A stretch of DNA of 27,712 bases from Promethearchaeota archaeon (lineage in GTDB: Archaea; Asgardarchaeota; Lokiarchaeia; Sigyniarchaeales; SOKP01), in the NCBI GenBank assembly GCA_016839585.1, contig JAEOTZ010000007.1, positions 1-27,712 of the forward strand, read 5' to 3'. The notes under the pieces are model-generated. The model saw only the letters and a program-made list of their open reading frames with translations. It had not been told where the DNA came from and made no database searches. Below, piece by piece: positions 1 through 27,712 of the stretch; positions within the stretch are counted from its first letter, which is position 1; each line of letters begins with the position of its first letter. The translations under genes were made by a program, and so were the position numbers.

Positions 1-84
1 CCATTTAAAATATTCCTAAGAGATGAAATTGTAGGATATTCTAATATAAATAAATTATTTGAACTAACTCTTGATGAATTATAA
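1..84 (+). CDS. 3' end of upstream gene (partial), product not determinable
   Basis: Frame 1 open from window start (PFKIFLRDEIVGYSNINKLFELTLDEL*); TAA at 82-84 directly abuts the next ATG at 85. Confidence 0.6.
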   Translation, partial: PFKIFLRDEIVGYSNINKLFELTLDEL

Positions 85-1233
85 ATGAATGAAAAAGAAA
101 TTTTAGACGTAATACAATCCTGTATTGATTGTAAATCATGCATGGATTCATGTGATACTTATTCTGTCACTCAAGAAGAGTTAAAATCCCCAAATGGACG
201 ATTAAATATCTCTGAAAAAGTCTTTAAAAATGAAGAAATTTCTGAAGAAGAACGAATTGGATTATACACGTGTACTTTATGTGAGATGTGTGATCGAGTT
301 TGTCAGCAAAATATCCCAATCACAGATATTATTCATTCAGCTAAGATAAAATTAGTAGAACAAGGGAAAGCACCTTTAGATATTCATAATAAAATTATTA
401 AGGGAATTATTGAAAAAGATAATAGTGTTAATGGAGATCCTGAAAAACGATTGGATTGGATTCCAGATATATATCGTGATGCTGAGCTCTTTGAAAAAAA
501 AAAATCTGATACATTATTATTCTTAGGATGTATGTCTTCTTTTCGAGTAAAAGAAAGTGCTAGTGCTTCATATATACTTTTAAAAGAAGGAAATTATGAT
601 TTCAAAATTTTAGAAAAAGAACCTTGTTGTGGTGAGTATATCTATTCTGCTGGAAATCTTCATTTAGCTAAAAAATTATTTAAAGAAAATGTTGAGCTTT
701 TTAAAAAGATTGGAATAAAAAATATAATTGTTACCTGTGGTGGATGCTTATATGCGTTTGATAACGTATATCGAAAATATTTCAAAGATTTTAATATTGA
801 AGTAAAACACATAATTGAGGTTATCCATGAATTAGAGAAAAATGGGAAAATAATGTTAAATTCTCTTAATAAATCAATAACTTACCATGATCCTTGTAGG
901 CTAGGTAGAAAATATTTAAATGGTCCCCTTTATAATGAGCCTAGAGAATTGTTAAAGAAATGTGGAATAAAAGTAAAAGAATTGATCGAGGAACATGACG
1001 ATTGTCCGTGTTGCGGATCGGGTTCCGGAATTAGAGGTGTTGATAGCAGTATTTGCATAAAAATCGGCAACCAATTGTTTAACAATATAGAAACTAAGGA
1101 GATAGCATCCTCTTGTCCCTTATGTGTTTTTAATTTTAGATATGTAAATTATAAGACTGAAGCAGGTAAAGAATGTAAATATATAACAGATTTTTTACTT
1201 GAAGCTCTAAAAAAAAATAATAATTCGAATTAA
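85..1233 (+). CDS. Fe-S oxidoreductase, GlpC/HdrD-like (2x4Fe-4S plus two CCG domains)
   Basis: CIDCKSCMDSC and CTLCEMCDRVC ferredoxin motifs; FLGC, EPCCG, TCGGC, YHDPCRLGR, CCGSG, SSCPLC CCG-domain motifs. Confidence 0.9.
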   Translation: MNEKEILDVIQSCIDCKSCMDSCDTYSVTQEELKSPNGRLNISEKVFKNEEISEEERIGLYTCTLCEMCDRVCQQNIPITDIIHSAKIKLVEQGKAPLDIHNKIIKGIIEKDNSVNGDPEKRLDWIPDIYRDAELFEKKKSDTLLFLGCMSSFRVKESASASYILLKEGNYDFKILEKEPCCGEYIYSAGNLHLAKKLFKENVELFKKIGIKNIIVTCGGCLYAFDNVYRKYFKDFNIEVKHIIEVIHELEKNGKIMLNSLNKSITYHDPCRLGRKYLNGPLYNEPRELLKKCGIKVKELIEEHDDCPCCGSGSGIRGVDSSICIKIGNQLFNNIETKEIASSCPLCVFNFRYVNYKTEAGKECKYITDFLLEALKKNNNSN

Positions 1234-2567
1234 CTCTTTATTTTTCCTATTGATTTGGTATCTATTTTTGATTTCATAGCATAGAAAACAACGATTCCAC
1301 AGAGTATAATGATTATCTGAATAAGAATAATATACCAATTAAAAGTGAATAATAAAGCAATGCAGATAATTGATCCTAATAAAGCGATTACTGGATATCC
1401 TTTAATACTCGGTTTTAATTTAAAAGGTCTTTCTAAATCTGGTTTCTTTTTTCTTAAAGCAAGTAAGCTTATATTAACCAAGATAAAATTGATAAGCACA
1501 CCAAAGACAGTGGCATGTGCTACTAGTGATATATCTCCAAATAGGATTGGAATTATCGTAAAGCCCATAGTTAATAGAACAGCAATTATAGGAGTTCTAT
1601 ATTTTGGTGAAATTCTACTGAGTCCCTCGGGAAGCGCTTTATCACGGGCCATACCATACATCATTCGAGATGTAACAATCAGCATAATGAGAACTGTATT
1701 TGCTGTCGCGAATAATGCTATAAAAGACATGACTATTCCCCCTCCTGGTCCTAATATTTCTTTCGCAACAGAATTTAACGGAGCATCAGCATCTGCAATA
1801 TCACCATATGGTAATATACTAACCACTGCAATAGCAGTAAAACAGTAGAGAATAGTAGTAATTATAATCGAATAAATTATAGCTTTCGGTATGTTCTTTT
1901 GAGGTTCTTTAACTTCCTCTGCGATATTAGCAATGTCTTCAAAACCTATATACGCAAAGAATATCAATGCCACAGCTGAAAAAATTACAGCAAAAGATGA
2001 GCCTGATGGAAGTATGAAATAATTTGGCTCCTGTTTTCCAAAAAATCCAATTATAATGATTATAATTAACCCTGATGCTTCAATTAATGTAAATAGTATA
2101 TTAGTTCGAGTAGAAGTTTTAATTCCAATAAAATTTATTATACTAAGGATTAATACAAGAATTATTGCAAAAATAATATTAAGAAATATTGAGGGTATGT
2201 TAATTAAATCAGATAGATACCCCCCAAAAGCTAAAGCAACAGTGGAAGCAGATAGAATACCTGAAAAGATAATTATCCAACCTAAAATAAACGATAGTCT
2301 CCTTTTCTTAAATGCTTCCTCTGTATAAACAAATTCCGCAGCGCTTTTTGGATACATTGCAGAAAGTTCGGCATATGATAATCCTGTTAAAGCTCCAGTG
2401 ATTGAGGCTAAGATAAAGGCTAACCATGATAGATTTCCTGTTTTTCCCACAACTTCACCTATTAATGCGTAAATCCCTGCACCTAACACATTTCCTACAC
2501 CATATACGGTAAGTGCAAATAAGGAAACTCTGCGCTTGAGCTTTGGACTTTTTTTAGGTTCTTCCAT
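1230..2567 (-). CDS. APC-superfamily amino acid permease
   Basis: GNVLGAGIY TM1, SYAELSAMYP, FFAYIGFE, EEVKEPQKNIPKAI, SRMMYGMARD motifs; ~12 TM; ATG 2567 preferred because GGGAG SD lies upstream. Confidence 0.92.
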   Translation of the reverse strand: MEEPKKSPKLKRRVSLFALTVYGVGNVLGAGIYALIGEVVGKTGNLSWLAFILASITGALTGLSYAELSAMYPKSAAEFVYTEEAFKKRRLSFILGWIIIFSGILSASTVALAFGGYLSDLINIPSIFLNIIFAIILVLILSIINFIGIKTSTRTNILFTLIEASGLIIIIIIGFFGKQEPNYFILPSGSSFAVIFSAVALIFFAYIGFEDIANIAEEVKEPQKNIPKAIIYSIIITTILYCFTAIAVVSILPYGDIADADAPLNSVAKEILGPGGGIVMSFIALFATANTVLIMLIVTSRMMYGMARDKALPEGLSRISPKYRTPIIAVLLTMGFTIIPILFGDISLVAHATVFGVLINFILVNISLLALRKKKPDLERPFKLKPSIKGYPVIALLGSIICIALLFTFNWYIILIQIIIILCGIVVFYAMKSKIDTKSIGKIKS

Positions 2568-2666
2568 GATTACTCCCTTTTTCAATATGAATAATTATAT
2601 TTTCAATTTTATAAAAACTATATAGGAAAATTTCAAAATCAGATTTGAATTATTTAGAACTTCCAA

Positions 2667-3182
2667 TTATTTTAATTTCTCAACCCTTACAATGCATGGT
2701 TGCTGTCTATGTTTATGACTTCTTACTTTTTGTAATCTAACTTCTCTTCTTCTTTTAGCTTCTTCATATCTGCGTCGATCCTCTTCTGTTTCTGGGATGA
2801 TCTCTGGAATTTTAACTGGTTTATCATCTTCGTCCAGAGCAACAAAACTTAGATACGCTGATCCGACATGCGTGTGAGTTCCAGTTATTAAACATTCTGC
2901 TTCTATCCTTACTCCAACTTCTAGAGAGCTATGTGCAACATAATTTATTGATGCTTTAGCAAAAACTAAATTTCCTACATAAACAGGAGATATAAAATCC
3001 ATTCTATCAACTGAAGCCGTGACACAATTTCGATGAGTATGCCTTGCTGACACTATTGCTCCTGCTTGATCAACCATTTTTAATATATATCCTCCATGAA
3101 CATTACCAGCAGGGTTGGAGTGTTCTGGCATCATTACTTGGGTAAGCTCAATCCTAGATTCTGAAACTCTTTTTGCTTCCAA
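2667..3182 (-). CDS. Acyl-CoA thioesterase (hotdog fold, YciA-like)
   Basis: HSNPAGNVHGGYILKMVD, VTASVDRMDF, SSLEVGV, FVALD motifs. Confidence 0.92.
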   Translation of the reverse strand: MEAKRVSESRIELTQVMMPEHSNPAGNVHGGYILKMVDQAGAIVSARHTHRNCVTASVDRMDFISPVYVGNLVFAKASINYVAHSSLEVGVRIEAECLITGTHTHVGSAYLSFVALDEDDKPVKIPEIIPETEEDRRRYEEAKRRREVRLQKVRSHKHRQQPCIVRVEKLK

Positions 3183-3398
3183 AATATAATTACCTACTCA
3201 AAATATATTTTGTTATAGAAATACAAATGTCTAAAATGATAATAAAAATTTCTGTTTTAAATTATAATTTTTACTTCTTTCTGCTAATATATCCAACTCT
3301 TTCTTGTAATCATTATATTTAAATTTGAAGTAAATTTTTCTTATTTACTAAAATTTGATTACTCATTCATTAGTAGAATATTGTTAAAGTGGTAATTT

Positions 3399-3899
3399 AT
3401 GCCAAGTTTTAAAGAAACGTATAATGCAATAAAAGAAGATGTAGCGAATGGAGAAAAGAACTTTAATGTTTCTTGCACGATGTTGGATGATGGAATGCAA
3501 TGCAATGTAGTAATGGGAGCTTCTAATCATGAATTTCTAATTGATGCGCCAGTTGGGTTAGACGGTACAGATAAAGGGCCAAGTCCTTTATTAGCAATTT
3601 TAGGGGCGATAGGAGCATGTATTATAGCTGTTACTAGGTTTTGGGCTTTAATTATGGACATCAAAATTGAAAGCCTAACTGTTAATTCAAGAGGGCACAT
3701 TAATCTTGGAGCCCTTTTTGGAATTGATGATAATTTACTTCCTGGCTATGATAAACTTGAACCTGTAATTAGAATTAAAGCAGACGCTCCTAAAGAGAAG
3801 ATTGAAGAAATGATGGAAAAAGTACTTACTCATTGTCCTGTAATAACCAATTTCAACGGAGCTTCACCAATCAAGCCAAAAGTTCAAATTAGAGAATAA
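3399..3899 (+). CDS. OsmC/Ohr-like family protein
   Basis: DAPVGLDGTDKGPSP, GAIGAC and HCPV motifs (two conserved Cys). Confidence 0.85.
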   Translation: MPSFKETYNAIKEDVANGEKNFNVSCTMLDDGMQCNVVMGASNHEFLIDAPVGLDGTDKGPSPLLAILGAIGACIIAVTRFWALIMDIKIESLTVNSRGHINLGALFGIDDNLLPGYDKLEPVIRIKADAPKEKIEEMMEKVLTHCPVITNFNGASPIKPKVQIRE

Positions 3900-3915
3900 A
3901 TATTTTATCTTAATC

Positions 3916-3928
3916 TTTTTTTTTTTTT
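3916..3928 (+). terminator. Oligo-T archaeal-type terminator
   Basis: T13 run starting 17 nt after the OsmC stop codon. Confidence 0.5.
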
Positions 3929-4152
3929 CAGTAGTAAGATGCTAGAGTAAAAATAATTGTTAGAAAATTATTTAGATATTTTTTTTGTAATTTTTTATCT
4001 TGAAAAAGGTATAATAATGTTTATATAAATAATTAAAATAATTGCTAATATTGAGAAAATAGCATATCTCTTTATCTATTAGTAATGCTCCCTTTTATTC
4101 TGTTTTATTTACGTGTTTTTTTCAGAATTATATAAAATAAGAAAAAATTAAC

Positions 4153-4998
4153 TTATTTAAGACCATATTTTGGCTTCTTTTTACTAAAGAAAGCGCTAGC
4201 AGCTTTATTCACATCTGTAGAGGAAAAAGCTAATACAATAGAGCTATTCTCAAATTGTAATATATTATTTAAGCTAGGAGAATCTAAAGATAAATTGAGA
4301 GCTTCTTTTGTCATACGTAGACCTAAAGGGCTTTTAGTCAGCATTTCTTCAGCAAGTTTAGTTGCTTCATCTAGGAGTTTTTCTTTCTCTATAACTTTTG
4401 ATACAAATCCAATTCTTTCAGCTTCTTTTCCACTGACATCTCTTCCCGTGTAAAGTATTTCTGCAGCCCTAGAAAGACCAATCAAACGTGGTAGGAAATA
4501 ACTACCTCCCATATCTGCTCCTGTTAATCCTATATTGATAGAGGCATTAATAAATTTTGCATCTTCAGTTGCTATTCTGATATCTGCTGCCATAGCAAAA
4601 GCAAATCCACCACCCGCGATTGCTCCATGAATAGCGGCTATTATTGGTTGTGAGATTTTTCTCATTTTCATAATTATTTGAGTTATATACCATTGATGAT
4701 ATACTTTCCTTTTCAGAGGTTCTGACATATCTAAAAAGTGAAATTTATCATATCCTTCTGGAATTTCCTTAGAACTTAAAATTAAACCCTCTTGTAAATC
4801 TGTTCCTGCTGAAAAAGCTCTTCCTTCCCCTCGCAAAATCAATACTCTACAATCTAAATTAATCATTAATTGATCCAATATTTGATGGAGTTCTTCTTCC
4901 ATTTGAAATGAAATAGCATTTAGTTTTTCAGGTCTGTTTAAGGTTATGATTCCAATGCCATTTTCTTGTAATTCGAATTTTATAGTCTCATATTCCAT
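4153..4998 (-). CDS. Enoyl-CoA hydratase/isomerase (crotonase) family, paralog 3
   Basis: TLNRPEKLNA, FSAGTDL, QPIIAAIHGAIAGGG, SYFLPRLIG, KSPLGLRMTKE. Confidence 0.93.
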   Translation of the reverse strand: MEYETIKFELQENGIGIITLNRPEKLNAISFQMEEELHQILDQLMINLDCRVLILRGEGRAFSAGTDLQEGLILSSKEIPEGYDKFHFLDMSEPLKRKVYHQWYITQIIMKMRKISQPIIAAIHGAIAGGGFAFAMAADIRIATEDAKFINASINIGLTGADMGGSYFLPRLIGLSRAAEILYTGRDVSGKEAERIGFVSKVIEKEKLLDEATKLAEEMLTKSPLGLRMTKEALNLSLDSPSLNNILQFENSSIVLAFSSTDVNKAASAFFSKKKPKYGLK

Positions 4999-5023
4999 AT
5001 TTATTCACCAATTTTTCAGCTTT

Positions 5024-5884
5024 TCATAATTTTGGGTAATGTGGTTTTCTCTTTTCAAAAAAAGCATTAATTCCTTCCAACAAATCTGTAGAAGTTGAAC
5101 AAAGCATCTGAGTACGATTTTCTATTTGCATTATAGTGTCTAGACTAGGAGAATCAAGGGAAATATTAATAGCTTCCTTAGTCATTCTAAGACCAAGGGG
5201 ACTTTTAGCAAGTAAATTCTCAGCTATTTCACTAGCTGCTTCTAATAATTTAGTCTCATTACCCTTAATTACTTTCAGAACAAGACCAATTCTTTCAGCT
5301 TCTTCCGCATCTATAAAACGACCTGTATATAATATTTCAGCAGCTCGAGACATTCCTATTAGTCGAGGTAAATGATAACTACTTGCTAAATCAGATCCAG
5401 AAAATCCAATATTAATAAACGAATTTGCCAATTTTGCACTTTCTCCCGCAATTCTTATATCAGCTGCCAAAATTAACGTAAAACCTGCTCCCGTTGCAGG
5501 ACCTTGGATAATGACTATAATTGGTTGACTAATTTTTCGCATTTTAACAATTAATTGACTAGCTCTTGCCTGTGCATATATTTTAGCTTTAATTAAGTCT
5601 TTTTCCGGAGCTCTCATGAAGAAAAATTTCTCTTTAAGGGCTTCTGGTTTTTTTTTAGACTGAAGAACTGTGGATTCTCTTAGGTCCAATCCTGCACAAA
5701 AAGCCCTGCCTTCCGCTTTTAAAATAAGAACACGACAATCTAAATTAAGCATCAAATCATCAAATATTGAATGCAGATCTTCAATCATTTGAAAATTCAA
5801 GGCATTCAATTTATCAGGACGGTTTAAAGTTAAGATTCCAATCCCATTTTCTTTTAATTCATATTTAATAGTTTCATATTCCAT
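5024..5884 (-). CDS. Enoyl-CoA hydratase/isomerase (crotonase) family, paralog 2
   Basis: TLNRPDKLNA, FCAGLDL, ADIRIAGE, SYHLPRLIG, AFFEKRKP. Confidence 0.93.
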   Translation of the reverse strand: MEYETIKYELKENGIGILTLNRPDKLNALNFQMIEDLHSIFDDLMLNLDCRVLILKAEGRAFCAGLDLRESTVLQSKKKPEALKEKFFFMRAPEKDLIKAKIYAQARASQLIVKMRKISQPIIVIIQGPATGAGFTLILAADIRIAGESAKLANSFINIGFSGSDLASSYHLPRLIGMSRAAEILYTGRFIDAEEAERIGLVLKVIKGNETKLLEAASEIAENLLAKSPLGLRMTKEAINISLDSPSLDTIMQIENRTQMLCSTSTDLLEGINAFFEKRKPHYPKL

Positions 5885-5935
5885 TTTTCATCATTTTTTA
5901 CATTCATTTTATTCTTTTATTTAATTTAATAATTT

Positions 5936-6790
5936 TTAAAGCAATGGATATTTTGGTTTTCTTTTCTCAAAAAAGGCAGATACACCTTCTCTGATATCTA
6001 GTGATGATGAACATAGAGTTTGTGCACGATTTTCTAATTGAATAATAGTTTCTAAGCTAGGAGAATCAAGCGATACATTAATTGCTTCTTTTGTCATTCG
6101 TAAACCTAATGGACTCTTAGCAAGAAGATTATCTGCAATTTTAAATGCTTCAGCAAGCAATTTATCCTCATCACCTTCAACTATTTTAAAAACAAGACCA
6201 ATTTTCTCAGCTTCCTCAGCATCTATAAAACGTCCCGTATATAAAATTTCTGCTGCTCGAGACATTCCGATAAGTCGAGGAAGGAAATAACTAGTACCTA
6301 CATCAGAACCAGAGAGTCCCAATTTTATGAAAGCATTATTAAATCGTGCTCTTTCACCAGCAATTCTTATATCAGAAGCTAAAGTTAATGCAAATCCTCC
6401 TCCTGCAGCAGCTCCTTGAATTACTGCTATAATTGGTTGACTAATCTTCCTCATTTTTATTATAACTCGACTAAGACGCCATTGAAAGTATAAACTACTT
6501 TTTAAAGTCTCTGGAATATCAAAATAATAAAATTTTTCTTTAAAATCATCTGGTTTCTTTTTAGCCTGAAGTATCGTTAATTCTTTTAAATCTAATCCTG
6601 CGCAAAAAGTTTTCCCAGCACCTTTTAAAATTAGAACACGAGCATCTAAATTCACCATTAAGCTATCTAGTATTGTATGCAGATCCTCAAACATCTGAAA
6701 AGACATAGCATTTAAATTATCTGGTCTATTCAAAGTTAAAATTCCAATACCATCTTCTCTTAAATCAAATTTTATTGTTTCAAAATTCAT
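5936..6790 (-). CDS. Enoyl-CoA hydratase/isomerase (crotonase) family, paralog 1
   Basis: TLNRPDNLNA, FCAGLDL, AAAGGGFAL, SYFLPRLIG, AFFEKRKP. Confidence 0.93.
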   Translation of the reverse strand: MNFETIKFDLREDGIGILTLNRPDNLNAMSFQMFEDLHTILDSLMVNLDARVLILKGAGKTFCAGLDLKELTILQAKKKPDDFKEKFYYFDIPETLKSSLYFQWRLSRVIIKMRKISQPIIAVIQGAAAGGGFALTLASDIRIAGERARFNNAFIKLGLSGSDVGTSYFLPRLIGMSRAAEILYTGRFIDAEEAEKIGLVFKIVEGDEDKLLAEAFKIADNLLAKSPLGLRMTKEAINVSLDSPSLETIIQLENRAQTLCSSSLDIREGVSAFFEKRKPKYPLL

Positions 6791-6839
6791 TTATTTTCAC
6801 TATTTGAGTAATTTAGTTAGAAAATTAAAGAAATTTATA

Positions 6840-7613
6840 TTATAAAGCATTTAAAGTTTTTTTAGCTATGAGAAATAACGTTTTTAAATGCTCTTCAGTC
6901 AAATGAAAATGTAATTCCCACTCATCTTCACATAAGTAATCACTAATTGTAAAAATCACTCCCGCATCTACATTTAAATATTTTGCAACAGTAAATATAG
7001 CAGCTGCTTCCATGTCAACAGTTAAAACATTCTCTTTTTTGTATTTATCGATTTCAGCGAATGTTTCTCGATAAGGCGCATCTGTTGTCCAACTTGTACC
7101 AACAATATAATCTATATTCATATTTTCTAGCACAGCAGTTAGTTTTTTAGATACTTTTTCTGATGAGAATGAGTATTTTTCATGTTTTAGGTAATGATGT
7201 GAAGTACCTTCATCTCTAATAGCTTTATCACATACTACTATACTTCCTAATTTTATATTTTTCTGGAGTGAACCTGCCGTTCCTATTGAGAGAAATAATT
7301 TTACACCAAATGCATTGAATTCTTCTAGTAAAATTCCAACCATAGGTGCTCCAATTCCAAATCCACCGCAAATTCCCATTTGTTCGTTGTTTTCTTCTAA
7401 AATGTAAAAATGATCTCCAAAAACATAATCAACCTTTTTAACTGAATAGTTTTCAATAATATAATTAAATAATGATGGTGAATAGCAAATGATAATCCCT
7501 TTTAGAGGTTCAATATTTGGAATTCTTCCTATTCGTTTTTTGTATTTCCAAAAATCTCTAGCTGTAACGAATGATTTCTCATGATATTTATCTGAATAAT
7601 TTGGAAAGGGCAT
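6840..7613 (-). CDS. Nucleoside phosphorylase (uridine phosphorylase/PNP family 1)
   Basis: GIGAP, SIGTAG, AIRDEGTSHHY, WTTDAPYRET, VDMEAAA, ISD motifs. Confidence 0.9.
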   Translation of the reverse strand: MPFPNYSDKYHEKSFVTARDFWKYKKRIGRIPNIEPLKGIIICYSPSLFNYIIENYSVKKVDYVFGDHFYILEENNEQMGICGGFGIGAPMVGILLEEFNAFGVKLFLSIGTAGSLQKNIKLGSIVVCDKAIRDEGTSHHYLKHEKYSFSSEKVSKKLTAVLENMNIDYIVGTSWTTDAPYRETFAEIDKYKKENVLTVDMEAAAIFTVAKYLNVDAGVIFTISDYLCEDEWELHFHLTEEHLKTLFLIAKKTLNAL

Positions 7614-7714
7614 TTTTTCAAAAATTAATTAAATTTCAATTATTTAATAGAATCAATAATTATAAATAGTATTATCCTTTCAAATTAATTTATATAGACT
7701 AATTTTAAGATATT

Positions 7715-10129
7715 TTGGTTGGTAAGAGATTGATTACTGAGAAGACAACTAAAAGAACAATAAAACTGAAAAATAATCTATTATCAAGTAAATATGAACT
7801 ATGTATCGAACGTATGAAATTTTTTACTGAAATCTATAAAAAATACCCAGATGATCCTGAAATCATAAAACGAGCAAAAGCTATAGCTCATACTTTAAGA
7901 AATATGACCATTTTTATCCGAGAAAACGAATTACTTGTAGGAAATGAGACAAGTAAAAATCTAGGAGAGAAAATCTTTTTAGACTTATACTCGTATGACA
8001 GGACCTTAGATGATCGAAATAGTATTCAGAAATACAAAAATAGAAAACTACAACCCTTCTATCTTGAAGATAATGAAATTGATGAACTTTTAAAAATAAT
8101 TCCTTTTTGGAGAGACAAGGCAGTATATGGTGATATCATTCCGAAAGAATTATTTGCAAAGAAATTAATTACCGGATTAGACAGAATTAAAGCAGCGGCT
8201 CCTAATATAGCTATAGCAAATGGCACAAATGAAGGACATATCTGTGTTAATTATGATAAATTATTGAAATTAGGATTTAATGGTATTCTTAGAGAAGTAG
8301 AATCTTATCAATCATCTTTAAGCAAAAATGATTCGAAATATGAAGAAAAGTTCAATTTTTATGAAGCTGTTAAAACTTGTTATGAAGCGGCAATAAGCTT
8401 TTCTAAAAGATACTCTGATCTTGCTTATAATATGTATTCATATGAAGAAAATAAAAAACGCAAAAAAGAACTTGAAGAAATTGCGAGAATGATGGAAAAA
8501 TTTACTATAGCAACTGCTGAAACATTTTACGAAGCTGTTCAGCTAATCCATTTCACGCAAAATATAATCAATATCATTTATCAGAGAAGTGTAGTAGCAT
8601 TAGGACGGCTTGATCAGATATTATGGCCTTATTTTCAGAGCGATTTGGAAAAGAACACGATTACAAGAGATTTTGCTTTAGAATTGATTGAAGAGTTAAA
8701 TTTGAAGCTAACTTGGAACGTAACATTATTACCAACAGACTATACTATGGTTGCAAATGCTTTTGGGCAAAATACTCAAACCATAACTATATCAGGAGTA
8801 GATATAAATGGGTTTGATATTACAAATGATCTTTCTTATCTATTTCTTGAAGCATATAAAAATATCAAAGCTTTAACTACGGATTTATCAATTAGAATTC
8901 ATAGAGCTACTCCAAAAGAATTTTTCAAAAAAGCAATAAAATTATTTCAATTCACATCTGGAATTGCATTCTATAATGATGATATCATTATACCAGCTCT
9001 AGAAAAAGCAGGTTATTCTTTTGAAGACGCACAAAATTATGCTTTAATAGGATGTGTTGAGCCTACTAGTCAAGGAAATACATTTGCTGCAACAGGTAGA
9101 ATGTATATAAATTTACCGGGTGTTCTCGAATTAGTTCTTAACAATGGATATTGTAATTTAACCAAACAAAAAAGTGGGTTAGAAACAGGAAATCCGATTA
9201 ATTTTGCAACCTTTGATGATTTATATAAGGCATTTATCCAGCAACTACGGTATAATATTGAGAAATCTGTTAAAGTAGCAGAAATAGGCGATAACATGAC
9301 TATAAAGTATTTTCAACAGCCTTTTATCTCTGCTCTAATTGACGGATGTGTAGAAAGTGGTAAAGATTATACTGAAGGCGGGGCTAAATATAACTTCTCT
9401 TCTATAACTGCATATGGCTTTGCTACATTAGTAGATTCGTTGTATAATATAAAGAAATTAGTGTTTGAAGAAAAATTAATGTCATTACCAGAACTAGTTC
9501 AAATTTTAAATTCAAATTTTAAAGGTCAAGAAGAACTTAGACAAAAATTAATAAATAAATATGATAAATGGGGAAATGATAAAGAAGAAATTGATTCATT
9601 TGCCTCAGAATTATGGGATTTATACTGTTCTGAAGTTGTAAAACATAAATGCATTAGAGGAGGTCGTTATAATCCCGGTGCTTATTCAATGGGAGTCCAT
9701 GTAATGGAAGGTCTTTTTACAAAACCTACTGCTGATGGTAGAAAAGCAATGCAACCGATCTCTAATAGCCTTTCACCGGTAAATAAGGTAGAAAAAAATG
9801 GAATTACCGCAACGCTAAATTCAATCGCAAAATTGAATTATGATTTAGCTACAAATGGAGTAGCTGTAAATGTAAGGATCCACCCCCAAAATCTTAAAAA
9901 TGAAGAAAATGTGGATAAATTCTATCATTTGCTTAAATCTTATTTTGAATTAGGAGGAATGCAAGTACAACCTAATGTTGTTTCAACTGAAACATTAAGA
10001 GATGCTCAAAAGCATCCAGAACAATATCCCGATTTAATAGTTAAAGTTGGAGGTTATAACGCAACTTTCGTGGATTTAGGTGCTCCAATTCAAAAGGATA
10101 TAATTGATAGATTAGAATATAACTTCTAA
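7715..10129 (+). CDS. Glycyl radical enzyme (PFL2/eliminase-like), substrate unknown
   Basis: 804 aa; ELLVGN, LGRLDQIL, GCVEP Cys loop, TADGRK, DAQKHPEQYPDLIVKVGGYNATF glycyl loop. Confidence 0.92.
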   Translation: MVGKRLITEKTTKRTIKLKNNLLSSKYELCIERMKFFTEIYKKYPDDPEIIKRAKAIAHTLRNMTIFIRENELLVGNETSKNLGEKIFLDLYSYDRTLDDRNSIQKYKNRKLQPFYLEDNEIDELLKIIPFWRDKAVYGDIIPKELFAKKLITGLDRIKAAAPNIAIANGTNEGHICVNYDKLLKLGFNGILREVESYQSSLSKNDSKYEEKFNFYEAVKTCYEAAISFSKRYSDLAYNMYSYEENKKRKKELEEIARMMEKFTIATAETFYEAVQLIHFTQNIINIIYQRSVVALGRLDQILWPYFQSDLEKNTITRDFALELIEELNLKLTWNVTLLPTDYTMVANAFGQNTQTITISGVDINGFDITNDLSYLFLEAYKNIKALTTDLSIRIHRATPKEFFKKAIKLFQFTSGIAFYNDDIIIPALEKAGYSFEDAQNYALIGCVEPTSQGNTFAATGRMYINLPGVLELVLNNGYCNLTKQKSGLETGNPINFATFDDLYKAFIQQLRYNIEKSVKVAEIGDNMTIKYFQQPFISALIDGCVESGKDYTEGGAKYNFSSITAYGFATLVDSLYNIKKLVFEEKLMSLPELVQILNSNFKGQEELRQKLINKYDKWGNDKEEIDSFASELWDLYCSEVVKHKCIRGGRYNPGAYSMGVHVMEGLFTKPTADGRKAMQPISNSLSPVNKVEKNGITATLNSIAKLNYDLATNGVAVNVRIHPQNLKNEENVDKFYHLLKSYFELGGMQVQPNVVSTETLRDAQKHPEQYPDLIVKVGGYNATFVDLGAPIQKDIIDRLEYNF

Positions 10130-10162
10130 ACCATTAAAAGAATAAAAAAAAGGAAAATATTT

Positions 10163-11449
10163 CTAGATTTTAATATTATTAATATTTGAGCTAATTTCAT
10201 TAATTAAACTCGGATCATCATAATTTATTCTTCTAATGCTTGAAAAGCTCCAAATTAAAATAGTTGTTGAGATCATTAAAAGAGCACTGTATAATAATAG
10301 ATTAGCATTTCCTATTAGAGTTGCTAAGGGTCCTGTTAAAATAGTCGCAATTGGTGATATCGACATAGATAAAGTGTGATCTATTGATGTAACTCTGCCG
10401 ATTTTATCTTTGGGCACAGTAGTTTGTATCCATGTTTGATATAAAGAATTTATAATTGGAAGCATTATACCCAGTACAAAGCCGCCTATACCGATTATAA
10501 AAAATGCACCTGTTGGAGCTATAGAAAATATTACATAACCTATTCCAGCAACTACTATACCAAGAAAAATAATCCTCATTCTATTTGACCATTTTTTTTT
10601 AAATGAGGCTACCAGAGCACCAATGATCATACCTCCTTGAAAAGAAATCATAGTTAAAGCAAAAATTAATTTAGTTCCTCCATGATCTATTAGAATATAA
10701 AGTGACATTAAAGTATCTAATGGTCTTATTAGAAAATTTACAAACATACCTAAAATTATCATTGCTGTTAATCCAGGGATCAATTTTACTGTTTTATAAC
10801 CCATTTTAAATTCTTTAATAAATGAATCTTTTTCTGTAGTTCCAGGATTTTCTACAAGATGTTTCGCTGAAGGAATACTTATTAGCAATAATGGAATCAA
10901 CGCTATGAAAAAAGTAATAACATCTGCCCATAGAAGGTGATTAATCGTTAAAAATACCAATAGAAGTGCTGCTAAAAATTGAGCAGAAAGTTGAACTACT
11001 CCAGTAAATAAATAATTTATTCCATTAATTTTGGTTAATTTTTCTTGCGGAACCATAGCAGGGATGATTGCATTTACCGTAGGTAAATGGAACGCTTGAA
11101 ATACACTCCGTAAGCTAATAAAAATAAGCATCATCCATGTAGTTAAAATATTGAATTGAAATAGAATAATTAGTAAAAATGTAGCAAATGCTTGTAATGA
11201 ATCTACAACAATTATTAAGGTTTTTCGATTTACTCTATCAGCAAATACTCCCGCAATTGGCATACAAATTGTCATGGGGAGTATGTACATAAATGAAGCG
11301 GTCGCCATAAACATAGCACTTCCTGTTTCAAGCGTTAACCATATTGTTATAGCAAAAAATACTATAGTTGATCCAAATAAAGAAAATAATTGTCCTGTCC
11401 AAAAAAAGAGATAATTCCTATAGGTTCTTTTATTTGCTGTATCCTCCAT
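10163..11449 (-). CDS. MFS transporter (DHA3/MefA-like efflux family)
   Basis: 12 TM; GQLFSLFGS, AGVFADRVNRK motif A, QAFHLP, QTTVPKDKIGRV. Confidence 0.9.
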   Translation of the reverse strand: MEDTANKRTYRNYLFFWTGQLFSLFGSTIVFFAITIWLTLETGSAMFMATASFMYILPMTICMPIAGVFADRVNRKTLIIVVDSLQAFATFLLIILFQFNILTTWMMLIFISLRSVFQAFHLPTVNAIIPAMVPQEKLTKINGINYLFTGVVQLSAQFLAALLLVFLTINHLLWADVITFFIALIPLLLISIPSAKHLVENPGTTEKDSFIKEFKMGYKTVKLIPGLTAMIILGMFVNFLIRPLDTLMSLYILIDHGGTKLIFALTMISFQGGMIIGALVASFKKKWSNRMRIIFLGIVVAGIGYVIFSIAPTGAFFIIGIGGFVLGIMLPIINSLYQTWIQTTVPKDKIGRVTSIDHTLSMSISPIATILTGPLATLIGNANLLLYSALLMISTTILIWSFSSIRRINYDDPSLINEISSNINNIKI

Positions 11450-11461
11450 TTTTTACATCTA

Positions 11462-12724
11462 CTAGTCGATTATTTCTGGCACAATTGGTTCTATATGTAT
11501 ACTGTAATCTATGTGTCGAATGCTTGTAAAGAAATATAAAGAGAGAGAAAATATAATCATAGTAATAGCGCAAATTAAGAATAAAAGTTGTATTCCAATT
11601 AATTCAGCGATAGGTCCTGCTATCACTGATCCTAAAGGAGAAATTATCATCGAAAGAGTAGTATCTATAGATATCACTCTTCCAAGCTTATCCTGAGGTA
11701 CTTTTGTTTGTAAGATTGTTGAGTATAGTATGTTTATGAATGGAACAACAAGTCCTACTGTCAATAGAGTAATTCCTATTAAAATGAAAAATCCTTTTGG
11801 GATCAATGCTAAGATTGCATACCCCACACCTGCAAACGCGAGCACATAAAACATTATAGGGATCTTATGCTTCCATTCTTTTTTGAGCGATGTTATTATC
11901 GCACCACCTATCATTCCCACTTGAAGAAAGATTAGAACTAATGCATATTCAAACTCTAAGCCTCCATGTATAGTATTAACGTAATAGGGCATTAGAGTAC
12001 CTAAGGGTTGGGTGAGAAAGTTGACAAATATCGACATAATTAGAAGAATTACCAAACCTGGCACTGCTTTTAATGCTACAAATCCAATTTTGAAATCCTT
12101 AATGAAACCATTCTTTTCTTTTTGATCTGAATGATCTCTTACGAAGGGAATCTTTATTATTATTAAAGGAATTAAAGCAATGAGGAATGTGATTACGTCA
12201 ACCCATAAAATTTGATCTATTGTGAAAAATTGCCATAAAAATGCTCCAAGTGCTGGACCAATGAGTTGTACAAGAGCTATAAATAAAAAATTAACGCTAT
12301 TTATTCTACTGATTTTATCTTTTGGAACCATTGTCGGGGTAATTGATGCTACAGCAGGTTGATGAAAAGCTTGAAAAATACTTCTTAAGCCTATAAAGAG
12401 AAAGATAAGCCATATACTCGTTACATCGAATATGAAAAAGATAATAAGAATAAGGGTAGCATATGCTTGTAATGAATCCACAACTAGGATAATATTTTTT
12501 CGCTTTAACTTATCTGTTAACACTCCGGCAATCGGCATAAATAATAACATAGGCAAAAAGTAAAAGAATTGCCCCAAAGAAAGAACTGTTGGACTCTCTG
12601 TTTTAACCTGTAACCACCATATAATTACAAAATGAACAACCATTGAACCTAACAAAGAAAATAACTGACCTACCCAAAAAAAGATAAATTCTTTGAAGGT
12701 TTTATCTGTCGGTATAACTTCCAT
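11462..12724 (-). CDS. MFS transporter (DHA3/MefA-like efflux family), paralog of neighbour
   Basis: GQLFSLLGS, AGVLTDKLKRK, QAFHQP, QTKVPQDKLGRV. Confidence 0.9.
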   Translation of the reverse strand: MEVIPTDKTFKEFIFFWVGQLFSLLGSMVVHFVIIWWLQVKTESPTVLSLGQFFYFLPMLLFMPIAGVLTDKLKRKNIILVVDSLQAYATLILIIFFIFDVTSIWLIFLFIGLRSIFQAFHQPAVASITPTMVPKDKISRINSVNFLFIALVQLIGPALGAFLWQFFTIDQILWVDVITFLIALIPLIIIKIPFVRDHSDQKEKNGFIKDFKIGFVALKAVPGLVILLIMSIFVNFLTQPLGTLMPYYVNTIHGGLEFEYALVLIFLQVGMIGGAIITSLKKEWKHKIPIMFYVLAFAGVGYAILALIPKGFFILIGITLLTVGLVVPFINILYSTILQTKVPQDKLGRVISIDTTLSMIISPLGSVIAGPIAELIGIQLLFLICAITMIIFSLSLYFFTSIRHIDYSIHIEPIVPEIID

Positions 12725-12784
12725 TTTTTATCCCCTAATTTCCTAATTATTTTTTGTTTCTATATTTTTTTTATTAATGAAAGT

Positions 12785-13660
12785 TTACATTTTATCAATT
12801 ATTTCAAAAAGCTTAGAAAGAACCACTTCAGGATCGCCCGTAAATTTGAATACTCCTTCCTCCAGATCTCCCTCAATACCTTCCGCTGCTAATTCATAAA
12901 TTAAATTCTCCGCATCTTCATTAGTTATATTTAATGCTTGAGCAAGTTTTTCAATTGGTAATGTTTTTTGAAGCTTGATTAATCCCTTGATACGCATTTT
13001 AATTCGTTCCTTATCGACTTCTTTAGATTCTTTAATTTTCATTAAAACCTTTCCTTTACCTTTTTTAATGCCTCGCTCAATTTTTTCTTCTAATTCCTCC
13101 AATCCAGATTCCTTTACAGCTTTTTCAATACTTTTACCTAGATTTTCTAACTTACCAATATCCCCTATATTATTTTTGACAAATTTCATTGATTTTCGAA
13201 CCAACTCTGAAACTGAAGATCCTAAATTATCTGCCCAATCTCTCCATTCATTACTCATCTCAGGATCGACTGAAATGTTTATTCGCTTTACGTTTTCCCT
13301 TGCTTTCTTCTTTGCCTTTTCTAACTTTTTTATTACTTTGTTTTCATATTTTTCTTCAAGCTTGGCAACTTTATCTTTTAAACTTTCAATGTACGTTCTT
13401 GTATATTCGATCTGTTCACTAGTGTTTTCTCCTAATCCTTCGATTTGTTCCTTTATTCCTTCTATTTCTTCTAATAATGATTTTCTTTCCTCTTTAATAT
13501 CTTCTAATTCATCGCTCACTTCTTCTTTTATATCTTCAGCTTCCACTTTTATATCCTCCATAGAATCCTTAAGATCTTCATTTAAGTCTTCCAATTCTTC
13601 CATAAGTTCCCGCTGGATCTTATATAATTCCGCTCTTATTTTTTCTTTTTCATTTGACAT
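12785..13660 (-). CDS. Putative regulator: acidic coiled coil, ribbon-helix-helix domain and C-terminal PCI-like winged helix
   Basis: N-terminal EDIKEE-type helical repeats; RINISVDPEMSNEWRDWADNLGSSVSELVRKSM fits the RHH/CopG pattern; LPIEKLAQALNITNEDAENLIYELAAEGIEGDL fits PCI/wHTH; GGTGG SD. Confidence 0.7.
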   Translation of the reverse strand: MSNEKEKIRAELYKIQRELMEELEDLNEDLKDSMEDIKVEAEDIKEEVSDELEDIKEERKSLLEEIEGIKEQIEGLGENTSEQIEYTRTYIESLKDKVAKLEEKYENKVIKKLEKAKKKARENVKRINISVDPEMSNEWRDWADNLGSSVSELVRKSMKFVKNNIGDIGKLENLGKSIEKAVKESGLEELEEKIERGIKKGKGKVLMKIKESKEVDKERIKMRIKGLIKLQKTLPIEKLAQALNITNEDAENLIYELAAEGIEGDLEEGVFKFTGDPEVVLSKLFEIIDKM

Positions 13661-13713
13661 AATACCACCTACTAATTTTTTTTAAATTTGATTAGGTTTT
13701 GATTTTTTTAATT

Positions 13714-13765
13714 TTTTTTTTCATAAACTTGATTGGTAAACTTGATTTAAATTATTGAAAAAAAA
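13714..13765 (-). repeat. Hairpin element copy 2 (10-bp A/U-rich stem, loop with two AAUCAAGUUUA copies)
   Basis: TTTTTTTTCA (13714-13723) pairs with TGAAAAAAAA (13756-13765); TAAACTTGATT at 13724-13734 and 13737-13747. Confidence 0.55.
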
Positions 13766-13775
13766 TGTGAGTTAA

Positions 13776-13865
13776 TTAGTAGATTATAATAGACCTATTC
13801 AGTCTGGAATCTACTTTACTCTTCACTTCAAAAATATCCTTTTCTATATCATTAGCAATTTTCAT
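13776..13865 (-). CDS. Small peptide B, 29 aa (MKIANDIEKDIFEVKSKVDSRLNRSIIIY), not in ORF track
   Basis: GGAGGT SD (13879-13874) 8 nt upstream of ATG; ungapped similarity to peptide A. Confidence 0.7.
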   Translation of the reverse strand: MKIANDIEKDIFEVKSKVDSRLNRSIIIY

Positions 13866-13950
13866 TTTTTTTTACCTCCATGTTTTTTTTAAGTTTTGTT
13901 TGGTTTTTTGGTAAATTTTAATTTCTAATTGATTGTTTTATTTTTCTTAT

Positions 13951-13984
13951 TTTTTTTTATGAACTTGATTTACAATAAAAAAAA
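13951..13984 (-). repeat. Hairpin element copy 1 (10-bp A/U-rich stem, loop with AAAUCAAGUUC)
   Basis: TTTTTTTTAT (13951-13960) pairs with ATAAAAAAAA (13975-13984); loop GAACTTGATTTACA. Confidence 0.55.
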
Positions 13985-13998
13985 TAGATTAATTATTA

Positions 13999-14064
13999 TT
14001 AGAAAACTCTCGGAAGATACAAAACTTTTCTATCTAATTCGACCTTCAATTCCTCATAATCCAT
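13999..14064 (-). CDS. Small peptide A, 21 aa (MDYEELKVELDRKVLYLPRVF), not in ORF track
   Basis: AAAGGAGGT SD 7 nt upstream of ATG; triple TAA stop; similarity to peptide B. Confidence 0.7.
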   Translation of the reverse strand: MDYEELKVELDRKVLYLPRVF

Positions 14065-14120
14065 TTTTTTAACCTCCTTTTTTATTTTTTTGTTTTTATT
14101 TTTTTTTTTAATTAAAAAAT

Positions 14121-14268
14121 ATACACACTAGTATTTAAATGTTGTGTTATTGATGTGTATCCTTTTATTAAATTCTTTGTGAAAGCAAAGATTAGGAGGC
14201 TTCATAATAAATTTTATTAGTGTGTAGCGAACTATATATGCATTTTTTTTAATACATACTGATACACA
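14121..14268 (-). promoter_or_regulatory. Putative promoter (TTTAAATA at 14139-14132) with clustered TACAC(A) inverted-repeat operator sites
   Basis: ATACACA 14121-27 / TGTGTAT 14154-60 flank the TATA-like box; TACACACTA 14122-30 / TAGTGTGTA 14218-26; TGTGTATC 14154-61 / GATACACA 14261-68. Confidence 0.5.
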
Positions 14269-14455
14269 ATATATTTTTAAATTTATTTTTAAAAATTGAG
14301 AAAAGAAGCTTGGAATATAGGTTAAGAAGAAAAATTATAACAGAAAAGAGATAATGGAATCATAAATATCCGAAATCCTTACAAAGCTGTTTTTCTTTCG
14401 ACTAATATTTCTTCACAGACATTATTCCAACCTATTTTTCTTTTAACTATAACTA

Positions 14456-15055
14456 CTAATTCATATTAGTAATTTTAGCATTACAAATAGGACATTTTTT
14501 CCATTCAGGTCTACACATATATTTGCATTGTGGGCATTTGATTAAGGGACGAGATTTAATTTTTTTTCTAAATTTTCTTTCACGAACAAAAGTCTTATAA
14601 TAATTTTGGTTAAGTTTGAAATCCACTAAATCATATATATTTTTGAATATAAATAGAGACCATATGACAATTAATAATAGAAAAACTCCTGTTAAATTTA
14701 AATATAGACTGGAGTTCTCTATTGTAATATCTAAATTTCCAATTTGAGAAGTAAAAATTAAAAATATCATGATAAGGACAGAGTTTAATAAGTTAATTAT
14801 CCCACGTCTTAATGAATATTGTGGAAAGTAATAAAGATAATATCTAAACCCAGTTAAGAGAATACCAATTATGATAGTCCCAATAAACACAATATCATAA
14901 TTCTCTTGGAAATCGCTTAAATATATTTCATTAGGCATAGCCATTTTGAACTGGAAGTAACCGATAATCGGAAGGAGCAGAGTAAGAATGAACGTGAGTA
15001 TTGTGAGAGATATTTGTATTATTTCATTTTTCCGTAGTTTCAAGCTAATTTTCAT
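14456..15055 (-). CDS. Hypothetical 4-TM membrane protein with C-terminal zinc ribbon
   Basis: Four hydrophobic segments, basic linker, CPQC...CPIC; ATG 15055 preferred (avoids overlap with the upstream gene). Confidence 0.75.
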   Translation of the reverse strand: MKISLKLRKNEIIQISLTILTFILTLLLPIIGYFQFKMAMPNEIYLSDFQENYDIVFIGTIIIGILLTGFRYYLYYFPQYSLRRGIINLLNSVLIMIFLIFTSQIGNLDITIENSSLYLNLTGVFLLLIVIWSLFIFKNIYDLVDFKLNQNYYKTFVRERKFRKKIKSRPLIKCPQCKYMCRPEWKKCPICNAKITNMN

Positions 15056-15062
15056 CACCCTA

Positions 15063-15632
15063 TTAACCATATAAATTAATATTATTCTCAATAATTTTGA
15101 AATCAACTAAATTAAAGAAATATTTTGCTCTTAATCTGAGATCAAGGAAGTAGAGGACGAGTTTTGTCTCATCAAAATAATTTAAAAAATCTACGAGTGA
15201 AGGAATATTGAAATTAGTGAAATCACCTTTAAACTGTCCATATATGGAGTACAATGCTCTACACCGCCCAATACTGCCAATTTTTGAAAAAATTAAAGAA
15301 GTTATGTTTACTTGGTCAGATTTATTAATGTAATTTATATTAATCTTAATTTCTAATTCTATTTCGTCTAAATCATATATACCAGAATTTTTTATATAGT
15401 AGGGAATTTCCACCGTCATGTTTTCAGGAGTAAAAATATCTAAATCCATATAAACATAGCCTGCAGGAATATGAATATTTGAAAACAATTGTGATAGATT
15501 TAAGATACAAACAAGACATAAGAGAGACGTGATTTGAGCTCCTAATAAAATCCCGATAGAGAGAATTATGCTTATCTTTCTTGATGTCTTTAAAGCTTTA
15601 AATTTTAAAAATTGTTTTTTAAAAATTGACAT
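15063..15632 (-). CDS. Hypothetical protein with single N-terminal TM and beta-rich extracellular domain
   Basis: Basic N-terminus, TM, then VEIPYYIKNSGIYDLDEIELEI (LEA2/WHy-like appearance); 7 nt from the next gene. Confidence 0.7.
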   Translation of the reverse strand: MSIFKKQFLKFKALKTSRKISIILSIGILLGAQITSLLCLVCILNLSQLFSNIHIPAGYVYMDLDIFTPENMTVEIPYYIKNSGIYDLDEIELEIKININYINKSDQVNITSLIFSKIGSIGRCRALYSIYGQFKGDFTNFNIPSLVDFLNYFDETKLVLYFLDLRLRAKYFFNLVDFKIIENNINLYG

Positions 15633-15678
15633 TGTTTCTCTATTATTAATAATTATTTAAACATGAAATGTCTAAGTT

Positions 15679-16227
15679 TTAATCTACTGTCAAATCTACC
15701 TTATCCTTTATTGCGTCAAGTTCTTCTTGCGGTATAGGATTCCCAAAAAGTAATACTTTACTACCATATAGTGTTTCAATTCCCTTAATGCTGGAAATCT
15801 GGTTGTTAACCAAATCTACTTTTTGTATTTTTTGTTGAGAATTAAATCCCTTTATCTCATTTATTTTATTATTACTAAGATTTAGATGCCATAACTCTGT
15901 TAGATCCTTAATACCTTTAATTTCCTCTATGATATTCCTACTAAGATCTAAAGAACCTAACTTTTTAAGATGGTTTAAGCCTTTAATCTCTGAGATTCTA
16001 TTTGAAGATAAATCCAAATATAATAACTTACTTAGTGATTCAAGTCCTTTAATTTCGGTAATTTTATTCCTTCTTAATTTTAATTCTTCCAAATTTGTAA
16101 ATTTATCTAATTCGTTGATCTCAAGTATTTTATTATCAGATAAATCTAAGAATTCCAAATTTTGAAGATGTCCTAATTCCTTAATTTCAGAGATACTTTT
16201 ACCTCTTACTGTTAAACTTTTTAATTT
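15679..16227 (-). pseudogene. SDS22-like leucine-rich repeat protein, probably 5'-truncated or frameshifted
   Basis: 22-aa LxxLxLxxNxIxEIKGL repeats; the repeat continues upstream of the TTG (KLKSLTVRGKSISEIKELGHLQN) to an in-frame TGA at 16230-16228 with no in-frame start. Confidence 0.6.
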
Positions 16228-16332
16228 TCACTTTATCTTCAGATCATCCCTCTAAATACATTATCAAAGCTAATGATAAAATTTCTTCTTTATAAATCCT
16301 AATAACTTAAAAAGTTTAAAAGAAAATAGGAT

Positions 16333-18087
16333 TTAGGTTTGATATTTTATATCATACTTTTTTTTAATCACTAGGGCAATGGTAACACTTACCACAGTAA
16401 TAATCAACACAAAATTATAACCTGGAATTTCTGGAGAACTTTTTTCTGGTGTTTCGAGTCCCCCATCTATAATTGTCCAAGAAAAGTTGGTAATGATAAA
16501 TTGTCTAGCATCCACAGCCACACTGCTATATTTTGAATTACCTGCATGAAATGTTACACCGAAGTGTAAGGTTAATTGCGACCAACCTAATAATAAATTA
16601 TCATAATTAGATGTCGATAGTTTAACTGCATAGAACATATTATCCATTTCTCTCACACTCGAGATATTCCAATTTCCAAGGGGTTGATTAAATGAAGAAG
16701 CACTATAGAACATATAGTGCATGGATGTTAAACTTGAGACATCCCAATTGCCAATGGGCTGGTTGAATGAAGAAGCCCCAGAGAACATATAACCCATATA
16801 TGTTACGCTCGAGACATCCCAATTACCGATGGGCTGATTAAATGAAGAAGCCCCCCAAAACATCATACCCATATCTGTCACGCTCGAGACATCCCAATTG
16901 CCAATGGGCTGGTTGAATGAAGAAGCCCCAGAGAACATATAACCCATATATATCACGCTCGAGACATCCCAGTTGCTAATGGGTTGATTGAATGAAGAAG
17001 CCCCATCAAACATCCTAGACAGATCTATTATACTCGAGACATCCCAATTGCCAAGGGGCTGGTTGAATAAAGAAGCCCCATAGAACATCCCATAAATGAA
17101 TATCACACTCGAGACATTCCAATTACCAATGGGCTGATTAAATGAAGAAGCCCCCCTAAACATCTCTCTCATATCTACCACGCTCGAGACATCCCAATTG
17201 CCAAGGGGCTGGTTGAATGAAAAAGCCTCATAGAACATCCTAGGCATATTTTCCACGCTCGAGACATCCCAATTACCGATGGGCTGATTAAATGAAGAAG
17301 CCGCCCAAAACATCCCAATCATATCTGTCACGCTCGAGACATCCCAATTGCCAATGGGCTGGTTGAATGAAGAAGCCCCACAAAACATCCCAGACATATC
17401 TGTCACGCTCGAAACGTCCCAGCCATTCATATTACCGCTACTACTAAGATTTTCGCAACCAATAAAGGCCATAGATAAATCAGTCGTTCCTGTTAAATTC
17501 AAATTATCAGTAGCCGTGAGTTTTAAATTGGAGCACCCGTGAAAATAACTCCCTAAATTTCCTAATCGTAGGCAACCCCATTGTTGAATTTCAAGTATCT
17601 TCAGTTGATCTCCGACACTAACACCAAACCGCCAGCCTATGATGGTTCCTGTGATATTGATGGTGTACACTCCTCCGGAAGTATAGGTATGTGTAACGGC
17701 AGCTTGATTCCAGACCGTGATCGTATCATTGCTCCCGTCTCCCCAATTCACTATGAAATTATATGTTCCGCTCGATTGCAATGGTAAGTGTATTTGATTG
17801 CTATTGGTTGAACCTGGTTTAGTCGTGTTCCAGACTGAAATAAACTCGTTTGGATCTGATGCAACTAGATTTTTACCACTAGAACCAAAACTTGTCTCCC
17901 TCGTTTCCCAATGCGACGTAAAATCGTTCGGATCTGATGTGGTAGGTGCTAAAAAATCCATACCGGTGAACGTTTGCTTTTGTCCATAAAGTGGGGACGT
18001 AAAGGTCGAAATGTTTACCAATACTAAAGATAATACTACAAAAACTGCAGTTAACTTTACTGCTTTATTTTTTATCAATCTAATCAC
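16333..18087 (-). CDS. BspA-like/DUF285 repeat surface protein with PKD-like domain and Loki-CTERM-like anchor
   Basis: Signal peptide; VNWGDG...HTY PKD-like motif; ~11 25-aa [16 protein letters not shown] repeats; C-terminal EIPGY + TM + KKK. Confidence 0.88.
16631..17425. repeat. 75-bp coding tandem repeat (~10.5 units) with alternating A/B unit types
   Basis: CTCGAGACATCCCAATT and AATGAAGAAGCCC recur every 75 bp; GGTTGAAT and GATTAAAT variants alternate. Confidence 0.9.
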
Positions 18088-18105
18088 ACTAACTTATTAA
18101 CTTTT

Positions 18106-18174
18106 TAACATTTAAGGAGATTTCGTAAGTTATGTTATACTTTTACGTCTATAACATTTAAATGTTTCGTAAGT
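18106..18174 (-). promoter_or_regulatory. Direct repeats and palindrome upstream of the surface-protein gene
   Basis: TAACATTTAA-N5/N3-TTTCGTAAGT twice (18106-18130, 18152-18174); perfect palindrome AACATTTAAATGTT at 18153-18166. Confidence 0.45.
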
Positions 18175-18363
18175 CGCGAAGTACATTAAATACTCTAGAA
18201 AAATATTGTGGGACGTTGATCAATGAAGTAGGGCATTGTCTTAATACTGGTATCCATATATAATCTATATTAAATAAGAGTAGAAATGTATTTAGTAGAA
18301 TAGAAGCTCATATTTAGTATTTTAGCCTTTAGTATAAGATCTCTTGAATTAGATAATTTACTC

Positions 18364-18711
18364 TTATTCAGCAGGTTCTTTAAAGACGATTGTAGTAAAG
18401 AATTCAATCATAATACCGAAAAGACCGTTGATAATTAAGACACCTAACGCAATTGATAAATCAACTTCCATTAGATCAAACAGAAAGAAAGGTAAACCAA
18501 CAATTTCTCCTAGCAATAAGCCATGGAGAACCCATTTCATTCGTAATGCTGAAATACCTATCACAAAGCCTATTAATGTTCTATTCACAATGATAAAGAT
18601 TAGCCTTAAAGCGTCAATTTCTAAATTTAATGAAATTGCACCTATTAAGCATATGATACCAGCAACAATTCCGAAAGTTGTCGCTACAATAATTCTTTTT
18701 GGATTAACCAT
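18364..18711 (-). CDS. Hypothetical small 4-TM membrane protein
   Basis: 115 aa, four hydrophobic segments, GIIC, NRTLIGFVIGIS and HGLLLG motifs. Confidence 0.75.
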   Translation of the reverse strand: MVNPKRIIVATTFGIVAGIICLIGAISLNLEIDALRLIFIIVNRTLIGFVIGISALRMKWVLHGLLLGEIVGLPFFLFDLMEVDLSIALGVLIINGLFGIMIEFFTTIVFKEPAE

Positions 18712-18806
18712 CTTAAAAAACTCTATATGTACTTAAATTAGTATTTTAGTTATAATATTCATTATACGTCTTATAAATAAAAAAATGATGGTAAAACTTC
18801 TAAAAT

Positions 18807-19685
18807 TTATTCTGCTAATTTCTCCTTAATTTGTACAACCAAGTTTTCAGCTTCTTCAGAATCAGTTATGAATTCAATTTCATTGGGAATTGTTATTCCT
18901 AAGCTTAATTCTACTGCTCTTTTAATTTGTTCTTGCTCAAAAATTGATCCATTGGTTACTTCTGGAGTTGTCCCCCGAATTCGTAAGAGAGCAACTCCAA
19001 CAGCATCAATTGCTACTTTATCTGTACCAGCAACAAAGACATTTGCTTCTTCTCTAGTACCGTGCATTGGTCCACCATCAACAAAAGTAATAACGCCATC
19101 CATGATAATCAAATCAGGTTTAAAAACGCTATTAATTTCTGCAATCATTTTCCTTTGATGCCTTGAAGAGTGCAATTCATCCATATATTCTCGAGGTACT
19201 AATCCAACTGCGTTTTTTAACGATAATGTAAAGTGACCCCCATACATATGAGTCTTTAAACAACAGGTTTCAACAATACATTCTGCATCATCATAAATTT
19301 TGGCAAATAGGAATCCTTCTTTCCAATGGCAATCTTTGGGTTTTTTGAGGACAAACTCTTCTTTAGGGACATCTGATAAATTAACTATCTTAAAATCTAA
19401 TTCTTGTGCTAATGTAAATAATCCTTTTTCCTCAAATACTTCAGCAGTATTAGCTGGACCACTTCGCTCCGCAACTGTGATAGATTTTGCACCCATTTCA
19501 TTCAGCTTGATGATAAGCTGCCTTATTGTTTCCATTTAGCTTGAAGCAGGAGGAGGATCAGCAGTATTGAAATTTGGTTTCAAAATTACATTTTTATCCT
19601 TAACAGGATTGATACCTAATAACTCTAATGACTTATTTACATCATAAACTCGATCTTTTGTAGAAGTAACTGCTACTTTGGTCAT
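18807..19685 (-). pseudogene. DUF362 family protein interrupted by an in-frame TAA
   Basis: ILKPNFNTAD N-terminal part and AERSG, CLKTH, FTLSLKNAVG, PDLIIMDG, DKVAIDAVG C-terminal part are in one frame, separated only by TAA at 19538-19536. Confidence 0.75.
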
Positions 19686-20047
19686 ATTATACACATTATA
19701 GTAGATAGTAAATTGCATTTATAAAATTAAAATTTGTCTTTTTAAAATAATAAAAAAATATGCATTTAACGTTAAAAGAAAAAGATTTTCAATTTTTATT
19801 GCTTAAAAATAAAGATAAATCAGGTCAATCCATTCTTTTAATTAAGAATTTCATTAACTTAAAGATAATTAAAAATATTAACAAGAATACTACTTGATAC
19901 ATTACGAATCTACTAACATTGCTTAACTAAATAGGGTTTAGTAAACGTATACGCATTAATAAATGCCAAGCATCAGATCCCACTTCAAAAGGTCCTTGTA
20001 TCCAATAATATATTTCATTAACAATATACAAAAAGAAAAACCACAAT

Positions 20048-20893
20048 TTAGAGATTTCCCTGGGTAACATAGATAATAAAAAAAATGCCTGAACACATAA
20101 CAGGAATAAAAAGAAAACCAAATGTAGGGAAAAACGCTATAGGTGAATAATTAAATCCTACTACAATCGCGACTGCTGCAATAAGATCAATTAGAGTAAC
20201 TACTATAAAAAACCCTATTATTTTATATCCATATGTTTTAATTCCTGATCTTTTTAATTCGTTAACTTGTTCATCTGGAACTTCATGTTTCTTTCCTAAG
20301 TCAAATCGCTTTAGGTTTCTTAGATTTTCAAGACCTTTAACTTCAGTAATATTATTATTAGCAAGATATAAAGCATTTAATTTAGATAAATTTTCTAATC
20401 CTTTAATCTCACTAATTTGATTCCCATAAAGATCTAACCTTTTTAAATTAGTAAGAGTCTCTAACCCTTTAATCTCACTAATTTGATTCCCATAAAGATC
20501 TAACCTTTTTAAATTAGTAAGAGTCTCTAACCCTCTAATTTCGGTAATTTGATTATCAAATAAAAGTAATTCTTGTAACTTAGTAAGAGTTTCTAATCCT
20601 TTAATTTCGGTAATTTGATTACCGCGAAAAAATAACCTTTGTAAATTAGTAAGAGTCCCTAACCCTTTAATCTCAGATATACTATTATTTGAGAGAGCTA
20701 AATGTCTCAAGTCTTTGAGATTTTCAAGTCCTTTAATCTCGGTAATATTATTATTTGAGAGATCTAAATATATCAAGGTCTTGAGATTTTCAAGCCCCCC
20801 AATCTCGGAGATATCAATAATTCCTTTATTTTTTAAAGATAATCTATTATTTTTAACTTGATACCTTTTATCTTTATAAGTAACGTACACCAT
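20048..20893 (-). CDS. SDS22-like LRR protein with C-terminal 2-TM anchor
   Basis: ~8 LRRs (NQITEIKGLETLTNLKRLDL); no signal peptide; two C-terminal hydrophobic helices. Confidence 0.88.
   Translation of the reverse strand: MVYVTYKDKRYQVKNNRLSLKNKGIIDISEIGGLENLKTLIYLDLSNNNITEIKGLENLKDLRHLALSNNSISEIKGLGTLTNLQRLFFRGNQITEIKGLETLTKLQELLLFDNQITEIRGLETLTNLKRLDLYGNQISEIKGLETLTNLKRLDLYGNQISEIKGLENLSKLNALYLANNNITEVKGLENLRNLKRFDLGKKHEVPDEQVNELKRSGIKTYGYKIIGFFIVVTLIDLIAAVAIVVGFNYSPIAFFPTFGFLFIPVMCSGIFFIIYVTQGNL
20400..20534. repeat. Perfect 66-bp tandem duplication (one LRR unit)
   Basis: 20400-20465 identical to 20466-20531. Confidence 0.9.
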
Positions 20894-20979
20894 TTAGTTC
20901 CTTTAATTTTATGATTTCAATTAATTAAAGTTAAACCGATCTAATATATAATTTTTTTCCAAAAATGTAATAAAATTAA

Positions 20980-21255
20980 TTAAATATTAAAATTAAACCT
21001 GATACAATAAGAGCTAATCTAGAAGAAAAAATTATAAAAAAATTAGGTATCAAAGCAGATATTTGTGACAATTTTGGTCCAGTCTTTGATTTCACAAAAG
21101 ATAGAAAAGATACTAACGCTCCAGATAGATTGTCATTAAAAATAATATCTAAAAAAACTGGACTTGTATTCAATAGGAAAGGATATAATGATTTTCATGA
21201 CTGGGATCTAATTCAGGATTTTGCATTAAAAGTTACTGAAATGATAAATCCTTAA
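20980..21255 (+). pseudogene. C-terminal remnant of a flavodoxin-fold (HemG-like) protein
   Basis: Open 91-codon frame with no upstream start: ...GIKADICDNFGPVFDF...GYNDFHDWDLIQDFALKV; resembles the HemG-like FGG..D and DxRDWDxIxxFA motifs. Confidence 0.55.
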
Positions 21256-21500
21256 TAAAAATCTGCTGGATCGTTAAAATTTTGCCTTAATTGTGACTTT
21301 AAAAGTTTTTAAGAAGATTAGAAGGTGAAAGTTTTTTTTTCCTTTAAATTAATGATAGCTCATCAAATAAAAAGGAAAATTTGTTAACCAAATTTTATTA
21401 TGTGTAAATATTATAAATATTTTTTAATTCTGAAAGGAGAATATTATAAAGATTCCATTAATTAGAAATAATATATTAATGAATAGCAAAGAGTTATTAA

Positions 21501-21662
21501 ATGAAAGTAGAGGAAATAGGACTTTTTAGGAAATTACAGGAACATCTTGATAAATTACTCGTTGGTTTTCCCTCTACAAAATTTTATGTTGAATTAGAAT
21601 TATTGCAATATCTAATTACTCCAAAGCAGGTAAGAATTGCTATTAAACTTAGTTTTACATAA
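21501..21662 (+). pseudogene. N-terminal remnant of a 4Fe-4S dicluster-containing protein family
   Basis: MKVEEIGLFRKLQEHLDKLLVGFPSTKFYVELELLQYLITPKQVRIAIKLSFT*; resembles the YRxLQxHLDxxPxGFP...VExxLLxxLFTPEEA N-terminus but stops after 53 aa. Confidence 0.5.
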
Positions 21663-21706
21663 TAAGTTTATCCAAATAAACGATATAATCTTTTTAGTGA
21701 TTAAAA

Positions 21707-22120
21707 ATTAATATCATAGCAACAAGAAAAGAGGAAATAAGTAAAACTGCGATTGATGTATTTAGTTTTTGTCATCTATTTTTTGGATTCATTTTATATT
21801 TAATTACGAATTCTATTATTATTACAATCTTCGGAATAGCACTTCATCTTATTTGTTTAGGGTGTATTCTATTTTATAGTATATTTTGGGAAATACTTGA
21901 GAATTATTTCTTTATAAAAATAAACCTTAAATTTGGAAGAAGAAGAGATAGCATAATAAATTCTTTTGTGGATACTTGTTTTTTTCTTCTTGGTGGGGTC
22001 ATCTCGATGTTCAATTTAAATTTTAGATTTACCTATTCCTTAATGACCACTCTGATCTTTTTAAATGGACTAGCTATAATATTATTTGTATATGCTAAAA
22101 AAATATTAAAAATAATATAA
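21707..22120 (+). CDS. Membrane protein with DUF2585-like metal-binding motifs; non-canonical (ATT) or lost start; not in ORF track
   Basis: Intact frame 21701-22120: IDVFSFCHLFFG...FWEILEN...RRDSIINSFVD, 4 TM; AGTGA SD-like sequence 6 nt before ATT. Confidence 0.6.
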   Translation: MNIIATRKEEISKTAIDVFSFCHLFFGFILYLITNSIIITIFGIALHLICLGCILFYSIFWEILENYFFIKINLKFGRRRDSIINSFVDTCFFLLGGVISMFNLNFRFTYSLMTTLIFLNGLAIILFVYAKKILKII

Positions 22121-22146
22121 GAAATAAAAGGAAAAAAAAGAATTAG

Positions 22147-22488
22147 TTAATAACTGGAACCTATAGCAACTAGAAGAGGAGTAAAAATCAGTAAAGGAAC
22201 ATAAAGTGCTCCGACAAGTGTCCAATATGCAGCAATATCTCCTTTTAATCCAGCACAAATTGCCCACGATATAAAAAGATCAAAAAAAAATACTCCAATA
22301 AAATATGCAATTACTTTGTAAAGAGTAAACATACCACTTCCTTTTATTATTATCTTACCTTTTTTCTTTGGAGTACTGACAAAGGTAGGAGGGAGGGTGG
22401 TTTCCACTTGCCTTACTGGTTGTCCACAATTCGTACAAAACTTTGCTCCTTCCTTTAAAACAAATCCACAATTACTACAATTTGTCAA
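22147..22488 (-). CDS. Zinc-ribbon protein with C-terminal 2-TM anchor
   Basis: CSNCG...AKFCTNCG; Pro/Lys linker; two TM helices similar to those of the LRR protein at 20048. Confidence 0.82.
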   Translation of the reverse strand: MTNCSNCGFVLKEGAKFCTNCGQPVRQVETTLPPTFVSTPKKKGKIIIKGSGMFTLYKVIAYFIGVFFFDLFISWAICAGLKGDIAAYWTLVGALYVPLLIFTPLLVAIGSSY

Positions 22489-22605
22489 CTTTACATCACA
22501 TTAACATATAGACTTCTATGTTTATGTATTTAGTTAAGGTTATATTTAAGATTTTATATGAAAGATAAAAAGAGAATAAAAAAGCAAAGTGAATTTTTTT
22601 TTAAT

Positions 22606-22812
22606 CTATTTAGTTTCTAATATAAATGTATAGCCTTCATTTTTTACAATAACCAAGACACCTTCTTTTCTAAACTTATGTATTAGTTCTTTTATCTTAT
22701 AGGAAGGAATTCCGTAGTTTTCTGCGATAATTTCAATCATAAATTTAGGGAATTTCCTATAAGTTGTAGCTAAATAGTGAAGAACTTCTATAAATTTATC
22801 TGAGTAATCCAC
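22606..22812 (-). CDS. Small putative winged-helix protein (68 aa)
   Basis: IAENYGIPSYKIKELIHKFRKEGVLVIVKNEGYTF HTH-plus-wing pattern; GGTGA SD upstream of GTG. Confidence 0.6.
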   Translation of the reverse strand: MDYSDKFIEVLHYLATTYRKFPKFMIEIIAENYGIPSYKIKELIHKFRKEGVLVIVKNEGYTFILETK

Positions 22813-23035
22813 CTTTTTTTCACCACTTTAAACAATTTATTAAATTAATTAAAGAAGATATCAAACCTATATAAACAAAAAATGGGAAATTCCTATACCA
22901 GAAGTAACAAAAAAATTCACGCATATATATATTTGTCAAAGAAAATTAGAATTTCCCAATTTTCCTTTATTTTGTAAAAAATATAAAAATGAAAAGTGGT
23001 TCCATGGTGTTGATGTTCAATGATCAGAGATTTTA

Positions 23036-23857
23036 CTATTCTGATTGCATGAATTTTTCTATATCATTGACGGTTTCTCGTGGTTTCTCCCAATGAAGAC
23101 CATGTCCCACATCCGGGTATAATTTAAAGGTCGATTTGGAAATTCGGTTTTTTAGGGTTTTTTGTTCTTCCTGTGTAAAGAAATCATCATGATCACCCCA
23201 AACAATCAGGGTTGGTACATTAATTTTTTGCAATTGATCTTTGTGATCTACTTTACTCAGTCCAGCTAATGCTTCCTGCCATACATGTGCAGGAACTTTC
23301 ATACTTTCCGAAACTATCTTCTCCAAAAATTCATTGGGTACAGGGTTTAGTAGAGTGCTCGATTGAAACTCATATACAAATGTTTTATCAATGGGGTCTT
23401 CTAAGGTACCAACAATCTTCTGAAACTCCGAAATGCCCTGATTATTTGTCGCGGAAGGAGCAGATCCGATAAGAACGAGCCTTTTAACCCGATCAGGATA
23501 GTCAATGGCCACTCTCTGAGCAACAAAACTCCCCATTGAATGCCCTACGATACTAGCTTTTTCAATACCGAGCTCATTCATAAAGGCTTTTACATCTGCT
23601 GCAAAATCACTTATGTTATAATGATCTGGTTTTTCTGATTCACCATGACCTCGTTGACTCAGAGAGTAGGTGTGACACTCCGTAGATAATAAGGATAATA
23701 TAGTACTAAACGAATACCATGAATCGGTATATCCATGCAGGAAGATGATAACTTCACCATCCATTTTACCTCTTTCCGCATAATGTAATCTCACACCAGT
23801 TTCTAATTGTACCATGTTGAATTTGATTTCATCTGCCGAGTTAGTAATATTTGGCAT
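23036..23857 (-). CDS. Alpha/beta hydrolase
   Basis: FLHGY oxyanion motif, RGHGES, GHSMG nucleophile, WGDHD acid, GHGLHWE His. Confidence 0.92.
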   Translation of the reverse strand: MPNITNSADEIKFNMVQLETGVRLHYAERGKMDGEVIIFLHGYTDSWYSFSTILSLLSTECHTYSLSQRGHGESEKPDHYNISDFAADVKAFMNELGIEKASIVGHSMGSFVAQRVAIDYPDRVKRLVLIGSAPSATNNQGISEFQKIVGTLEDPIDKTFVYEFQSSTLLNPVPNEFLEKIVSESMKVPAHVWQEALAGLSKVDHKDQLQKINVPTLIVWGDHDDFFTQEEQKTLKNRISKSTFKLYPDVGHGLHWEKPRETVNDIEKFMQSE

Positions 23858-24315
23858 ATTTTTCTTAAGTTATTTTTAAATTTAAATACTTTTTAAAAAT
23901 AAAATAAATTATTACGACATAAAAAATCTATGATTTACCCTCAATGACTTAAAGTTTTAATAACCCCTTAATAGGGTTATTTAAATATGGTTTAATCAAA
24001 ACATATATTGTTCATACCTAACGGTGTGAATATCGAGAAGTAGTATTATTATCAATGTATTAATACCGAAAGGTAGTCAGCAACGATATGAAAAAAGATT
24101 GTGTGTAAAAAACACAATTTGAATTAAAATATAGGTCGTCAGGTTTGTATCCGGTATTCAACCCGGTCAATTCGTAAGAATTGATGAGATTATCGACGAT
24201 AATACCTTTTATAGAATAAGAAATTATTCTATGGAAGATGGTTTTTTTCACGACACTGCTCGACTTAATATATTGAAAAAATCTATATAAGCAATTGTAT
24301 GGAAAATAATACTAA

Positions 24316-24345
24316 TGCAATGAAAACCTTCGGGCGTTCATTGCA
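24316..24345 (+). other. Isolated hairpin with cUUCGg tetraloop
   Basis: TGCAATGAA-AA-CC-TTCG-GG-CG-TTCATTGCA. Confidence 0.5.
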
Positions 24346-24532
24346 GCTTCTTGATCCTTTTAACTTTTACTATCTAAATATTATAGTTTCAGTTTTATTA
24401 TTTCTCTAGTTCTTTTAAAAAAATTGAATAACCATTGGTAGAGTCTTCTCTGTAAAAATTAATTATATATATAATGTTAAGAATAATAATAAAAGCAATT
24501 AATGAAAAATCAAAATGGTGTGATTGTCATAT

Positions 24533-24766
24533 ATGACATTATGTTATATTTTTATGAAAATTCGAGCAGGTTTTATTGAAAATGTAATTAATAGGTTAAA
24601 TGAAATGCCAGAAGTAAAAGAAGCTCATGCAGTTACGGGAGGTATTGATATTATTGCAAAAGTAGAAGGAGAAGATTTTCCGATTATTTCAAAGGTAATT
24701 TTATCAAAAATCCATAACATCGATGGTGTTGAGAGAACTTCGACTCATCTTGTAGCAGCACTATAG
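24533..24766 (+). CDS. Stand-alone Lrp/AsnC ligand-binding (RAM) domain protein
   Basis: PEVKEAHAVTGGIDIIAKV...IHNIDGVERTST; no HTH. Confidence 0.88.
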   Translation: MTLCYIFMKIRAGFIENVINRLNEMPEVKEAHAVTGGIDIIAKVEGEDFPIISKVILSKIHNIDGVERTSTHLVAAL

Positions 24767-24864
24767 AAAAGGATTATTAAGAGAAATTAAACATAGTTAA
24801 AGTTTATAATCATAGATTACTTAGTTTTACTATATTGTAATTTTTAAGAATAGCGAGTTTCGAT

Positions 24865-25458
24865 ATGCAATTATATACTGTGTATGAAAATGGAGCTTTA
24901 AGGAAAGTCGAAAAGATTAACTTCAGTGAAAATAGAGTTTTTCTAATTGATGATATTAAAAATATATATTTGTGGTTTGGTTCAAAAACTTCTAAAAAGA
25001 AAAGAGAATATGCTGTTAATAGGGCTAATATTTTAAATGCAAAAAGGAAAGAGATTGCAAAGATTCAGACTATAATCCAAGGTAAGGAATTTGGAGCTTT
25101 TCTTGCCATGATCGATATTTTAAAAAAAGGTATAGAGCAAGATCTTCAAAAAGAGAGACGTCATGAATTAGAGTTTGATATAGAAGATACAATGGAGCTT
25201 ATTGAATCAGGTTTAAACCCTGATTTTGAAGCTGAAGTTGCGCTCGCAGCATATAGTCTATCTCAAGAGAAAAGAACTTATGAAGATTTATGCAGAACCC
25301 TAGCTAAGATCCAATTAAAATTTATAAAAGGCAGAAAAAACCTTACAGTAGCAGAAATTAATAAAAAATCAAAAGAGATTTTTAAATCATCATCTACTTA
25401 TGAGGAACTGTGTTGGTTGATTGCTGAATTAAATTTAATGAGCAAAAAAGTCCTTTAG
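24865..25458 (+). CDS. Gelsolin-domain protein with helical C-terminal domain (1DGelX-like)
   Basis: FSENRVFLIDD...IYLWFGSKTS...A...QGKEFGAF gelsolin signature; C-terminal repeat TYEDLCRTLA / TYEELCWLIAE. Confidence 0.75.
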   Translation: MQLYTVYENGALRKVEKINFSENRVFLIDDIKNIYLWFGSKTSKKKREYAVNRANILNAKRKEIAKIQTIIQGKEFGAFLAMIDILKKGIEQDLQKERRHELEFDIEDTMELIESGLNPDFEAEVALAAYSLSQEKRTYEDLCRTLAKIQLKFIKGRKNLTVAEINKKSKEIFKSSSTYEELCWLIAELNLMSKKVL

Positions 25459-25707
25459 TGTTAAAATTCTCAATATCAATAATTATCAAAATAAATAATC
25501 CAATCGACCATTTTTAATTTGTTTTTTAATTATGGTAATTTTGATTTTTTTCACTTTAGGTTATCCTTTCTGGATTTTTTACTAAATATTCGACTATCCT
25601 TTATAATAATGCATATTTCCTTGAAAAATTTTAATTGAATATCTATTCAAATAACAAAAAGTAAATTTTTTATAGTATTGAAAGAGATAAAATATAAGTT
25701 GATAAAA

Positions 25708-25929
25708 ATGAGTTCAGAAATACTAGAACCTAATGATTTAAGAAAAGGTAAATTAAGAAAAATTGTAATTATAATTAGTGCTATCGCCTTGATAACATTG
25801 ATTGCGACAATCGCAGTGCTTTCAATTTCTCTAAATAAAACTGCAGACGATGGAAACGGAGGACCTAGTTGACTTTGTTTCAATTTTTTATCTCTGATTT
25901 TCAATATATCAATGCTTTATTTCATGTAA
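25708..25929 (+). CDS. Candidate small membrane selenoprotein (73 aa, TGA 25870-25872 read as Sec55, U-x-C); 54 aa if TGA is a stop
   Basis: MSSEILEPNDLRKGKLRK-TM-NKTADDGNGGPS(U)LCFNFLSLIFNISMLYFM*; SECIS-like hairpin 25 nt after the TAA. Confidence 0.6.
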
Positions 25930-25954
25930 TATTAATAAGTAAAAATTCAATTTA

Positions 25955-26004
25955 GCTAGAATGGATGAATCTTGCGAGAAAATATTAGTCGCAAGATGAC
26001 TAGC
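25955..26004 (+). promoter_or_regulatory. Eukaryote-type (AUGA_AA_GA) SECIS-like element
   Basis: GCUAG-AAUGG-AUGA-A-UCUUGCGA-GAAAAUAUUAG-UCGCAAGA-U-GA-CUAGC. Confidence 0.72.
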
Positions 26005-26054
26005 CTTGCAAAGGTTCTAGCGTCATTGTTTAATTTAGTCTTTAAATTAGAGAA

Positions 26055-26984
26055 TTAATAATACGACCAATAAATCTGTTCATTATATGTTGATTTTTTA
26101 ATTATGTTTTTTGATTCAAGTTTTTTTAATCGATAGATTATATCTTCTTTTTTAAAATTATTAGAAGAAAAAGTGTTTATAATTTGATTTTGTCTCATAG
26201 GGTGCCTCTTTATTATATTTAGCAATTCTTTTTCAAAATCTTGAGAATAGAGATAAAAATTTCCCATCTCAGGAAGACTTATATCAGAATATGAACCAAA
26301 TATTTCATCTAATAATACAAAAATACTTTTATCTGGTATTTTAACCCATTTTTCAAGAGGAGGTCTAAGTGGAATGTTAATATCTATTTTATCTGGTTTA
26401 ATTAAATCTATTTTCTCCTTAATTTTTAAGAGCTCTTTTTTAGAATCGTTGATTGCTTTCATTATCATAATTTCAATCCAGAACTTACCCTTAAATAGGC
26501 TTCTAAAATCTATGAAACCTTGTATTACAGACTCAAAGTCTATATCTGGATGAGGTCTGTTTATTTTTATAAAGGATCTTTCATCCCCTGCATCTAAACT
26601 AGGTAAAACAATATCACTTAATAATAAAGCTTTTATAACTTCTTCTTTGTACAATAAAGCCCCATTTGTTATTACGCAGATCGGTTTATTTGAAAATGTT
26701 TTTGCTTTTAAAATTAATTCTTCTAAATCTTTATACAAAGTGGGTTCACCACTTCCTACAAATGTGATATAGTCAAAGTTATCTTTGTTTTGTTTAATCG
26801 CTTCTTCTATTTCAACAATAATTTCATCTTTTGGATAATAATTTCTGCGTTCATTAGTAAAATTAGTTGTTTTTCCTAATTGACAATAGATACATTGATA
26901 ATTACAAGTCTTTAAAGGGAGAGGATCAATTCCTAATGATCTTCCTAATCTTCTACTAGGAACTGGACCATATACGTATTTCAT
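26055..26984 (-). CDS. Radical SAM protein (COG0731-like, wyosine/MiaB-related)
   Basis: YGPVPSRRLGRSLG N-terminus, CNYQCIYC, GSGEPTLY, ITNG, PSLDAG, INRPH. Confidence 0.9.
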   Translation of the reverse strand: MKYVYGPVPSRRLGRSLGIDPLPLKTCNYQCIYCQLGKTTNFTNERRNYYPKDEIIVEIEEAIKQNKDNFDYITFVGSGEPTLYKDLEELILKAKTFSNKPICVITNGALLYKEEVIKALLLSDIVLPSLDAGDERSFIKINRPHPDIDFESVIQGFIDFRSLFKGKFWIEIMIMKAINDSKKELLKIKEKIDLIKPDKIDINIPLRPPLEKWVKIPDKSIFVLLDEIFGSYSDISLPEMGNFYLYSQDFEKELLNIIKRHPMRQNQIINTFSSNNFKKEDIIYRLKKLESKNIIKKSTYNEQIYWSYY

Positions 26985-27015
26985 TTTTTTAATTTTTATA
27001 TTACTTAATTAGTTA

Positions 27016-27453
27016 TTAAATCTCCTTTTTATACTTTTGAATTAACTGATTTAAAGTTCTCAAAGCTAGCTCTGTGCAATGCTTATGATCTTCTGGTAAT
27101 CCTTTCAAAGCCTTATCAATATCGTCTGGTTTTAAGTTTTCTACATAATTTAAAGGCTTACCTTCAATAAGAACTGTAGTTTGGCTTGCTGTTGCTATAG
27201 AAGCACCACATCCATCTGTAATAAAATTTGCTTTCTCGATTAGATTATTATTTATTTTCAAAAAGAATTTCATTGTATCACCACATGGACCTTTATAAGA
27301 ATGGGATATTGTTATTTCATCTTCTTTAGGTTTACCCCAATTTTTTGGAGAATGAATTAAATCAATAATATATTGATTATATTCTTTAATTTCTTCTTCT
27401 TTTATCTCTTTTTTATAGTTAGTAATAGAGTTATTATTTTTTTCTTTAGACAT
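27016..27453 (-). CDS. IscU/NifU N-terminal-like Fe-S scaffold protein
   Basis: PKNWG, GPCGD, TDGCGASIA, LPEDHKHC (three conserved Cys). Confidence 0.88.
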   Translation of the reverse strand: MSKEKNNNSITNYKKEIKEEEIKEYNQYIIDLIHSPKNWGKPKEDEITISHSYKGPCGDTMKFFLKINNNLIEKANFITDGCGASIATASQTTVLIEGKPLNYVENLKPDDIDKALKGLPEDHKHCTELALRTLNQLIQKYKKEI

Positions 27454-27584
27454 TGAAAACCTCTTATCTAGGTGGTTTTTTAATACATGAGCTATTTGGT
27501 TATGAATAATTATTCATTAAATTTAAATCTTTAAATTCATTAAAAACATATATATAAAGAATAATAAAGAGGTTGAAATATAAT

Positions 27585-27712
27585 TTGAGAATTGCAATAA
27601 GTACTGATGGAGATGAAGTGTGTCCTCATTTTGGTCGTGCTCCTCAATTTACTATAATTACAATTGAGAATAATGAATTATTAGAAAAAAAAGTAGTATC
27701 TAATCCTGGACA
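27585..27712 (+). CDS. NifB/NifX family (dinitrogenase FeMo-cofactor-binding-like) protein, partial
   Basis: GAGGT SD, TTG start, MRIAISTDGDEVCPHFGRAPQF...SNPG; runs off the window end. Confidence 0.85.
   Translation, partial: MRIAISTDGDEVCPHFGRAPQFTIITIENNELLEKKVVSNPG

Follow-up and report, generated by a model that had tools for sequence, protein, structure and literature searches.

Several bacterial small regulatory proteins are encoded beside their target gene, as with MntS and MntR/MntP, AcrZ and AcrB, and MgtS and MgtA, and these proteins work in trans through binding to a larger protein. The archaeal locus described here resembles them in having products of fewer than 50 residues, each from its own Shine-Dalgarno (SD)-led gene, in being linked to a transporter/regulator module, and in its putative control by a dedicated transcription factor. 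However, it has no sequence relation to them, its micro-genes occur in tandem (one to three copies) as well as alone, and their products look cytoplasmic rather than like membrane helices. The module also includes a bactofilin and a coiled-coil/RHH/PCI protein, and binding to a partner is putative. The second comparison is with RHH repressors of the CopG/Arc/MetJ type, which act on arrays of short repeats. Here the likeness consists of a near-invariant RHH-like core, short boxes that bracket a TATA box, and a clustering of those boxes that is unique in the genome. However, the RHH segment is flanked on one side by a helical hairpin of 125 residues and on the other by a PCI/DDRGK-like winged helix, its Pfam score is sub-threshold, and DNA binding is predicted. 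To our knowledge this architecture has not been described among RHH regulators.

The window (the whole stretch of DNA that was analysed, 27,712 nt) contains the following features, in order of transcription:

14122–14268, minus strand, promoter region of the first micro-gene, with the TATA box TTTAAATA at 14132–14139 and four TACACA/TGTGTA boxes
14263–14268, 14221–14226, 14154–14159 and 14122–14127, the TACACA/TGTGTA boxes, the last two forming an inverted pair that brackets the TATA box
13999–14077, minus strand, micro-gene a: GGAGG at 14073–14077, A-run, ATG at 14062–14064, 21 codons, stop at 13999–14001
13959–13984, minus strand, T8 run (13977–13984, 14 nt past the stop of a) and inter-unit motif AATCAAGTTCAT (13959–13970)
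13776–13879, minus strand, micro-gene b: GGAGG at 13875–13879, A-run, ATG at 13863–13865, 29 codons, stop at 13776–13778
13723–13765, minus strand, T8 run (13758–13765, 10 nt past the stop of b) and two copies of AATCAAGTTTAY
12785–13669, minus strand, gene for a 291-aa protein with its GGTGG SD (13665–13669): helical hairpin 2–125, RHH-like core ~125–170, PCI/DDRGK-like winged helix 217–290
11462–12724, minus strand, MFS transporter 1, 420 aa, Mef/DHA3-like (MFS_1 112.8 bits, MFS_3 100.8 bits)
10163–11449, minus strand, MFS transporter 2, 428 aa, 47% identical to its paralogue, transporter 1

An earlier note on this DNA had proposed two strong-SD minus-strand ORFs, of 21 aa (13999–14064) and 29 aa (13776–13865), co-oriented with the 291-aa gene (12785–13660) and two MFS genes; the ORFs and their co-orientation are both as described. 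GGAGGT occurs eight times in the window, and only two copies, those of a (14072–14077) and b (13874–13879), have SD spacing to a start codon, 8–9 nt 5' of each ATG with an A-run between. The combined GGWGG, A-run and ATG signature is found 22 times genome-wide. Five examples lead into ORFs of at most 40 aa, and two of these are a and b. The flush alignment of the last 20 residues, also claimed, is borne out, though it is modest by itself (C-anchored and ungapped, 4 identities, BLOSUM62 score 14, shuffle p 0.005); among 12,241 genomic ATG-led small ORFs, 8 and 26 score as high against the respective peptides. As DNA, the two ~230-nt units are identical in 75% of alignment columns, and their stop codons and the downstream AATCAAGTT motif are in register; a direct repeat (D1, spacing 236) involves the segment 13723–13765.

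What is decisive for the reality of these ORFs is that small SD-led ORFs of this kind turn up again in other genomes, at the orthologous loci. On these comparisons the 21- and 29-aa ORFs are identified as genuine protein-coding micro-genes, divergent members of a family of unannotated 21–39-residue proteins that, as far as searched, belongs to one genus of Promethearchaeota (Lokiarchaeia). Units occur singly or in tandem sets of up to three, each with a strong SD (GGAGG/GGTGG), an A-rich spacer and an ATG. One to three copies lie 5' of orthologues of the 291-aa gene at 35 of the 50 loci with at least 1500 nt of upstream sequence, and at least five additional loci carry divergent types, while ~10 well-covered loci showed no micro-gene. 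Homologues of this gene are preceded by conserved small ORFs in variable number (0–3 copies), the pattern for which the earlier note proposed to scan. At E ≤ 0.001 the family is found in 31 of the genus's 52 genomes, this one among them, and in none of 99 genomes from 23 other genera of the order; a looser scan of the genus (E ≤ 0.1) finds it in 39 of 54. Within the genus, micro-genes are present in 31 of 43 genomes with the RHH/PCI gene and in 1 of 11 without it (Fisher p 2e-4, over lineages that are not independent).

The core of the family is roughly [GS]-Y-E-x-[YLI]-[KE]-x-[VIL]-K-x-x-[hydrophobic]-[DY], and the C-terminus is hydrophobic or aromatic. Paralogue types diverge in DNA but retain this core. 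Their C-terminal tails are type-specific, and the conserved Lys lies 8 to 18 residues from the C-terminus. Charged residues occur along the whole length of the peptides (net charge –1 to +5), with only 3–6 hydrophobic residues at the C-terminus. The lack of any hydrophobic stretch of membrane-spanning length speaks against a type I toxin-like or membrane micro-protein, and the lack of a cyclodehydratase, radical-SAM enzyme, lanthionine synthetase or similar conserved in the cluster speaks against a RiPP precursor. One option put forward earlier was that the peptides are amphipathic and bind the regulator's coiled coil; in a hydrophobic-moment test they are no more amphipathic than shuffled versions.

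Selection could be assessed in the best-sampled subtype (A-type, 18 sequences, every one of 27 codons), the window's own two genes having no near-identical orthologues among the sequences compared. In the A-type genes dN/dS is 0.31 in frame as compared with 0.95 and 1.09 in the other two frames, there are 0 internal stops in frame (18 x 27 codons) as compared with 7 and 95, and the third codon position varies most. ORF length is fixed, and the SD and ATG are conserved. For this subfamily, the dN/dS test suggested earlier shows purifying selection on the annotated reading frame.

The two window peptides can both be aligned with the family core (alignment A3). However, they are divergent, and it is their position, the orthology of the promoter and close look-alikes that place them in the family. 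Micro-gene a sits where relatives have their first, A-type unit, behind an orthologous promoter. Micro-gene b most closely resembles the single micro-genes of loci L066 and L076, with N-D-I-E-K / E-K-D-I and V-K-S-K-V / K-A-R-V-D in common, and its exact 29-aa sequence is present, unnamed, in public protein sets. In the six-frame scan of the genus, b is the one match to the family reported for its own genome (E 6e-6, with a profile that contains b). With a profile built without the window peptides, the 29-aa ORF comes 5th (E 1.6) among 122,483 genomic ORFs, and its 21-aa counterpart is not in the top 12. A search of this genome for further family copies found none.

The family's first unit is preceded by a highly conserved TATA promoter with flanking TACACA boxes. 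In relatives, conserved ATACACAC boxes are set 32–35 nt apart around TTTAAATA, and a promoter profile made from relatives only has its best genome-wide match at 14062–14149, upstream of micro-gene a (E 0.056). In the whole 3.45-Mb genome, 14122–14268 is the only cluster of at least four TACACA/TGTGTA boxes within 150 nt. Past the stop codons, T-runs start after 7–14 nt. The one following a is a putative archaeal oligo-T terminator. In relatives, too, non-final units are followed by a T-run plus a ATCAnGnTnATCAAAA-like motif, while the final units of cassettes have no T-run and the next SD comes directly. The two AATCAAGTTTAY copies (13736–13747 and 13723–13734) are placed 65–85 nt 5' of the next start codon.

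Of 54 genomes from the genus, 43 have an orthologue of the 291-aa protein, and its public relatives are all unnamed or 'hypothetical'. The earlier reading of this gene as coiled-coil/RHH/PCI-like holds at a weak to moderate level. The N-terminal half is helical. RHH_5 matches at E 0.028 (14.6 bits, below the cut-off of 26), and the segment is near-invariant in 14 orthologues (R-I-N-I-S-V-D-P, then G-A-S-V-S-E-L-V-R-K). A monomer model of it has a pLDDT of 40–50, which fits a fold that requires a dimer without proving one. The C-terminus is assigned a PCI/DDRGK-type winged helix by both gathering score and predicted fold: PCI (PF01399) scores 23.9 bits for the C-terminal 76 aa alone (cut-off 22) and 20.9 for the whole protein, DDRGK matches at E 0.007, and residues 217–290 are modelled at a pLDDT of ~83 with H-E-H-H-E-E-H topology. 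Foldseek matches include DDRGK1/UFL1, PCI subunits of the CSN and Rpn kinds, and winged helices of the MarR type, each at E > 1e-3.

The usual module in relatives consists of micro-genes, a bactofilin, the coiled-coil/RHH/PCI protein, one or more M29 aminopeptidases, and one or more Mef-like MFS genes. This genome has kept the micro-genes together with the RHH/PCI gene and two MFS genes, and has lost the bactofilin and peptidase parts. The peptide, regulator and MFS genes of the original picture are thus in place, but that picture lacked the bactofilin and M29 aminopeptidases usual elsewhere. A co-oriented MFS gene follows the 291-aa homologue at 42 of the 49 loci with enough downstream sequence, in agreement with the suggested synteny. 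The idea of a peptide-regulator-exporter operon stands as far as co-orientation of micro-genes, RHH/PCI gene and MFS genes is concerned, but the micro-genes track the RHH/PCI protein and not the transporters. Four loci have micro-genes with an RHH/PCI paralogue and no MFS gene; truncated paralogues in this arrangement are seen at L055/L125 and L123. In addition, stand-alone micro-genes with the same promoter, followed by convergent genes, occur at second loci (L052, L054 and L056).

Taken together, it is probable that genuine coding micro-genes, individually terminated units, operator boxes for the RHH protein and trans-acting partner peptides form one system. Each non-final unit would be transcribed separately, as a short RNA that terminates at the T-run past the stop codon, with putative inter-unit promoters. 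The TACACA boxes are a candidate operator of the adjacent RHH protein, in which case the micro-genes would be the first, tightly controlled output of this regulator. The peptides may be cytoplasmic small proteins that act in trans by partnering or modulating the module; their likeliest target is the RHH/PCI protein, the one neighbour that the micro-genes never lose. The stand-alone copies facing convergent genes likewise suggest products that act in trans rather than as leader peptides in cis.

That leader-peptide option, raised in the earlier note, is the first alternative. Translation of the micro-ORF, for instance through ribosome pausing at the stop or close to it, would set termination at the T-run and read-through into the RHH/PCI and Mef-like genes, by analogy with bacterial mef, erm and tna control. 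The gene mef(A) is under leader-peptide control, and the locus shares with the mef(A)/msr(D), erm and TnaC attenuators a short conserved ORF 5' of a Mef-like MFS gene and a T-run near the stop. The micro-ORFs are co-oriented with the operon and directly 5' of it, their peptide sequence is conserved like that of arrest peptides, and an attenuator would place its T-runs in much the same way. However, intact, conserved copies with the same promoter at L052, L054 and L056 have no cis target, which weakens this option, and micro-genes are also kept at loci without MFS genes. Final units end without a T-run, the spacing between the conserved Lys and the C-terminus is not constant, and there are no conserved alternative RNA structures. 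The first gene 3' of the micro-genes is that of the DNA-binding protein or a bactofilin, not a pump. The locus is also archaeal, and we know of no established case of ribosome-mediated attenuation in archaea. Control in cis by leader peptides seems unlikely.

Equally doubtful is the view that the micro-genes encode precursors of exported signals or antimicrobials, in which the conserved centre would serve for recognition and the C-terminal tail would be active, with peptidases trimming the product, Mef/EntS-like pumps exporting it and the RHH/PCI protein sensing it. Copy number is variable, the tails are type-specific, and the micro-genes adjoin a DNA-binding protein, 1–4 MFS_3-type transporters and, in relatives, M29 aminopeptidases, with the numbers of peptides and of pumps both varying. 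The RRNPP/Rgg-SHP systems of Firmicutes are similar in their peptide genes of 20–35 codons, with basic N-terminus and hydrophobic C-terminus, in variable paralogues beside a transcription factor. In contrast to those systems, the conserved part here is the peptide centre, there are no Opp/PptAB-type transport genes, the regulator lacks a peptide receptor domain of the TPR type, and secretion and processing are putative. The family sequences have no signal peptide, double-glycine leader or membrane segment, MFS pumps of the Mef/DHA3 kind are known for small molecules and not for 3-kDa peptides, the cluster has no conserved RiPP-type modifying enzyme, and some loci with micro-genes have neither MFS nor peptidase genes. 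A decidedly unlikely reading is a circuit of peptide-based signalling or autoregulation: the RHH/PCI protein would repress the TACACA promoter, the micro-proteins themselves or pump-exported, M29-trimmed C-terminal fragments would feed back on it, and the tails would give specificity. If true, this would be the first description of peptide-mediated regulation or communication in an Asgard archaeon.

That the ORFs are a by-product of A/T-rich repeated promoter/terminator DNA or of a small RNA, with the peptides never made, is very improbable: the region does have 25–27% G+C and many low-complexity runs, and the non-coding flanks are conserved at least as much as the micro-ORFs, but the frame-specific substitution and stop counts, the fixed length with conserved SD and ATG, the peptide core kept by paralogues that differ in DNA, and an Rfam search with no match all count against it.

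The earlier description of two paralogous DHA3-type MFS genes agrees with their 47% identity and with their matches, both genes being well over threshold for Pfam MFS_1 and MFS_3. TIGR00900 gives 250 bits for transporter 1 and 223 for transporter 2, both under the curated cut-off of 319.6. Mef(A) and Mef(C) match the two genes at E 1e-52 to 1e-55 (Mef(A) against transporter 1, E 1e-52), far under the 'exception' cut-offs. The two are accordingly classed, by sequence similarity, as DHA3-like (TC 2.A.1.21) or Mef-like. At a few loci a nitroreductase-fold gene also neighbours the module.

The apparently empty interval upstream of the gene for the 291-aa coiled-coil/RHH/PCI protein (the RHH/PCI protein) does contain the two minus-strand ORFs claimed in an earlier note on this DNA, each led by a Shine-Dalgarno (SD) sequence. 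Both lie between the 216-aa and 291-aa genes.

13999-14064, minus strand: micro-gene a, 21 codons
13776-13865, minus strand: micro-gene b, 29 codons
14456-15106: 216-aa gene, flanking the small-ORF interval opposite the 291-aa gene
12785-13660, minus strand: 291-aa gene, downstream of both small ORFs

In both micro-genes, GGAGGT and then an A-run precede the ATG. This hexamer occurs eight times in the 27.7-kb window and stands at SD distance from a start only before these two ORFs. The ungapped alignment of the peptides' C-termini is also real, but modest in strength (4 identities, BLOSUM62 score 14, shuffle p 0.005); an equal or better C-anchored score is reached by just 8 and 26 of 12,241 genomic small ORFs. 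At the DNA level the two ~230-nt units show 75% column identity, with their stop codons and a downstream AATCAAGTT motif in register, and on this alignment they look like an old tandem duplication. The source assembly (3.45 Mb, 99% complete) includes the window as contig C31, and the gelsolin and LRR genes also encoded there fit an Asgard archaeon. The G+C content is 0.43 at 17001-18000, inside the gene for a 584-aa DUF285 repeat protein (16333-18087, minus strand), and about 0.30 elsewhere.

Orthologues of the 291-aa protein (54-64% identity) are found in 43 of the 54 genomes of the genus. Upstream of them, on the same strand, lie SD-led ORFs of 21-39 codons that align as one family (alignment A3). 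The core reads roughly [GS]-Y-E-x-[YLI]-[KE]-x-[VIL]-K-x-x-hydrophobic-[DY], and is followed by 8-18 residues with a hydrophobic or aromatic C-terminal end. Four subtypes recur: a 27-aa form that is usually first, two last-position types, and one of 23-29 aa. Copy number varies, as the earlier note had proposed. Of 62 loci sampled separately from species-representative genomes, 50 had at least 1500 nt upstream and were counted; 35 of these carry one (16 loci), two (14) or three (5) copies, and divergent versions occur in at least five of the remainder. Six-frame scans at E <= 0.001, made with a profile that drew on some of the genomes later scanned and matched many new loci besides, gave family matches for 31 of the genus's 52 genomes, the source genome among them; 99 genomes drawn from 23 further genera of the order gave none. 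Relaxing the genus scan to E <= 0.1 gave 39 of 54. Within the genus the family is present in 31 of 43 genomes with the 291-aa gene versus 1 of 11 without it; these lineages are not independent, and the cross-genome counts generally take in related lineages.

The profile missed two small ORFs, with 28 and 37 codons and an SD each, that lie 900-1300 nt upstream of the RHH/PCI gene at two related loci (L069, L085). The 37-codon ORF has L-N-P-R-Y-F-E-E in common with one micro-gene of another locus (L039), and both are probably additional subtypes. In another family of the order (locus L050, G038:C1), a 29-codon ORF with GGTGG, an A-run and ATG lies about 2.27 kb upstream of an RHH/PCI homologue and precedes a pair of bactofilin-like and RHH/PCI genes; in sequence it resembles the family core no more than vaguely.

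Judged by sequence alone, the case for including the window's own ORFs is weak: a profile built without the window peptides gives the 29-aa ORF an E of 1.6, at rank 5 of 122,483 genomic ORFs. Their membership is instead supported by three independent lines. They sit at the position orthologous to the relatives' micro-genes; the best genome-wide match to a promoter profile built from relatives only (14062-14149) is directly upstream of micro-gene a; and the 29-aa peptide closely resembles the products of the single micro-genes at loci L066 and L076. A pair of membrane proteins (175-190 aa) encoded upstream in the window recurs at L066 and L065. No further family copy was found in the source genome, where the top non-locus profile matches have no start codon or SD. 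On contig C90, near 32447 (plus strand), an 18-codon ORF shows the same rare GGWGG, A-run and ATG signature as the micro-genes.

The best-sampled subtype comprises 18 genes from main and second loci, all of exactly 27 codons. Pairwise dN/dS in this set, a check that the earlier note had proposed, is 0.31 in the annotated frame versus 0.95 and 1.09 in the other frames; internal stops number 0 versus 7 and 95, and variation is greatest at third codon positions. This frame-specific substitution pattern indicates a translated gene under purifying selection rather than an RNA or a DNA repeat, and the micro-proteins are very likely a real, conserved and translated family. Gene callers skip ORFs of less than about 30 codons. 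The few members of at least 29 residues that are present in public protein collections are all unnamed, while the 21-aa peptide and one 27-aa relative were absent from the public protein sets in which they were looked up. An NCBIfam scan of 27 peptides gave no match, no Rfam family matched in the window, and a full-text literature search found no description of the micro-protein family or the module.

The promoter ahead of the first unit is strikingly conserved in the relatives. It carries ATACACAC boxes at intervals of 32-35 nt; they lie ahead of a canonical TTTAAATA box, directly behind it, and again some 55 nt past it. This TATA box is present in the window too.

14132-14139, minus strand: TATA box, the same as that of the relatives

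The stretch 14122-14268 holds four TACACA/TGTGTA boxes, two of which bracket the TATA box as an inverted pair. Nowhere else in the genome (density 0.037 per 150 nt) do four or more such boxes fall within 150 nt, and the boxes of the window form a putative operator. Non-final units are followed, 7-14 nt past the stop, by T-runs of at least 8 that may act as archaeal oligo-T terminators; T-runs of the window lie at 13977-13984 and 13758-13765. After the T-run comes a ATCAnGnTnATCAAAA-like motif (AATCAAGTT in the window), 65-100 nt ahead of the next start codon and presumably part of the next promoter. Final units lead directly into the SD of the gene that follows. A conserved hairpin after the peptide gene (U8 with a downstream A-run, AAUCAAGUU loop) was considered and rejected: relatives keep the T-run and ATCAnGnT, but usually not the matching A-run. 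The post-stop element is thus read as a DNA motif behind a T-run terminator. A sigma-70 and terminator scan of the window, with models not applicable to archaea, gave nothing useful.

The usual order in the genus is a 110-aa ubiquitin-fold gene, the micro-genes, sometimes a nitroreductase-fold gene, a 227-aa bactofilin, the RHH/PCI protein, 0-2 M29 aminopeptidases and 1-4 or more MFS genes. The supposed synteny of MFS genes with the regulator holds well, with a co-oriented MFS gene after the RHH/PCI gene in 42 of the 49 loci whose downstream sequence was long enough. In the source genome bactofilin is entirely absent and the M29 and ubiquitin-fold genes are kept elsewhere, outside the module; the same reduced form is seen in a few relatives (L031, L038, L076). 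Bactofilin and RHH/PCI genes remain adjacent in other families of the order, where no micro-genes were detected.

The coiled-coil/RHH/PCI-like reading of the 291-aa protein has weak to moderate support from its three regions. A helical hairpin is predicted for residues 2-125 (pLDDT 56-76); the RHH-like segment, residues about 125-170, hardly varies (RHH_5, E 0.028); and residues 217-290 form a confidently modelled winged helix. Scanned alone, the winged helix exceeds the Pfam PCI threshold and matches the DDRGK domain weakly. Foldseek matches include DDRGK1/UFL1, CSN and Rpn PCI subunits, and MarR-type winged helices, all at E > 1e-3; DDRGK1 is a UFM1-ligase adaptor. All 445 public relatives are unnamed or 'hypothetical'. 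The two downstream MFS proteins, described earlier as DHA3-type paralogues, are 47% identical to each other and nearest TIGR00900 (DHA3) and Mef pumps, but their scores fall under curated cut-offs.

Several roles for the micro-proteins can be weighed. Export as signals or toxins, and a role as RiPP precursors, are both made less likely: the peptides show neither a signal sequence nor a segment that could span the membrane, and no conserved modifying enzyme was found near the cluster. A function as leader peptides, another suggestion of the earlier note, conflicts with the second loci, where intact, conserved first-type micro-genes have the same box-laden promoter and the next gene is convergent (L052, L054, L056). 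Stand-alone copies of this kind have no gene to lead in cis, which points to a product acting in trans. Amphipathic peptides were a further option of the earlier note, but in a hydrophobic-moment test the peptides' maximum does not exceed that of shuffled versions (fraction 0.23-0.84). A type I toxin is rejected on the lack of a membrane span, and a classical toxin-antitoxin system is also rejected.

Some loci that have no MFS genes (L055/L125, L123) also carry micro-genes, here ahead of a truncated RHH/PCI paralogue, and micro-genes are kept in genomes that lost bactofilin. This leaves the RHH/PCI protein as the one constant partner. At L055/L125 (G051:C48, about 2319-3283) two micro-genes lie directly upstream of the 183-aa paralogue, which has no N-terminal helical hairpin; neither bactofilin nor MFS genes are present. 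On the best account, the micro-proteins would be small cytoplasmic proteins under tight regulation. Their genes would give short transcripts from a promoter under operator control, with the RHH/PCI protein as its probable regulator, and the products may act on this protein or on some other component of the module. That they are a trans-acting partner within this module has about an even chance of being correct.

To our knowledge, hardly any work has addressed small proteins in archaea, and none at all in Asgard archaea, the prokaryotes most closely related to eukaryotes. The locus offers a testable entry into their gene regulation and small-protein biology: a micro-protein family backed by comparative evidence of translation, with a defined, unusually conserved promoter and putative operator, a candidate regulator of its own whose architecture is unusual (helical hairpin, RHH and PCI/DDRGK-like winged helix), and fixed genomic partners (bactofilin, peptidases and efflux-type pumps). 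It also adds genes that annotation pipelines now miss.

In many relatives the 110-aa ubiquitin-fold gene directly precedes the micro-gene cassette, as at L040 (4201-4533, plus strand) and also at L037, L041, L043, L045 and L060; in the source genome it is on contig C61, at about 136.8-139.3 kb. Its product, whose N-terminus is disordered and whose last residues are A-G, matches Pfam ubiquitin (E 4e-6). The winged helix of the RHH/PCI protein is weakly similar to DDRGK1, and a link to a ubiquitin-like system is possible. Downstream of the RHH/PCI gene, M29 and Mef-like MFS genes alternate in tandem (L060, which is G058:C66, L057, L062 and others), for example as M29-MFS-M29-MFS-MFS, which suggests that peptidase and transporter work as a pair. 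Finally, a PFL-like glycyl-radical enzyme gene (7715-10129, plus strand) is convergent with the MFS genes of the window, and its recurrence at the same module end in L035, L038, L043, L046, L047 and L065 marks a conserved locus boundary.

Follow-up and report, generated by a model that had tools for sequence, protein, structure and literature searches.

Huang, Xiao and Zhang listed seven selenoprotein families for the Asgard archaea in 2024 (PMC11227280), a 2026 review counts 11 families for the archaea, and other Asgard genome papers report the same selenoprotein set. The listed families were all found by homology to known families or by Sec/Cys pairs (PMC11227280; 2026 review). The closest described systems to the locus presented here are the lokiSECIS genes (HdrA-VhuD/FrhD, VhuU/FrhA and Prx-like; PMC4989117; PMC11227280), which carry the recoding signal in the 3' UTR near the stop codon. 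The lokiSECIS is defined by an AUGA motif, a 9-bp stem, an 11-nt loop with an A-rich start and an AG end, and a GA; the first positions of the loop are mostly A, and the last one is G, usually after an A (PMC4989117; PMC11227280). In the general model of the Asgard type I (eSECIS-like) elements, the stem has 7-15 bp with at most two mismatches and the loop has 8-20 nt, and the stem is flanked directly by AUGA on its 5' side and by GA (or AA) on its 3' side (PMC4989117; PMC11227280). A similar layout is known from the eukaryotic SELENOK and SELENOS: both are small single-pass membrane proteins with Sec after a Gly-rich stretch, and both depend on a 3'-UTR SECIS with an AUGA/GA core.

The window, i. 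e. the whole stretch of DNA that was analysed (27,712 nucleotides), is contig C31 of a 3.45-Mb genome with 29% G+C that is 99% complete. Near-identical database proteins bear names that assign it to Lokiarchaeia / Promethearchaeota, and the DNA of the locus occurs in marine-sediment metagenomes as well. At positions 25708-25929 the window contains what is very likely a genuine selenoprotein gene with a Loki-type SECIS; this is the best explanation of our data, in the absence of RNA, ribosome or peptide evidence. What has been observed is the identity of the SECIS, the machinery for Sec, a UGA that is conserved and occurs together with the SECIS, and the existence of a family. The locus resembles the lokiSECIS genes in the recoding signal, which lies in the 3' UTR near the stop, and in the Sec machinery, and its SECIS scores like the genome's own elements. 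In contrast to those genes, it encodes a small membrane-anchored protein which no Pfam or NCBIfam family matches and which has no Cys-form relatives. The published selenoproteomes, to which the initial annotation of this DNA had pointed for comparison, contain no such family: as far as the lists could be searched, it is outside the seven Asgard and 11 archaeal families. The gene has so far not been annotated as a selenoprotein gene; its family is new, and its mechanism is a known one.

The small reading frame and its surroundings

The gene is located on the + strand, as are all features given here for the small protein and its SECIS, and comprises 73 codons and a TAA stop, with UGA at codon 55 as Sec: the ATG is at 25708-25710, the TGA at 25870-25872 and the TAA at 25927-25929. 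If the TGA is translated as U, the protein has 73 residues, among them ...GGPS-U-L-C followed by a hydrophobic tail. It was this 73-residue membrane selenoprotein that the initial annotation had proposed. Upon re-checking on the sequence, all of its coordinates, those of the reading frame, the TGA, the TAA and the hairpin, are exact, and the reading itself is now supported by the identity of the SECIS, the Sec machinery, the conserved UGA and the family.

The N-terminal segment of the protein (residues 1-18, 25708-25761) contains the basic cluster RKGKLRK and is inferred to be cytoplasmic from the positive-inside rule. It is followed by a transmembrane helix that was delimited with a hydropathy window (residues 19-42, 25762-25833) and by an Asn/Asp/Gly-rich tether (residues 43-54, NKTADDGNGGPS, 25834-25869), which is unstructured in the AlphaFold2 model and matches, in the alignment, the G-rich stretch that the family has before Sec, typically GGGG. 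The UGA at 25870-25872, at which the aligned TGA is conserved in the family, is Sec codon 55, and the subsequent Leu-Cys completes a U-x-C motif. The 18 residues after these positions of the Sec codon (25873-25926) form the hydrophobic tail, for which a helix is predicted at residues 55-72. The AlphaFold2 model, calculated with the family alignment, consists of a helix at residues 8-45, a loop, and the helix 55-72, which starts at the Sec (pLDDT 67.5).

In public annotation, the gene product has a length of 54 or 64 residues. The initial annotation had expected such a truncation, and it extends to the database members of the family: the longer proteins all carry W at the Sec codon, which looks like the result of gene calling under a TGA=Trp code, and the other members are cut at the UGA.

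Upstream of the small reading frame, on the + strand, there is a gelsolin-domain gene that ends with TAG. Indeed, the sequence was read again for the two preceding + strand genes, and both have TAG ends and no internal TGA, as had been stated before. On the other side, a convergent radical SAM gene (26055-26984) is arranged tail-to-tail with the small reading frame, 33 nt beyond the SECIS, and is followed by a NifU-like gene. Since the radical SAM gene ends at 26055, the SECIS is intergenic, and between the gelsolin gene and the SECIS the small frame is the only reading frame on the + strand. A TATA-like A/T-rich box, TTTTTTATAG, can be read at 25666-25675 (+), about 33-42 nt 5' of the ATG; it is probably the promoter of the small gene itself, a function that is inferred from the sequence. 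The 90 nt upstream of the reading frame are almost identical in four more loci of the same subfamily and similar in a fifth, and not similar in the nearest genome, G032. An antisense reading frame of 85 codons (25647-25904) was dropped because it is not conserved in the relatives.

The hairpin and the selenocysteine machinery of the genome

The three-helix SECIS of the Loki type (type I, eukaryote-like) in the 3' UTR extends from 25955 to 26021 and begins 25 nt past the TAA stop; it was identified with the covariance models R2 and R1 and by the published features. The core (25965-25999), as read from the sequence, consists of AUGA at 25965-25968, a perfect upper helix of 9 bp (25969-25977 / 25989-25997), an apical loop of 11 nt, GAAAAUAUUAG, at 25978-25988, and GA at 25998-25999. 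The loop has A at four of its first five positions and ends with AG. The lower helix, GCUAGAA (25955-25961) paired with UUCUAGC (26015-26021), encloses a G+C-rich side hairpin, CCUUGCAAAGG (26004-26014), that is placed between the GA and the 3' strand of this helix. An alternative lower pairing, GCUAG/CUAGC, is also possible. All six published lokiSECIS features are satisfied by the hairpin 25955-26021.

Hairpins of this general kind are easily found in AT-rich DNA. Loose AUGA..GA patterns, with 553 matches in this 29% GC genome, were not specific and were rejected as a criterion. A descriptor that includes the side hairpin and the lower helix has 35 matches as compared to 17 in the reversed genome, the folding energy of the hairpin is unremarkable when taken alone (z = -2.2), and in Rfam no family reached the gathering score, with only chance matches at E up to 10. 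Because these generic hairpin tests are weak, the genome's own selenoprotein genes were taken as the standard.

In-frame TGA codons are present in two SelD genes, four FrhD/VhuD genes, one HdrA gene and one FrhA gene, and also in an AhpC/TSA (Prx-type) gene, at a U-x-x-C site. Every one of these genes of known families has an AUGA..GA/AA element after it. The non-SelD elements all have a stem strand of 9 nt and an 11-nt loop of the form AAAAAU..UAG, and in the eight elements that were read by eye (six non-SelD and both SelD) a G+C-rich side hairpin precedes the 3' strand of the lower helix. According to the descriptor, the 9/11 geometry is common to the candidate and seven other type I SECIS elements of the genome; the eighth, C24, is recognised by the models. 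Moreover, the side hairpin CCUUGCAAAGG is letter-for-letter the same as the one after the FrhD SECIS on C79 of this genome.

The covariance models were made from ungapped windows of 47 nt and from type I elements only, since MAFFT gave no structurally meaningful alignment when SECIS elements of type I and type II were combined. R2 was trained on seven SECIS elements, those of FrhD (four copies), HdrA, FrhA and the AhpC/TSA-type Prx gene; the earlier model R1 also contains the element of C60, and R2 was rebuilt without it because the C60 gene has no known family. Over the 3.45 Mb of the genome, R2 recovers its seven training sites, the element of the C60 TGA-containing gene and the candidate, and nothing else above 19 bits. 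The candidate reaches 42.3 bits over 25959-26005 (genome-wide E 6.9e-6), not far below the 44.2 bits of the weakest training member, and R1 gives the same picture (41.2 bits over 25959-26005). Thus, a model of the genome's own known elements, the kind of scoring that had been suggested for the hairpin, accepts it, and both models match the + strand alone, the only strand to which the core had been assigned.

The genome also encodes the machinery on which the proposed recoding depends. The SepSecS gene (489 bits) is adjoined by a tRNA-Sec with a UCA anticodon that fits the model except for a 31-nt insert in the T arm, and it is due to this insert that the tRNA-Sec remains below the Rfam cut-off. 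SelB-like and PSTK-like genes are present in addition to the two UGA-containing SelD genes. With the SECIS, the tRNA-Sec and a SelB-type factor at hand, the ribosome would read the UGA at 25870-25872 as selenocysteine and not as a stop.

Conservation of the UGA, the SECIS and the frame behind the UGA

With the read-through protein as the query, a six-frame search had weak matches in the majority of the genomes of its genus, and nearly all of these matches have exactly one TGA. Sixteen of them can be aligned: the N-terminus is basic, a single hydrophobic helix and a stretch rich in Gly follow, and then come Sec and, in most cases, x-Cys. Sec is the only invariant column of this alignment besides the start Met. 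The family profile matches 91 of the 161 genomes of the class (46/53 in genus g1, 28/42 in g28, 5/5 in g18 and 3/3 in family f6) and none of those of sister family f2 (14 genomes). The TGA is present in 68 of the 77 phylum-wide matches at E <= 1e-4. The nine other cases comprise one match that ends short of a TGA that is present, one duplicated and frame-shifted copy that keeps the SECIS, two second copies, in two genomes, with a TAA end close to where Sec would be, and five look-alikes that belong to other classes and include four Cys-rich ones. The anchor and the Gly stretch can persist without Sec, since the two TAA-ended copies have no SECIS.

The SECIS accompanies the TGA. In 45 of the 51 TGA-bearing loci, R2 finds exactly one match, downstream and on the strand of the gene, and the six loci missed have variant loops that the descriptor still recognises; R2 has no match in the two TAA paralogues, nor in four non-TGA look-alikes. 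The structure of the element is supported as well: in 29 family elements, 90% of the cells are paired in the three-helix structure as compared to 33-50% in slid controls, compensatory changes on both sides affect 13 of 19 pairs across all three helices, including the pairs of the side hairpin (helix 3), which covary in the family, and none of 500 shuffles reached the observed covariation values. The distance between the UGA and the core of the SECIS varies from 37 to 125 nt across the family. With only 37-47 nt to the core in some genera, the UGA may be too close there if the minimal distance proposed for the lokiSECIS applies.

Behind the TGA, the median length of the open frame is 28 codons, as compared to 3 and 16 in the other frames, and the stop of 22 of the 31 members lies 14-23 nt ahead of the SECIS core. 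Close pairs differ in excess at the third codon position (e. g. 5/1/10 and 0/1/5 differences at positions 1/2/3). For the subfamily of this window, five distinct sequences from ten loci in several metagenomes could be compared: despite many nucleotide changes, the tail is of the same length and retains the hydrophobic pattern F..(L/I)S(L/V)I(F/Y)N...LY. Seven tail codons differ between this window and the nearest genome, every one of them with a change of the amino acid. The tails of different subfamilies are unrelated and poorly conserved, two genomes have only one or two residues after Sec, and genus g18 ends with U-C or U-G. As judged from these sequences, the coding conservation behind the UGA is clear within the subfamilies and weak between them.

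These observations bear on the simplest objection, namely that the TGA is an ordinary stop, that the product is a 54-residue peptide, and that the hairpin is a kink-turn (L7Ae-binding), a stability element or a termination element. The annotation at 54 or 64 residues, the lack of expression data for the locus, the TAA-ended paralogues without hairpin in two genomes and the fast divergence of the tail are all compatible with it. However, in this genome the RNA model matches only downstream of TGA-containing selenoprotein genes, the hairpin and the TGA are gained or lost together, and the frame is open up to the SECIS. Moreover, TGA accounts for only 13% of the stops of long reading frames in this genome, so that its retention as a plain stop across genera, at the frequency given above, is not credible. 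We therefore regard an ordinary stop as highly improbable, and in the following the UGA is taken as the Sec codon of a genuine selenoprotein gene. The initial annotation had named a conserved TGA and a co-occurring SECIS in relatives as the evidence to look for: the TGA is conserved across genera, with sequence and frame preserved beyond it, and the SECIS goes along with it and is missing from the two TAA paralogues.

The search for Cys homologues, another kind of support that had been sought, had the opposite outcome. Among 51 word-index matches (index of 5.8 billion proteins) and among 43 exhaustive HMM matches (1.84 billion representative proteins) there was no Cys-form homologue. One candidate for such a homologue, G102:C136, was rejected: it is a copy with an internal duplication, its TGA is out of frame, and the SECIS is still there. 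Cys homologues are the usual independent support for a new selenoprotein; they are a customary and not a defining requirement. The partner Cys itself is less strictly kept than Sec: among 31 members it is found at +2 in 24 and at -1, -2 or +3 in three, and it is absent in four. In the subfamily of this window, U-L-C alternates with C-U-H-Y while the TGA is constant, and the Gly-rich stretch is reduced to GNGG-P-S. This subfamily is also distinct in its short and strongly hydrophobic tail and in its gene neighbourhood.

It is the small gene that the SECIS follows. The initial annotation would have been refuted by a hairpin that tracks the radical SAM gene. This gene is present in only two of the first 17 family loci, one of them being the window itself; within the subfamily it is replaced in L106-L108, the gelsolin gene is replaced in L105, and the small reading frame and the SECIS persist in all of these loci. 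The hairpin stays with the small reading frame instead. The arrangement with the radical SAM gene recurs in several loci of the subfamily. One might imagine, based on this recurrence and on the position of the radical SAM gene, tail-to-tail just past the SECIS with the NifU-like gene behind it, that the small protein is the precursor of a modified or secreted selenopeptide which the convergent enzyme (26055-26984) matures. This can be discarded with near certainty: not only do 15 of the first 17 family loci and L106-L108 lack the gene, its product also has no SPASM or peptide-maturase signature above threshold, and what is conserved in the small protein is the anchor and the Sec, not a leader and a core.

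In about 20 of 29 genus g1 loci the upstream gene encodes F1, an uncharacterised polytopic membrane protein that has no Pfam family and whose atlas neighbours are uninformative. In this genome, F1 is encoded on C42, without a small Sec gene beside it. A complex prediction for F1 and the N-terminal 47 residues of the adjacent small protein gave no answer (score 0.00) and is evidence neither way. The conserved neighbours of the family loci do not include any transporter or metal gene.

Topology, chemistry and relation to other small membrane proteins

In all 31 members the helix is preceded by 2-7 basic residues and followed by a neutral or acidic tether; the mean net charge drops from +2.5 in front of the helix to -0.8 behind it. 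By the positive-inside rule, these charges therefore imply a cytoplasmic N-terminus and an external Sec. The U-x-C at the outer face, which had first been deduced by the same rule, is thus predicted again from the charges of 31 members and is still only inferred. In 29 of these members, Sec is located 5-13 residues from the membrane. The product of the window would accordingly be built of a cytoplasmic basic N-terminus, one transmembrane helix, a 12-residue Gly/Asn/Asp-rich tether, Sec-Leu-Cys and an 18-residue hydrophobic helix. At the outer face of the membrane, the Sec may serve as a redox-active selenol, usually in a selenenylsulfide with the neighbouring Cys, and it is tempting to speculate that the target of this selenol at the membrane surface is a partner protein or else a small oxidant or chalcogen; both steps are inferred.

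The layout of the protein immediately brings SELENOK and SELENOS to mind, and a true evolutionary relationship has to be considered. SELENOK and SELENOS end with GG-U-G, and some members of the family end with ...GGTG-U-G or ...GGG-U-C/G right before the stop, so that Sec is penultimate; in addition, the host belongs to the Asgard lineage and has a eukaryote-like SECIS. However, none of 16 members matches PF10961 or PF06936, even at E <= 10, and the charges predict an N-in/C-out orientation with the Sec outside, the opposite of SELENOK and SELENOS. In place of a long cytosolic domain rich in Pro and Gly, the family has a very short tether of 5-13 residues; in most members Sec is followed by a Cys at +2 and by a helical tail, and the family profile lacks a match in the 14 f2 genomes. 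Finally, according to Huang et al., the Asgard archaea have no selenoprotein family that is specific to eukaryotes (PMC11227280). Common descent is thus very improbable, and as far as the sequences can tell, the resemblance is an analogy of layout only. The initial annotation had been cautious in this respect, and the missing Pfam match and the opposite, inferred topology bear this caution out.

If the selenoprotein is real, its chemistry need not be redox cycling. The main alternative is that the U-x-C pair binds metal: at the cell surface, the Sec(-x-Cys) would hold a metal or metalloid (Cu, Ni, Hg, or sulfur/selenium species). U-x-C resembles the C-x-C of metal sites, and a partner Cys that can be moved or absent would suit such a role. 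Similar proteins exist: in PF12669, the family of FeoB-associated Cys-rich membrane proteins, and in Cys-rich anchored proteins of other Asgard classes (L111, L113 and L114), one transmembrane helix is likewise followed by a short Gly/Cys-rich segment. Two of 16 members weakly match PF12669, and the family profile picks up the Asgard proteins, N-in anchors with repeated C-x-x-x-C tails, at E 3e-6 to 1e-4 per genome. On the other hand, the best PF12669 match (E 0.11) is not significant, and conserved transporter or metal genes are lacking in the neighbourhood. The Asgard Cys-rich proteins differ from the family in having many Cys residues, no TGA and no SECIS, and since the similarity is mostly in the basic and transmembrane part, their homology has not been demonstrated. 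Metal binding without redox cycling is therefore unlikely in our view, without being negligible, and the redox-active selenol remains the preferred function of the selenoprotein.

The family has no known relative and no Cys form, and this is why methods based on homology or on Sec/Cys pairs miss it and why annotation truncates the gene. A lineage-specific, membrane-anchored family in which only Sec is invariant means that the use of Sec in Asgard archaea reaches beyond hydrogenase/heterodisulfide-reductase and peroxiredoxin enzymes. The protein also provides a concrete point of comparison for the origin of SELENOK/S-type proteins, and in this way bears on the origin of the eukaryotes. A more far-reaching interpretation would see in it an obligatory selenol at the outer face, the first exported or surface-exposed archaeal selenoprotein, with a chemistry beyond the reach of sulfur, as the lack of a Cys form in everything that was searched would then mean, and a possible starting point for SELENOK/S after an inversion of topology; this is conceivable, although we consider it doubtful at present. 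With a reading frame of 222 nt and a SECIS of 67 nt, the gene is a very small natural cassette of UGA and SECIS, and its smallness makes it a convenient substrate for studying how a eukaryote-like SECIS works without SBP2.

As for the tail behind the Sec, the AlphaFold2 model, which is of moderate confidence, leaves its re-entry into the membrane undecided. The 18-residue tail of the protein encoded in this window is hydrophobic enough to dip back into the membrane, and the tails of the other subfamilies are amphipathic.

Three-way junction of the SECIS elements and a second TGA before some of them

A G+C-rich side hairpin, often ..CCUUGCAAAGG.., is present in every SECIS element of the genome under study (G000) that was read through its 3' part, and among these it is common to type I and type II elements. 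The reading covers positions 26004-14 of the window and the other SECIS elements of G000 (loci L021-L027, L078 and L079). Since the hairpin lies after the GA and before the lower helix's 3' strand, it creates a three-way junction. Its pairs (helix 3) covary within the family of the small Sec gene, and we found no mention of such a hairpin in the parts of the lokiSECIS paper that were consulted. In three family members of genus g28 (L092, L093 and L099), the frame after the Sec codon closes at a second TGA right before the AUGA of the SECIS. This arrangement agrees with the published proposal that a UGA located too near a lokiSECIS acts as a stop.

tRNA-Sec and a further TGA gene of the genome

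The tRNA-Sec of G000, with a UCA anticodon, is encoded on the minus strand at G000:C86:59756-59872 (L003:1501-1617) and adjoins the SepSecS gene (G000:C86:58379-59680). A 31-nt insertion in its T arm explains why it reaches only 34.6 bits as compared to the Rfam gathering score of 47 bits; ARAGORN missed this tRNA. On another contig, a 105-codon ORF on the plus strand (G000:C60:21710-22027, L109:311-628) contains a single in-frame TGA in thioredoxin-fold-like surroundings (…SST-U-TLAF-C…). Downstream of this ORF lies a SECIS element (G000:C60:22047-22093) that scores 43.5 bits with a covariance model trained without this element. No Pfam family was found for the product, so G000 may encode a second selenoprotein that is missing from the lists.

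Small membrane proteins without selenocysteine

In two g28 genomes the small gene occurs twice, and the additional copy (L081, G119:C17:147989-148141; L082, G121:C134:49-186) has a long Gly run and a TAA close to where the Sec codon would stand, but lacks a SECIS; these copies are either a Sec-less paralogue or decaying. Other Asgard classes encode small anchored N-in proteins (L111, L112 and L113 in family f18, L114 in family f13) with a run of C-x-x-x-C repeats in the outer tail. Their genes have neither a TGA nor a SECIS. These proteins may be the sulfur-based counterparts of the Sec family by analogy, homology not having been shown.

Neighbouring genes

In most genomes of genus g1, the small Sec gene is immediately preceded by a gene for a polytopic membrane protein of some 335 residues, conserved but uncharacterised (L039:363-1385 and about 20 further g1 loci), which is restricted to Promethearchaeota and has no Pfam family. 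The G000 copy (G000:C42:30043-31047) is not upstream of the small Sec gene. In the window, the upstream neighbour of the small Sec gene is a plus-strand gene for a gelsolin-repeat protein of 197 residues (24865-25458; PF00626, E 4e-9), one of the cytoskeletal proteins of eukaryotic type that Asgard archaea encode.
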